Of a stretch of 64,000 bases of DNA, positions 1 to 64,000 are shown piece by piece. This stretch comes from an uncultured Chloroflexia bacterium (GTDB lineage Bacteria > Chloroflexota > Limnocylindria > Limnocylindrales > CSP1-4): assembly GCA_963768655.1 (NCBI GenBank), contig CAVYIM010000003.1, forward strand, positions 640,001 to 704,000, written 5' to 3'. A program made the position numbers and the translations under genes. Position 1 is the first letter of the stretch. Every line of letters starts with the position of its first letter. The notes below the pieces were generated by a model that was not told the origin of the DNA, searched no databases, and saw only the letters and a list, made by a program, of their open reading frames with translations.

Positions 1-1
1 T

Positions 2-730
2 GCGGTGCAGGCGCTATTCGGAGTCGACCTGGATCTCCCTGCCGGCCAGGTGACCGCTCTCTGCGGAGACAACGGCGCCGGCAAGTCGGTGCTGACCAAG
101 ACCATCGCCGGCATTCACCAGCCCGATCGTGGGGAGCTGTACTGGGAGGGTCGCCAGGTCCACATCCGCAGCCCTAAAGACGCTGCCTCCCTGGGGATCG
201 AGACCGTCTACCAGGATCTCGCGCTCGCCGACAACCTGGACATCGTCCAGAACATGTTCCTCGGCCGCGAGAGGCTGAACCGCTTCACGCTCGACGAGGA
301 CAACATGGAGCGGGCCGCGGGGGAAACCCTGGCCAGCCTGCACGTCACCACAGTGCGCTCCATTCGCCAGCCAGTGGCTACGCTCTCCGGTGGCCAGCGC
401 CAGGCGGTAGCCGTTGCCAAGGCGGTCATGTGGAATTCCAAACTGGTGATGCTTGACGAGCCCACGGCGGCTCTCGGCGTTGCCCAGACCAGGATGGTGC
501 TCGACCTGGTCAAGCGGCTCAAGGACCACGGCCTCGCCGTCATGGTCATCTCCCACAACCTCAACGACGTCTTCGAGGTCGCCGACCGGATCGCCATTCT
601 CCACCTCGGTCGGATGGTCGCCCAGGACCGGGCCTCGGTCTTCGATCGGCAGAGCGCCGTGGACTTCATGACGACCGGAGGGTCGAGTCGTGAGGTCGCC
701 GCATCCGCACCCAACCAGAGGAGGGACTGA
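2..730 (+). CDS. Sugar ABC transporter ATP-binding protein (5'-truncated by window edge)
   Basis: Walker A GDNGAGKS, signature LSGGQRQ, Walker B LVMLDEPT; the IETVYQDLAL motif is typical of monosaccharide (XylG/FrcA-like) ATPases. Confidence 0.93.
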   Translation, partial: AVQALFGVDLDLPAGQVTALCGDNGAGKSVLTKTIAGIHQPDRGELYWEGRQVHIRSPKDAASLGIETVYQDLALADNLDIVQNMFLGRERLNRFTLDEDNMERAAGETLASLHVTTVRSIRQPVATLSGGQRQAVAVAKAVMWNSKLVMLDEPTAALGVAQTRMVLDLVKRLKDHGLAVMVISHNLNDVFEVADRIAILHLGRMVAQDRASVFDRQSAVDFMTTGGSSREVAASAPNQRRD

Positions 731-733
731 GCC

Positions 734-2188
734 ATGGCTGGGGTCGAAGACCAGAACTCAGGCAAGAAGACTTCCGACGATATCGCGACCCAGGCTGAAA
801 CGGCGCCGGACCTTACCGCGGCCGCGGTCGAGGTCATCCCGCCGGAGATCGTCGCCCAGTCATTGGGCGAGTACATGAGAGCGTGGTCTACCCGAGTCAG
901 GAGCGGCGACGCGGGCGTGCTGCCCGTGGTGGCAGCCCTGGTCATCGTCACGATCGTCTTCCAGCTCGTGAGCCCCAACCACGTCTATCTCAAGCCGATC
1001 AACCTCGTCAACCTGTTCGACCAGAGTGCGGTGTTCATTCTCCTTGGCATTGGCGAGATCTTCGTCCTGTTGCTCGGCGAGATCGACCTTTCCATCGGCT
1101 ATGTCGCGGCGATCGGCGGAATCGTCGCCGGCCTCCTTGTGCAGAAACCCGGCCCTTCCTTCAGCCTGCCGTCCCACATCGGCCTTCCGTTCGGCATCTC
1201 TATCGCCGTTCCATTCGGCAACATGCCGCTGTGGCCGTTCGACGGGCAGATCTGGCCCTGGTGGCTCGCCATCGCCTTCGCGCTGCTCGTCTGCGCCGGG
1301 ATCGGGGCCCTTCAGGGGCTCATCATTACGCGGTTGAGGCTGCCATCGTTCGTGGTCACGCTGGCCGGACAGATGTTGTTGTTCGGGCTCATGATCATCA
1401 TCCTCGGCAATGCCGGGGGCGTGGGCATCACGAGCATAATCTTGCCCGATCAGCGAGCCTTGTACGGCATCGTCTGGGACTACCTGGACGTCTGGCTCAG
1501 CTGGCTTGGCCTGGCGGTCATCGTGTTGGTGATTGGCGGGTCGATGTGGCGACGTGACGCCAGCCGGCGCCGCAGCGGCCTCGTGGCCCCGCCGGTGGGT
1601 CTGACCGCCGCCAAGATTGTCTTCATCGCGGTCGCGGGCATCGTCGTCGTGGCGATCTGCAACGTCGACCGCAGCCAGGGGAAGCTACCGATCATCGGCG
1701 TCCCGTGGGTCATACCGCTGGTCCTCGCCATACTCGGAGGTGCGACGATCCTGCTCGAGCGGACTCAGTTCGGGCGACACGTGTACGCCGTGGGAGGCAA
1801 CCCCGAGGCGGCCCGGCGGGCCGGCGTCGGCGTGACTTCGATCCGCACCTGGGCTTTCATCATATGCGCGACCGTGTCCGGCATGGGCGGCATCGTCTAC
1901 GTCTCATCGCTGGGCGGCATCACGACCAACATTGCCGGTGGCCAGTACGTGCTCTTTGCCGTGGCCGCCGCCGTCATCGGTGGCACGAGCCTCATGGGCG
2001 GTCGTGGGCGCGCGATCCACGGCCTCCTGGGTGGTCTGACCATCGGAGCCATCTACAACGGCCTGTTCCTGCTCGGTCTCGCGGTCCAGTATCAGTACAT
2101 CGCTACCGGTCTCGTGCTGCTCGCCGCAGTGTCCGTCGATGCGCTCTCGCGCAGGAGCGCGACGTCCGGCAGCATGGCCCGGGTCTAG
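734..2188 (+). CDS. Sugar ABC transporter permease (XylH-like)
   Basis: Multiple TM segments; motifs GEIDLSIG, LPSFVVTLAG, FGRHVYAVGGNPEAARRAG, AAAVIGGTSLMGGRG. Confidence 0.93.
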   Translation: MAGVEDQNSGKKTSDDIATQAETAPDLTAAAVEVIPPEIVAQSLGEYMRAWSTRVRSGDAGVLPVVAALVIVTIVFQLVSPNHVYLKPINLVNLFDQSAVFILLGIGEIFVLLLGEIDLSIGYVAAIGGIVAGLLVQKPGPSFSLPSHIGLPFGISIAVPFGNMPLWPFDGQIWPWWLAIAFALLVCAGIGALQGLIITRLRLPSFVVTLAGQMLLFGLMIIILGNAGGVGITSIILPDQRALYGIVWDYLDVWLSWLGLAVIVLVIGGSMWRRDASRRRSGLVAPPVGLTAAKIVFIAVAGIVVVAICNVDRSQGKLPIIGVPWVIPLVLAILGGATILLERTQFGRHVYAVGGNPEAARRAGVGVTSIRTWAFIICATVSGMGGIVYVSSLGGITTNIAGGQYVLFAVAAAVIGGTSLMGGRGRAIHGLLGGLTIGAIYNGLFLLGLAVQYQYIATGLVLLAAVSVDALSRRSATSGSMARV

Positions 2189-2252
2189 CCGGGCCGCGCG
2201 CCGGTTCCTCGGGGCACGGCTCGCGCCGGAGGCTCGTTTCCGCCGCCTTCGA

Positions 2253-2281
2253 TTCGGGCGCCCTCGACCGGGGCGCCCGAA
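2253..2281 (+). terminator. GC-rich hairpin after the sugar ABC genes, possible terminator
   Basis: TTCGGGCGCCC / GGGCGCCCGAA perfect 11-bp inverted repeat; no U-tract. Confidence 0.45.
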
Positions 2282-2375
2282 CCTGGATCGTGCCCGGAGG
2301 AACGGGTGTCGGGCCGCGGAGGCCGCGAGGACGGCTGGCGGTCGGCGCCTTCGGCCTGTGGCGAGCCGCCGCTCG

Positions 2376-2405
2376 CCGGTGACTCCCGGTGACTCCCGGT
2401 GACTC
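2376..2405. repeat. 10-bp tandem repeat (CCGGTGACTC)x3 just upstream of the hrcA -35 box
   Basis: Read directly from the sequence. Confidence 0.85.
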
Positions 2406-2409
2406 GCCG

Positions 2410-2439
2410 TTGACACTCTCGGGGCGGGACTGCTACCAT
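2410..2439 (+). promoter_or_regulatory. Sigma70/SigA-type promoter of the hrcA-grpE-dnaK operon
   Basis: TTGACA (2410-2415), 18-bp spacer, extended -10 TGc-TACCAT (2434-2439), directly upstream of CIRCE. Confidence 0.8.
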
Positions 2440-2451
2440 CGGCGCAGCCAG

Positions 2452-2478
2452 TTAGCACTCGACTAGTGAGAGTGCTAA
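2452..2478 (+). promoter_or_regulatory. CIRCE element (HrcA operator)
   Basis: Exact consensus TTAGCACTC-N9-GAGTGCTAA upstream of hrcA. Confidence 0.98.
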
Positions 2479-2608
2479 CCAACCGCCAGGGCCTCGCCGG
2501 CCGGGGGATCGGCGGTGCCGCGGTCCCGGGACATCGCCTCGGACTCGACGCACCGACGCCGCTTCCAGGTACGGCTCCGCCCGACGGGAAAGCATCGGAG
2601 TGTCACCC

Positions 2609-3682
2609 ATGGCGCGACGGCCACGCCGCACCAACGACACGCTGGACGAGCGATCGGGCGCCGTCCTGCGGGCCGTCATCGACGAATATGTAAGCTCCGC
2701 GGTGCCCGTCAGCTCGGGTTCGCTGGTGGCGCACTACCCGCTCGGCGTGAGCAGTGCCACCGTTCGGGGCATCCTGGCGGATCTCGAGACCATAGGCTTG
2801 CTGACCCATCCTCACACCAGCGCCGGGCGCGTACCGACGGACGCCGGCTATCGCTACTACGTCCGGGTGCTTGCCGACGAGCAGTCGCTGCCGCCTGTGG
2901 AGCAGCGCATGATCCGCCATCAGTTCGGCCAGGTCGAGTTCGCCAGCGAGCAGTGGTTCCGCCTCGCGGCCAGCACCCTCGCGGCCAATACCGGCACCGC
3001 CGGCCTGGCGACCACCGCCAAGCCCAAGGCCGCCCGCGTTCGCCGGGTGGAGCTGCTCTCGGTCCAGGACCGCATGGCTTTGATGATCGTGGTCTTCCGC
3101 GAGGGGACGACCAGGCAGGTTCTTCACAACCTCGCCATGGCGGCCGAGCAGGACGAGTTGACCCGGGTCGCCGGGCTGCTGAACGTGCTTGCGGTGGACC
3201 GGACCGCCGACGAGATCGAGGCGGCGCTGGCCGACCTGCCGCTCGCCGAAGAGGCCGGCGGCGGCTCGGACCTCCTGCATCGCTTCGGCGAGTTGCTCGT
3301 CCGCGCCATGCGCGAGTTCGACGCCGCAGCCATCGACGATCTCTTCAGCGATGGCCTGCTCAACGTCATGGCGGCGCCGGAGTTCGATCGCAGTGAGAAG
3401 GTGCGTCAAGTCTTCGCCGCGCTCGAGAACCGCGCCTATCTGGGCTCGCTCGTCGAGGCGGTGGCCCGGGCCGGCAGCATCCAGATCTTCATCGGCCACG
3501 AGAACAGGCCGCTCGAGATGCAGGACGTCTCCCTGGTCCTCGCCCCATACGGACGGATCGGGCGAGCGGTCGGCGTCGTCGGCGTTCTCGGGCCGACGCG
3601 CATGTCATATCCACAGGCGATCGCGTCGGTCGAATTCGTCTCGGACCTCATGAACGAGCTGGTGGAGCATCTCTATGCCTGA
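2609..3682 (+). CDS. hrcA: Heat-inducible transcription repressor HrcA
   Basis: SSATVR...HPHTSAGRVPTDAGYRYYV and GVLGPTRMSY motifs; CIRCE upstream, grpE-dnaK downstream. Confidence 0.97.
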   Translation: MARRPRRTNDTLDERSGAVLRAVIDEYVSSAVPVSSGSLVAHYPLGVSSATVRGILADLETIGLLTHPHTSAGRVPTDAGYRYYVRVLADEQSLPPVEQRMIRHQFGQVEFASEQWFRLAASTLAANTGTAGLATTAKPKAARVRRVELLSVQDRMALMIVVFREGTTRQVLHNLAMAAEQDELTRVAGLLNVLAVDRTADEIEAALADLPLAEEAGGGSDLLHRFGELLVRAMREFDAAAIDDLFSDGLLNVMAAPEFDRSEKVRQVFAALENRAYLGSLVEAVARAGSIQIFIGHENRPLEMQDVSLVLAPYGRIGRAVGVVGVLGPTRMSYPQAIASVEFVSDLMNELVEHLYA

Positions 3683-4295
3683 TCGACCCCTGACCTCGCG
3701 AACCCACCACCGCGGCGCGGCCGGCGACTGGCCCGGGCAGCCTTCCTCCGGGGCACATCCCGCCGAACCCCCGACCGACACCGGCGCCGAGCTGGAGCGG
3801 CTTCGGGCCGAGCTGGAGGCGGCCCAGGCAGAGACCTCCGAACACCTGGCCAGCCTGCAGCGGACCGCGGCCGACTTCGCCAACTTCCGGCGCCGTACGG
3901 CCGAGGATCGAGAGCGCGAGCTCGGCCTGGCCAGCGAGTCACTGCTTCGCAAGCTGCTGGCCGTGGCCGACGACTTCGATAGGGCGCTGGACACCATGCC
4001 GGCCGACCTTCGGGGAATCGGCTGGATCGAGGGCATCGTCCTGCTCGACCGCAAGCTGCGCCAGCTGCTCGAGAGCGAGGGTGTGACTCCGATAGAGGTG
4101 ATCGGCCGGCCCTTCGACCCGCGCGAGCATGAAGCGATCGCCAGCGTCCCCGCCACGGGGCGGCCCGACGGGGAGATCGTGGCCGAGGTCCAGCGCGGCT
4201 ATCGAGTGAGAGATCGAATCCTGCGGCCGGCGAAGGTCGCGGTCGCCGACGGCGGCGCGGCCGCTCGGGGCGACGCCAATTCATACAGCAACTGA
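3675..4295 (+). CDS. grpE: Nucleotide exchange factor GrpE
   Basis: [36 protein letters not shown]. Confidence 0.97.
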
Positions 4296-4327
4296 CACAC
4301 ACCGATCCAACTAGGAGCGACATACAG

Positions 4328-6253
4328 ATGGGCAAGATCATCGGCATCGACCTGGGCACGACGAACTCCGTCGTGGCGGTGATGGAGGGCGGAGAGCCGA
4401 CCGTCATCCCATCGGCTGAGGGCGGCCGGACGGTCCCCTCGGTCGTCGCCTTCACCAAGAGCGGCGATCGGCTCGTCGGCCAGCTGGCCAAGCGCCAGGC
4501 CGTCACGAACCCGGGCAACACCGTCTACTCGATCAAGCGTTTCATGGGCCGCCGCTTCGACGATCCCGAGGTGGCGCACTCGTTGCCGCTCGTCCCGTAC
4601 AAGGTCGAGCGCGACGCGCACAGCGACGGGATCAAGGTCGTCCTTGCGGACGGCAAGACGTACACCCCGCCCGAAATCAGCGCCATGATCTTGCAGAAGC
4701 TCAAGGCGGACGCGGAGGCGTACCTGGGCGAGAAGGTCACCGAGGCGGTCATCACCGTCCCGGCCTACTTCGACGATACCCAGCGCCAGGCCACCAAGGA
4801 CGCGGGTCGAATCGCCGGCCTGGACGTCAAGCGGATCATCAACGAGCCCACCGCTTCGGCGCTCGCGTACGGCCTGGACAAGAAGCACGACGAGAAGATC
4901 GCCGTCTACGACCTGGGCGGCGGCACGTTCGACATCTCGATCCTCGAGCTGGGCGAGGGCGTCTTCGAAGTCAAGGCCACCAATGGCGACACCCACCTGG
5001 GCGGCGACGACTTCGATCAGCGCGTCATCGAATGGCTTCTGGCTGAGTTCAAGCGCGACGAGGGGATCGATCTCCGCAACGACCCGCAGGCTCTCCAGCG
5101 GCTCAAGGAAGCGGCCGAGAAAGCCAAGATCGAGCTCTCCACCACCACGACGACCGAGATCAACCTTCCGTATATGACCGCCCACGAGGGCAACCCGAAG
5201 CACCTGGTGATGACCCTGACCCGGGCCAAGCTGGAAGACCTGACAGCGGATCTGATCGACAAGACCCGCGGTCCCGTTTCCCAGGCGTTGCGCGACGCCG
5301 GGCTCAAGCCGTCGGAGATCGACGAAGTAGTCCTGGTTGGCGGTCAGACCCGGATGCCGGCGGTCGTCGAGGCCGTCAAGCAGATGTTTGGCGGCAAGGA
5401 GCCGCACCGCGGCGTGAACCCGGACGAAGTCGTGGCTATCGGGGCTGCGATCCAGGCCGGCGTGCTCGCGGGCGAGGTCAAAGACGTCCTGCTCTTGGAT
5501 GTGACTCCGCTCTCGCTCGGCATCGAGACGATGGGCGGCGTGATGACTCGCCTGATCGATCGCAACACCACGATCCCGACGAGCAAGAGCCAGGTATTCT
5601 CGACTGCGTCGGACAACCAGACCCAGGTGGAGGTCCACGTCCTCCAGGGCGAGCGCGACTTCGCCACGGACAACAAGACCCTGGGCAAGTTCATCCTCGA
5701 CGGGATTCCGCCGGCTCCGCGAGGCATCCCCCAGATCGAGGTCACCTTCGACATCGACGCCAACGGCATCCTCGACGTCAAGGCCAAGGATCGGGCGACC
5801 AGCCGCGAGCAGCAGGTCCGCATCACCGCCAGCTCGATGCTGTCCAAGAGCGACGTCGACCGAATGGTCGGCGAGGCCGCGGCCCACGCCGACGAGGACC
5901 GCAAGCGCAAGGACGAAGTCGAGGCCCGCAACCAGGCCGACGCCCTGGCCTATCAGGCCGAGCGCACCCTGCGCGACCTGGGCGACAAGGTCTCGCCCGA
6001 CGACAAGGCCGAGACGGAGCGCCGTGTCGAGGCCGTCCGGACGGCGCTCAAGGGCAGCGACCTGGCCGCGGTGAAGTCCTCATCGGACGCGCTGGTTCAG
6101 CAGCTGCAGAAGGTTGGCACGGCGGCCTACCAGGCTGCCGGAGCCACTCCCCCGGGCGGCACTGACGACGGTCAATCGGGCGGAGCATCCTCCGACGGCT
6201 CGTCTGCCCAGGGGAACGAGGAAGTCGTCGAGGGCGAGTTCAAGGAGGCCTGA
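4328..6253 (+). CDS. dnaK: Chaperone DnaK (Hsp70)
   Basis: [30 protein letters not shown]; SD AGGAG. Confidence 0.99.
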
Positions 6254-7578
6254 TCGGGCCGTTCGTCCTGCTGCGCGTACGGATCCCAGCGCGCCGCTCT
6301 GGAACTCTGGGCTGGCGCGCTGGTGCTTGGGGCTGGCGCGCCGGCGGTCGCCGGCCGTGGCACCCACGCCCGCGATCTGCCGACGCGGGCGAGCGTCCTG
6401 CGGGTCCGCTGCCGGTCCACGAGCTCGATCGAAATCGGTACGAGCAGCCCGACCGCCACGGCCGTCGTGAGGACGAGGAGCACAAGCAGTGCGGCGATCG
6501 CAAGCTGGAAGGGGCCGGTTCCCGAGCTGGGCCACGCCAGCACGTCGGTGCGGCCGGCGAGCGTGGCGACGGTGATGATCGTGAAGGCCGCCACGGGCAG
6601 GGTGTAAACCACAATCGCCAGTGCGTTGGCCAGCCGCAGGCAGATCGACCAGGCCGTCCCGACCAGCGAGCCGCTCGACCCGGAGACGCCCAGCCTCGCG
6701 AACAGATCCGGCAAATGACGCGCCGGGTCTATCAGCCAGCCGAACGGATCTTCGGAGTTGCGCTGGGCCAGTTCCACGGCCACGAGGGCGGCAATGAGGC
6801 CCGGCAGCGCATAGCCCCGCCAGAAGAGCGCGGCCGGCACGAGCAGGCCGACCGCGATCCGGGCCTGAGTCCGCAGCATGGCCAACCAGCAAGTGCCGGC
6901 GCGATACGGTGTCAGGTACGGCGTCGCCGCTCCAAGGCCCGGTGCGTTGTGGGTCGAGAGGCCCAGGAAGATCGAGAAGAAGAGCAGGGCCAACGCTCCG
7001 ATGACGGCGAACGCGATGGCCATCGCCTCGAGCAGCCCCTGGTGGCCGTTGTCAACCTGCGTCCAGGCCAATGTGATCGAGCCCGTCTGCAGGGCCGCGC
7101 GCGCAACTGGAGTCAGAGTCGTGACTATCAAGGCGCCGTCGACGAGGAGGAGCGTCAGGAGCCCGGCGGCGAGGTAACCCACGAACCACACCGGCACGAA
7201 CGCCCGGGTCGCCAGCGACCAGGCGATGCGGCGCCTGATCCAGCCGGTGAGGGACGGCAGCCGGAACCGCGGCTCCGGCTTGGGCTGAGCCTGAGGTGCC
7301 GAGAAATCGCGGACCGGCGTTGGGGCCAGGGCAACCGGCCGCGAGTAGTAGGCCGGAACATCGTCGTCCGACGGTCCCCCACCCGGGCCGCCCACGGCCG
7401 CGGGACCGGCGCCGATTGCACCGGGAAGGAACGGCGCTGGACCCGGCGTTCCGCCCGGCCGGGCGATCGGCGCAGACTCCTTCGGCTTGCTGCCGAACTT
7501 CTGGTGGCAGTGGTAGCACCGGCCCGTGCCGGCGCGATTGAGCGACCGGCAATGCTGGCAGACCCAGAATTCGTCCAC
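6172..7578 (-). CDS. Membrane protein with an N-terminal RanBP2-type zinc finger (membrane part may be DUF4328-like)
   Basis: [20 protein letters not shown] fits W-x-C-x2-C-x3-N-x6-C-x2-C; Pro/Gly linker, several TM helices; GTG start with GGAGAG upstream. Confidence 0.75.
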
Positions 7579-7824
7579 GCGCGAGCTTCTCTCCTGGCCT
7601 GGATGTGCGTCGTGTTGGAACGCCCGACTTGCGCGGCTTCGATGATAGCCTCGCGGATGGGTCCGCGAGACACGCCCGAATGGTCACAGGACCGTTCGGG
7701 GCAATGGTTCTCCCGGAATGCCGGCGGGTCAATGCCTTCCTGGCTCGAATCGATCCGGTCGCCGACTGCGGGCCGGGTCATCGGCAACAGGTTGGACCGG
7801 CACGCCGGGCGTTACCATCGCCCC

Positions 7825-8829
7825 GTGCCAGACGCCGTACCCTCACCGGAATCCGCGATCCATGCCCGCAGCCTGACGAAACGCTTCGGGGCGTTCACCG
7901 CCGTCGACAGCGTCGACTTCGACGTGGCCGCCGGCGAGTCCTTCGGGTTCCTCGGCCCCAACGGCGCCGGCAAGACTTCCACGATGCGGATGATCGGGAC
8001 TGTCTCGCCGGTTACCGCCGGAACGCTCACCGTCTTCGGGCTGGACCCGGCTCACAATGGGGCTCGGATTCGGTCCCGGCTGGGCGTCGTCCCTCAAGCT
8101 GACACGCTCGACAACGAGCTGAGCGTCCTGGAGAACCTGCTCATCTACGGGCGCTACTTTGGCCTGTCGTGGGGCGAGGCCGGACGTCGAGCCACGGAGT
8201 TGCTCGATTTCGTGCAGCTGACGGAGCGATCCGGCGATCAGGTCGAACCGTTGTCCGGCGGCATGAAGCGGCGCCTCGTGATCGCGCGGGCCCTCATCAA
8301 CGACCCGGAGATGCTCCTCCTCGACGAGCCGACGACCGGCCTGGACCCCCAGGCCCGGCACCTGCTGTGGGACCGCCTGTACCGGCTCAAGCAGCGCGGC
8401 GTGACCCTCTGCCTGACGACCCACTACATGGACGAGGCGGAGCAGCTGTGCGACCGGCTCGTGGTCATGGACAAGGCGAAGATCGTGGCCGAAGGCTCGC
8501 CCCGCCAGCTGATCGAGCGATACGTCACGCGCGAGGTGCTGGAGCTGAGGTTCAATCGCGAGGACGAAGCCGAAGGCGACCGCGTGGCGACCGGCCCGGC
8601 AGGCGATGGCGTGACGAACGGCGGCGACCCCGACCTCGACGGCCAGCTCGAGGGCCTGGCCGAGCGAATTGAGCATCTGCCCGACCGGCTGCTCGTCTAC
8701 ACGGCCGACGGGGACGCGACCGCGGCCGCCGCCTTCGAGCGCGGGCTTCGACCCGCCAGCGTCCTCGTTCGCCGGAGCTCGCTGGAGGACGTCTTCCTCC
8801 GGCTCACCGGCCGCAGCCTGATCGAATGA
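7825..8829 (+). CDS. ABC-2 exporter ATP-binding protein (NodI-like)
   Basis: GPNGAGKT, LSGGMKRR, LLLDEPTTGLDPQARH, TTHYMDEAEQLCDR; the start is GTG 7825, not the 6715 start of the ORF track. Confidence 0.92.
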   Translation: MPDAVPSPESAIHARSLTKRFGAFTAVDSVDFDVAAGESFGFLGPNGAGKTSTMRMIGTVSPVTAGTLTVFGLDPAHNGARIRSRLGVVPQADTLDNELSVLENLLIYGRYFGLSWGEAGRRATELLDFVQLTERSGDQVEPLSGGMKRRLVIARALINDPEMLLLDEPTTGLDPQARHLLWDRLYRLKQRGVTLCLTTHYMDEAEQLCDRLVVMDKAKIVAEGSPRQLIERYVTREVLELRFNREDEAEGDRVATGPAGDGVTNGGDPDLDGQLEGLAERIEHLPDRLLVYTADGDATAAAAFERGLRPASVLVRRSSLEDVFLRLTGRSLIE

Positions 8830-9650
8830 TGGCTGCCGGCACTCCGTCTGCGGCGGGCCGCGGGCTCCTGTTCGGCCTGACGTTGCATCCCTCGTTCCGA
8901 GTTCTCGAGCACGACCTGCTGGTCTTTCGGCGGGGCTGGCACAGCTACATCCTGTCCGGTCTCAGCCAGCCGTTCCTGTACCTGCTGTCGATGGGCGTCG
9001 GCCTGGGCTATTACGTGAACCGCAATGGCGGGCTGCCCGGCGGCGTTCCTTATCTGGACTACATCGCGCCGGCGCTGCTGGTCACGCAGGCCATGATGGT
9101 CGCCAGCGCCGAATTGGCCTGGCCGACCATGAGCAAGTTCGCCTGGGAGAAGACGTACCTGGCGGCCCTCAACACTCCGCTCGGGTCCACGAACCTGCTC
9201 GCCGGCGACATGATGTGGATCGCCTTTCGGGCGACGCTGATCTCGGTCCTGTTCTTCGGCGTCATCCTGCTGTTCGGGGCCGTCGGCTCGCCGCTCGCCA
9301 TCCTGGCCGTCCCGGTCGCGGTGCTGACCGCGATGTCCTTCGCCGCCCCGATCATCGCCTTCACTGCGACGCAGAAGACCGACCAGCCCTTCAACATGCT
9401 GTTCCGGTTCGGCATCACGCCGCTCTTCCTGTTCAGCGGCACTTTCTTCCCGATCGACAATCTGCCGCTCTTCATCCGACCGCTGGCCTGGTTCACGCCG
9501 CTCTACCACGGCGTCAGCCTGGCCCGGAGCTTCTCGCTGGGCCAGATCGACCCGATCGGCGAGGTCGTCCACTTCGCCGTCCTGGGCGCGTTCGTGGTGT
9601 TTGGACTGGTCGCCGCGCGGATCACATTCCGGCGCAGGCTGGAAGTCTGA
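8826..9650 (+). CDS. ABC-2 exporter permease (NodJ-like)
   Basis: About 6 TM helices; PLFLFSGTFFP...TPLYHGV; overlaps the ATPase stop. Confidence 0.9.
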   Translation: MMAAGTPSAAGRGLLFGLTLHPSFRVLEHDLLVFRRGWHSYILSGLSQPFLYLLSMGVGLGYYVNRNGGLPGGVPYLDYIAPALLVTQAMMVASAELAWPTMSKFAWEKTYLAALNTPLGSTNLLAGDMMWIAFRATLISVLFFGVILLFGAVGSPLAILAVPVAVLTAMSFAAPIIAFTATQKTDQPFNMLFRFGITPLFLFSGTFFPIDNLPLFIRPLAWFTPLYHGVSLARSFSLGQIDPIGEVVHFAVLGAFVVFGLVAARITFRRRLEV

Positions 9651-10459
9651 TGCTCGCCCTGCGCCTCTCCGCTCCGGTAGCCCTGGTCCGACCGACCCGC
9701 ATGGTCGAGCGCAACCTGATGGTCTACCGGCGGACCTTCATGGTCATCTTCTCCGGCTTCTTCGAGCCGCTGTTCTACCTGTTCTCGATGGGCTTCGGGG
9801 TGGGCGCGCTCATCGGGTCGGTCCAGCTGGACAACGGCAGCAGCGTCCCCTACGCGGTATTCGTGGCCCCGGCGCTCCTGGCCTCGTCGGCGATGAACGG
9901 CGCCATCTACGAGACCTCGAACAACTTCTTCTACAAGCTCAAGTACGCGAAGCTGTACGACGCGGTCATCGCCACGCCCATGTCGCTGAGCGACGTGGCC
10001 CGGGGCGAGATCCTGTGGGCCCTGCTGCGCGGCAGCCTGTACGTCGTCGGATTCCTGGTCGTGATCGCCGTGCTGGGCATCGGAGGCCTGGGCCTGATCA
10101 GCTCGCCGCTCGGGATCCTCGCTTTCCCGGCCGCGATGGTCGTGGGCTTCGGCTTCGCCGGCGCCGGCATGGCCGCCTCGACGTTCGTCCGCAAATGGCA
10201 GGATTTCGACATCCTGCAGCTGGCGATCATGCCGATGTTCCTGTTCTCGGGCACGTTCTACCCGATCACCGCCTATCCGCCGGCGCTCCAGGTCTTCGTC
10301 CAGTGCACGCCGCTCTACCGCGGCGTCCACCTCATCCGCGCCCTGACGACGGGCACGCCCGACCTGTGGATGATCGCCGACGTCGTCTACCTGGTGGTGA
10401 TGGGGCTGATCGGCCTGGCCATCGTGGCGCGCCGGCTGGAGCGGCTGCTGGGGGCGTAG
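9650..10459 (+). CDS. ABC-2 exporter permease (NodJ-like), second subunit
   Basis: SGFFEPLFYL, PMFLFSGTFYP; TGATG coupling at 9648-9652. Confidence 0.9.
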   Translation: MLALRLSAPVALVRPTRMVERNLMVYRRTFMVIFSGFFEPLFYLFSMGFGVGALIGSVQLDNGSSVPYAVFVAPALLASSAMNGAIYETSNNFFYKLKYAKLYDAVIATPMSLSDVARGEILWALLRGSLYVVGFLVVIAVLGIGGLGLISSPLGILAFPAAMVVGFGFAGAGMAASTFVRKWQDFDILQLAIMPMFLFSGTFYPITAYPPALQVFVQCTPLYRGVHLIRALTTGTPDLWMIADVVYLVVMGLIGLAIVARRLERLLGA

Positions 10460-10492
10460 GGGGCGGGGCGCAGCACGCTACACTCGGCATCG

Positions 10493-11056
10493 ATGACTGC
10501 TGCTGAACTGCTGAACGTCGAGGCGCTGCAGAGGCTGGGTGAGGGGCAGGGTCGGCTGCGAGTCCACATCGACGAACCGCCCGGGCTAACCGCGCCTGCG
10601 CGTTTCACCGCGCGTGAGATCCTGACCCAGGCGTCTGGAAAAGTGGTCGGGCGAGTGGGTGCCAGGGGACCGGTCACCGATATCATCGGCACCTATTGGG
10701 GTAGCCCCCGCCTTATGAGCGACCGACTGGTGTCGTGGCTTACGGACCACAACGTAACCGGCTGGCGCGCGGTCCCGGTCGAGATCGAGAACGAACCGGC
10801 TTTGGGGCCCTTGTGGCTTCTGGTCGTAACTGGTAGGGCCGGGCCGGTCTACGGAGTCGACGAGAAGTACCGCGAAGGATTGCCCGCCTTCGGCTACTTC
10901 CTGGACCCGGCGGAATGGGACGGATCGGACCTCTTCGTCCCGGCCAATACGTCCGAGGTCCTCGTGACCGCCCCGTGCGCCGACCTGCTCAAGAAGGCTC
11001 GCTTCAGGAATCTCCGACTGGAGCCAGCAAGCCTGGAGACGAAACCCCACTCCTGA
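10493..11056 (+). CDS. Hypothetical protein, possibly Imm11-like immunity protein
   Basis: Has its own -10 (TACACT 10479-10484); C-terminal LDPAEWDGSDLF...VLVT motif resembles Imm11-type proteins (from memory). Confidence 0.6.
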   Translation: MTAAELLNVEALQRLGEGQGRLRVHIDEPPGLTAPARFTAREILTQASGKVVGRVGARGPVTDIIGTYWGSPRLMSDRLVSWLTDHNVTGWRAVPVEIENEPALGPLWLLVVTGRAGPVYGVDEKYREGLPAFGYFLDPAEWDGSDLFVPANTSEVLVTAPCADLLKKARFRNLRLEPASLETKPHS

Positions 11057-11231
11057 GCCGAACGCAGGCCTCGAACGCAAATTCGCGCACGCCAGTCCGG
11101 GACCATGGTGCTGACGCCGATCCTGTCCGGCTCAGTCGGACATTCGCAGGATCGCGGTGCGCGGCGGCGCGAGCCCGACTGCGGCGCGGCCGCCGCCGCC
11201 CTTGGCCCGCCTCTCGTATCCTTTCAGGCTG

Positions 11232-12359
11232 ATGGCTACCGAACGCAGCTACTACGAGATCCTCGGCGTGGAGCGCAACGCCGACGACGCCGCGATCAAG
11301 CGCGCCTTTCGCAAGCTGGCCCAGCAGTGGCATCCGGACGTCAGCTCGGAGCCGGGCGCGGCCGAGCGGTTCAAGGAGATCAACGAGGCATACCAGGTAC
11401 TGTCCGATCCGAAGCGGCGCCAGATCTACGACATGGTGGGGCGGTCCGGCCTCGGCGACATGGGCGGCGCCGGCTCGCCGTTCGGGGAGGGCTTCCCCGG
11501 GTTCGGCGATCTGTTCGATGCTTTCTTCGCCGGCATGGGCGGCGCGCCGGGTGGGGCCAGGCGCGGCCGGCGGCCGGCGGGCTCCGATCTCAGATACGAC
11601 CTGCGGATCAGCTTCGACGAGGCGGTGCGCGGCATCGAGCGCGAGATCGAGTTCGACGCGCTCGACCGTTGCGGAACCTGCGCCGGCAGCGGGGCCGCGC
11701 CCGGCAGCACGTCCGCGCCGTGCTCGGCCTGCGGCGGACGGGGCGAGATCCGGGCCGTGCGCCAGACGATGCTCGGCCAGATGGTCAACGTCAGCGAATG
11801 CACACGCTGCCACGGCGAGGGGCGTGTGGTGGACACTCCCTGTCAGACGTGCCGCGGCGACGGTCGAGCGCAGAGGCGAAAGAAGCTGCGCGTCTCGATC
11901 CCGGCCGGCATCGACGAAGGGCATCAGATCCGGCTTTCGGGCGAAGGTGAGGCGGGGTCGCGGGGCGGGCCGCCGGGGAATCTGTATGTGGCGGTGCACG
12001 TCACGCCCCACGCCACGCTTCGCCGCGAGGGAACCGAGATCTTCCACGACCTGCAGCTCTCCATCGCTCAGGCCGCGCTCGGGACGCGGGCTCGAATCCC
12101 CACGATCGAAGGCGAGGAGGAGATGGAGATCCGGCCCGGAACGCAGCCCGGGACGGAGATCCGGCTGCGGGGCCGCGGCGTGCCGCACCTGCGCCGGCCC
12201 GGGACGCGCGGCGATCTCCACGTCATCGTCCACGTCAACGTGCCGACGAAGCTCTCGAAGCGGCAACGCCAGCTGCTCGAGGAGCTGGCTGCCGAGTCAG
12301 GCGAGGCCGTGCTGCCGGCCGGCGGCATCTTCGATCGGATGAAAGATGCCCTCGGCTGA
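11232..12359 (+). CDS. dnaJ: Chaperone DnaJ
   Basis: J-domain YYEILGV...HPD, G/F region, four CxxCxGxG repeats. Confidence 0.98.
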   Translation: MATERSYYEILGVERNADDAAIKRAFRKLAQQWHPDVSSEPGAAERFKEINEAYQVLSDPKRRQIYDMVGRSGLGDMGGAGSPFGEGFPGFGDLFDAFFAGMGGAPGGARRGRRPAGSDLRYDLRISFDEAVRGIEREIEFDALDRCGTCAGSGAAPGSTSAPCSACGGRGEIRAVRQTMLGQMVNVSECTRCHGEGRVVDTPCQTCRGDGRAQRRKKLRVSIPAGIDEGHQIRLSGEGEAGSRGGPPGNLYVAVHVTPHATLRREGTEIFHDLQLSIAQAALGTRARIPTIEGEEEMEIRPGTQPGTEIRLRGRGVPHLRRPGTRGDLHVIVHVNVPTKLSKRQRQLLEELAAESGEAVLPAGGIFDRMKDALG

Positions 12360-13428
12360 GGGCGAGGCGAACGGCGCGCAGGCTGGGGCGGGCGCGAGGA
12401 TCGAAGGCACGGCGGGCGAGGGCGCGGCCGCTGCCGATCTGGCCGGTGCGGTATCAGGGCCCGAGCCTGGCGAGCCGCTCGAGTACTCGGCGTTGGGCCC
12501 GGGCGTCTGGGTCGAGCTTTCGGTCGCCGCCGACATCGAGGCCGTCGAGGCGGTCAGCGAGATCCTGACCCGTTTCGCGCCGGGCGGGACCAGCGTCGAG
12601 CCGAGCTTCGGGCTGACCGACGAGGGGCTCGGTGCCGTCGTCGATCCGAGCAAGCCGGCGATCGTTCGGGCGTATCTGCCGGGGCTCGATCCGGCGGGCG
12701 TTCGGCAGGCGATCGCGGAGGCGACGAACGCTCTCGGCCACCTGCAGGCCTTCGGGCTGCGGCCTATCGGCGTGCTGACGACCCGCATCGTGCGCGAGGC
12801 CGATTGGGCCGAGGCGTGGAAGAGCCACTTTCCGGTGCTCCGGGTCGGGCGCCGGCTGGTCATCCGGCCGACGTGGCGCCGCCACCGCCGGCGGCTCGGC
12901 GACGTGGTCCTGTCGCTCGATCCGGGCATGGCCTTTGGGACGGGGCTTCATCCAACCACGCGGCTGTGCCTGGCAGCACTCGAGGCCCTCGCCGATGAGG
13001 GGCTGGTGGCCGATGCCCGCATCCTCGACGTCGGCTGCGGATCGGGGATCCTGGCGATCGCCGCCGGCAAGCTCGGCGCCCGCGACCTGCTCGGCGTCGA
13101 TACCGACCCGGTTGCCGTGGAATCGACCCTTGCCAACGCGCGCCTCAACCTGCTGACCCGCCGCATCCGCGTCCGCCAGGGCAGCGTCCCGACCGGGGAG
13201 CCCGCTTTCGACGTAGTCCTCGCCAACCTCATCGCCTCGCTCCTGGTCCAGCTGGCGTCCTCGCTTCGGGCGGAGCTGTCGCCGGGGGGCCGCATCCTGG
13301 CCTCGGGCATCTTCCGCGACCGCGAGGGCGACGTCTTCGCCGCCTTCCGCGCCGCGGGTCTGGAGATGGGCCGCCGCTGGGCCGAGGAGGATTGGGTCGC
13401 ACTCGAGGCGATCGCGCCGGGGATGTAG
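12346..13428 (+). CDS. prmA: Ribosomal protein L11 methyltransferase
   Basis: DWAEAWK, LDPGMAFGTGLHPTT, LDVGCGSGILAI; follows dnaJ; exact start uncertain. Confidence 0.95.
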   Translation: MPSAEGEANGAQAGAGARIEGTAGEGAAAADLAGAVSGPEPGEPLEYSALGPGVWVELSVAADIEAVEAVSEILTRFAPGGTSVEPSFGLTDEGLGAVVDPSKPAIVRAYLPGLDPAGVRQAIAEATNALGHLQAFGLRPIGVLTTRIVREADWAEAWKSHFPVLRVGRRLVIRPTWRRHRRRLGDVVLSLDPGMAFGTGLHPTTRLCLAALEALADEGLVADARILDVGCGSGILAIAAGKLGARDLLGVDTDPVAVESTLANARLNLLTRRIRVRQGSVPTGEPAFDVVLANLIASLLVQLASSLRAELSPGGRILASGIFRDREGDVFAAFRAAGLEMGRRWAEEDWVALEAIAPGM

Positions 13429-13488
13429 GGGCGGCGCCGGCGTGGGCGGCGCGGGCGTGGGCGGCGCCGGCCGGGGCGGCGCCGCGGG
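13429..13488. repeat. Degenerate 15-bp tandem repeat (GGGCGGCGCCGGCGT)x4 after the prmA stop
   Basis: Read directly from the sequence. Confidence 0.7.
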
Positions 13489-13502
13489 GCCGCCCATTTC
13501 CC

Positions 13503-13690
13503 AACTCCCGTGAGGAGGACATTGAGCAAGGTCCACGGGCGCTCCGAAGCGGGAGCGGCCGGATTGAGGGCGTCTTCGGCCGGGAACGCGGATCAGCCAC
13601 GCTTGCCTGAGCGTGAACACCGTTGTCGCCAGGGAAGACCGTTCGTGCTCGGGCGGCTTGCCTTTGCCCAATGTCCGCGCCATGGGAGAT
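13503..13690. ncRNA. ~190-nt self-complementary element: candidate structured ncRNA (6S-like rod) or MITE
   Basis: Ends pair: CTCCCGTG..GGACATTGAGCAAGG with CCTTTGCCCAATGTCC..CATGGGAG; inner stem GGGCGTCTTC/GAAGACCGTTC; no credible ORF. Confidence 0.45.
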
Positions 13691-13742
13691 CGGCAAGTGC
13701 GCCGGCAGGCACCGCCACTGCGCGGCCGAGTACGATCTGGCG

Positions 13743-15200
13743 GTGAACGAGCGTCCCGCCACTCGCCCTGTCCATCGCGCGGCCATCGCCAACCTTGGCT
13801 GTAAGGTCAACCAGTCGGAGATGGACGCCGTCGAGCGGCTGCTGCGCCAGCGCGGCGTCGAGCTGGTGGGCGCGCACGAAGCGGCGGATCTCGTCGTCGT
13901 CAACACCTGCACCGTGACCTCCATCGCGGACCGCAAGTCGCGCCAGGTCGTTCGCCGGGCCCGCCGGGCCAACCCCGACGCGCAGGTCCTCGTCACCGGC
14001 TGTTCGGTGGCGATCGATCCGGAGTCGCTGGCCGGGGCCGATCCTCTGGCCCGACTCTTCGACAACGACTCGAAGGGCCGGCTGCCGGCCGAGATCGCGA
14101 GCCTGATCGAGCCTGGTGCCGGTCGGCCGATGCCGACGCTTTCGGGGGTCGATCGGGCGGTCGAGCCGGGGGTCGATCGGGCGGTCGAATCGAGCGCCGG
14201 CCGGGCGTTCGAAATCGAGGCCGACGAGGGCTCGATCGATGACGCCTTCGACGATAGGACCGACATCGACCGAACGCGCGCCTTCGTCAAGATCCAGGAC
14301 GGCTGCTCGTTCCATTGCACCTACTGCATCATTCCGCGCGCTCGTGGGCCGGAGCGTTCCATTCCCGCCGATGACGTCGTCGCTGAGGTCCGGCGCGCTG
14401 TGGCGGCCGGCCATCGAGAGGTGGTGCTGACCGGCATCAACGCCGGCACGTACGACGACGGGGGCGACTCGCTGCCGCGCCTGGTTCGCCGCATCCTGGC
14501 CGAGACGGTTGTGGAGCGGATCCGGCTGAGTTCGATCGAGCCGCAGCACGTCACCGCCGAGCTGCTCGAGGTCTGGTGCGGCTCGGCCGGGCGCTGCCTG
14601 CCGCACTTCCACATCCCGCTGCAATCCGGCGACGACACGATCCTGCGCCGCATGGGTCGCCGCTACGACGCCGCGTTCTACGCCGCGTTGGTGGGTCGGG
14701 TGCGGCGGGCCATCCCCGGGCTCGCCGTCCACGCGGACGTGATCGCGGGCTTCCCCGGCGAGGACGATGAGGCCTGGGCGCGGACGATGGCGCTCCTGCG
14801 GGACCTCGATCTGGCGGGTGTCCACGTCTTCCGGTACTCGGCGCGGCCGGGGACGCCGGCGGCGCGAATGGTCGGGCAGGTCGACGGGCGGACGAAGAAG
14901 CGGCGCTCGGCCGAGGCGCTGGCGCTTGCGGCGCAGGCGCGGGCGCGGTTTGCGGAGCGGCAACTCGGCCGCGAGCTGCGGGTCCTGTTCGAACAGCCAC
15001 TCCCCGATGGACGGTGGCTCGGTCATGCGGAGAGCCATGTCCCGGTCGCGGCGGCGCCGGCCAACGGCCGGTCGCTGGAGAACGCGATCGGCCTGATTCG
15101 CGCGGAGTCGATCGATCCGGCCACTCCCGACCGAATCGTGGGCAGGCTCCTGTCGATCTCAGCGGCGCAGGAACCTCTGGCGGAACCGGCCCTCAAGTAG
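13743..15200 (+). CDS. mtaB: Radical SAM methylthiotransferase, MtaB-type
   Basis: LGCKVNQSE, VNTCTVT, KIQDGCSFHCTYCIIP (CxxxCxxC), YSARPGTPAA; conserved position after prmA. Confidence 0.9.
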   Translation: MNERPATRPVHRAAIANLGCKVNQSEMDAVERLLRQRGVELVGAHEAADLVVVNTCTVTSIADRKSRQVVRRARRANPDAQVLVTGCSVAIDPESLAGADPLARLFDNDSKGRLPAEIASLIEPGAGRPMPTLSGVDRAVEPGVDRAVESSAGRAFEIEADEGSIDDAFDDRTDIDRTRAFVKIQDGCSFHCTYCIIPRARGPERSIPADDVVAEVRRAVAAGHREVVLTGINAGTYDDGGDSLPRLVRRILAETVVERIRLSSIEPQHVTAELLEVWCGSAGRCLPHFHIPLQSGDDTILRRMGRRYDAAFYAALVGRVRRAIPGLAVHADVIAGFPGEDDEAWARTMALLRDLDLAGVHVFRYSARPGTPAARMVGQVDGRTKKRRSAEALALAAQARARFAERQLGRELRVLFEQPLPDGRWLGHAESHVPVAAAPANGRSLENAIGLIRAESIDPATPDRIVGRLLSISAAQEPLAEPALK

Positions 15201-15252
15201 CAAGATCGACGTCGCCACAGCCTCGCCCCGTCGGGAGCATCAGGAGCGCGCC

Positions 15253-15600
15253 ATGCCGACCGATTGCCTGTTCTGCCGAATCATCGCCGGCGAGCTGCCA
15301 GCGTCCCAGGTTCATTCGGACGATTCGGTCGTCGCCATCCGCGACATCGCGCCCCAGGCCCCGACGCACATCCTGCTGCTGTCGCGAAAGCACATCGCCT
15401 CGGTGGGCGAGGTCGGCGAGAAGGATCGCGATCTGATCGGCACGATGTTCGCGGTGGGCGCGGAGCTGGCGGCGCGCGAGGGAATCGCCACCGGCGGCTA
15501 CCGCCTCGTCATGAATGTCGGCCGAAACGGCGGTCAGACGGTCGACCACCTGCACGTCCACCTGCTCGGCGGCCGCCCGATGGCCTGGCCTCCCGGCTGA
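15253..15600 (+). CDS. Histidine triad (HIT/Hint) nucleotide-binding protein
   Basis: DCLFCRI, GQTVDHLHVHLLGGR, WPPG C-terminus. Confidence 0.96.
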   Translation: MPTDCLFCRIIAGELPASQVHSDDSVVAIRDIAPQAPTHILLLSRKHIASVGEVGEKDRDLIGTMFAVGAELAAREGIATGGYRLVMNVGRNGGQTVDHLHVHLLGGRPMAWPPG

Positions 15601-15623
15601 TCCGGGCGCAAAGCCTCCCGGCG

Positions 15624-17337
15624 CTAGCGCCTCCGGCCGCCGCCCGCCGGAGAGTGGCGTTGTTCGCGCACCGGCAGAGGCTCGTCGATCGCGGCCCAGG
15701 CCCGGACCCGGTCGCGCTGCACCTTGAAGGTGTGGGTTCGCGGGAAGTCGGCGTCGGGCCAGAGCCGCCAGCCGGCGACGCGCTGATGCACCGCAAGAGT
15801 CCGATTCGCCGCTCGAACGGCTGCCTCGATCTCGGAACGAACGCGGACCGGATCATCGAGCTCGGGGGCGCGGGTAGCATCGGCAGGCTCGTCGGGCTCG
15901 GGCAGCAGGGGCGCGCCGGGCGCCAGCACGACCGCCTCGATCCGGCCGGGCCGCGGCTCGACGACCACCGCGTCGCGGATGCCGGCGGTTCGGAGGGCGT
16001 TCTCGACGTCCTCGGGGTAGACGTTGAGGCCGTTAGGCAGGACGATGATGTCCTTCTTGCGGCCCATCAGAAATCAGGTGGCCGGACGCGTCGTGGCGGC
16101 CGATGTCGCCGGTTCGATACCAGCCGTCGGGCGTGAAGGAGCCGGCGTTCGCGCCGGGATCGCGCCAGTAGCCTGTGAAGAGCGTCGGCCCACAAACCAG
16201 GATCTCGCCGTCGTCGGCGAGCTTGACCTGGACCGGAGGGATCGTCCGGCCCACCGTCCCGAGGCCGTGGTCGCGCTGGTTCGTGGCCGAGGCGACGCCG
16301 CACTCGGTGGCGCCGTAGCCCTGCATGACCACGACCCCCAGGTCCTCCCAGGCCTGCTGCAGCGATGGCGGCAGGAACGCGGCCGCACAGACGATGAGAT
16401 TGAGCGAGCCGCCGAGCTGGCGATGGACCCGGGCGAAAAGGCGGCGACGGGCGGGGTAGGGGAGCCGGCGCGCGACCCGCCGCAGCCGATTGAAGGTGGC
16501 GAGCCTGCCCTGTCGGGCGACCTCGGTCTCGATGGCCGACCAGAAGAGGTCGACGATCTGAGGGACCAGCACGAGCGACGTCGTCCGATGGTCGCGGATC
16601 GCTTCGAAGACGACCCGCGGGTTGCGGCTGCGGATGTAGAGCACGTGGGCGCCGACGCTCATCGCGTAGAAGACGGTCGCGACCTGCTCCAGAAGATGCG
16701 AGAGCGGCAACAGTGAGACCGCTCGATGCTCCTGTTCGGGCAGGAGGTTGTGCGCCGCCTCCAGAGTGCCGATCAGGTTGCCGTGGGTCAGCATCACGCC
16801 CTTCGGCTCGCCGGTGGTGCCCGAGGTGAAGACGACCTCGGCGAGATCCTCGCGGCCGGGGCGCCGCCAGGAGCTCACCTGCGCCTCCCAGTCGGCCGGG
16901 AAGGTGGCGTCGGGTTCCGCGGCGAGTCGCTCCGCGACGGACGACGGGAAGTGCTCGAGGCGCGCGTCGGCCGGGTCCGGGGTGTCGCGGCCGGTGCCGA
17001 GCACGAGGTGGCGGGCATCCGCGCGGGCGGCGATGCGCTCGATGGCGCCGGGCGACATGCGCAAGTCCAGGGGCACGGTGGTGACGCCGGCGCGCATTGC
17101 CCCGAAGTAGAGGGCGGGCACGGCCGGACTCGAAGGCGCCCAGACCAGCAGTCGATCGCCGGGCGCCAGCCCCAACGCGCGAAGCCGCCAGGCGATGATC
17201 CGGCTGCGCCGGTTCAGCTCGCGGTAGGTCCAGTGCTCGGTCGCCCCATCGTCGCCGCGCATTCCGAAGGCGAACCGATCGCCGTACCGGGCTTCGCCCT
17301 GATCGATGATGTCGAGGAGGCTATCGAGGCGGTCCAT
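15624..17337 (-). CDS. Long-chain acyl-CoA synthetase (AMP-binding), split by one frameshift near 16070
   Basis: FTSGTTGEPKG, QGYGATE, WYRTGDIG; GRKKDIIVLPNGLNVYPEDVE follows in another frame; removing one T from CTGATTTCTGATG restores HLILMGRKK. Confidence 0.9.
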
Positions 17338-17516
17338 CGCCAGCCATAGTACAGACATCGAATGCGCGTTCCCCCCGCCAGGTGGGCCGGTAGACAAGCG
17401 TGGGGGGATCGGGCTACACTCCGCGGGCCCTGTTCGTGGGCGGTCTACGCGCGCTCCTCGGAGCGAAGATCCTGGACCGCGATCGCGAGCGAGCCCCAAA
17501 GGAGGTGAGTCCCGGA

Positions 17517-17702
17517 TTGGCAGAAGTCCGTGTGGGTGAGAACGAGAGCTTCGAGAGTGCCCTGCGCCGGTTCAACAAGAAGATCCAGCAGAGCGGCATC
17601 CTGGCCGAGGCCCGTCGCCGCGAGCACTACGAGAAGCCGAGCGTGAAGCGCAAGCGCAAGGAAGCGAAGCGCAAGAAGGTCGCCCGCCAGCAGCAGAGCT
17701 AG
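17517..17702 (+). CDS. rpsU: 30S ribosomal protein S21
   Basis: [12 protein letters not shown]...[16 protein letters not shown]; strong SD AAGGAGGTGA before a TTG start. Confidence 0.97.
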
Positions 17703-17776
17703 GCCCGACCGACACGCCGTCGATGGGTCGCGCGACCGTGCTGCAGATGCGCCACCCGCCCCGAGGTGCCACACCG

Positions 17777-18241
17777 GTGTCCCTCCGAGATCGACTCGAT
17801 ACCGAGCTGAAGGCCGCAATGCGGTCGCGTGACGCCATGCGCCTCGACGCTCTGCGCATGGTGCTCACCGCCGTCCAGCGCGCCGAGAAGGAAGGCAAGC
17901 ACAGGCTTTCCGACGAAGAGATGCTCGGCCTTCTGGCCCGCGAGCTCAAGGTCCGCCGCGAGTCGGTGGATACCTTCCGCGCCGGCGGCCGGCAGGACCT
18001 CGTTGCCAAAGAGGAGGCCGCCATCGCGGTCGTCTCTGAGTTCATGCCCCAACCACTGTCCGAAGCCGAGCTGCGGTCGATGGTCCAGGCTGCCATCGCC
18101 GAGTCCGGCGCCGCTTCGCCGCGGGACATCGGCAAGGTGATGGGCATTCTCTCGCCCCGGACCCGCGGCCGGGCCGACGGCAAAGCCGTCAGCCAGCTCG
18201 TGACGCAGCTGCTGGCCGCGCGAGCCGCCGGCGGATCGTGA
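17777..18241 (+). CDS. GatB/YqeY domain protein
   Basis: LKAAMRSRD, RRESVDTFRAGGRQDL, DIGKVMG...GRADGK; classic rpsU neighbour. Confidence 0.94.
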   Translation: MSLRDRLDTELKAAMRSRDAMRLDALRMVLTAVQRAEKEGKHRLSDEEMLGLLARELKVRRESVDTFRAGGRQDLVAKEEAAIAVVSEFMPQPLSEAELRSMVQAAIAESGAASPRDIGKVMGILSPRTRGRADGKAVSQLVTQLLAARAAGGS

Positions 18242-18251
18242 CCGTGAAGCC

Positions 18252-20393
18252 GTGCTGAAGGAGCCGCGCGACCTGCCGCGCTCGTTCGGACGACACGACG
18301 CCCTGCGGCTACTGATCGCGGCCTTCATCCTCGTTGCGGGGCTCGCCGTCGGCGTTGCTCCGGACCTGGCGCCCACCAACAGCGGTCTGGCGGCGGACAC
18401 AGTCGCTGGGTTCGCCGTTCAAGCGCCTCGCGACGCCGTCATCGACAACCCGGTCGAGACCGAGGCCGCCCAGGCAGCCGCGGTCGCGGCCGTGCCGCCG
18501 CAGTACGACTACACGCCCCAGCACGCCGCGGTCATCGCCGACAACCAGGTCGCGACGTTGCAGCTGGACATCGCCCCCGTCGACGCGGCCTTCAGCACGA
18601 GCAAGACTCCCGAGGCTCTGCAGGCCGCGCTCGGCACCGTGCTGCCGTCTCTTCCCTACAACGCACGCTCGATCCTGATCGGGCTCGATGCTTCGGGATG
18701 GGCGGCCGTAGAGACGGCCGCGGAGGAACTCCTGCTGACCGTCGAGCAGGCCCAGGAGATTCGGGATGCCACGATCGCGCCGACCATGGTCAGTCAGCAG
18801 ATGCCGGCCGGTCTCACCGGGTCGGAACAGCAGCTCGTCGCGGCTCTGGTGACGCCTCTGGTCGTGGCCAACTCCACGTACAGCGCGACGCTGACCCAGC
18901 AGGCCCAGGAGCAGGCGAGGTCAGCTGTCGCCCCCGTAACCGATACAGTCAAAGCCGGCCAGGTGATCGTGGACCAGGGCCAGCTGATCACCCCGGCCGA
19001 CATGGTCAAGATCCACTACTACGGCCTGGATTCATCGAGTACAGATTGGGGTAAGCCTGCGGCCTGGATCGCGCTCGGCGCCCTGGTGTCGTCTCTGCTG
19101 CTGGCCTGGATGTGGCGCTTCCGACCCGAGTACTGGCATCGCGGCCGGACGCTCGTGCTCGTCGGCTTCGTCTTTCTGCTGGTGGCTCTCACCGAGAAGG
19201 TTCCGGCAGGGCGGGCCTGGCTGCCATATCTAATACCCACGGCTGCCGCCGGAATGCTTCTGGCGGTCCTGCTCGACGCCGGCACCGGGACGGTGATGGT
19301 GGCGCTTCTCGCGACCCTGGCGGGGATGGTGAACGGGTCGTCGCTGGAGCTGACGACCTATGTCTTCCTCGGCGGGCTGGCGGGCATCCTCGCCATCCGC
19401 AAGGGCGAGCGTCAGCATTTCTTCGTCCAGGCCGCCTTCGCCGTTGTGCTCGCGGAAGTGGCGGTCATCGGCGTCTTCTCGTTGCTTGGGCAGCAGGACA
19501 TGACCGGCACGCTGCAGCTGTGGGCTGCGGCCGCGGGCGGTGCGGTCATCGCCAGCGTGGTCACTCTCGGGAGCTTCGCGATCCTGGGCAATCTGTTCGG
19601 CATCCTGACCGGTTCGCAGCTGCTCGAGCTGGCCAATCCTTCGCAGCCGCTCCTGCGACGGCTCCTTGTGGAGACGCCGGGCACGTACCACCACTCGCTC
19701 ATGGTCGGCAACCTGGCCGAACGGGCGGCCGAGTCGATCGGCGGCGACGCGTTGCTGGCGCGCGTGGCGGCCTACTATCACGATGTCGGCAAGCTGGCCA
19801 ATCCGCTCGTCTTCATCGAGAACCAGCAGGGAGGCGACAACGTCCACAACCAGCTGGAACCCGAGGACAGCGCCGCGATCCTGCGCCAGCACGTCGCGGA
19901 TGGCGTGAATCTGGCTCTCAAGGCCAGACTGCCCAAGCCTCTGATCGCCTTCATCCCGCAGCACCACGGAACCTCTCTGATCGCCTTCTTCTACGCCAAG
20001 GCACGCGAGGCGGCAGCGGCTCCGCTCGGCGGCCTGGATACCAAGGCCGGCCGCGCGGCGGCCGAAGCCGTCGATCAGAAGCCCTTCCGCCACGCCGGCC
20101 CCAAGCCCCAATCACGGGAGGCGGCGGTGCTGATGCTCGCCGACGGCGTCGAGGCGTCCGTTCGCTCGCTTTCGAGCCGCGACGAGGCGACAATCAGGGC
20201 GATGGTCACCCAGATCATCGGCGAGCGCCTCGCCGACGGCCAGTTGAACGAGTGCGACCTGACCATCCGAGACCTCGACAGCGTCCGCGAGGCCTTCGTC
20301 GGACAGCTTCTCGGCATGTACCACCAGCGGATCGCCTATCCTCAGAACAAGATCGTCGAGATCGAGTCACGTCGCGGGCGTGGCTTGGGCTAG
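18252..20393 (+). CDS. 7TM-HD phosphohydrolase (PgpH-like, putative c-di-AMP phosphodiesterase)
   Basis: Extracellular domain, about 7 TM, then PGTYHHS, YYHDVGK, QHHGT, MLADGVEA; upstream of ybeY. Confidence 0.9.
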   Translation: MLKEPRDLPRSFGRHDALRLLIAAFILVAGLAVGVAPDLAPTNSGLAADTVAGFAVQAPRDAVIDNPVETEAAQAAAVAAVPPQYDYTPQHAAVIADNQVATLQLDIAPVDAAFSTSKTPEALQAALGTVLPSLPYNARSILIGLDASGWAAVETAAEELLLTVEQAQEIRDATIAPTMVSQQMPAGLTGSEQQLVAALVTPLVVANSTYSATLTQQAQEQARSAVAPVTDTVKAGQVIVDQGQLITPADMVKIHYYGLDSSSTDWGKPAAWIALGALVSSLLLAWMWRFRPEYWHRGRTLVLVGFVFLLVALTEKVPAGRAWLPYLIPTAAAGMLLAVLLDAGTGTVMVALLATLAGMVNGSSLELTTYVFLGGLAGILAIRKGERQHFFVQAAFAVVLAEVAVIGVFSLLGQQDMTGTLQLWAAAAGGAVIASVVTLGSFAILGNLFGILTGSQLLELANPSQPLLRRLLVETPGTYHHSLMVGNLAERAAESIGGDALLARVAAYYHDVGKLANPLVFIENQQGGDNVHNQLEPEDSAAILRQHVADGVNLALKARLPKPLIAFIPQHHGTSLIAFFYAKAREAAAAPLGGLDTKAGRAAAEAVDQKPFRHAGPKPQSREAAVLMLADGVEASVRSLSSRDEATIRAMVTQIIGERLADGQLNECDLTIRDLDSVREAFVGQLLGMYHQRIAYPQNKIVEIESRRGRGLG

Positions 20394-20451
20394 AAGAGGA
20401 GGGATCCTGGCCGATGAGGGCGTGGGCCATCGGCGCGGAAGCGCCGAGGGC

Positions 20452-21207
20452 ATGACGATGAACGACTACGGGGCCCCTGGTCCCGACTCGACGGAGGCGC
20501 CCGCCTCCGTCGATGGCGATCGTCCGGGATTCGCCGACCCGGACGATGCCACGACCGCGTCGGTCTACCTCCCGCCCTTCCGAGTCGACGTCACCGCCCG
20601 GAGTGGCGTCGCCCATCTGGTTTCCCGGCACCGACTGGCTGCGGCGGTCCGGCTGGCCCTCGAAGCCGCCGGCGCACCCGGCCCGGCCTCGATCGGCGTC
20701 GTGCTCTCGGACGACCGCGAACTGGCCGAGCTCAACGGCGTTCACATGGGTCATGCCGGCCCGACCGACGTACTGTCGTTCCCGTTCTTCCCGCCCGAGG
20801 CCTACCCCACGCACGAACGCGGCGTGCCGGCCGGACGCGATCCGTGGGTCGCGGCAGCGCTCAAGCAGGCCTTTGCCCTGCCGCCAGGCTTGCGGGCCCA
20901 CCTGGGAGACGTGATCGTGTCGGTGGAGAGGGCGGTCGCGCAGGCGTCCGACGGCCTCGGCGGGCAGACCGGCGACGTGCGCTGGACGCCGGCCGAGGAG
21001 CTGCTGCTGCTCGCCGTTCACGGCACGCTGCACATCTGCGGCTGGGACCATGCCGAACCCGTGGAAGAGGCGGGGATGAGGGCGCTGGAGCGGAGTGTCC
21101 TCGAGTCGTTGCCGCTCCACGACGCGGAGCGCGCGTCATCGCCGGCGCGCGATGCGAGTCCCTCGGAGACGCAGACGGGGTCGCCGGCGGCCGCGCCCGA
21201 CTGGTAG
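20452..21207 (+). CDS. ybeY: rRNA maturation endoribonuclease YbeY
   Basis: PTDVLSFP, LGDVIVS, HGTLHICGWDH (H3xH5xH); carries an internal insertion. Confidence 0.9.
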   Translation: MTMNDYGAPGPDSTEAPASVDGDRPGFADPDDATTASVYLPPFRVDVTARSGVAHLVSRHRLAAAVRLALEAAGAPGPASIGVVLSDDRELAELNGVHMGHAGPTDVLSFPFFPPEAYPTHERGVPAGRDPWVAAALKQAFALPPGLRAHLGDVIVSVERAVAQASDGLGGQTGDVRWTPAEELLLLAVHGTLHICGWDHAEPVEEAGMRALERSVLESLPLHDAERASSPARDASPSETQTGSPAAAPDW

Positions 21208-21387
21208 GTCGGCCCCGATTGACCGATCGGTCGTCGAGGATCTCGCGGCCCACGAGCCGCAACGCCCGCCTGACGCCTCGAATCTGACGCATGGCCGCGC
21301 CTGATACCATCCGCGCAGGCCCTCCGGAACGGGATCAGGGCCTGTTTTGCGTGTCGCGACATGTTCGAGTGGACCAGCGGAGCAACG

Positions 21388-22070
21388 GTGAAGATAATCG
21401 TCGGCCTCGGTAATCCCGGCGCCCAGTACGAGAAGACGCGCCACAACATCGGCTGGATGGTCCTCGACCGGCTGGCCGATCGAGCCGGCTGGTCCGGTCG
21501 CGGTCGAACGCGTGACGCCGCCGCGATCGTGCAGGGGCGCTTCCGCGGGCTCGACCTGCTGCTCGTCAAGCCGCTCACCTACATGAACGAGTCCGGGCTC
21601 GCGGTCCGCAAGGCCCTGGCGCGCGAGCGCACTCCGCTGGGCGAGCTGCTGGTCGTGGCGGACGACTTCGCCCTTCCCTTCGGCAAGCTCCGCTTCCGCG
21701 AGGGCGGCAGCGCGGGCGGGCACAACGGGCTGCGGTCGATCATCGAGGAGCTGGGCAACGAGCAGTTCAGCCGGCTCCGCGTCGGGATAGGCGATCCGGG
21801 ACGGGACGCCATCGACCACGTTCTCAGCCAGTTCGGGCGAGGCGAGAAGGCCCGGCTGTCCGAACTGTTGGACGCGGCGGCAGACGCGGTCGAAGCCTGG
21901 GCGCGTGAGGGCACGAACAAGGCGGCCAACCACTACAACGCCTTCGAGCTGCGCCCGGACGACGACGAACGCGCGGCCCCGTCCGGCGAGATTGACGGGC
22001 CGCCCGGGCCGGACGGCATCCGACGCACCCGAACGGGCTGGCGAAAGGTGAAGCCGCCCGAAGGTGGCGA

Positions 22071-22074
<4 letters not shown>
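21388..22074 (+). CDS. pth: Peptidyl-tRNA hydrolase
   Basis: IVGLGNPG..YEKTRHNIG, KPLTYMNESG, GGHNGLRS. Confidence 0.97.
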
Positions 22075-26009
<3,935 letters not shown>

Positions 26010-26047
26010 CGGTCAGCGCTTCGGGCACGGTCCGACTGCGGCGGTTC

Positions 26048-26087
26048 GCCCGAGTTGGCCCGAGTTGGCCCGAGTTGGCCCGAGTTG
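26048..26087. repeat. Perfect 10-bp tandem repeat (GCCCGAGTTG)x4 upstream of the acyltransferase
   Basis: Read directly from the sequence. Confidence 0.9.
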
Positions 26088-26220
26088 GACTCCATCGCGT
26101 AACCTATGGGCGGCCCGAACCGCCGTAGATTGGGCGGATGGGCCCCGGTGGAGTCCGTCACGGGCGGCCGGCTAGTTCCGTCGCATCCCGCTTCACGGGT
26201 ACCAGACAGAAGGACAAGGG

Positions 26221-28512
26221 ATGCAGCAGACGAACAGGAGAAGGGCGACCGCCTCGCGCGAGAAGGACAACTTCCGCCCCGACATCGAGGGGCTCCGAGG
26301 GGTCGCCGTCCTCCTCGTCGTCTTCTTCCATGCGGGGATGCTGTCGAACTCCGCCTTCCAGGTTCCGGGCGGTTTCATCGGCGTCGATCTCTTCTTCGTC
26401 GTCTCCGGCTTCCTCATCACGGGCCTCCTAATCCGAGAGCGCGAGAAGACGGGCAAGCTCAGCTTCTCGAAGTTCTACGCGCGGCGAGTGCGCCGCATCC
26501 TGCCGGCTGCCGCGGTTGTCCTGCTGGTCACGATCCCGCTGGCATACGTGCTCGTCACGCTGATCCAACGCCCGGACACCATGGAAGACGGGGCGTCGGC
26601 CGCGCTCTCCATCGCCAACATTCAATTCGCCCTGACGACGGACTACTTCAACCCGGTCACCTACTCGCCGTTCCTCCACTTCTGGTCGCTCGGCGTGGAA
26701 GAGCAGTTCTACTTCGTCTGGCCCGCGCTGCTGTTGGTGGCGGCGTGGCGCCGCCCGCGCCTGGGGGCGGGCCTTGCCCTGGCGGCCGTATGCGTCGTCT
26801 CGTTCGCGGCGAGCGTCTACATGACCGACGCGAACCCGAGCTGGGCCTTCTACATGCTGCCGACCCGGGCCTGGCAGCTGGCCGCCGGAGGCCTGCTGGC
26901 GGTCGGGGCCGGCTCGCTGGCGCGGGCGCCCGCGGCGTTGCGCCAGGTCATCGGCCAGGTGCTCGTGATCGTCGGCTGGCTGGCGCTGGCGGTGTTGTTC
27001 GTCGACGCCTTCGCCCTCAACTCGAACGTCCCCTATCCGGGCATGGCGGCGCTCGTTCCGACGGTCGCAGGAGTACTGCTCATCGCCTCAGGCACGCAGC
27101 CTCATGGCCCCGGCGTGGTCCTCGGGCTCATGCCGATCCGCTTCATCGGCAAGATCAGCTATTCGCTCTACCTGTGGCACTGGCCGATGCTGATCCTGGG
27201 CGGGCTGTACCTTCAGGCGGCGCAGCCGGCCCTGTCCCCTGACCAGGTGCAGCAGGTTCTCACTCCGGCTCAGGCGTATGCGCTCGCCCTCTTCTCCATT
27301 CCGGTGGCGACGGTCAGCTGGGGCCTGGTCGAAGAGCCGTTCCGGCGCGGCTACATACCGCTGCCGCGCCCCAGCCGCACCGTGCTGGCCGGCGTGACCG
27401 TGATGGTCATCGTCGCCCTCGTCGGTACCAGCTTCAACATCAGCGCCCAGAATGCGCTGGCCGATCTCGGCGGCGTAACGGCTCAGGTCAACCCGACGGA
27501 CACCCCGCAGCCGACCGACACGCCCGGCATCGGCGTCACGGACATGCCGCCGACGACGGCGCCCAGCTTCGCGACGCCGCCGCCTGGTGACACGCCCACG
27601 CCCGTGCCGGGCATGACCCCGGCCCTGACGATGACCCCGCCGGGCCCGCCGCCCACGACCTACGCGGTCACCAACGCGCTCCGCCCCACCCTGGCCAACG
27701 CGCCCACGGACTACGAGGCGCCCTGGGGGGATCACTGCCTGGGCTGGGAGGCGACGACGGTGCCGCCCGCCTGGGGCAAGTGCATCTTCGGCAACCCCCA
27801 GGGAACCTACCAGGTCGCGCTGATCGGCAATTCACATGCCTCTGCGCTCTTTCCCGCGGTCAACGCAGTGGCCAAGGCGCAGGGGTGGAAGCTCGAGGTC
27901 TACCTGAAGATCGACTGCTCCTTCGTCGACATCCCGATCACGGACATCAACCTCAAGCGCCAATACACGGAGTGCGCAACCTGGAACAACAACGTGATCG
28001 CGAGCTTGAACGCCCACCCGCCGGATCTCGCCATCGTTTCCATGATGCGCGAGATCAACAACGTCAACCCATCCGATGGCACCATCAGCGCCCAGGGCAA
28101 CGCCATGGCTCGTGAGATGGAGAAGATCCCCAGCTCCACCAAGGTCGTGATGATCCAGGACATCCCGGACCCATGGACCTATGAAGTGCCGACGTGCCTC
28201 TCGCAGAACCTGTCCGACTACCGCAACTGTGCCTATTCGCGGTCAAGCGGTTTCGGGCGGAACATGGGTAAGCGCGAGGCCATCGCGGCCAAAGCGTCGG
28301 GGGCGAGCCTGATCAATCTCAACGACGCCATCTGCCCGGGAACGGGGCCGTGCCCGGCGGTTCTGAACGGCATGATCACCTTCCGCGACCAGCACCACCT
28401 GACGGCCACCTTCTCCGCGTCGCTGGGGCCTGCTCTGGACCAGAAGCTGATCGCAGTCCTGAATGCATCTTCCACGCCGCCGCCTGCGCCTTCTGCTTCG
28501 CCATCCAGCTGA
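26221..28512 (+). CDS. Acyltransferase-3 plus SGNH domain O-acyltransferase (OatA/OafA-like)
   Basis: FRPDIEGLRGVAV, GVDLFFVVSGFLIT, HFWSLGVEEQFY, SYSLYLWHWP; Pro/Thr linker; G(N)SHA and DQHH SGNH motifs. Confidence 0.93.
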   Translation: MQQTNRRRATASREKDNFRPDIEGLRGVAVLLVVFFHAGMLSNSAFQVPGGFIGVDLFFVVSGFLITGLLIREREKTGKLSFSKFYARRVRRILPAAAVVLLVTIPLAYVLVTLIQRPDTMEDGASAALSIANIQFALTTDYFNPVTYSPFLHFWSLGVEEQFYFVWPALLLVAAWRRPRLGAGLALAAVCVVSFAASVYMTDANPSWAFYMLPTRAWQLAAGGLLAVGAGSLARAPAALRQVIGQVLVIVGWLALAVLFVDAFALNSNVPYPGMAALVPTVAGVLLIASGTQPHGPGVVLGLMPIRFIGKISYSLYLWHWPMLILGGLYLQAAQPALSPDQVQQVLTPAQAYALALFSIPVATVSWGLVEEPFRRGYIPLPRPSRTVLAGVTVMVIVALVGTSFNISAQNALADLGGVTAQVNPTDTPQPTDTPGIGVTDMPPTTAPSFATPPPGDTPTPVPGMTPALTMTPPGPPPTTYAVTNALRPTLANAPTDYEAPWGDHCLGWEATTVPPAWGKCIFGNPQGTYQVALIGNSHASALFPAVNAVAKAQGWKLEVYLKIDCSFVDIPITDINLKRQYTECATWNNNVIASLNAHPPDLAIVSMMREINNVNPSDGTISAQGNAMAREMEKIPSSTKVVMIQDIPDPWTYEVPTCLSQNLSDYRNCAYSRSSGFGRNMGKREAIAAKASGASLINLNDAICPGTGPCPAVLNGMITFRDQHHLTATFSASLGPALDQKLIAVLNASSTPPPAPSASPSS

Positions 28513-28754
28513 CGTACCGTCCGGCCGGCTCGGTCCGAGTTCATGGGCTCGGCGCCCATTTCGAGCTCGGTCGGCGGCGAACCGCGGCGATTGGCGGGCG
28601 GATCCCGGCCTCGGCCTCGTCCGCAGCCTCGGCCGGCTCATAGCAGCCCGACCGGATCTGACGATTTTCAGGTTGGCTGGTCTGGAGCCCACGTCGCTGC
28701 GGTAGACTTCGCCTGCCGAACCCAGCCGAAGCTTGACCGGAGGACAGCCTCGAC

Positions 28755-29276
28755 ATGACAGCCGAGGAGCTGCGCGCCAAGATCCGCGAGATCCCCGACT
28801 TCCCAAAGCCGGGCATTCTCTTCTACGACATCACGACTCTGCTCAAAAATCCGGACGCCTACCACGAGGCGATCGATCTCATGATCGAGCCATATCGCGA
28901 TTCGGGCGTGGAGCTCGTCGTTGGCATGGAGTCACGCGGATTCATCTTCAGCGGCCCGATTGCCTACCAGCTGCATGCCGGCCTGGTGCCGGTCCGCAAG
29001 CTCGGCAAGCTGCCGTCGGAGACCGTCTCGGTCGAGTACGCGCTCGAGTACGGCTCCAACACGCTCGAGATCCACAAAGACGCCATCGGCCGAGGTCAGC
29101 GCGTCCTCATCGTCGACGACTTGCTCGCCACCGGCGGCACCGTCCGCGGCACGATCGAGCTGGTGGAGCGATTGGCGGGCCAGATAGTCGGCCTCGACTT
29201 CCTGGTCGAACTGCTCCTCCTCAAGGGCCGAGATCGCCTGCGGAGCTACAAGACGACGAGCGTCATCCAGTACTGA
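28755..29276 (+). CDS. apt: Adenine phosphoribosyltransferase
   Basis: PDFPKPGILFYDIT, ESRGF, RKLGKLP, VDDLLATGGT. Confidence 0.98.
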   Translation: MTAEELRAKIREIPDFPKPGILFYDITTLLKNPDAYHEAIDLMIEPYRDSGVELVVGMESRGFIFSGPIAYQLHAGLVPVRKLGKLPSETVSVEYALEYGSNTLEIHKDAIGRGQRVLIVDDLLATGGTVRGTIELVERLAGQIVGLDFLVELLLLKGRDRLRSYKTTSVIQY

Positions 29277-29382
29277 TCCGCGGACGAGGTCCAGTGAGCT
29301 TCCCCGGCGCCGACGAACAGAACCCCCTGGATCGCCCCGGCTGGGCTGCGATCGTCGTCGCTCGCCGCCCGCCGGTGCGACA

Positions 29383-30249
29383 GTGACCACACGAGCGGTG
29401 GCCAGGCGAGAACACGCCGCGATCTCGGTCCAGGAGACGACGGATCGGGTGATGCTGCGAGCGTTCCTGGAAACGGATCGCCTGTTCGCCGCGTATGCCC
29501 TGTGCGACCTGGACGACCGCGAATTCCTCCGAACGCGCTGGGGAGTGGCGCTGTCCGGTGGCCGCCCGGTGGCCGTCGTGCTCCAGTACGCCGGCTACTC
29601 GCCCCAGCCGGTCTTCGTCATGGGCGAGAATGCGGGCATCGAGGGCATCCTCGCCTCAGTGATCAAGCCACGAACAGCCTACGTGGCCGCTCTCCTGACG
29701 AATCTCCCGGCGGTCGCGGCCCAATACCGCGTGGATGCCGGGCCCGAGATGGTCCGGATGTGGACCGACCGAGCCCATTTCCGACCCTTCCCGGCCAACG
29801 TGGAGCGCCTGCTGCCGGTCGAGATCGGCGAGCTGAACCGCCTCTACCAGCTGGGTTTCGCCTCGTGGCTGCCGGCCAGCGCGATCGCCGACGGGCTGTA
29901 TTACGGCATTCGCGTCGGCGGCAGGCTCGTTTCCGCGGCCGGTACGCACGTCATCAGCGCCTCTGCCCGTCTGGCCGTCGTCGGCAACGTCATGACCCAC
30001 GTCGACCATCGCGGCCACGGCTACGCGACCGCCGTTACCGGGGCGGTGACCTCCGAGCTCCTCCGCTTCTGCGATCAGGTCGTCCTCAACGTTCGAGCCG
30101 ACAACCCGCCCGCCCTGGCGGCGTACCGGCGCCTCGGCTATCAGACACACGTGACCTTCGAAGAACGGCTTATCCACCGCAGCGAGTCGGCCTGGAGTGG
30201 CTGGGCGGGTCCGATCCGTCGCCTCTTCGCGGCCCGGAAGGAGTCCTGA
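29383..30249 (+). CDS. GNAT acetyltransferase (FR47-like C-terminal domain)
   Basis: VGNVMTHVDHRGHGYA, NPPALAAYRRLGY. Confidence 0.88.
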   Translation: MTTRAVARREHAAISVQETTDRVMLRAFLETDRLFAAYALCDLDDREFLRTRWGVALSGGRPVAVVLQYAGYSPQPVFVMGENAGIEGILASVIKPRTAYVAALLTNLPAVAAQYRVDAGPEMVRMWTDRAHFRPFPANVERLLPVEIGELNRLYQLGFASWLPASAIADGLYYGIRVGGRLVSAAGTHVISASARLAVVGNVMTHVDHRGHGYATAVTGAVTSELLRFCDQVVLNVRADNPPALAAYRRLGYQTHVTFEERLIHRSESAWSGWAGPIRRLFAARKES

Positions 30250-30253
30250 CCCG

Positions 30254-31555
<1,302 letters not shown>

Positions 31556-31571
31556 TCGTCTGACGGGCGCA

Positions 31572-31592
31572 GGCGGGACGCCCTGTCCCGCC
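31572..31592 (+). terminator. Hairpin after ahcY
   Basis: GGCGGGAC-N5-GTCCCGCC; no U-tract. Confidence 0.4.
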
Positions 31593-31731
31593 GGGCGCCA
31601 CGGTCCGGAGCGGTCGCCCCGGCCGCGTGACGGCTCGCGCCCGGAATGGCACTCTCCACGTGCTAACCTTCGGGCTGCCCGCGTCGGGGCCAGATCGCGC
31701 AGACTGCCTGAGCTCGAATACCGGGAGACCG

Positions 31732-32931
31732 ATGGCCAGCTTCCTCGACGACCCTCAGCACCTTTTCACGTCCGAGTCGGTGACCGAAGGGCACCCCGAC
31801 AAGATGTGCGACCAGATCTCGGACGCGATTCTGGACGCGATCCTGGCCGACGATCCGGACGCGCGTGTCGCGTGCGAGACGGCCACGACCACGGGCATCG
31901 TCCTGGTCCTGGGTGAGATCACGACTTCAACCTACGTGGACTTCCAGTCCGTCGTCCGTGAGACCGTCAAGGAGATCGGCTACACCAACGCCGACTATGG
32001 CTTCGACTACGAAACCTGCGGGACGATGGTGAGCGTCAAGGAGCAGTCGCCCGACATCGCCATGGGCGTCGACGCGACCGGGCACGAGCTCGGCGCCGGG
32101 GACCAGGGGATGATGATCGGATTCGCCTGCCGTGAGACGCCCGAGCTCATGCCGCTGCCGATCGCGCTGGCCCATGGCCTCGCGCGACGCCTGGCCGAGG
32201 TGCGCAAGAGTGGCCAGCTACCCTACCTGCGGCCCGATGGCAAGACCCAGGTCACCGTGGAGTACGAGCGGGGCGTGCCGCGGCGGGTCACGAATGTCGT
32301 GATCGCCGCCCAGCACGATCCCGGCGTCGCCAACGACAGGCTCCGGCCGGACATCATGGAGGCGGTCATCCTGCCGTCGATCCCGGCGGAGTTGCGCTCG
32401 AAGGATCCTCTGATCCACATCAACGCCACTGGCCGCTTCGTGATCGGTGGGCCCATGGGTGACGCCGGCCTGACCGGACGCAAGATCATCGTCGATACCT
32501 ACGGCGGGATGGCCCGTCACGGCGGCGGCGCCTTCTCCGGAAAGGACCCCACGAAGGTCGACCGCTCGGCCAGTTACGCCGCTCGCTGGGTGGCCAAGAA
32601 CGTCGTGGCCGCCGGACTGGCCGACCGCTTTGAGATCCAGCTCGCCTATACCATCGGCATTGCCAGGCCCGCCTCGGTGTCGATCGAGACGTTCGGCACG
32701 GAGCGCGTTCCGGACGGGCGCATCCTGGCGGCGATCGAGAAGCACTTCGACCTGCGACCAGCTGGGATCATCGAAGCCCTGGACCTGCGCCGGCCCATCT
32801 ACAAGGCGACTGCCGCCTACGGCCATTTCGGCCGGCCGGACCGAGACTTCACCTGGGAACGCACCGACAAGGCGGCGGCTCTGGCGGACGAGTGCGGCGT
32901 TCCGATGTCCGCCGTCGCAGCTGGATCCTGA
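31732..32931 (+). CDS. metK: S-adenosylmethionine synthetase
   Basis: [42 protein letters not shown]. Confidence 0.99.
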
Positions 32932-32935
32932 TCGC

Positions 32936-34033
32936 GTGTACGCGGTCGTCCTGGCCGGCGGGGGCGGAACGCGTCTCTGGCCGCTCAGCACCCCCGAGCG
33001 GCCGAAGCCGTTTCTCCGGCTGATCGGCGACGAAACCCTCATCCAGCGCTCCGTGGCGCGGCTGGCGCCGCTCGTGGCACCGGCGGACGTCTATGTCGTG
33101 ACCGACCAGCGGTACGGCGATCTCGTCCGCGAGCAGCTGCCCGGGATTCCCGAATCCAATTTCCTGGGCGAGCCCATGGGCCGCAATACCGCCGCGGCCG
33201 TGGCCCTGGCCGCCGAGGCGATCGACCGCCCGCCGGAGGAAGTGATGGTCGTCCTGCCTGCGGACGCGCACGTCGCCGACGAGCCCGGACTGCGGGCCGC
33301 GCTGGCGGTGGCCGCCGACGTGGCCGCCGGTGGCTGCCTGGTGACGCTGGGCGTCACGCCGGGTCGACCCGAAACCGGGTACGGGTATGTCATGGCGCGG
33401 CCGCCGGCTCGAGTCGTGGCCGGGCGCGAAACGTACGCGGTGGATCGGTTCGTGGAGAAGCCGAGCATGGAACGGGCGATCGAGCTCATCGCGACCGGAC
33501 TCGCGAGCTGGAATGCCGGCATCTTCGTCTGGACGCGGGCCGCCATCCGGGACAATCTGTCCCGTCACGCGCCCGAGATCGTCGGGCCGATCAGGGCCAT
33601 CTGCTCGTCCGGCGCCACGGAGGACCTCGGTCTCGCGTACCCGTCGCTGTTGGCCACTTCGATCGACTACGCCGTGATGGAGCCTGCGTCACTCGAGGGA
33701 GCGGTCGCGGTCGTGCCCATCGATGTCGGCTGGAGCGATCTGGGAAGCTGGGCGGCCCTGCGCGACGCCTGGCAGGAGGAATCGCGCGCCGGCGCCGGAG
33801 CCGCCACGGGCTCCGCGGGCATCGGCAACGTCCGCGATCTCGGCTCCTCGAACGGCCTGGTCATGGCCGGCGATCGATTGGTCGTGACCATCGGCCTGAC
33901 TGACACGATCGTGGTCGACACGCCGGACGCCCTCCTCGTCTGCGCCGCCGATCATTCGCAGGAGGTGCGGGCGATCGCCGAGGAGATGACCCGGGCGAGC
34001 CAGCCTGCCCCGCACAGGGAGAACCAGCCTTGA
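32936..34033 (+). CDS. manC: Mannose-1-phosphate guanylyltransferase
   Basis: LAGGGGTRLWPLS, EPMGRNTA, ETGYGY, FVEKP, SIDYAVME, WSDLGSW. Confidence 0.93.
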   Translation: MYAVVLAGGGGTRLWPLSTPERPKPFLRLIGDETLIQRSVARLAPLVAPADVYVVTDQRYGDLVREQLPGIPESNFLGEPMGRNTAAAVALAAEAIDRPPEEVMVVLPADAHVADEPGLRAALAVAADVAAGGCLVTLGVTPGRPETGYGYVMARPPARVVAGRETYAVDRFVEKPSMERAIELIATGLASWNAGIFVWTRAAIRDNLSRHAPEIVGPIRAICSSGATEDLGLAYPSLLATSIDYAVMEPASLEGAVAVVPIDVGWSDLGSWAALRDAWQEESRAGAGAATGSAGIGNVRDLGSSNGLVMAGDRLVVTIGLTDTIVVDTPDALLVCAADHSQEVRAIAEEMTRASQPAPHRENQP

Positions 34034-35511
34034 GCGCCGACCCGGCAACTTCGGAGCCAACGCGGATCGTCTTCGGGACGGATGGCTGGCGCGCCCGGGT
34101 CGCCGAAGACTTCACCTTCGAGAACGTCCGCCGCTGCGCTCGCGCGGTGGCCGAGTACGTGGTGGAGCGCGGCGAGCAGTCCAAGGGCGTCGTCATCGCC
34201 TACGACCGCCGCTTCGTGAGCGAGCATTTCGCCGCGGCCGCGGCGGAGGTCGTGGTGGCCCACGCCATTCCGGTCGCGCTGGCGGCACAGGCCGTGCCGA
34301 CGCAGATGTCCTCGTTCGAAGTCGTCCAGCGGAAGTCGGCCGCCGGCATCGTGATCACCGCCAGCCACAATCCCTGGACGGACAACGGCTTCAAGGTCAA
34401 GTCGCCGACGGGCGCGGCCGCCGGCCCGGAGATGCTCTCCGCGATCGAGGCATTGCTCGCCGCCGACGCGGGCAAGCCGGCCCCGCGGCGACCACTCGAC
34501 GACGCCGAGGCCGCGGGTCTGCTGGAGCGCTTCGACCCGTACGCCGGGTACGTGGAGTTCATCCGCCCCAACGTGGATCTGGATCGCCTGGCCGCGGCCG
34601 ACCTCGACGTGCTGGTCGATCCGCTCTACGGCTCCGGAGCCGGCTGGCTCCCGCGACTTCTCTCGGGCGGCAGAATTCGAGTCACCGAGATCCACTCGGA
34701 GCGGAATCCGTACTTCGGGGGCGTGAACCCGGAGCCGATCCCGCCGAACGTGGACGCCGCCCTGGCGAAGCTGGCCGGCGGCGGGTACGACCTGGGCCTG
34801 CTCCTCGACGGGGACGCCGATCGGTGCGGCCTCGCCGACGAGCGCGGGGCCTTCATCACCACGCTCCAGATCTTCGGCCTGCTGACCTACTACCTGGCGG
34901 AGTATCGGGGCCTGCGCGCGCCGGTCGTGAAGACCGTCAACGAAACCTCGATGGCGGAACGGCTCGGCGAACGCTACGGCGTGCCCGTCTACGAGGTCCC
35001 CGTGGGCTTCAAGTACATCGGTCCCAAGATGATCGAGACCGGGGCCATGATGGGCGGCGAGGAGTCTGGCGGCTTCGGCTTCGGCATGCACCTGCCGGAG
35101 CGGGACGGCATCTTCGCGGACCTGATGCTGCTGGACCTGTTCGTCCGCGAGAGGGCGGCCGGGCGATGGCCGGCGAGTCAGGCGATCGCCCACCTGCACG
35201 AGATAGCCGGGCCATCGAGCTATCGGCGGGTGGACATCCACTTCGACCGGGCGAGCTATCCGGCGCTGAAGGATCGGCTGCTGGCCGAGCTGCCCGACCG
35301 GGCTCCGTCCGTGCTGGCCGGGCGGCCCGTGGTTCGAACGCAGCCCCTGTCGACCAACGATGGCTTCAAGTTCTTCGCCGACGACGGCTCGTGGCTCCTG
35401 GTCCGCTTCAGCGGCACCGAGCCGCTGGTCCGGATCTACACGGAGGCCCTGTCGCCCGCCGCCGTCGATGCGAATCTGGTCACGGGAAAGCGCATCGTCG
35501 GGGACGCCTGA
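34030..35511 (+). CDS. Phosphoglucomutase/phosphomannomutase
   Basis: FGTDGWR, TASHNP, DGDADR, GEESGG, RFSGTEP. Confidence 0.95.
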   Translation: MSADPATSEPTRIVFGTDGWRARVAEDFTFENVRRCARAVAEYVVERGEQSKGVVIAYDRRFVSEHFAAAAAEVVVAHAIPVALAAQAVPTQMSSFEVVQRKSAAGIVITASHNPWTDNGFKVKSPTGAAAGPEMLSAIEALLAADAGKPAPRRPLDDAEAAGLLERFDPYAGYVEFIRPNVDLDRLAAADLDVLVDPLYGSGAGWLPRLLSGGRIRVTEIHSERNPYFGGVNPEPIPPNVDAALAKLAGGGYDLGLLLDGDADRCGLADERGAFITTLQIFGLLTYYLAEYRGLRAPVVKTVNETSMAERLGERYGVPVYEVPVGFKYIGPKMIETGAMMGGEESGGFGFGMHLPERDGIFADLMLLDLFVRERAAGRWPASQAIAHLHEIAGPSSYRRVDIHFDRASYPALKDRLLAELPDRAPSVLAGRPVVRTQPLSTNDGFKFFADDGSWLLVRFSGTEPLVRIYTEALSPAAVDANLVTGKRIVGDA

Positions 35512-35526
35512 GTTCCGGGCGTCCAC

Positions 35527-35540
35527 CGAACGAGCGTTCG
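35527..35540. promoter_or_regulatory. Candidate LexA (Cheo/SOS) box
   Basis: CGAAC-GAGC-GTTCG fits CGAAC-RNRY-GTTCG, but lies ~265 bp upstream of the next gene. Confidence 0.4.
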
Positions 35541-35805
35541 GGTTCGGGCTTGCGGCGCCCGGCCGGCGTCGGCCTCGCTCCCGAGCCGCCGCCGCCGACC
35601 TGCTCCAGGCCGCCACAGCGGCCCCGTGCGAGGCGTCGAATGGGTCGTTCGCGTGTACACCGAATGGTCATTTCGGTGCAACGGGACGAAGCCGCTGTCT
35701 CTTGGCTCGCAGTCTGTACAGTGAGGCGAACCGACCTCGGCCGTTCATCTGGGCGGTCGACGGCGGACCTCTTCGGGGCAGGCAGGGCGACGGAGGGTAC
35801 TGGCG

Positions 35806-36081
35806 ATGCACAGCAGTCTCATCGGGAAGGTCGAGAAGGCGAACCGCTACGCCCGCGAGCTGGATCGGATCTCATTCGAACAGCTCGCGGTCACGTTTAA
35901 GGGTGACAACGACACCCATACTGTCCGACTCGACGGCGAAGCCTGGCAGTGCACCTGCCACTTCTTTGAGAGCTGGGGATCGTGCGTCCACGTGCTCGCC
36001 CTGCAGAAGATCCTGGGCGTCATGCTCCCCGAACCGGCACAGACATCCCTCTTCAGCGCCCAGCCTGCCGTGCCCGCCTAA
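35806..36081 (+). CDS. Small SWIM zinc-finger protein
   Basis: WQCTCHFFESWGSCVH (CxC...CxH); SD GGAGG; the IGKVEKANRYA N-terminus resembles conserved Chloroflexota small proteins (from memory). Confidence 0.85.
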   Translation: MHSSLIGKVEKANRYARELDRISFEQLAVTFKGDNDTHTVRLDGEAWQCTCHFFESWGSCVHVLALQKILGVMLPEPAQTSLFSAQPAVPA

Positions 36082-36164
36082 GCGGCACATCGAGAGGGGA
36101 GTGTAGTCTTCGAAGCGCGAGGTCGGCATTCTGCCCCGACCTCCATCGATAGTTGGGGGAACCT

Positions 36165-36923
36165 GTGAACGACACCAGAGGATCGCTCGTGAATAACCGT
36201 GGCCTCCGTGGCCTTCGCGCCGTCTCGTTCGCCGCTGCCGCGCTGGCACTGGCCCTGGTTGGCGCCGCGTGCTCCAGCGCCCAACAGCCCACGCCCATCT
36301 ACCTGGTTCCGACGCCGACGCCCAGCGCTGCCACGCCGGTTCCGGCTACATCGGCGCCGACGCCCACGCCGCAGATCACTCCGGCAGCCACCTTCACGCC
36401 CTGGCCGTCTGCGTCGCCGACGCCGACTCCCGGGCCGACCTCGGCGCACACCGCCGCCCCGACGCCGACGGTGTCGGCAGGCCCCACCTCGCCGGCCGCA
36501 TCTTGCACTGGCAAGCCCACCAATCAGAGCTGGTTCCTCGAGGCGGCCAACAACGTCAAGATCACCGTCTACTGCGCAACCAGGCTCGCCGCCGGCTGGA
36601 GCCTAGCCATTAGCCCGCAGACATCGTGGGCAAGCAACAAGAGCGGCGGGACGGTTCTGATCTATTACTCGTACCACAGTACGGCCACTAGGCTGGAAGT
36701 CTGCGAAGGAACCTTCGCTTCCACGCTCTGTGCGGGCAACACAGGTTCTGTCGGCGCCGCCAGTTTTGGTGGGCTCTCAGGCGAGCTCGACTCCACCTCC
36801 GACGGCTTCGCCATCCGCGTGGCTCCCGGCACCAACCATGCCTACACCCTGGTCGGCCACAATGTCAGTCAGGCGACCCTGGTGGGCATCGGGGCGAACA
36901 TGACCATCGTGCCCAGAACCTGA
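36165..36923 (+). CDS. Secreted lipoprotein with a Pro/Thr-rich linker
   Basis: Signal peptide ending GAAC, long PT/PS linker, Cys-containing C-terminal domain. Confidence 0.75.
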   Translation: MNDTRGSLVNNRGLRGLRAVSFAAAALALALVGAACSSAQQPTPIYLVPTPTPSAATPVPATSAPTPTPQITPAATFTPWPSASPTPTPGPTSAHTAAPTPTVSAGPTSPAASCTGKPTNQSWFLEAANNVKITVYCATRLAAGWSLAISPQTSWASNKSGGTVLIYYSYHSTATRLEVCEGTFASTLCAGNTGSVGAASFGGLSGELDSTSDGFAIRVAPGTNHAYTLVGHNVSQATLVGIGANMTIVPRT

Positions 36924-37014
36924 GCCCGACGTCGAACGGCAGCACGCCGGTCGACCCTGCCTCTGAACCATGCCGAGCGGCTGCTCATCGAGCGGCCGCT
37001 CGGTCGTTTCCGGG

Positions 37015-38310
37015 CTATGCGTCCGCCCCGGGCCCAGGCGCAGCGGGCTCCGGCGCATCGGGTTTCGCGGCGCGGCCGCCCTTGCGGGCCATCGGCTGCG
37101 GCTCGAAGGCCGGACCCGGCTCCACTTCCTGGTCCTGGCCGGCCTGAGGCAGACGTGGCGCGCGAATCGGTCTGCCCTCGCGTTCCTCGACGCGGCGCGC
37201 GGCCCGAACGGCCACCGGCTCGACATCGACCCGCATGTGCTTGAGGTAGTAGAAGAAGAACGACGCGATGACCGCGGCGACGGGGATGCCGAAGATCGCG
37301 CCCGGGACGCCGGCCAGCTTGGTGCCGACCATGACCGAGCCCAGGACCACGACCGGATGGAGGCCCACAGCGTCCGCCATCAGGCGTGGCTGGACGATGT
37401 TCATCAGCACGAACCAGCCGGCGACCATGATGATCAACGTCGGCAGGACTGCGTCCGGCAGGAAGAAGATTGCCACGAGGACCGGCGGCATCCACGACAG
37501 GAACGGCCCGAAGAAGGGAATGGCCTGCAGCACGCCCGAGGAAACGGCGGTGACCGGCATGTAGGGCAGGCCGAGCAGCAGGCTGGCGGCCATGGAGACG
37601 GCGCCGTACATCAGCCCCATCAGGGCCTGGCCGCGCAGGAAGCCGCCGAACGAGCGCGAGATGCTGTGCTCGAGCAGCTGGGCTTCGTCCTTGTATGCCG
37701 GAGGAACCAGGCGGAAGAGGAAGCTGACGATCCGGTCTCGGTCGACCGACATGTAGAGTGACAGAAAGAACACGAACAACAGGTTGCCGAAGACGCCCAC
37801 GCTGGCCACGGCGATCTGGCCCAGCGGCTGGGCCAGATCCGCGGCGCCGTTCTTGATGTTCGCCAGCAGCAGGTTGACCTGGTCGTACAGGCTGATCCGG
37901 CTGCCGCCGATCGAGTTGAGCGTGTCCTGGTAGGGCTTGAGGGTGGCACGCAGGTCCAGAGAGTTGAGGCCGGCGAGCAGGCTGTTGATCGACGAATAGA
38001 GCTGCTGCGCCACCAGCAGGATGGCCGTGATAACCACGACGATGAGCAGGGAGTAGACCACGACGACGGCCAGGGCCCTCGGCAGACGCGGGAACAGGTG
38101 GACAAGACCGTTCGCGAGCGGACTCAGGATGAAAGCCAGCAGCCACGCCAGGAAGAAGATCATGATCACGTCGCTGAAGTACGTGATCAGGCTGGCCACG
38201 TCGTACATGACGACGAAGGCGACCGCTACTGTCGCCAGGATGACCAGGGCGGTCAGCCAGCGGTGAAGGCGCGGCGTCATGAAGGCGGCCCTGGAAGGCT
38301 GGTCTGTCAT
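37015..38310 (-). CDS. AI-2E family (PerM-like) transporter
   Basis: AWLLAFILSP, GGFLRGQ, IPFFGP, QPRLMADAVGLHPVVVL, GAIFGIP. Confidence 0.92.
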   Translation of the reverse strand: MTDQPSRAAFMTPRLHRWLTALVILATVAVAFVVMYDVASLITYFSDVIMIFFLAWLLAFILSPLANGLVHLFPRLPRALAVVVVYSLLIVVVITAILLVAQQLYSSINSLLAGLNSLDLRATLKPYQDTLNSIGGSRISLYDQVNLLLANIKNGAADLAQPLGQIAVASVGVFGNLLFVFFLSLYMSVDRDRIVSFLFRLVPPAYKDEAQLLEHSISRSFGGFLRGQALMGLMYGAVSMAASLLLGLPYMPVTAVSSGVLQAIPFFGPFLSWMPPVLVAIFFLPDAVLPTLIIMVAGWFVLMNIVQPRLMADAVGLHPVVVLGSVMVGTKLAGVPGAIFGIPVAAVIASFFFYYLKHMRVDVEPVAVRAARRVEEREGRPIRAPRLPQAGQDQEVEPGPAFEPQPMARKGGRAAKPDAPEPAAPGPGADA

Positions 38311-38437
38311 CGTCCCCTGATCCTCGGCGCGGGCTGACGCCGAGATGGTACGCCCCGGGCGCGCGCAGGTGATGGCCGATCGAGCGTCAGGCTCCGCGGC
38401 CGGCGATCGTCTGGACGAACGCGTCGCAGCCTGAGAC

Positions 38438-39460
38438 CTAGCGCAGGCCCATCCGCTCCCGGACCTCGGCCATGGTCGCCTGGGCGATCGGACGTATCCG
38501 TTCGGCGCCCTCGTCCAGGATGGCTCGCAGCCGCGCCGGGTCGGCCATGAGCTCCCGGTAGGTCTCGCGAGCCGGAGCATAGCGGGCGATGATCCGCTCG
38601 GCCAGCAGCTTCTTCGTGTCGACGCAGCCGGTTCGAGCGTTTCGCTCGCCATCCCAGATCTGCTCGTAGTCGTCGCCGAAGTGGCGGTGCAACTGGCAGA
38701 CGTTGCAGACCTGCGGGCGGCCCGGGTCTGAACGCAGGATGCGCTGCGTGTCGGTGACCATCGACATGACCTGCTTGCGGATGACGTCCGGCTCGGCCAG
38801 GACTTCGATCGTGTTGCCGATCGACTTGCTCATCTTCTTCGCGCCGTCGGTGCCCAGAACTACCGGCGCCTCGGTGTAGACCGCCTGAGGCTCGGGGAAT
38901 GTCTCGCCGTAGCGGGCGTTGAAGGCGCGGACGATCTCGCGGCTCAGCTCGAGGTGGGCGGCCTGGTCCCTGCCGACCGGCACCAGCGAAGCCTTGTAGA
39001 TGACGATGTCGGCCGCCTGAAGGACGGGGTACGTGAGCAGGCCGTGGTTGACGTCCTCGGGCTGGTTCTGGCGCTTCTCCTTGTAGGTCGGAGTGCGCTG
39101 CAGCCAGCCGACCGGCGTCACGGTGTTGAAGAGCCAGCACAGTTCGGTGACTTCCGGCCGATCCGACTGGACGAAGAGCGTGCAGCGCTTTGGGTCCAGG
39201 CCCAGGGCGATGAGGGCGGCCGCCATCTCGAGGGTCTGGCGGCGCAGCACCTCGGGATCGTGGACGTGGGTCAGGGCGTGGTAGTCCACCACGCAGTAGA
39301 TGGCCTCGTACTTCTCCGCGAGCGCCACGTAGTTGCGGATCGCGCCCAGGTCGTTGCCCAGGTGGGGCCGGCCGGTGGGCTGGATGCCGCTGAAGATACG
39401 CGGCTTGACGGGCAGGCTGGACGGTCTGGCGGCTGGGGAGGCGGAGGCTTCGGTAGTCAT
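38438..39460 (-). CDS. trpS: Tryptophan--tRNA ligase
   Basis: SGIQPTG..HLGN, YPVLQAADI, VPVGRDQ, KMSKS. Confidence 0.98.
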   Translation of the reverse strand: MTTEASASPAARPSSLPVKPRIFSGIQPTGRPHLGNDLGAIRNYVALAEKYEAIYCVVDYHALTHVHDPEVLRRQTLEMAAALIALGLDPKRCTLFVQSDRPEVTELCWLFNTVTPVGWLQRTPTYKEKRQNQPEDVNHGLLTYPVLQAADIVIYKASLVPVGRDQAAHLELSREIVRAFNARYGETFPEPQAVYTEAPVVLGTDGAKKMSKSIGNTIEVLAEPDVIRKQVMSMVTDTQRILRSDPGRPQVCNVCQLHRHFGDDYEQIWDGERNARTGCVDTKKLLAERIIARYAPARETYRELMADPARLRAILDEGAERIRPIAQATMAEVRERMGLR

Positions 39461-39638
39461 GTGGCGAGTTTAGCGGACGGGGCGGCTCGAGCCAGTCGAA
39501 AGCGTGCGCCTCAGAGGGCCGGCTGCGTAATACCATGGCCACGCCCGCAGGAAGCCGGGCGGCGGGCCCCGAGCCGAGATGCCGGTCTCGCGGACATCGT
39601 CCGCACGGCCGGTGGTGGCATGCTTGGAGGGAACTGGA

Positions 39639-41012
39639 ATGCCGGGAGATCGTCGACTGATCGATCGACTCTCGTCGGGCTCCTCGCGTCGCCGGATCCG
39701 GCTGGCTGGCGTTCTCCTCGTTGCGGCCTCGATCGCGGGTTGCCAGGCGGTGCCCGGTCAGCCAGTTGCGACCCCGCTGCAGACGGGCACGACCGGTCCC
39801 ACGGCGACCGCCGCGGAGACGACCGGGCCGGTGGCGACCGCGACGGAGATGACCGCGCCGACGGATACTCCTGTCGAGACCGACACGTCCGGTCCGACGG
39901 CGAGCCCGCTTCCCACGGCCGCCGGGCGCGTGCTTGTCTGGCATTCCGTCTCGCTGCCGGCGAAGCTCGCGGCAACCTCCGACTCGCCCTTCCAGAACGC
40001 GGTCTTCGGCTGGAGCCGCGGGTACCTGGTATTCCACGAGAACGTCGACACCGGCTCGGCCGTTCCGTGGACCTCGACCGATGGACGCCAGTGGCAGCCG
40101 GGCCGGTCACTCGACATGTCCGGGGTCAGTCAGGGAGCCCAGGTCGAGGAAGTTGTCGAGGGGCCGGCCGGACTGCTCGCCCTCGGTCGCGCTCCGGGCT
40201 GCGCCGACGACGGAACCGGCTGCATGCCCGAGCCCGCGACCGCGCTCTGGACCTCCGCCGATGGAGCAAGCTGGAGCCGGGTCGACCTGAGCAAAGCCTT
40301 TGGCGGAGCGGCGGTCGGTGACGTCTCGGGCGGGCCGAAGGGTTACATGGCGGTCAGCAGATCCAGCGACAGCAGCACGGACAGCCCGGCGGTCTGGCTG
40401 TCGGCCGATGGGCAGACCTGGCAAGCTCTCTCCCTCTCGTCCGATACGTTCGCGGATGCTTACCTGGCGCGGGGCACGGTCCTCGCGGATGGCTTCCTGG
40501 TAGCAGGTCGGATCGGCAGCCTGGAGGGTTGGGGCGGCGGCGACTTCCCCACGACTACGCCCGCGATCTGGTGGTCGGCGGATGGCTCCGACTGGAGCCG
40601 CGTGACGCTGCCCGATGTCGCGACGACTCCGGAGGCGGAGGCCGCGATCACCGCGATTGCCACCGGCAAGCTCGTCGCCCACGTCGTCAGCTGGGACTGC
40701 TCGTGCCCGCCAGAGGGCGACGATCAGGCCTGGACCTCGAGCGACGGACAAACCTGGAAAGCGGCCATGGAGCAGTTCCCGTCTCCGGCCGTGGTGCTCT
40801 CCGATGGCCACGAGGCGTTGCAGCTCGTGCCCTCGGACGGAGGCCTGACGGTGGCCGTCTCCTCGGATGGGTTCGAGTGGGCGGAGGTCGCCGTCTCGGG
40901 TTCGGGACCGGCCGATCTGTCCGACGCAGCGTACGGTCCGGCCGGCCTTCTCGTCGAAGACTCGAGCGGGAACCTGTGGCTGGCCGCGATCAGCGGGGCC
41001 GGCGCCGGCTGA
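39639..41012 (+). CDS. Lipoprotein with BNR/Asp-box repeats (probable beta-propeller)
   Basis: Lipobox IAGC, Thr/Pro linker, about 6 copies of W-x-S-x-D-G-x-x-W. Confidence 0.8.
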   Translation: MPGDRRLIDRLSSGSSRRRIRLAGVLLVAASIAGCQAVPGQPVATPLQTGTTGPTATAAETTGPVATATEMTAPTDTPVETDTSGPTASPLPTAAGRVLVWHSVSLPAKLAATSDSPFQNAVFGWSRGYLVFHENVDTGSAVPWTSTDGRQWQPGRSLDMSGVSQGAQVEEVVEGPAGLLALGRAPGCADDGTGCMPEPATALWTSADGASWSRVDLSKAFGGAAVGDVSGGPKGYMAVSRSSDSSTDSPAVWLSADGQTWQALSLSSDTFADAYLARGTVLADGFLVAGRIGSLEGWGGGDFPTTTPAIWWSADGSDWSRVTLPDVATTPEAEAAITAIATGKLVAHVVSWDCSCPPEGDDQAWTSSDGQTWKAAMEQFPSPAVVLSDGHEALQLVPSDGGLTVAVSSDGFEWAEVAVSGSGPADLSDAAYGPAGLLVEDSSGNLWLAAISGAGAG

Positions 41013-41077
41013 CGCCTTTCGTACGTCGGAAGCGGCCGAAGGGGCCAAACGCGGCGCGCGGAGGCGGCGAACGCGGC

Positions 41078-41141
41078 GCGCCGAGGCGAACGAGAGGCGC
41101 CGAGGCGAACGAGAGGCGCCGAGGCGAACGAGAGGCGCCGA
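41078..41141. repeat. 19-bp tandem repeat (GCGCCGAGGCGAACGAGAG)x3.4 upstream of hom
   Basis: Read directly from the sequence; ends ~22 bp before a TACCAT -10 candidate at 41164-41169. Confidence 0.88.
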
Positions 41142-41248
41142 ACAGAGCAGCCGGTGCCTCGGGTACCATTCCGGGACGAAGTCCTGAGTCTCCGTCACCG
41201 CCGGCTGCGATCCCAACTCGGCCTCGCTGGCCCCAGTCGAACCTGCCC

Positions 41249-42571
41249 ATGACCCCCGAGAAACGACCACTCCGCGTCGCGATCCTCGGCGTGGGCACCG
41301 TCGGCGCGGAAGTGGCGCGTGGCTTCCTTCGCAACAGCGATCGGCAGATCGGGCCCGCGGGCGGGCGAATGCTCGAGCTCGTGGCCATCGCCGACATGAA
41401 CGTCCAGGGGGCCGTCGATCGTGGGATGCCACGCGAGTTGATCGCGCCCGATGCCGCGGCCGTGGTCCGGCGCGACGACGTGGACGTGATCGTGGAGCTG
41501 CTGGGCGGCGACGAGCCGGCCCGCTCGCTGATCCTCGGGGCGCTGAGCGCGGGCAAGCCGGTAGTCACGGCCAACAAGCACGTCCTGGCCTACCACGGCG
41601 CGGAGCTGGAGATGGCCGCCCGCGCCGGCGGCGCGCCGCTCCGCTATGAGGCGTCGGTTTGCGGCGGCACGCCGGTGCTCGATCCGATCGCCCGGGATCT
41701 GGCGGCCAACCATGTGCGGCGCGTCCGCGGCATCGTCAACGGCAGCACCAACTTCATCCTGACGCAGATGACGCAGGCCAAGCGGAGCTACGAGGAGGTT
41801 CTCGCCGCCGCCCAGGCCCAGGGCTACGTCGAGCGCGATCCCAGCGCTGACGTCGAGGGCCACGACGCCGCGAACAAGCTGGCCGTCCTGACTCGCCTCT
41901 GCTTCGGGGCGTGGCCGCGGATCGACTCTATCGTCGCCAGTCCGCCCTCCGTGCGCGGCGACGGCAGGCCGGGGATCACCGGCGTCTCGGCCAACGACAT
42001 CGCCGGCGCCGTGGCGTTGGGCCTCGCCATCCGGCTCGTGGCCACGGCCAGCACCCCGGGAACTGCCGAGCCCGGCTTCGGGCTGGCGGGCTCGGTCATG
42101 ACCTCGGCCGTGCCGCTGGGAGCGCCGCTCGGTCGCACCGACGGCGTCCTCAACCGCCTCGAAGTCGATGCCGACCCGGTCGGCCGCGTCTCGTTCGAAG
42201 GTCCCGGCGCCGGCGGCCCCGCCACCAGCAGCGCTGTCCTCGCCGATCTGCTCGAGGTGGCCCGGACCGGCCTCAGCACCTGGGCGGACCTGCCGCCCGC
42301 GGCCCCCGAACTGGTCACCTTCGCCGACGACCGCGCCACCATCCGCCGGCCGTGGTTCGTGTGCGTCCCCGGCGTGCTCCCGGACGAGGTTCCGGGACGG
42401 CTCGCCGAGGAAGTGGCCGGCCCGCCGCCGAGCGCCGTGCCCCGCCATCGAAGCCGCACCTGGGTCGCCGTCCAGACAAGGCCGCTGCCGCTGGCCGACG
42501 TCCGCGACGCGATCGAGCCGCTCATCGCCCCCGACCGCGACATTCCCATCTATCCGATCCTGACCTCGTAG
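41249..42571 (+). CDS. hom: Homoserine dehydrogenase
   Basis: GVGTVG, VVTANK, YEASVCGGTP, GIVNGSTNFIL, DPSADVEGHDAANK, GPGAG. Confidence 0.95.
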   Translation: MTPEKRPLRVAILGVGTVGAEVARGFLRNSDRQIGPAGGRMLELVAIADMNVQGAVDRGMPRELIAPDAAAVVRRDDVDVIVELLGGDEPARSLILGALSAGKPVVTANKHVLAYHGAELEMAARAGGAPLRYEASVCGGTPVLDPIARDLAANHVRRVRGIVNGSTNFILTQMTQAKRSYEEVLAAAQAQGYVERDPSADVEGHDAANKLAVLTRLCFGAWPRIDSIVASPPSVRGDGRPGITGVSANDIAGAVALGLAIRLVATASTPGTAEPGFGLAGSVMTSAVPLGAPLGRTDGVLNRLEVDADPVGRVSFEGPGAGGPATSSAVLADLLEVARTGLSTWADLPPAAPELVTFADDRATIRRPWFVCVPGVLPDEVPGRLAEEVAGPPPSAVPRHRSRTWVAVQTRPLPLADVRDAIEPLIAPDRDIPIYPILTS

Positions 42572-42587
42572 CCGGAGCCCGACCGAA

Positions 42588-43727
42588 ATGTCCGCCTCGC
42601 CCGCCCATCCGCCCATCGCCCCGGCCGCCGGCTCCTCGCCCGCGCCCGCCCGTCCCGGCGCCGCTCGTCCGCGCCTGGTCGAGCGCTACCGCGAGTTCCT
42701 GCCGATCACGGCCGCCACTCCCATCATCAGCCTCGGCGAGGGCCTCACGCCGCTGGTCCGGATCGACCACATCGGCAAGCGCATCGGCATCCCGAACCTC
42801 TACGTGAAGTACGAGGGCATGAACCCGACCGGCTCGTTCAAGGACCGGGGCATGGTCGTGGCCATCTCTAAGGCGCTCGAGGAGGGCGCGAAGGCGGTCA
42901 TCTGCGCTTCCACCGGCAACACCTCGGCCTCCTCCGCCGCCTATGGCGCCGCTGCCGGCCTGGAAGTCATCGTCGTCCTGCCGAAGGGCAAGATCGCCCT
43001 TGGCAAGCTCATCCAGGCGCTTGCGGCCGGCGCGAAGATCATCGCCGTCGACGGCAACTTCGATGAGGCTCTGACCGTCGTGCGCGAGATGGCCGAGCAA
43101 AAGGACCATCCGGTCACGCTGGTCAACTCGGTCAACCCGTACCGCATCGACGGTCAGACAACGGCTGCGTTCGAAGTCTGCGACGACCTGGGCCGTGCCC
43201 CCGACATCCTGGCCATCCCGGTGGGCAACGCCGGCAACATCACCGCCTACTGGGCCGGGTTCACGCGCTACCTGGGTGCGGGGCGGATCGGCGCCCGACC
43301 GAAGATGTACGGCTTCCAGGCGGCCGGCGCGGCGCCGATCGTGCTCGGCCATCCCGTGGAGCACCCCGAGACGATTGCCACTGCCATTCGCATCGGCAAT
43401 CCGGCTTCGTGGAAGCAGGCGGTGGCGGCGCGCGACGAGTCGGGCGGGCTCATCGAGACGGTCACGGACGACGAGATCGTGGCCGCGTACCGGGACCTCG
43501 CCACACACCAGGGGATCTTCTGCGAGCCCGCTTCGGCGGCGAGCCTGGCGGGCGTTTGCAAGCTCGCCGCGGCGGGGCGGATCGACCGCGATGCCACGGT
43601 GGTCTGCGTGCTGACCGGCCACGGCCTCAAGGATCCCGAGACGGCCGAACGCACCGCCGGCGGCGCCGGCGCGATTATCGATGCCGCGCCGACTACGGCA
43701 GGAGTGATGCGCGCCCTCGGCTGGTAG
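42588..43727 (+). CDS. thrC: Threonine synthase
   Basis: NPTGSFKDRG, CASTGNTSAS, PVGNAGN, FCEPASA, LTGHGLKDP. Confidence 0.97.
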   Translation: MSASPAHPPIAPAAGSSPAPARPGAARPRLVERYREFLPITAATPIISLGEGLTPLVRIDHIGKRIGIPNLYVKYEGMNPTGSFKDRGMVVAISKALEEGAKAVICASTGNTSASSAAYGAAAGLEVIVVLPKGKIALGKLIQALAAGAKIIAVDGNFDEALTVVREMAEQKDHPVTLVNSVNPYRIDGQTTAAFEVCDDLGRAPDILAIPVGNAGNITAYWAGFTRYLGAGRIGARPKMYGFQAAGAAPIVLGHPVEHPETIATAIRIGNPASWKQAVAARDESGGLIETVTDDEIVAAYRDLATHQGIFCEPASAASLAGVCKLAAAGRIDRDATVVCVLTGHGLKDPETAERTAGGAGAIIDAAPTTAGVMRALGW

Positions 43728-43782
43728 GTGCGCCGAGTCGCGCTCTGGCGCCAGGACACTGGCCCATGCCGGGGTCGCCCCG

Positions 43783-44190
43783 CTAGGTCGCCAGGCGCGC
43801 GTCGGGGTCCGGCTGGAGCCAGTATGGCGAGTGGCTCTCGCACCAATCGCGGGATCGAGGGCCGAGGTTGGGGACAACGAGTGGATGACCAGCCGGTGTG
43901 GTCGGCAGCACGTTCTCCAGGAAGCACGTGACCACGCTGTCACGTAGCGACGGCGTGGCGGTCTCCAGCAGACTGTCCACGAACAGGAGCGCGGCTTTGA
44001 TCGACGCCTCGTCTGCTGCTGCGACCATTCGCTCGAAGGCCCAGCTGAAGGCCGCGAGCGCGCCGCACGTGGTCCCCTTACCCGGCTCTGCGTTGAAGAG
44101 CTCGACATCCTGGTCATACGCCGACCGACCGGCTTCCGGGACTAAGGCCCTCAGGCGGCGGGCGAGTTCCGGCCCACTTGGCTCGGTCAC
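43783..44190 (-). CDS. Small hypothetical protein (immunity-protein-like helical domain)
   Basis: GTG start with GAGG upstream; FVDSLLE...VVTCFLENV...LGPRS pattern; function inferred only. Confidence 0.55.
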   Translation of the reverse strand: MTEPSGPELARRLRALVPEAGRSAYDQDVELFNAEPGKGTTCGALAAFSWAFERMVAAADEASIKAALLFVDSLLETATPSLRDSVVTCFLENVLPTTPAGHPLVVPNLGPRSRDWCESHSPYWLQPDPDARLAT

Positions 44191-44463
44191 ATCCCCGGTT
44201 CCTCACTCGCGACTAGCCCGACTGTGATCATGGCAGATCTACTGGATCGCTGCCGGGTGCGCCCAACCCGGTCCGTATCTAGTGACATTGGCGAACACTC
44301 GCCGACGACGGCCTGATCTCGCCGGGAACCCTGGATGCGCGCGGGAGAATCAAGGCAGCGACGGGGAGCTCTGACACGCGGCCCAAACACTGGCCGCTGG
44401 GACCGCGCCGAGCCACTGGCGGAACCGACGCGTCGCCGACGCATTCCAAGGGGGAGAAGAGCG

Positions 44464-45381
44464 ATGCGCACGGGTCGTCGCGCCGACCGACTGGTTGTCA
44501 GTCTGGCTCTTGCCCTGGTAGTGGGCGGGTGCGGGGGGAGCGCCGCGACTCCATCACCTGGGCCAGGGCACCTCTACTGGGCCAACCGTGGCTACGATCT
44601 CCCTACCAACCCCGAGACGACGATGGGGCGAGCCAACATCGACGGGACCGGGGTGAGCCAGAGATTCATCACGGCCGGGCACAGCATGTTCGGCCTGGCG
44701 ATCCTCGGCGATCACCTCTACTGGACCGACACGGGAACGAACTCGATCGGGCGGGCGAACCTTGACGGCACGGGGGTGAATCAGAGCTTCATCAGCGCCA
44801 GCGGCTTCGGGATAACGGGGGACGGAACCTACCTCTACTGGGCAGACCCCGCGAGCCAGTTGATCGGGCGGGCGAACCTTGACGGCACCGGGGTGAACCA
44901 GAGCTTCATCTTCGCCGGCGGTCAACCTGTCTCTGTCGCGGTCAGCGGCCGCTACATCTACTGGACCGACTACTCTTCCGACAAGAGAATTGGGCGGGCC
45001 AGCCTCGACGGCACGGGCGTGAACCAGAGCTTCATCGACTGCAGCGCCAGTCCCGGCGACAGCACGCCTTTCGCCATCACGATCAGCGGCGGCTACATCT
45101 ACTGGACCAACTACGTCTGGAAGGTCAACGCTGGCGGCACGATCGGGAGGGCCAAGCTGGACGGGACTGGGGCGAACCAGACCTTCATCGGCGACGACCT
45201 CGCCGACTTCAACCCCGGCTGGATCGCGATCGCCGGAGGCTACATGTATTGGAGCGAACCCGGCGACGCACTCAGCCCCGGCAAGGGCACGATCGAGCGG
45301 GCCAAGCTGGACGGGACGGAGCTGACGCGAAACTTCATCGCCGGTGCGTTCACCCCTATCGGCTTGGTGGTAGGCCCATAG
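44464..45381 (+). CDS. Lipoprotein with LDL-receptor class B (YWTD) repeats, 6-bladed propeller
   Basis: Lipobox VGGC; six repeats of [LIM]YW....[IM][GE]RA.[LI]DGT. Confidence 0.88.
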   Translation: MRTGRRADRLVVSLALALVVGGCGGSAATPSPGPGHLYWANRGYDLPTNPETTMGRANIDGTGVSQRFITAGHSMFGLAILGDHLYWTDTGTNSIGRANLDGTGVNQSFISASGFGITGDGTYLYWADPASQLIGRANLDGTGVNQSFIFAGGQPVSVAVSGRYIYWTDYSSDKRIGRASLDGTGVNQSFIDCSASPGDSTPFAITISGGYIYWTNYVWKVNAGGTIGRAKLDGTGANQTFIGDDLADFNPGWIAIAGGYMYWSEPGDALSPGKGTIERAKLDGTELTRNFIAGAFTPIGLVVGP

Positions 45382-45598
45382 GGGCCCCGAGCCTTCGCGG
45401 TCGGCCACGCAATTGACGGGCTCCGCTGTCGAGTGTGCGTGGTGCCCGTCGTCTCGCGGCGGCCCTCTTACGTCTGCGACCCTGGCGCGGATCGCGGGGA
45501 TCGGGCCGGGCCGCCAGGCTCGGGTGGACTTCGTGGACACCGTCGCAGACAGCCGTCTTCTTCCCACAGCCATTCCCTCTAGACGCAGACGGGGTTGA

Positions 45599-46740
<1,142 letters not shown>

Positions 46741-46964
46741 CTACCTCTGTCGCGACAAGGCAACCACGATCCGTCGCGTAGCGTCGTGAGTCAAGCCGAC
46801 CAGCCAGGCCCGACGTCCGCTGGGTGCATTGGCGCACACTCGCCCAAGCGGCGGTGACTTCCTCCGGTGTTGACGACCTCCGGCACTTGCCGCTAGCCGT
46901 CAGGCACGGCGACGCTGGCAGCTCGGCCGGAGGCCGGTTGGCGAACAGGTTGGCGGTGCTACAA

Positions 46965-47336
46965 ATGTTGTTGAGAGGCGGAATCGTCAGGGGGATCGCG
47001 TGCGCCCTGGCGCTCACGGCAGTGCTCGGCTGCACGCCCCGATCCGCGCTCCAGTTCTCGCCCACGACCCTGACCGACGCCCAGGTCGGCTCACCATACG
47101 CCGCCACCATCACCGTGAATCAGGCCGCGACGCCCGTGGATGGCGCCGCGGTCCAGGACGGCGCGCTCCCGGCTGGCCTCGACCTCACATTGGCCAAGGA
47201 GCCCATCAACACGATCCAGATTTCGGGAACGCCCACCGCCGCCGGCACGTTCAGTTTCACCGTCTACGTGTGGTGCTATGGCACGCAGGTCAGCGGGCAG
47301 ACCGCAACCCAGGAGTACACGCTGGTGGTGAAGTGA
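46965..47336 (+). CDS. Small lipoprotein with a putative Ig (He_PIG-like) domain
   Basis: Lipobox VLGC; GSPY..TIT, GALPAGL, ISGTPTAAGTFSFTV. Confidence 0.78.
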   Translation: MLLRGGIVRGIACALALTAVLGCTPRSALQFSPTTLTDAQVGSPYAATITVNQAATPVDGAAVQDGALPAGLDLTLAKEPINTIQISGTPTAAGTFSFTVYVWCYGTQVSGQTATQEYTLVVK

Positions 47337-47349
47337 ACCAGTGGAAGTC

Positions 47350-47374
47350 TGGTCGGGGCGAGAGGATTTGAACC
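47350..47374 (-). repeat. tRNA-Pro 3'-end fragment (att-like), copy 1
   Basis: Reverse complement GGTTCAAATCCTCTCGCCCCGACCA = T-arm, acceptor strand and CCA; the rest does not fold as a tRNA. Confidence 0.8.
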
Positions 47375-47526
47375 AGCGGTTCCCAAGTGCCGGATCGTCG
47401 CGCCGGGCTGGATCGTGGAATCCCTGGCACTGGCGGCTTGAGCAAGACTCCTGGCAGCGACCAGGGGTCCGAGACTCATCGATCCGGTCCGGCGCCCGCG
47501 CCGACTACGACGTTCCGGAGTCGAGC

Positions 47527-47555
47527 TTGCCGAGCCGACCTCGTGGGCGTAAGCT
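47527..47555 (+). promoter_or_regulatory. Promoter of the toxin-antitoxin operon (leaderless)
   Basis: TTGCCG-17 bp-TAAGCT, then 6 nt to ATG 47562. Confidence 0.6.
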
Positions 47556-47561
47556 TTACCC

Positions 47562-47813
47562 ATGAGTGCGCGAGTAAAGACCAGTCGACGTCGAGGGTAC
47601 ACCAGGGTGAGCGCCAAGAATCAGGTCACGATCCCCCAGGACGCCCTAGTTCGGGCTGGGCTCAAAGTGGGCGATCGCCTCCGGGCCGAGGCCGGCCGAC
47701 CAGGTGAGTTGATCCTGGTCCGTGAGGAGGATCCTGTCGATCGATTTGCCGGTGCCTTGACGGGCGCCTTTGCTCCAGATCACCTCGACGAACTGCGCCG
47801 CGAATGGCGCTGA
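47562..47813 (+). CDS. AbrB/MazE/SpoVT-family antitoxin (VapB-like)
   Basis: TRVSAKNQVTIP..GLKVGD; overlaps a PIN toxin gene. Confidence 0.88.
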   Translation: MSARVKTSRRRGYTRVSAKNQVTIPQDALVRAGLKVGDRLRAEAGRPGELILVREEDPVDRFAGALTGAFAPDHLDELRREWR

Positions 47814-48223
47814 CGATCCTGGACGCCGGCGTCATCATCGCGATTCTCGATTCGAGCGATGCCCACCATGCGGCAGCCAGGGAGGCCCTGACGCGCGCTC
47901 GGAGTCGGGGAGAGGAGTTGGCCGTCCCCGCCTCCGCCTACGCCGAAGTACTCGTCGGGCCATTCCGGCAGGGTGCGAGCGCGGTTGCAAAGGTCGATGA
48001 GTTTCTCGCAGCTCTTCCGGCTCGAGTTGAGCCGGCCACTCGGGAGATTGCTGCAACCGCGGCGAGGTTGAGGGCCCAGCACGGAACCAAGTTGCGGCTG
48101 CCAGATGCGCTGGTCGTAGCCACTGCGGTTGAACTGGGTGCCACCCTCCTGCTGACGACAGGCGCCGGATGGCCATCCGTGCCGATCGAGGTCACCATCG
48201 TTGCAGGATCGGCCACACCCTGA
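47804..48223 (+). CDS. PIN-domain toxin (VapC-like)
   Basis: ILDAGVIIA..D.HH, AYAEVL, LRLPDALVVATA. Confidence 0.88.
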   Translation: MALTILDAGVIIAILDSSDAHHAAAREALTRARSRGEELAVPASAYAEVLVGPFRQGASAVAKVDEFLAALPARVEPATREIAATAARLRAQHGTKLRLPDALVVATAVELGATLLLTTGAGWPSVPIEVTIVAGSATP

Positions 48224-48271
48224 CGCGAGGATGCCGGCGATCACTGCCCGGGTAGGTTGCACCTACCTAAT

Positions 48272-48293
48272 TGGTCGGCGCGAGAGGACTTGA
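48272..48293 (-). repeat. tRNA-Pro 3'-end fragment (att-like), copy 2
   Basis: TGGTCGGCGCGAGAGGACTTGA, 20/22 identical to copy 1, same orientation. Confidence 0.72.
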
Positions 48294-48465
48294 GGCCGAG
48301 ATAACAAGTGAAGTGTCGGCTGTTCCCGCCGGTCCGCCGCAGGGGCCACCCACGCGATCAAGACGCCATCGGGTCGCAGGGTTGCCGTCTGCTCAGTTCG
48401 GGCAGTCTTCATCGACCCGATCGGGTGAAGGCCACTCACTGAGTAGTAGCGCGGACCGCAGCCGA

Positions 48466-49752
48466 TCACGGCACGAACAACTCCGCGGACGATAGGGCAT
48501 GGAACTCGTCCGAGGTGCCGCCGGCTATCAACACCCTGCCATCGGGCAGAAGGGTCGCCGTCTGAAGGTCCCGAGCCGTTGTCATTGAGCCGATCTGGTG
48601 GAAGCCGCTGGCGGGGTCATAGATGCCGGCTTGGGCGGTGGCGGCGTCATTCCATTCACCGCCGGCAAACAGCACATCTCCGTCCGAAAGGAGCGTCGCT
48701 GTCGCCGCGAACCACAGCTCCGGCGGGGAGATGGACCCGGCGGCCGTGAACGAGCCATTGGACGGGTCATAGATCTCCAGGTAGTCGAAGATACACAGGA
48801 GGACGCGGCCGTCCTTGAGGGTCGTTGGTGGCGCCGTCAGATCGTAGTCCCTGGGCGCCACGGTTGCGCTCGCTGGGAGCTGGAGTGTGAGGCTCCTGGA
48901 TTTGCCACTCGCGGGATCGTAGATCTCAGCGCGTGGACCCCCGACCTGTGTTGAACCCACGAACAGAACCTTGCCGTCAGGCAGCAGGGCCTCGCCCAGA
49001 TGCTCGTAGGAGCGCAGCAGCGAGCCGGGACGCGAGAACTTGCCGGTGGCGGGGTCGTAGGTCTCAAGAACCGCGTTGTCTGACTCTGCGGTCAACACGC
49101 TGCCGTCGGGCAGGACTATGGCCGTGTCCGGAACGCTGGCGATGACTGAGCCGACTCGCGTAAATCTGCCGGTCGTCGGGTCGTAGATATCAGAAGAACT
49201 GCCCGAGATCGGCAAAGGAGCCTGGTACGGCGTCGTGCAGCCGCCGGTGCCAGTGTCATCGCCTGCGACGACGAGGACTCGGCCGTCCTGCAGAAGTGTC
49301 GCCACCGCCCAACCACGAGGAATGGTCAGCGCGCCGGTCGTCGTGAACGTGCCGGTCTTGGGGTCGTACAGCTCCGCGGACGCCAGTCCGCCGGAGGGCT
49401 GACACGGCATTCCCCCGGCAATGAGCACTTTGCCGTTCGTGAGCAGCGTCGCCGTGGCATAGAGGCGAGCCACCTGCAGGCTGCCAGTCGGGACGAAGTG
49501 CGGCGCGGACGTCGGCGACGGTGCGAGCGAAGGCGTGGCCGAAGGAGCGGCCGAAGGCGTGGCCGAAGGTGGCACCGTCTTACTGGGTCGAACACTCGGG
49601 CTTGCTGCAGAGCTACCGCAGCCGGCCAGAACGGCCACGAATACCAACCCGGCGAATACCCGCCCTGTCGAGCGGTGGACCCTGCGGACACCAGGACCGG
49701 CTCCCACGCCCCATCTCCCTCTGTGTAATCCACCAACGGCAGGATGACGCAT
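48466..49752 (-). CDS. Lipoprotein with Kelch/galactose-oxidase-type repeats (true start probably GTG 49707)
   Basis: Lipobox LAGC, PS/AT linker, repeated ATLL.DG.VL.AGG...AELYDP. Confidence 0.85.
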   Translation of the reverse strand: MRHPAVGGLHRGRWGVGAGPGVRRVHRSTGRVFAGLVFVAVLAGCGSSAASPSVRPSKTVPPSATPSAAPSATPSLAPSPTSAPHFVPTGSLQVARLYATATLLTNGKVLIAGGMPCQPSGGLASAELYDPKTGTFTTTGALTIPRGWAVATLLQDGRVLVVAGDDTGTGGCTTPYQAPLPISGSSSDIYDPTTGRFTRVGSVIASVPDTAIVLPDGSVLTAESDNAVLETYDPATGKFSRPGSLLRSYEHLGEALLPDGKVLFVGSTQVGGPRAEIYDPASGKSRSLTLQLPASATVAPRDYDLTAPPTTLKDGRVLLCIFDYLEIYDPSNGSFTAAGSISPPELWFAATATLLSDGDVLFAGGEWNDAATAQAGIYDPASGFHQIGSMTTARDLQTATLLPDGRVLIAGGTSDEFHALSSAELFVP

Positions 49753-49805
49753 CTACGAAGCTCGCGTGACGCCACGGAGGGCCGTGGCCGACCGGGAAGA
49801 AGAGG

Positions 49806-49830
49806 TGGTGGGGGCGAGCGGATTAGAGCC
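49806..49830 (-). repeat. tRNA 3'-end fragment (att-like), copy 3, more degenerate
   Basis: TGGTGGGGGCGAGCGGATTAGAGCC, 21/25 identical to copy 1, same orientation. Confidence 0.62.
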
Positions 49831-50029
49831 GACACTATCCGAGCGATCATCCGAGGCCCGATGGAGTTGGCGGCCCAGTTGGTCGGCTAGCGTTTTGGAT
49901 GTCCTTCGCCCGCCTGAGCCGCTCTTCCGGGCAGTCATCGCCGTCTGCGTCGACGCTCCGGGCGCAATACGTCGGAGACTGGAGGCTCCGCGAAGAGCCG
50001 CGGGCTTCTCTCTTTGGCGAGGAACGGAT

Positions 50030-50632
50030 CTAGCTGAAGTCGAAGGGCGGGTACGGGACGGGCAGGAACAGCATGTAGCCGCTGATCCGGGTCCCGTAGT
50101 TCAGGACGACGCCCATGAACTTTGCCCCCAGCTCGGGGTAGCGTCCGTTGATCAGGATGGGGATCCAGACGAGCAGGACGTAGACATACATCCCGACGTA
50201 CAGGACGCCGAGCACGATGAAGTGGGGGATCAGGGCGATGATGCGGGCGCAGAACCCGATCAGCGGGATGCCCCACAGGCGGTTGATGGATCGGCCCTCG
50301 GCGTTGACCTGGACCTGGACCGGACCCTGGCCGCCGACGTTCAGATCTGGATAGCCACCGGGTACCAGGAGTCCGTAGGCGTTGATCCTGGCATTGCGGT
50401 TCAAGGACGCGCCCACCAGCTTCTGGTACCAGTCCGGGACCTTGCCGAGAAGGAGGATCGGGATCCACAAGATGACCTGGCTGAGGACCACGAGGAAGCC
50501 GATCACCATGAGGACGATGAGCCCGGGGATCAGGAGAATGGCCCGGACCACAATGCCGAACCAGAGGAGGCCCCACCAACGATCGATCGCTCGCTCTTGG
50601 GGCATAGCGACAGAGATGGGATAGTCAGCCAC
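50030..50632 (-). CDS. DUF4389-like membrane protein (two internal repeats)
   Basis: Two repeats of R.I..IP..IVL...WIPIL..G..P...R...Y.L.....YP; SD GGAGG. Confidence 0.82.
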   Translation of the reverse strand: MADYPISVAMPQERAIDRWWGLLWFGIVVRAILLIPGLIVLMVIGFLVVLSQVILWIPILLLGKVPDWYQKLVGASLNRNARINAYGLLVPGGYPDLNVGGQGPVQVQVNAEGRSINRLWGIPLIGFCARIIALIPHFIVLGVLYVGMYVYVLLVWIPILINGRYPELGAKFMGVVLNYGTRISGYMLFLPVPYPPFDFS

Positions 50633-50718
50633 GGCAGACCTCCGAGGGCTCCGAGTCCGATCCAGCAGAGCTTTCCTACCAGTGAGACTTTAGCAGCGAG
50701 AAAAGGTTCACCCGGCCA

Positions 50719-51231
50719 TCAGCCGTTGGAGCTTGCGACCGCAGCGGTCGTGCCCAACGCCACGCCAGTCGTCCTGTCGGCCGGGCTGTGCGGCTGAACG
50801 ATCAGCCTGTCCGACGCGACCGCGAGAAGCGCGAGCAGGACGACATCGATGGCCAGCCCCATCACTGAGCCGGGCAGTCCGATCGTGCAGAGAACAAGAG
50901 AGCCCAGGAGCAGGGCGATAGTCGTTCGACGGGCCCAAGGGTGGCCGCGCCAGAGCATCACCCCGACTACCACGAAGGCGACCGCGGCGGCCAGCCACAC
51001 GAAGCCGAGTATCTTGACGGCCGTGCCGCCGACGTCGATCGAACCATTGAGGATCCGGGTCGAGAACTCGACTCCTCTAAAGCCACGATGCCACCATGGA
51101 ACGGTGAAGCCGTATACGTGGACCAGGCCGTGAAGAGCCAGGAACACGGCGAACACGCGGGGCAGGAGCCCAGCATGCCAGGCCCCTGTCTCTCGGTACT
51201 CCGTGGCGGGCGCGGGGAGTGGCGTGGTCAT
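50719..51231 (-). CDS. Hypothetical membrane protein (about 4 TM)
   Basis: SD AGGAGG; LALHGLVH followed by hydrophobic helices. Confidence 0.7.
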   Translation of the reverse strand: MTTPLPAPATEYRETGAWHAGLLPRVFAVFLALHGLVHVYGFTVPWWHRGFRGVEFSTRILNGSIDVGGTAVKILGFVWLAAAVAFVVVGVMLWRGHPWARRTTIALLLGSLVLCTIGLPGSVMGLAIDVVLLALLAVASDRLIVQPHSPADRTTGVALGTTAAVASSNG

Positions 51232-51442
51232 CTCGTCCTCCTTGCGATGGCGTTCCCGTTGTCCGCCCGGTCGGCCAGGAGCGGAACGCCAACCTCACGC
51301 CCGGAGCCTGGCGATCGCTTGTGTAGGAACCGTGTAGGCGCGGTAAGCCCCAGGTAAGCGGCCCTCGCCGGTCTCGCTCCGGCCCCACGTTGCAAGCCGT
51401 GCTCGGCCGGCGCTTCGGCCGGGCGGACGATTGACTCCACGT

Positions 51443-51470
51443 TGCGTCGCCCGTCTTGAGGGGCGACGCA
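51443..51470 (-). terminator. Hairpin downstream of thrH
   Basis: TGCGTCGCCC-N8-GGGCGACGCA perfect 10-bp stem. Confidence 0.45.
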
Positions 51471-51513
51471 GTTCACGAGCCGACGCGGGCAGCGTCTGGA
51501 ACTGAGATCGCCT

Positions 51514-52119
51514 CTACGCCATCGCCTGCCTGATCAGCCCCATCAGATCGGCGTAGGTCTCGACGGCAGGGAACTGGGGGAATTGCCGTTTCACACCGTC
51601 GGGCGCGCGGAAGAGGATGCCCTTGTCGGCCTCGCCGAGCATGGCCGTGTCGTTGAAGGAATCGCCCCCGGCGATGACGTGGTAATTCATCCGTCTGAAC
51701 GCCGCGACGGCCTCGCGCTTCTGCTCTCGGATGCGCAACTGATAGTCGACGATGTGGTCGTTTTCGACGATCAGCCGGTGACACAGGAGTGTCGGCCAGT
51801 TGAGCTGACGGAGCAGGGGAGCGGCGAACTGCTCGAAAGTGTCGGACAGGATCACGACCTGGACGAACGAACGCAACTCGTCGAGGAACTCCCTCGCGCC
51901 GGCCAGGGGCGTCAAGGTACCGATGACGCCCTGGATGTCTGACAGCTTCAGCCCGTGCTCGTCCAGGATGGCCAGGCGTCCGCGCATGAGCTTGTCGTAG
52001 TCCGGCTCATCGCGCGTGGTGCGGCGCAGCTCGGGGATGCCCGTCTTCTCGGACACGGCAATCCAGATCTCAGGCGTCAGCACGCCTTCCATGTCCAGCG
52101 TGACGATCGATTGCTTCAT
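51514..52119 (-). CDS. thrH: Phosphoserine phosphatase/homoserine phosphotransferase ThrH
   Basis: LDMEGVLTPEIW, TTRDEPDYDKLM, ILSDTF, PTLLCH, GDSFNDTAML. Confidence 0.95.
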   Translation of the reverse strand: MKQSIVTLDMEGVLTPEIWIAVSEKTGIPELRRTTRDEPDYDKLMRGRLAILDEHGLKLSDIQGVIGTLTPLAGAREFLDELRSFVQVVILSDTFEQFAAPLLRQLNWPTLLCHRLIVENDHIVDYQLRIREQKREAVAAFRRMNYHVIAGGDSFNDTAMLGEADKGILFRAPDGVKRQFPQFPAVETYADLMGLIRQAMA

Positions 52120-52400
52120 GGACGCGCAGTCTAGCGTGACCGTGGGGCCGCCGGGGTGGCTTCGTCGTCGGCGACGGTAACGCAGAGACGCCGGGGGCTC
52201 TCCGTTTCGACGCCCCGGCGGATCGCCGTGCGGGCATAGCGGAGGCCTTGGACTCGCGCTGTGGCGGCTCGTAATCCCTCAATACGCTCCGACGCTGGTC
52301 CAGGCGTCGCCCTCGCCACCCGGGCCAGAGCGCCACGCACCTGTCGCGGGAGGGCTGAGCGCCGGCTTTCCGGCGGCCGTCGTCGGGGCGCACGCGCGTC

Positions 52401-52427
52401 TGCAACACTTGGGGCGCCTCGGACGTT
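52401..52427 (+). promoter_or_regulatory. Candidate autoregulatory ECF promoter
   Basis: TGCAAC-N17-CGTT ending 10 nt before the sigma ATG; fits the generic ECF AAC/CGT pattern. Confidence 0.55.
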
Positions 52428-52437
52428 AGACCGGCAG

Positions 52438-52947
52438 ATGGAGAAGCTGGCGACTGTGACAACCCGACGGACTGCGGTCGAGACCCGCGATCTCGAGGCT
52501 GCGTTCAGCGTCCATATGCCCTGGCTCCATCGGCGCATCACGCTGATTGTCGGCGACCCGGAGGAGGCTCGAGACCTCGCCCAGGAAGCATTCGCCCGGG
52601 CCGTCCAGAGGTGGCCGATCGGATCGCAAGACGACGTCGCGCGCTGGCTTGCGGCGGTCGGCATCAGGCTCGCCATCGACGAGATGCGCCGGCGCCGCAG
52701 GTGGGGCTTCTTGCAGCTGCACGAGACTGACGCCGCCTGGGCAATGAACACCGACCCGGACCTGTGGCGGGCCATCTCCGAGCTCGAGCCGGCGGTGAGA
52801 GCCGCGCTGCTCCTGACCGTCCTCGACGGGTACACGCAGGAACAAGTCGCCTCCGCGCTGGGCGTCGCCCGGGGCACGGTGTCGAGCTGGCTGTCGCGGG
52901 CGCGCGATCGCCTGCGGCCGGCAATTGGGAGCACGAACGATGAATGA
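52438..52947 (+). CDS. ECF RNA polymerase sigma factor
   Basis: GDPEEARDLAQEAF, region 4 EQVASALGVARGTVSSWLSRAR. Confidence 0.9.
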   Translation: MEKLATVTTRRTAVETRDLEAAFSVHMPWLHRRITLIVGDPEEARDLAQEAFARAVQRWPIGSQDDVARWLAAVGIRLAIDEMRRRRRWGFLQLHETDAAWAMNTDPDLWRAISELEPAVRAALLLTVLDGYTQEQVASALGVARGTVSSWLSRARDRLRPAIGSTNDE

Positions 52948-54085
52948 CTTCGACGAGCGCTTGCGCTCGAGACTCCGCGCCCTTGATGCAGCCGTTCCGG
53001 CAGCGGCTGATCTTCTCCCCGTCGGTGGCCCGCCGACATCACGTCGATGGCACGGCGCCCGCGTCGCGAGCAGGTTACCCCTCGGCCTGGCCGCCGTTCT
53101 CGTTGCGGTGATCGCCGGCGCGGCCCTCCTGGGCGTGAGCCTGCGCCAGCAGCCAGCCGCCGGACCTGCGGCTTCCACCGCCACGGCGACCGCATTGGTC
53201 CCGGCGACCGCCTCGGTCGTGCCGAGCGCGTCGCCGATTATCCTGGGCCCCGACGGCATCCCCACCCAGATCGACGGCCAGCGCGTCTATTTCATCTCCG
53301 AACAGGCCGAGTGGGACAACCTGAGCGGTAGCTTCCTGCTGGCGGCGTTCCTTCCGAGTGGCGTCATGCCCTCCTGCTTTCCTGTCCCAGAGAATGCAGC
53401 GGACGACCTTATCGCCAACGGCTGTGGCGGGATGGCCCTCTCGAGCACCACCAGTTCCGGCTCGGGTATTCCCAGCTTCATCTACGCCGCGCCGAAGAAC
53501 TCGCCGTTTGGGTTGCTCATCGGCGGGGCGAACCACGCTGCCGTGCTGCGGGTCCACACCCACGACGCCGAAGCGGCGCAGTGCAGCGCCGACCAGCGAG
53601 CCAGGTGCGAAGCCGCCGTGGTTGTCGAGGCGGTCGTATGGCCGACGGTGCCGAGCGAGATCAACGGAGAGCATGTCTATGGCGGCAGCAACGGGTCGTT
53701 CTGGAGCCTCTCCGGCAGCTTCTTGCTCGGCGGCGTCGTCTCGGTCAATCTCACCGACTGGGCACCGGGGACCTGCGCAACACCTGTCGACCTGAACGCG
53801 GCCGCACAGCAGCTGCTCCAGGAATGCGGCCCTACCTGGGTCGCCATCGACATGGATGGCATCGCGCCGGCCAGCACCTTCGACGCCGTCGACGGTCAGG
53901 TCGTGGTCGTCCGGGCTCACCTCGACGATGCCCTGGCCGCTCAGTGCCCGGCTGACCTTCTGACGCAGTGCGAGCAGGCAATCGTGGTCGAGTCCGTGGT
54001 CTGGACATCGCCGTACCTGACGCCCCGGCAGAGTCTCGCCGCGCCAACCCCGACAGCGACCGCCGGCCCGACGTCGACACCCTGA
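52940..54085 (+). CDS. Putative anti-sigma factor: one TM helix and a duplicated Cys-rich extracellular domain
   Basis: MNDFDERLRSRL N-terminus, overlaps the sigma stop; two repeats P..I.G..VY..LSGSFLL..H..D..AAQC......CE.A.VVE.VVW. Confidence 0.75.
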   Translation: MNDFDERLRSRLRALDAAVPAAADLLPVGGPPTSRRWHGARVASRLPLGLAAVLVAVIAGAALLGVSLRQQPAAGPAASTATATALVPATASVVPSASPIILGPDGIPTQIDGQRVYFISEQAEWDNLSGSFLLAAFLPSGVMPSCFPVPENAADDLIANGCGGMALSSTTSSGSGIPSFIYAAPKNSPFGLLIGGANHAAVLRVHTHDAEAAQCSADQRARCEAAVVVEAVVWPTVPSEINGEHVYGGSNGSFWSLSGSFLLGGVVSVNLTDWAPGTCATPVDLNAAAQQLLQECGPTWVAIDMDGIAPASTFDAVDGQVVVVRAHLDDALAAQCPADLLTQCEQAIVVESVVWTSPYLTPRQSLAAPTPTATAGPTSTP

Positions 54086-54129
54086 CGTTGGCGATCAGCC
54101 GCGGCTCAGGAGCCGGGGTCCGCCGCCGC

Positions 54130-55434
54130 CTACTCCGAGTCGTCGCCCTCGTCGTCCTCCTCGTATTCCGGGAGCTCCGGCTCCTTGACGACGTCGGACC
54201 ACGGGGCGTATAGAACCTCGGCATCCTCAGGCTCGAGCATGTCGGCCATGGCGAGGGCTGCGACCGCATCGGCGACGGCCGGCCCCGCGGGCTCGCGGAC
54301 GCGGGCCAGGCTCTGCGGCGCTCCGAACGAGTAGTCGCGCTTCTCGCTTCGGCCCTCCATCCAGGCGAAGACCTCCTCCTGCGCCAGACGAAGCTGCTCG
54401 CGCCACTTCGCGTCTTCGTCGGCCAGGGCCTGAAGGTTGCGATGGGCGATCCGAAGCTCCTCCTTGGGCTGCTTCCGCCAGGCGACGACCAGTTCCGAGG
54501 TTTCCGCAGCGGTCAGGGCCGCCAGCCTGGTCAGGAACTGCAACACCAGCTCGCTGTTGGGGCCGAACTCGCCTTCCGGCTCGGAGGGCTCCTCGGCCGG
54601 CGCCGCTTTGGCCGCGCTCGAACCCTTGGCCGCCGCGGCCTTGGCCGAGCCTGAGCCCTTGACCGGAGCGGCCTTGGCCGAGCCTGAGCCCTTGACCGGA
54701 GCGGCCTTGCCGGAGGCCGAACCTTTGGCCGGCGCGGGCAAGGCGGCCTCTTCGTCCTCCTCCGCCTCTTCGTCTTCTTCGGAGTCGTCGCCCTCGTCGG
54801 TATCCATGATCTCGGACCACGGGCCGTAGAGCGTGTCGAAGTCCACTTCGGCCAGCTCGTCCTCGAGGACGAGCGCGTCCACGGCGTCCGTGGCCGCGTC
54901 GGCCACGATCGAGTAAAGGTCGAACTCGTCGCCGTCGAGCTGCATCGCGGCCAGCCAGTCCGACACGGCGTGCTCGGCGGCCCACAGCTCGGCCTCGAGC
55001 CCGCCGCCACGGTAGCGCCGCCGGACGACCAGCCGCGCGACCTTGCGCTCGGCCTCGGGGACCGCCTCGTATGCGCCGGCGATGGCCTCGGCCGTCTCGT
55101 CATCGATGTCGGCCAGGGAGTCGAGCAGCGCGGCGACGTCGTCGCCGTTGGGGCCGTACATGTCCGTCGGGTTCTGCCCGGTCAGCCCGAACTCCTCGGC
55201 CTCGCGCTCGAGCTCGGCCTGCAGGTCGGCCGCCCGTTCGGCATCGGTCCGTGTGTCCGGCTCGTCGCTGCCGTCTTCTTCGTCCGGCCCATCCTCGAGT
55301 CCGCCCTCGAGGTCCTCGGGCTCGCCGGCACCGGCGTCTGTTCCGTCCGCGGAGGTCCAGCTGAGCCGGTTCGGCTCGGACTCGTCGCGGAGCCTGTTTG
55401 GAGCGCCTTCGTCCTTCTTGTACCGCCTGAACAT
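54130..55434 (-). CDS. Highly acidic hypothetical protein with two copies of an unrecognised helical domain
   Basis: SD GGAGG; MFRR start; YGPN...LYGPW and FGPN...LYAPW domains; paralogue of the adjacent gene. Confidence 0.85.
   Translation of the reverse strand: MFRRYKKDEGAPNRLRDESEPNRLSWTSADGTDAGAGEPEDLEGGLEDGPDEEDGSDEPDTRTDAERAADLQAELEREAEEFGLTGQNPTDMYGPNGDDVAALLDSLADIDDETAEAIAGAYEAVPEAERKVARLVVRRRYRGGGLEAELWAAEHAVSDWLAAMQLDGDEFDLYSIVADAATDAVDALVLEDELAEVDFDTLYGPWSEIMDTDEGDDSEEDEEAEEDEEAALPAPAKGSASGKAAPVKGSGSAKAAPVKGSGSAKAAAAKGSSAAKAAPAEEPSEPEGEFGPNSELVLQFLTRLAALTAAETSELVVAWRKQPKEELRIAHRNLQALADEDAKWREQLRLAQEEVFAWMEGRSEKRDYSFGAPQSLARVREPAGPAVADAVAALAMADMLEPEDAEVLYAPWSDVVKEPELPEYEEDDEGDDSE
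54600..54740 (-). repeat. In-frame ~33-bp tandem repeats encoding KAAPVKGSGSA-like units
   Basis: Two exact and about two degenerate copies in the interdomain linker. Confidence 0.8.
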
Positions 55435-55463
55435 CGACCCTCCGCCGCTATCCGGTTGCGCCC

Positions 55464-56630
55464 TCAGTTGCTGGTCCCGTCAGTTGGCCTCGCCCAGTTG
55501 GCCGCGCCCTCAGAACCGGCCGGCTCGCTTCCGGCTTCGGCTGCCTCCGGCAGCGGTGGCGCGCCTACTAGATTGAACCACGGCGCGTAGAGCGTGTCCG
55601 CCTCGTCCGGCTCGAGCAGGTCGCCGACCACCAGCGCCGCGATCGCGTCCGCGAGTGCCGGGCCTGCCATCTGGCGAGTGGCACCCTGGCCGGTCTGACC
55701 GATGAAGCTGGCCGTCTCCTGGAGCCGACCGCCATTGAGCCAGGGGGAGATCTTCTCTTGAGCGCGGCGGACCTGATCGCGCAACTCGGGCTCCTCCTCG
55801 ACGAGTCCGTGGAGGGCGTCGTGGGCCCGCGCCAGATCCTCCGCGGGAGCCTCCCGCCAGCTGCTCACCAGCCGTGTGACCTGCTCGGGCGAGAGCAGCC
55901 ACAGCCGGTTGAGGAAATCGGCGACAGAATCCGTGTTCGGCCCGAACTCGCCCTCGGATTCCTCGTCGTCGTCCGCGCCGTCTTCGACCTCTTCGTCCTC
56001 GACATCGGCGCCGCCGTCGATCTCTTCCACCTCTTCCTGAATCCGGATCTGCTCGACGGCATCGGTCCAAGGCACGAACAACGCCTCGTAGTCCGGCTCC
56101 TCGAGCTCGTCTTCGAGGATGATGCCGGTCGCGGCATCAAGAGCGGCGTCACTCACCTGCGAGCAGATGCGGGCCCAGTTGGGGACTGCCTTTACGTATT
56201 CCGGATACTCCGCCGCGACGGCCAGCCAGGCTCCGATCTCTTCGCGCGCCATCTGGACGTGGCGGGCGATCTCCTCGTCGGTCTCGACCAGCTTCCGGAC
56301 GGCCTTGCGGGCGACGTCTCGATCGGGCCTGGAGGCGCTGCGCCACGCGTCGGCAATCGTCTCAGCGTCGTCCGGGTCGACGTCCTCGAGCCGCTCGAGG
56401 ACTTCCAGCACCTCTTTGGCGTGGGGCCCGTAGAGCCAGACGTCGTTGTCGGCCAGGTAGTCGGCCGCCTGGCTCTCGAGATCGGCGTCCATGTCCTCCG
56501 GCTGGTCGGCGTCGTCGGCGGCATCGCCGTCGGTGTCCTCTTCGGCCTCGGGCGCGTCCTCGGCCTCGACATCGTTGTCGAGGATTTCGCCGGCCCCGTC
56601 GTGGGAGCCTCGGTCGCGTCGCCTGAACAT
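55464..56630 (-). CDS. Highly acidic hypothetical protein, paralogue of 54130-55434
   Basis: SD GGAGGA; MFRR start; YGPH...LFVPW and FGPN...LYAPW domains. Confidence 0.85.
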   Translation of the reverse strand: MFRRRDRGSHDGAGEILDNDVEAEDAPEAEEDTDGDAADDADQPEDMDADLESQAADYLADNDVWLYGPHAKEVLEVLERLEDVDPDDAETIADAWRSASRPDRDVARKAVRKLVETDEEIARHVQMAREEIGAWLAVAAEYPEYVKAVPNWARICSQVSDAALDAATGIILEDELEEPDYEALFVPWTDAVEQIRIQEEVEEIDGGADVEDEEVEDGADDDEESEGEFGPNTDSVADFLNRLWLLSPEQVTRLVSSWREAPAEDLARAHDALHGLVEEEPELRDQVRRAQEKISPWLNGGRLQETASFIGQTGQGATRQMAGPALADAIAALVVGDLLEPDEADTLYAPWFNLVGAPPLPEAAEAGSEPAGSEGAANWARPTDGTSN

Positions 56631-56686
56631 GGGGTCCTCCGGTGTTCCTGCGGAGCCAGCTGGGCCCTCGCCTGGTACGCCGGAGA

Positions 56687-57475
56687 TCAAGCCGCTCCGT
56701 GCGCGTCGATGAATCGTCTCACACGTGCCCAGGCGTCGTCAGACTGAGTTTGAAACTCTGCCTGCTTGCGGTCGAAGAAGCTGTGGGGGGCATCCGGCTC
56801 CACGACGATGTCGTTCTCCACGTGGGCTGCTTGCAGGGCGTCGCGGAAGGACTGCACGACCGAAAGCGGGATGCCCTGGTCGGCCCCGCCGAAGATGCCC
56901 AGGACGGGGCAGTCGAACCGGTCGACGGTTTCGGTGGGAGCCGGCGTGTCGTTGCGGGACGGCCCGCCCGGCCAGCCGTAGAAACCGATGACGCCCGCCA
57001 GCCCCAGTCCCAGAGTGGCGGACAGGAAGGCGTTGCGGCCGCCCATGCAGAAGCCGGTCACGAAGATCGCGGGCCGGGCAGGCGCCGTGCCGGCCACCTT
57101 CAAGCCCCGGTCGCGCAGGAAGGCCGCGGCCGCCACGATGTCGGCCGACAGCCCGGCCCACGTCGTCTGGGCCACGTGTGGGCCCGAGTCGAATGTTTCG
57201 TCGCGATCGGCGATCCCCGCCGTCCGGCCGAAGTAGTCGATGGCGATCGCCTCGACGCCGGCCTCGGCGAAACGCACGGCCAGCTCCTCGTAGTAGCGGT
57301 ACAGGCCGCGAACGTCGGGCAGGATGATGATGGCCTTGCCGGTCGGCGCGGACGGCCAGACATGGAAGGCTTTGAATCGATTGCCGTCGGCGGCGGAGAG
57401 GATGAGCGGCTCGCGCTCCACGGCGGGCCCGGCCGTTGCCTCTATCGGCGGCTCGCTGTCCAGATCGAAGCACAT
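56687..57475 (-). CDS. Dienelactone hydrolase family protein
   Basis: PDVRGL, GFCMGG nucleophile, GGADQGI, APHSFFD; SD AGGAG. Confidence 0.93.
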   Translation of the reverse strand: MCFDLDSEPPIEATAGPAVEREPLILSAADGNRFKAFHVWPSAPTGKAIIILPDVRGLYRYYEELAVRFAEAGVEAIAIDYFGRTAGIADRDETFDSGPHVAQTTWAGLSADIVAAAAFLRDRGLKVAGTAPARPAIFVTGFCMGGRNAFLSATLGLGLAGVIGFYGWPGGPSRNDTPAPTETVDRFDCPVLGIFGGADQGIPLSVVQSFRDALQAAHVENDIVVEPDAPHSFFDRKQAEFQTQSDDAWARVRRFIDAHGAA

Positions 57476-57599
57476 AGCTCGACTCCTGTGGGTGGTGTGG
57501 AGCCCATTCTTCCAGCTGGCCCCCCGGACGACATTGCAAGCGACCCCGGTTGCGCCTCGCGGTGCCGAGAGGGCCGCGCTCGCTGGTAGAATGCCCGCC

Positions 57600-58898
57600 A
57601 TGCCCAAACCGCTCGTCGTCCAGAAGTACGGCGGCTCGTCCGTCGCCAACGCAGACCGAATCCGGCGCGTGGCCGCGCGCGTCGCCCGCGAGCGGGCCAG
57701 CGGCTGCGACCTGGTGGTCGTCGTGTCGGCGATGGGCGAGACCACGGACGAGCTGCTCGCCCTGGCGGGCGCCATCACCGACGAGCCGGATGCGCGCGAG
57801 CTCGACATGCTCCTCGCGACCGGAGAGCACCAGAGCGCCACTCTCGTGTCGATGGCCCTGCACGCGCTGGGCGTGCCGGCGATCGCGCTGTCCGGCGCTC
57901 AGGCGGGCATCACTACCGACGGCAACTACGGCAAGGCCCGCATCGCGGGCATCGACCCCAAGCGCATCTTCTCCGAGCTCGAGGCAGGCCGAGTCGTCAT
58001 CGTCGCGGGCTTCCAGGGCCAGAGCGTGCGAGACCCGCATCTGTCCGAGATCACCACGCTGGGCCGCGGCGGCTCGGACACGACCGGCGTCGCGCTTGCG
58101 GCCGCTCTCGAAGCCGACCGCTGCCAGATCTTCACCGACGTTCGGGGCATCTACACCGCCGATCCCCGTCTCGTGCCCGAGGCCCGCCAGCTGCCGGTCA
58201 TCTCGTACGAGGAGATGATGGAGCTGGCGCACCAGGGTGCTCAGGTGATGCAGGTCCGGGCCGTCGAGCTCGGTTGGGTCAACAACGTCGTCATCGAGGT
58301 GCTGAGCTCGTTCGAAGACGTCCCCGGCACGCTGATCAAGGAGGACCCGTTCGTGGAGCAGCGCAACAAGGTTCGCGGGCTGGCCCACGACCGCAACGTG
58401 GCCAAGGTCACACTCGTGGAAGTTCCAGACCGGCCCGGAGTCGCTCACTCGGTCTTCGCGCCGCTGGCCGAGGCGGGCATCAACGTCGACACGATCGTGC
58501 AGAACGTCGGCCATCACGGCACGACGGACCTGAGCTTCACGATCACCCGTGGCGACCTCGCCAAGACCAAGCGCATCCTCGAGCCCATCGTCCGCGAGCT
58601 CGGCTTCCGCGAGATGACCACCGACTCGGCGATGGCGAAAGTGTCGATCGTCGGGGCCGGCATCCAGAACGCGCCGGGCTACGCCTCGCGCATGTTCGCC
58701 GCGCTGGCCGAGGCCGGCGTGAACATCGAGATCATCTCTACCTCGGAGATCCGCATCACCTGCATGATCGCCGAGGACCAGGTCGAGACCGCCGTTCGCG
58801 CCCTGCACAAGGCCTTCGCGCTCGAGGAGCCCGAGCCGCTGGTACAGGACGAAGCTGGAGCGGCGGGCACCGGCGGGGCGACGAAGACGGGCGCGTGA
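57600..58898 (+). CDS. lysC: Aspartate kinase
   Basis: VQKYGGSSV, VVSAMG, TTLGRGGSDT, TDVRGIYTADPR, two ACT domains. Confidence 0.97.
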   Translation: MPKPLVVQKYGGSSVANADRIRRVAARVARERASGCDLVVVVSAMGETTDELLALAGAITDEPDARELDMLLATGEHQSATLVSMALHALGVPAIALSGAQAGITTDGNYGKARIAGIDPKRIFSELEAGRVVIVAGFQGQSVRDPHLSEITTLGRGGSDTTGVALAAALEADRCQIFTDVRGIYTADPRLVPEARQLPVISYEEMMELAHQGAQVMQVRAVELGWVNNVVIEVLSSFEDVPGTLIKEDPFVEQRNKVRGLAHDRNVAKVTLVEVPDRPGVAHSVFAPLAEAGINVDTIVQNVGHHGTTDLSFTITRGDLAKTKRILEPIVRELGFREMTTDSAMAKVSIVGAGIQNAPGYASRMFAALAEAGVNIEIISTSEIRITCMIAEDQVETAVRALHKAFALEEPEPLVQDEAGAAGTGGATKTGA

Positions 58899-59833
58899 CC
58901 ACGAGCGTCGCGTTTCTCTCGCGACACGAGCGGTTCCGATCGGCCCCTTCCACTAACGACATCGTCCGAAGCTGGCTGATCGCGGGAACCGCCGAGGTCT
59001 GCCTCGCCGTGGCCGGCGAGCAGACTGCCGGTCGCGGGCGGGCCGGTCGATCCTGGGTGGCGCCGAGCGGCGCCGCCCTGCTGCTGTCGCTCGGCTTTCG
59101 GCCGGCCTACCTGGCCGCCGACCGCCTGTGGAGATTGGCCGCGGTGGTTTCGCTGGCGATGGCCGACGCGGCCGAAGAGGTTGCCGGGTTGGCGGTCGGC
59201 AGACTTCGGCTGAAGTGGCCGAATGACATCGTCGTCGAGACGGCAGCGTACACGAGTGGCGCCGTGGGGAGGGGCGCCGTCGCGAGTCGCGCCGCCAGTC
59301 GCGCCACGGAGGGTGGCCATCGAGCGGCGGGCCTTCGCAAGATCGCCGGCGTCCTGGGCGAAACCGAGGGCGCCGGCACGGCCGATGCGCTGGCAATCGT
59401 GGGCATCGGCGTCAACGCCGACTGGCCGCCCGCCCTCTTCCCGGCGGAGCTGGCCAATTCGATGACGAGCCTGCACGAAGTCTCAGGCGGCCGTCGCATC
59501 GACGCCGACCAGCTGCTCGACGCCTTCCTGACGCGCCTGGAACCGCGCATCCTGGCGTTGCGCGACGGCCACTTCGACGTGGCCGGGTGGCACGATCGCC
59601 AGGTGACCACGGGGCGAATTGTTCGACTCGAGATGCATGCCGGGGAAGCAGAGGATCTCCGCGCGGTCGGCGTCGACGGAGCCACGGGGGCGCTGCTGGT
59701 CGAAGACCCGGCCGCTCCCGGCGCGGAGCGCGAGGTTCTGGCGGGGGAGGTTGTCCACGTGCGCCTGGCCGCCGGCGGCGACGCAGCCGAGTCGCGCTCG
59801 CCCGCTCGTGCCCGCCCGGATGTAACGCCGTGA
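58895..59833 (+). CDS. birA: Biotin--protein ligase, lacking an N-terminal HTH
   Basis: STND, QTAGRGRAGRSW, LKWPND, KIAGVLGE, GIGVN. Confidence 0.93.
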   Translation: MTTSVAFLSRHERFRSAPSTNDIVRSWLIAGTAEVCLAVAGEQTAGRGRAGRSWVAPSGAALLLSLGFRPAYLAADRLWRLAAVVSLAMADAAEEVAGLAVGRLRLKWPNDIVVETAAYTSGAVGRGAVASRAASRATEGGHRAAGLRKIAGVLGETEGAGTADALAIVGIGVNADWPPALFPAELANSMTSLHEVSGGRRIDADQLLDAFLTRLEPRILALRDGHFDVAGWHDRQVTTGRIVRLEMHAGEAEDLRAVGVDGATGALLVEDPAAPGAEREVLAGEVVHVRLAAGGDAAESRSPARARPDVTP

Positions 59834-60480
59834 GCCGGCCGGTGTTTAGCAGTACGGAGGAGGGCGCCCGTCCCGCCCGGCTGGATCGCGACCGCGGTCT
59901 GGTCGAAGCGGCCCGGCGCGATCCCGCCCGTTTCGACGCCCTCTACAGGAAGTACCTCGCCCAGGTGTACAGCTACGCGTACTACGAGCTCCGGGACCAC
60001 CACGCCGCCGAGGACGCCACCGAGCGCGTGTTCATGCAGGCGCTGACCGGGTTGCCGCGCTTCGAGGAGCGGGCCGACTCGTTCATCCGCGCCGGCGGCA
60101 CGGGCGACGCCCCGGCCGATATCCCGGTCGACGCCTCGACCTTCCGCGTCTGGCTGTTCCGCATCGCCCGCAACGTGGTGGCCAACGAGCGCCGGCGCGA
60201 CCGTCGCCGCCCGGTGGCTCCGCTCGAGCAAGCCGTCGGTCTCGCCGCCGCGGACGACATCTTCGAGTCCGCCGCCGCCCACGAGGCCGGCAACGCCGCC
60301 TGGCAGGCGGTCGCGCGCCTGCCGGAGGATCGGCGGCGGGCCGTGGTCCTGCGCTTCGTGGACGAGATGTCGACGGCCGAGATCGCCGAGGTCCTGGGCC
60401 GCTCGGAGGGAGCGGTTCGAGTGCTGCTTCATCGGGCCCTGCGTTCCGTCGCGGCGGATCTGCGCGGGAGGCTGAGCTGA
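59830..60480 (+). CDS. ECF RNA polymerase sigma factor
   Basis: FDALYRKY, AEDAT, WLFRIARN, EIAEVLGRSEGAVRVLLHRA. Confidence 0.93.
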   Translation: MSRPVFSSTEEGARPARLDRDRGLVEAARRDPARFDALYRKYLAQVYSYAYYELRDHHAAEDATERVFMQALTGLPRFEERADSFIRAGGTGDAPADIPVDASTFRVWLFRIARNVVANERRRDRRRPVAPLEQAVGLAAADDIFESAAAHEAGNAAWQAVARLPEDRRRAVVLRFVDEMSTAEIAEVLGRSEGAVRVLLHRALRSVAADLRGRLS

Positions 60481-61082
60481 TGCTGGGCGGCGCGTCGCGG
60501 GACGCCCGTCGGACCGAGCGCTATCTCGACGGCCTGATGGAGGCCGAGGAGCGCGGCGCGGCCGAGGTTCCAATGGATCTCGACCTGGACCCTGCCGTCC
60601 TGCTCGCCGCCAGCGAGTTGCGAGCGAGCCTCGTTCGCGTGCACCCGTCCTTCCGGTTCGAGGAAGGCCTGGCCGCTCGACTGGCGCTGACCGCCGGCGG
60701 GGCTCGGGGAGCGCACAGCAACGAACCGGCGCCGCCCGCAACGGCGTCGATCGCGCCTTTCCGGGTGCCGGGTTTCGCCGCCGGCGACGGCGCAGTCGCG
60801 GCCGATGAACCTGCCGCCACGCGCGACAGCTTCGCCGCCTCCGCGACACCGCATAGACTGTCCCTGACCGCGCGACCCTCTCGCCCGCTCGTCGTTGGCG
60901 GCGTGGGCGTAGCGTCGGCGGCCATATCAATCGGCGCCGTCTACGTTGCCTGGCGATGGTCGCGCGCCTCTCAATCGCCAATGGTTCGCGCCGTGCGTGC
61001 CGGCAGATCCGGCCGCGCATATGCGTCCGGACACGGCCGTCGCGCCGCAGTCCTCCACGGAATCCTCGGAGTGATGCCCTGA
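60480..61082 (+). CDS. Hypothetical membrane-anchored protein, putative anti-sigma factor
   Basis: TGATG coupling to the sigma gene; PSFRFEEGL segment and a single TM helix (GGVGVASAAISIGAVYVAW). Confidence 0.65.
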   Translation: MLGGASRDARRTERYLDGLMEAEERGAAEVPMDLDLDPAVLLAASELRASLVRVHPSFRFEEGLAARLALTAGGARGAHSNEPAPPATASIAPFRVPGFAAGDGAVAADEPAATRDSFAASATPHRLSLTARPSRPLVVGGVGVASAAISIGAVYVAWRWSRASQSPMVRAVRAGRSGRAYASGHGRRAAVLHGILGVMP

Positions 61083-62053
61083 TGCCGGTCCGACTCCCGT
61101 TCCGACCTCGCCGCGATGCCTACCCGCCCGACCTGTGGACCAAGTGCCCCGGCTGCGCGGAGATGCTGTTCAACAAGCAGCTGGACAAGACGCTGCGGGT
61201 CTGCCCGCACTGCGGCCATCACTTCCGCATCTCCGCGAAAGCTCGGATCGAGCAGCTCGTGGATCCCGGATCGTTCGTAGAGCGAGACGCGGACCTGACG
61301 CCCGTCGACGCCCTCGAGTTCGTGGACCTCAAGACCTACCCCGATCGACTCATGGCCGCCCAGCTCGCCACCGGACTGCGCGACGCCGCGATCTGGGGGC
61401 TGGCGGCGATGGGCGGCAAGACGATCTCGATGTGCGTCATGGACTTCGGCTTCATCGGCGGCTCGATGGGCTCCGTCATGGGCGAAAAGGTGGCCCGCGC
61501 CGGCGAGGCCGCTCTCGCCGAGCGCATCCCGCTCCTGATCGTCTCGTCGTCCGGCGGGGCCAGGATGCAGGAAGGCACCTATTCGCTGATGCAGCTCGTC
61601 AAGACGATGAGCGTGATGGAGCGCCTCAGGGCGGCGCGCGTGCCCTTCATCTCCGTCATGACGGACCCAACGACGGGTGGCGTATTCGCGTCGTTCGCGG
61701 TGGTCGGCGACGTCAACCTGGCCGAGCCCAACGCCCTTATCCGCTTCGCCGGAGACCGTGTCTCGGCCGGGACCATCGGCGAGGAGCTGCCGCCCGGCTA
61801 TGCGCGCGCCGAGTTCTGGTTCAGCCACGGGTTCGTCGACCGGATCGTGCCTCGAGCGCGACTCAGGGACGAGATCATCGCGTTGCTCGGGTTCCTCAGC
61901 GCTCCCACGAACGGCCACGCCGAGCCGCCCGGCCCGACGTCCCGGTCGCGGTCGTTCCTCAATGCCCTCACCGGAGCGCGCAACGCCGAGGGCAACGGCA
62001 AATCCCGCGCCCCCGAAGCGGGGCAGGCTCGCGGAGGGGCCACCAATGGTTGA
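61082..62053 (+). CDS. accD: Acetyl-CoA carboxylase carboxyltransferase beta subunit
   Basis: LWTKCPGC...VCPHC zinc finger, FIGGSMGSVMGEK, SGGARMQEG, PTTGGVFASF. Confidence 0.96.
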   Translation: MPVRLPFRPRRDAYPPDLWTKCPGCAEMLFNKQLDKTLRVCPHCGHHFRISAKARIEQLVDPGSFVERDADLTPVDALEFVDLKTYPDRLMAAQLATGLRDAAIWGLAAMGGKTISMCVMDFGFIGGSMGSVMGEKVARAGEAALAERIPLLIVSSSGGARMQEGTYSLMQLVKTMSVMERLRAARVPFISVMTDPTTGGVFASFAVVGDVNLAEPNALIRFAGDRVSAGTIGEELPPGYARAEFWFSHGFVDRIVPRARLRDEIIALLGFLSAPTNGHAEPPGPTSRSRSFLNALTGARNAEGNGKSRAPEAGQARGGATNG

Positions 62054-63032
62054 CCGACTTCTGGGTCGGCACGGACCGGGCGAAGCCCGCGCGGAGGACC
62101 CGGCCGCGGCGGTGTGGGCCCACGTCCAGCAGGCGCGCAACCTCAAGCGCCCGCACACTCTGGAACTGGTCAGAGCCATCGCCGACGAATTCATCGAGCT
62201 GCACGGCGACCGGCTCTTCGGCGACGACACGGCGATCGTCGCCGGCCTGGCGCGCATCGCCGGCCGCCGCGTCGTGGTGATCGGCTTCCAGAAGGGCCAG
62301 GACACCGAGGAGAACATCCGGCGCAACTTCGGCCTGCCGCATCCCGAGGGCTACCGCAAGGCGATGCGGGTCATGGATCTGGCCGAACGCTTCGCCATGC
62401 CGGTGCTCACCTTCGTCGACGTCCAGGGTGCGTTCCCCGGCGCGGCGGCCGAGGAGCGAGGCATCGCCGAGGCGATCGCGAAATCCGTCGGGATGTTGTC
62501 TCGCCTGCGGACCCCGGTCGTCGTCGTGATCACCGGCGAGGGTGGCTCGGGAGGAGCGCTTGGACTCGCCGTCGGCGACACGATCATCGCCCTGGAGAAC
62601 TCGATCTACTCCGTCATCAGCCCCGAGGGCTGCGCCACCATCCTGTGGCGCTCCGGCGAGCAGAGCCACCAGGCCGCGATGGCGATGAAGGTCACCGCCA
62701 ACGAGCAGCAGGAGCTGGGCATCGTCGACATCGTCATCCCCGAACCTGGCGAGGGCGCCCACACCGATCCGGCCGAGACTGCCAGGCGGATAAAAGAGGT
62801 CGTCCTGGAGCGGTTCGACGTCCTGGGCCGCATCCCGCTCGACGAGCTCGTGGAGGCCCGTTTCAAGAAGTTCCGGGTCATGGGCCCCTATGTCGTCGCC
62901 GACCGCCCGGCGCCGCCGCCGGAGCGGACCGGCATCACCGACAGGCTGCGGGGCCTGCTCTCGAACATGCCGTCGATGCCGTCCCTGCCCGGTACCAGGC
63001 GCGACGTGCCGCCCGGCCGGGAGGAGGTCTAG
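62046..63032 (+). CDS. accA: Acetyl-CoA carboxylase carboxyltransferase alpha subunit
   Basis: ELHGDR, NFGLPHPEGYRKA, GEGGSGGAL, YSVISPEGCATILW. Confidence 0.96.
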   Translation: MVDRLLGRHGPGEARAEDPAAAVWAHVQQARNLKRPHTLELVRAIADEFIELHGDRLFGDDTAIVAGLARIAGRRVVVIGFQKGQDTEENIRRNFGLPHPEGYRKAMRVMDLAERFAMPVLTFVDVQGAFPGAAAEERGIAEAIAKSVGMLSRLRTPVVVVITGEGGSGGALGLAVGDTIIALENSIYSVISPEGCATILWRSGEQSHQAAMAMKVTANEQQELGIVDIVIPEPGEGAHTDPAETARRIKEVVLERFDVLGRIPLDELVEARFKKFRVMGPYVVADRPAPPPERTGITDRLRGLLSNMPSMPSLPGTRRDVPPGREEV

Positions 63033-63035
63033 CCG

Positions 63036-63728
63036 ATGCCGGCACATCGAAACGGCCCGACCGGCACGTCCGGACACGCCGCCGGAGCCACGTCAGGAGC
63101 CACGTCCGGAGCGCGCGCCAGAGGCCTGGACGCGCGCACGGAACGAGACCACGCGGCCATCTCCGATCTGGCCGACGATCTACTCCCGGCCCTAATCGCC
63201 AAGCTGGCCGCCAGCGGACTCGGCGAGATCGAGGTCCGCGAAGGGGAGTGGAAGGCTCGCCTACGCAAGCCTTCCGGGATCGACGACCGCAAGGGATCCG
63301 GACACGGCCCCGGGGAGGGGCACTCCGGCTACGGCCATGCCACGAGCCGCGGCCCGGCCGCGAGCGCCGGCCGCACCGTCGCCGAGGAGCGCGAGCGGCT
63401 CGCCCGCGAGGGGGAAGAGGCCCGGCAGGCGGCCAACCTGCCGATCGTGGCCATCTCTCCCGCGGTCGGGATCTTTCAGCCGCGCAAGGACCTGGCCGCC
63501 GGGATGAGGGTCCGCGCCGGCGATCGCCTTGGCACGGTGGACGTGCTCGGCGTGCGTGAGGACGTGGTTGCGCCGATGGACGGCGTAGTCGGGCCGAGCC
63601 TGGCCGAGGCCGGAGAGGCCGTCGAGTACGGACAGGAGCTGATTCGGATCGAGCTGCCGGAGAACTCTCGCAGTCTCGAAGTCAACGGCGCGGACCGCGA
63701 GGCGGCCGCCGTCCTCGGGGAAGCCTGA
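63036..63728 (+). CDS. BCCP (AccB)-like protein lacking the biotinylation lysine
   Basis: BCCP N-terminal motif [18 protein letters not shown] and biotinyl-domain motifs SPAVGIF...G..V..GD.LG...VEYGQEL, but EAMKM is replaced by DVLGV (63540-63554). Confidence 0.85.
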
Positions 63729-64000
63729 TGTTCAGCAAGATCCTGATCGCCAATCGGGGCGAAATCGCCCTCCGGGTCCTGCGCGCTTGCCGGACCCTCG
63801 GAGTCGGGGCGGTGGTCGCCTACAGCGAGGCCGATCGCGACAGCCTGGCCGCCCAGCTCGCCGACGAGGCGATCTGCATCGGCCCGGCGGACGCGCGGCG
63901 CAGCTACCTGTCGGCCCCGGCCGTGATCTCGGCCGCGGTCGTGACCGGCTGCGACGCGATCCATCCCGGCTACGGGTTCCTGTCCGAGGATGCGGGCTTC
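63728..64000 (+). CDS. accC: Biotin carboxylase (3'-truncated by window edge)
   Basis: [21 protein letters not shown]...ADEAICIGP...SYL...[11 protein letters not shown]; TGATG coupling. Confidence 0.95.

Follow-up and report, generated by a model that had tools for sequence, protein, structure and literature searches.

A lysine-less homologue of the biotin carboxyl carrier protein in the acetyl-CoA carboxylase operon of Limnocylindria, with related forms across the Chloroflexota

Why would an operon for acetyl-CoA carboxylase (ACC) encode a homologue of the biotin carboxyl carrier protein (BCCP) that has no lysine at the site where biotin is attached? Heteromeric ACC catalyses the step that commits the cell to fatty-acid synthesis, and the enzyme is targeted by antibiotics and herbicides; the assembly of its loosely associated subunits is still being worked out, and the filament structures of the E. 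coli enzyme are recent. To our knowledge, the plant BADC proteins are the only carrier-derived non-catalytic ACC subunits described so far, and whether they act as inhibitor or as glue is disputed. Salie et al. in 2016 are said to have given the taxonomic range of BADC as plant and algal. The question is raised here by an ORF between accA and accC in the window, by which we mean the whole stretch of 64,000 nucleotides that was analysed, and an earlier note on this DNA proposed that the ORF might encode a bacterial counterpart of BADC. The features of the locus are as follows.

58274 to 59833, + strand: birA, biotin-protein ligase (TIGR00121, 100.9 bits, above cut-off, residues 222-495); the coordinates are those of the longest ORF, and the true start is probably later
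61082 to 62053, + strand: accD, carboxyltransferase beta with zinc ribbon (TIGR00515, 329 bits, above cut-off; PF17848); probable start inferred from M43 of the ORF, the longest ORF running from 60956
62046 to 63032, + strand: accA, carboxyltransferase alpha (PF03255, 373.6 bits; NF004344, 372 bits, above cut-off); start inferred from the sequence and from alignment to the AccA of locus L031
63020 to 63027, + strand: Shine-Dalgarno-like GGAGGAGG, 8 nt upstream of the ATG of the Lys-less ORF
63036 to 63728, + strand: Lys-less BCCP paralogue, an ORF of 230 aa with BCCP architecture, the stop included in the coordinates
63141 to 63269, + strand: N-terminal BCCP-type domain, residues 36-78, helix plus beta-hairpin
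63444 to 63653, + strand: biotinyl-domain-like barrel, residues 137-206, with a thumb 6 residues shorter
63549 to 63551, + strand: GGC codon, encoding Gly172 where a BCCP has its biotin-accepting Lys
63654 to 63725, + strand: C-terminal tail, residues 207-230, lineage-specific
63728 to 64000, + strand: 5' part of accC, biotin carboxylase (PF00289, 119.5 bits), extending beyond the window

There is an 8-nt overlap between the end of accD and accA, whose ATG lies at 62046; the accA stop (63030-63032) is followed after a 3-nt gap by the Lys-less ORF, and the TGA of that ORF (63726-63728) overlaps the accC ATG at 63728 in the arrangement TGATG. At full length accC encodes 454 aa (complete ORF: L008 6729-8093), and the cluster continues beyond the window in the order accD-accA-[Lys-less]-accC-fabZ-metallophosphoesterase-fabF-accB-fabH-fabG. 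birA lies upstream of accD, separated from it by a sigma-70-family gene and an ORF matching no family. Between the sigma gene and fabG the sole terminator-like site is a weak one within fabZ, against an average of 3.5 in shuffled sequence. The arrangement is best explained by co-transcription of the Lys-less gene with accD-accA and accC and by its translational coupling to them, as predicted from the spacing of the genes.

The first step is to establish what the ORF encodes. The earlier note held that it keeps the BCCP N-terminal motif and the biotinyl-domain scaffold, and the family alignment, the profile comparison and the structural model all agree with this. TIGR00531 aligns residues 52-206 with its positions 8-155/156, at about 28 bits with a cut-off of 115.2. 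A profile of 15 orthologues matched full-length E. coli BCCP (PDB 4HR7_B) at an E value of 2.2e-14, the alignment starting at residue 28 and covering both the N-terminal module and the barrel. By BLASTP the identity to the canonical BCCP of the same genome is 43% over 30 residues of the N-terminal domain (E 0.015). The Pfam Biotin_lipoyl family (PF00364) scores 19.3 bits, under its gathering score of 22.1, a threshold passed by relatives in families f3 and f5 and in other classes (28.8-60 bits). The AF2 model has a mean pLDDT of 67.9, with the barrel (137-206) at pLDDT >90; N-terminal elements (H33-60, E64-69, E72-77) precede a disordered linker, and a helix of low confidence is placed at the C terminus (209-228). 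An N-terminal module followed by an Ala/Pro-rich linker is the BCCP plan, and the Lys-less protein keeps it. Foldseek ranks structures of BCCP at the top, 2evb (TMt 0.88, rmsd 1.5) and then 1bdo and 4hr7_G, and BesA is also among the matches. A search of the ESM Atlas with residues 130-210 returned generic biotin/lipoyl clusters only, with scores of 0.88-0.91. Weak hits to HlyD/RND adaptors were seen in the family searches.

The scaffold is retained and the attachment site is not. The hairpin reads V-D-V-L-G-V, and in the profile alignment Gly172 (codon GGC, 63549-63551) falls on the biotinyl Lys of E. coli VEAMKMMNQI, which bears out the earlier reading that Gly replaces the acceptor. The residues flanking Gly172 all differ from EAMKM, all four flanking hairpin residues being changed relative to E. 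coli BCCP. The short thumb loop that had been noticed is likewise real: relative to the E. coli thumb (TPSPDAKAF) 2+4 residues are absent, and the same 6-residue gap appears against the canonical BCCP of the same genome. In PMC11077971 the replacement K553A is given as abolishing biotinylation of a Chloroflexus BCCP domain. The alignments confirm the protein as a BCCP homologue that cannot be biotinylated at the canonical site; with Gly for Lys, changed hairpin flanks and a shortened thumb, it therefore cannot carry carboxybiotin. It does not belong among functional BCCPs: the Lys is absent, the thumb is shortened and the score lies under the cut-off. Set beside canonical AccB (TIGR00531; 1BDO, 4HR7), it shares the two-module architecture, the fold and the slot upstream of accC, and it differs in the missing biotinyl Lys, the altered hairpin, the thumb shorter by six residues and an extra C-terminal tail. 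The tail is conserved in close relatives and is short or missing in families f2 and f4.

A BCCP gene with these features might be no more than what is left of a duplicated accB that has lost its function and is decaying, or it might be an artefact of assembly, as its scores under the family cut-offs and the splitting of the gene over two frames in two genomes of the same genus (G001 and G003) could suggest. Against this stands the conservation of the family. The homologue search listed 120 proteins at 55-100% identity, under source names such as Candidatus Limnocylindrales bacterium and product names reading 'hypothetical protein' or 'biotin carboxyl carrier protein', and when 1.84 billion cluster representatives were searched with the profile, 139 clusters (at 50% identity) reached E<=1e-30 and 843 reached E<=1e-10. 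The column of Gly172 holds Gly in all 120 listed homologues and in 148 of the 150 listed cluster representatives, the remaining 2 being N-terminal fragments; chance and sequencing error, the latter already held implausible, are excluded by these counts. The motif E[AVT]MK is absent from all 269 listed family sequences. M1 is invariant in 15 orthologues, and the start codon, the Shine-Dalgarno sequence and the translational coupling are conserved. With NG86 applied to 12 same-genus orthologues (pairs with dS 0.05-1.5), median dN/dS is 0.16 in the N-terminal module and 0.17 in the barrel, compared with 0.48 in the linker, 0.77 in the first 35 residues and 0.57 in the tail. The orthologue comparison that the earlier note had called for thus finds Gly and its neighbours kept and dN/dS near 0.16 in both domains, and by these ratios both folded modules are under purifying selection. 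With the ORF intact across the class, where 198 of 201 genomes drawn from it match the profile, the remnant or artefact explanation is hardly credible and is already contradicted by the conservation data.

The intact fold, modelled at high confidence in the barrel, would also suit a carrier of a different prosthetic group, or of one attached at a different residue. Across the 269 listed members Lys occupies any one column in at most 52% of the sequences and Cys always in fewer than 30%, which leaves no other conserved residue for attachment; the residues found at the tip of the hairpin in this family and its relatives (Gly, N, A, M, R, S and Q) share no chemistry suited to attachment. We consider a carrier role of this sort very unlikely.

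If the Lys-less protein is not the carrier, another protein in the cell would have to be. The expectation that the true BCCP is encoded elsewhere held good when the sequence past position 64000 was searched: a canonical BCCP lies in the same acc/fab cluster between fabF and fabH (G000:C3:707728-708156), ~4 kb past the end of the window. It is a protein of 186 aa with the hairpin IEAMKLFNEIK and a TIGR00531 score of 121.5 bits, and its model has the same plan of helix, hairpin, linker and barrel as the Lys-less protein. This second, canonical BCCP is the best explanation for the working carboxyl carrier, as judged from its sequence.

The two genes coexist in most of the class genomes compared. 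In a set of 41 genomes (the source genome, 24 of its genus and 16 of a sister family), the Lys-less gene was found in 40, the miss being a genome of 77% completeness (G013), and a canonical BCCP (93-121 bits) also in 40, the miss there being a genome of 81% completeness (G020); where both genes are on one contig they are usually ~4.5 kb apart. The 198 class genomes matching the Lys-less profile at E<=1e-5 include 7 with matches weaker than ~1e-8, which may be cross-hits or fragments. TIGR00531 is matched at E<=1e-20 in 193 of the 201, and the misses of the two sets do not overlap, so 190 of 201 genomes have both; these tallies include nine genomes flagged unpublished. The hairpins and gene orders read in five families of the class are given below.

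f1: hairpins VDVLG[VI] and VDLLGI; accD-accA-[Lys-less]-accC-fabZ-...-fabF-accB-fabH
f2: hairpins VDVLGV, VEVLGI and VDVVGV; order as in f1, with accD and accA as one 659-aa ORF
f4: hairpins VDVLGV and VEMLG[VI]; order as in f1
f3: hairpins VQSLGA and VQSLGH; (birA-)degV-accD-accA-[Lys-less]-three or four other genes-fabD-accC
f5: hairpin VQSLGH; order as in f3, birA having been seen in f3

The constant neighbour in all five families is accA, and in the loci read the Lys-less gene lies directly 3' of it. An apparent fusion of AccA with the Lys-less protein in f5 (locus L034, a frame of 635 aa) proved to be an artefact, a run of N inside accA keeping the frame open.

Related proteins occur elsewhere in the phylum in a different genomic setting. 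From other Chloroflexota families we took 34 genomes and in each examined the hairpin of the protein that best matched the Lys-less profile; in this sample, which is biased toward Lys-less proteins, 25 are without the Lys and 9 retain EAMK, ETMK or EVMK. The bit score on this profile had to be given up as a classifier outside the class, canonical efp-linked BCCPs reaching 67 bits, and the hairpins were therefore read one by one. The residues at the Lys site, by family, are these.

Gly: f22, f27, f34 and one f25
Asn: f25, f38, f10, f47 and f29
Ala: f29
Met: f33
Arg: f41 and f10
Ser: f81
Gln: f8

The eight Lys-less loci examined outside the class lie within the arrangement pepP-efp-[X]-xseA or part of it. 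An unclassified MAG locus (L115) reads pepP-efp-[VEVMGV protein]-accC. In the Ktedonobacteria (f25), none of 120 listed homologues keeps the Lys, and Asn occupies the site, in the form [EQ]-[SAT]-L-N-[VIL], in 114 of the 118 hairpins that the search pattern caught; Thermogemmatispora tikiterensis, T. argillosa and Dictyobacter arantiisoli are among the members, and the Ktedonobacterial Lys-less proteins carry the NCBI name 'acetyl-CoA carboxylase biotin carboxyl carrier protein'. The efp-linked Lys-less proteins of other Chloroflexota, for example those of Thermogemmatispora, Dictyobacter and Ktedonobacteraceae, have in common with the Limnocylindria form the C-terminal signature VEYGQ and the loss of the Lys; they differ in their context, pepP-efp-[X]-xseA and not accA-[X]-accC, in a thumb that is mostly full-length and in having N (or A, M, R, S, Q) in place of G, and the Ktedonobacterial members still score ~110 bits on TIGR00531. 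As a family marker the VEYGQ pattern is too general: in a scan of genome contigs 77 of 80 loci encoded Lys-bearing BCCPs from many phyla, L171 has ALKV and thus a Lys too, and the two loci without Lys were L169 (Dictyobacter) and L115. From these comparisons of predicted proteins, the Lys-less protein is a class-wide family with related forms across the phylum Chloroflexota, and the family is wider than first proposed for this locus.

In other classes the Lys-less relatives adjoin efp and not acc genes, which weakens any argument from operon position alone. It also lends some substance to a role outside ACC, in which the protein would be an adaptor or subunit of another enzyme or process and its place in the acc operon a relic of an ancestral accB. 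In at least 8 other Chloroflexota loci the relative is flanked by efp and xseA and has no adjoining acc gene, and the barrel-sandwich fold is common in non-carboxylase proteins, as the weak HlyD/RND hits and BesA illustrate. The same pepP-efp-[X]-xseA slot is, however, occupied by the Lys-bearing BCCPs of G476, G469 and G490 (and in part of G329), so efp linkage is no argument for a role outside ACC. The gene moreover stays directly after accA in Limnocylindria despite rearrangements that moved accC, and it keeps the BCCP-specific N-terminal module and not just a generic barrel. We regard a function apart from ACC as unlikely.

The occupants of the efp-linked slot appear to vary with the second BCCP of the genome. 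In the Lys-less genomes checked (G368, G503 and G267) a canonical BCCP with LIEAMKVFNEI lies directly after fabF, the arrangement also seen in Limnocylindria. The four genomes with a Lys-bearing efp-linked copy include three without a second full-length BCCP above 100 bits and one, G490, that has such a protein at 114 bits. The comparison, which covers small samples of 3 Lys-less and 4 Lys-bearing genomes, suggests a rule by which the efp-type copy lacks the Lys where a fabF-type canonical copy exists.

Maximum-likelihood trees (LG+C20) were built from 48 and 68 BCCP-like sequences of the loci read, and in both a single branch separates all Lys-bearing from all Lys-less sequences. The split has support of 94/95 in the 48-sequence tree, where it is found in 96% of bootstrap trees, and of 94/67 in the 68-sequence tree, where it is found in 94%; the trees are unrooted, the proteins short and the Lys-less branches long, and the hairpin columns themselves feed the split. 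The fabF-linked canonical BCCPs form a clade, and the efp-linked canonical ones lie nearest the Lys-less sequences. This topology is compatible with, and no proof of, the Lys having been lost once, long ago, in the efp-type lineage. The larger tree groups the proteins of f1, f2 and f4 with f22 and those of f3 and f5 with f27/f34, and the Lys-less genes of the class are therefore not clearly one clade.

It is possible, though we would not call it the probable course of events, that the whole constitutes an ancient, phylum-wide lineage of non-biotinylatable BCCPs with one origin from an efp-linked accB, serving as an obligatory non-catalytic ACC subunit. The Lys would have been lost after the fabF-linked second BCCP had taken over carboxyl transfer, and the gene would have moved into the accDA-accC operon in Limnocylindria. 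Such a lineage would have been kept for hundreds of millions of years and would be an independently evolved bacterial counterpart of plant BADC.

The likeness to BADC can be judged from both sides. In PMC11926652 and PMC12706156 the BADCs are presented as homologues of BCCP that are not biotinylated and that bind BC/BCCP, and they are called both inhibitors and 'glue'. As described there, a BADC resembles the Lys-less protein in being a BCCP homologue with BCCP-like domains and a disordered linker but without the biotinylation motif, and in coexisting with a genuine BCCP of a heteromeric four-subunit ACC, as is the case here in 190 of 201 genomes. The Lys-less protein differs in being bacterial and encoded inside an acc/fab operon, and its Limnocylindria form also has a shortened thumb; binding to BC/BCCP and an effect on activity are established for BADC and would be predictions for the Lys-less protein. 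The analogy drawn in the earlier note stands as to its logic, a Lys-less BCCP paralogue beside a real BCCP, and is not expected to extend to common descent. Because the trees, built from Chloroflexota sequences, place the Lys-less protein with the efp-type BCCPs of Chloroflexota, an independent origin is expected, and the protein almost certainly arose within Chloroflexota independently of BADC.

Another point of comparison is provided by the epsilon subunits (AccE) of actinobacterial acyl-CoA carboxylases; these too are small and non-catalytic and aid assembly or activation of a biotin carboxylase complex, and presumably they are not carrier-derived and have no relation in sequence or fold to the Lys-less protein. 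PMC11926652 mentions such non-catalytic subunits as 'glue'.

What, then, would the protein do? With a slight lean in its favor, we see it as a non-catalytic, BADC-like subunit of ACC or a regulator of it, one that would be produced along with AccD, AccA and AccC and would enter the complex through BCCP-type contacts. It would be a BCCP-derived pseudo-carrier that retains both folded modules and takes BCCP positions in the ACC complex. One route of entry could be co-oligomerisation of its N-terminal module with BCCP, and a second could be the non-catalytic docking site on biotin carboxylase. According to PMC11160672, the N-terminal ~30 residues of E. coli BCCP form a predicted alpha/beta/beta module, modelled as oligomerising within the ACC tubes, and BCCP also docks at a non-catalytic site on BC and on the N-terminus of AccD. 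By analogy with what has been proposed for plant BADC, the Lys-less protein might aid assembly or might limit the access of holo-BCCP. In favor of such a subunit role are the BCCP fold, the replaced Lys, the purifying selection on both modules, a canonical BCCP in the same genomes, the place beside accA and the tight coupling. On the other side, the operon position is lineage-specific and may in part be inherited from an ancestral accB slot, and the protein scores under the Pfam and NCBIfam cut-offs. E. coli BCCP uses its hairpin and thumb at the active sites and for dimerisation. These are the most altered parts of the Lys-less protein, and the binding modes of BCCP may for this reason not carry over to it.

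A regulatory function would make different use of the same features. The protein could mimic apo-BCCP, either as an unbiotinylatable ligand of BirA or as an autoregulator of the acc operon acting through the N-terminal module, and it would then tune the use of biotin or the expression of acc genes. Both the source genome and f3 have birA upstream of accD, and in PMC11160672 residues 1-68 of E. coli AccB are described as regulating expression negatively and apo-AccB as relieving repression of the biotin operon. The source genome also has BioY, and bioB was not found in it at a completeness of 88.6%. The Lys-less protein nevertheless has no sequence sign of DNA or RNA binding, and the residues around the acceptor site all differ from EAMKM, so recognition by BirA is doubtful. 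We think it improbable that regulation of this kind is what the protein is kept for.

If the Lys-less protein is a subunit of ACC, its consequences reach beyond this class. An independently evolved bacterial family would make the question of inhibitor or glue testable in simpler systems, with some members in an acc operon and some in cultured organisms (Thermogemmatispora and Dictyobacter), and the loss of the biotin site with retention of the protein would be a recurrent solution. A literature search, supplements aside, found no paper on a bacterial Lys-less BCCP, and the large bacterial family is apparently undescribed so far; database annotation, in which members are now named 'biotin carboxyl carrier protein' or 'hypothetical protein', would be corrected. 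Should BCCP oligomers be able to work with only part of their protomers biotinylated, a Lys-less partner could spare biotin in organisms that import it, and the presence of BioY without a detected bioB fits such a biotin-sparing role without demonstrating it. In no sequencing run does the share of the words sampled from the DNA exceed 0.07, and three runs compared at 80% likeness gave contigs of relatives only. One contig from an RNA library, belonging to a relative and possibly due to DNA carry-over, covers 63430-63717 with 47 differences.

The occurrence of Lys-less BCCP proteins may extend past the families that we sampled. An unclassified bacterium ('MAG: bacterium isolate Yes70-31') encodes the following protein, with Gly at the Lys site and a thumb of full length:
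L115 (locus in this genome), 2501-2719: BCCP with a VEVMGV hairpin
The gene order is pepP-efp-[X]-accC, where X is the VEVMGV BCCP. A Lys-less protein here fills the classical efp-accB-accC slot, and does so in a bacterium that is unclassified, hence the possibility of a wider phenomenon. The BCCP of an uncultured Aquificaceae MAG (locus L171) has an EALKV hairpin in contrast to EAMKM; the Lys is retained and the Met that precedes it is substituted.

Within the Lys-less family, one sub-group possesses a VDCLGV hairpin, with Cys preceding the Leu-Gly pair, and long Ala/Pro-rich C-terminal extensions. The proteins concerned are P0142, P0155, P0166, P0179, P0181, P0188, P0196, P0203, P0237 and P0240. 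In two genomes of the same genus as our organism, the Lys-less gene was matched as two pieces in different frames; a frameshift, faulty assembly or decay to a pseudogene could each account for this:
G001:C2:340106-340686: Lys-less gene, two frames
G003:C2:171376-171947: Lys-less gene, two frames

The surrounding gene cluster varies between families. The window accD and accA are two genes with an 8-nt overlap, whereas in the small-genome sister family (genomes of 1.0-1.4 Mb) one ORF covers both:
L022, 6595-8574, minus strand: accD and accA as a single 659-aa ORF
L021, 6566-8545, minus strand: accD and accA as a single 659-aa ORF
Two genes lie between birA and accD in the window, in the place that is occupied by degV in family f3:
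59587-60480: sigma-70-family gene (regions 2 and 4)
60480-61082: adjoining ORF, without a family match, possibly an anti-sigma factor
Further downstream, just past the window, the fatty-acid cluster is interrupted between fabZ and fabF:
L008 (own-genome locus), about 8590-9332 (C3:705589-706331): calcineurin-like metallophosphoesterase gene
A 249-aa ORF holds the matching place in family f2, and fabF is immediately beside fabZ at the f4 locus L028.

The organism itself may be dependent on imported biotin. No match to bioB was detected in its whole genome (88.6% complete), which encodes a BioY biotin transporter (G000:C2:49562-50005, 107.7 bits).
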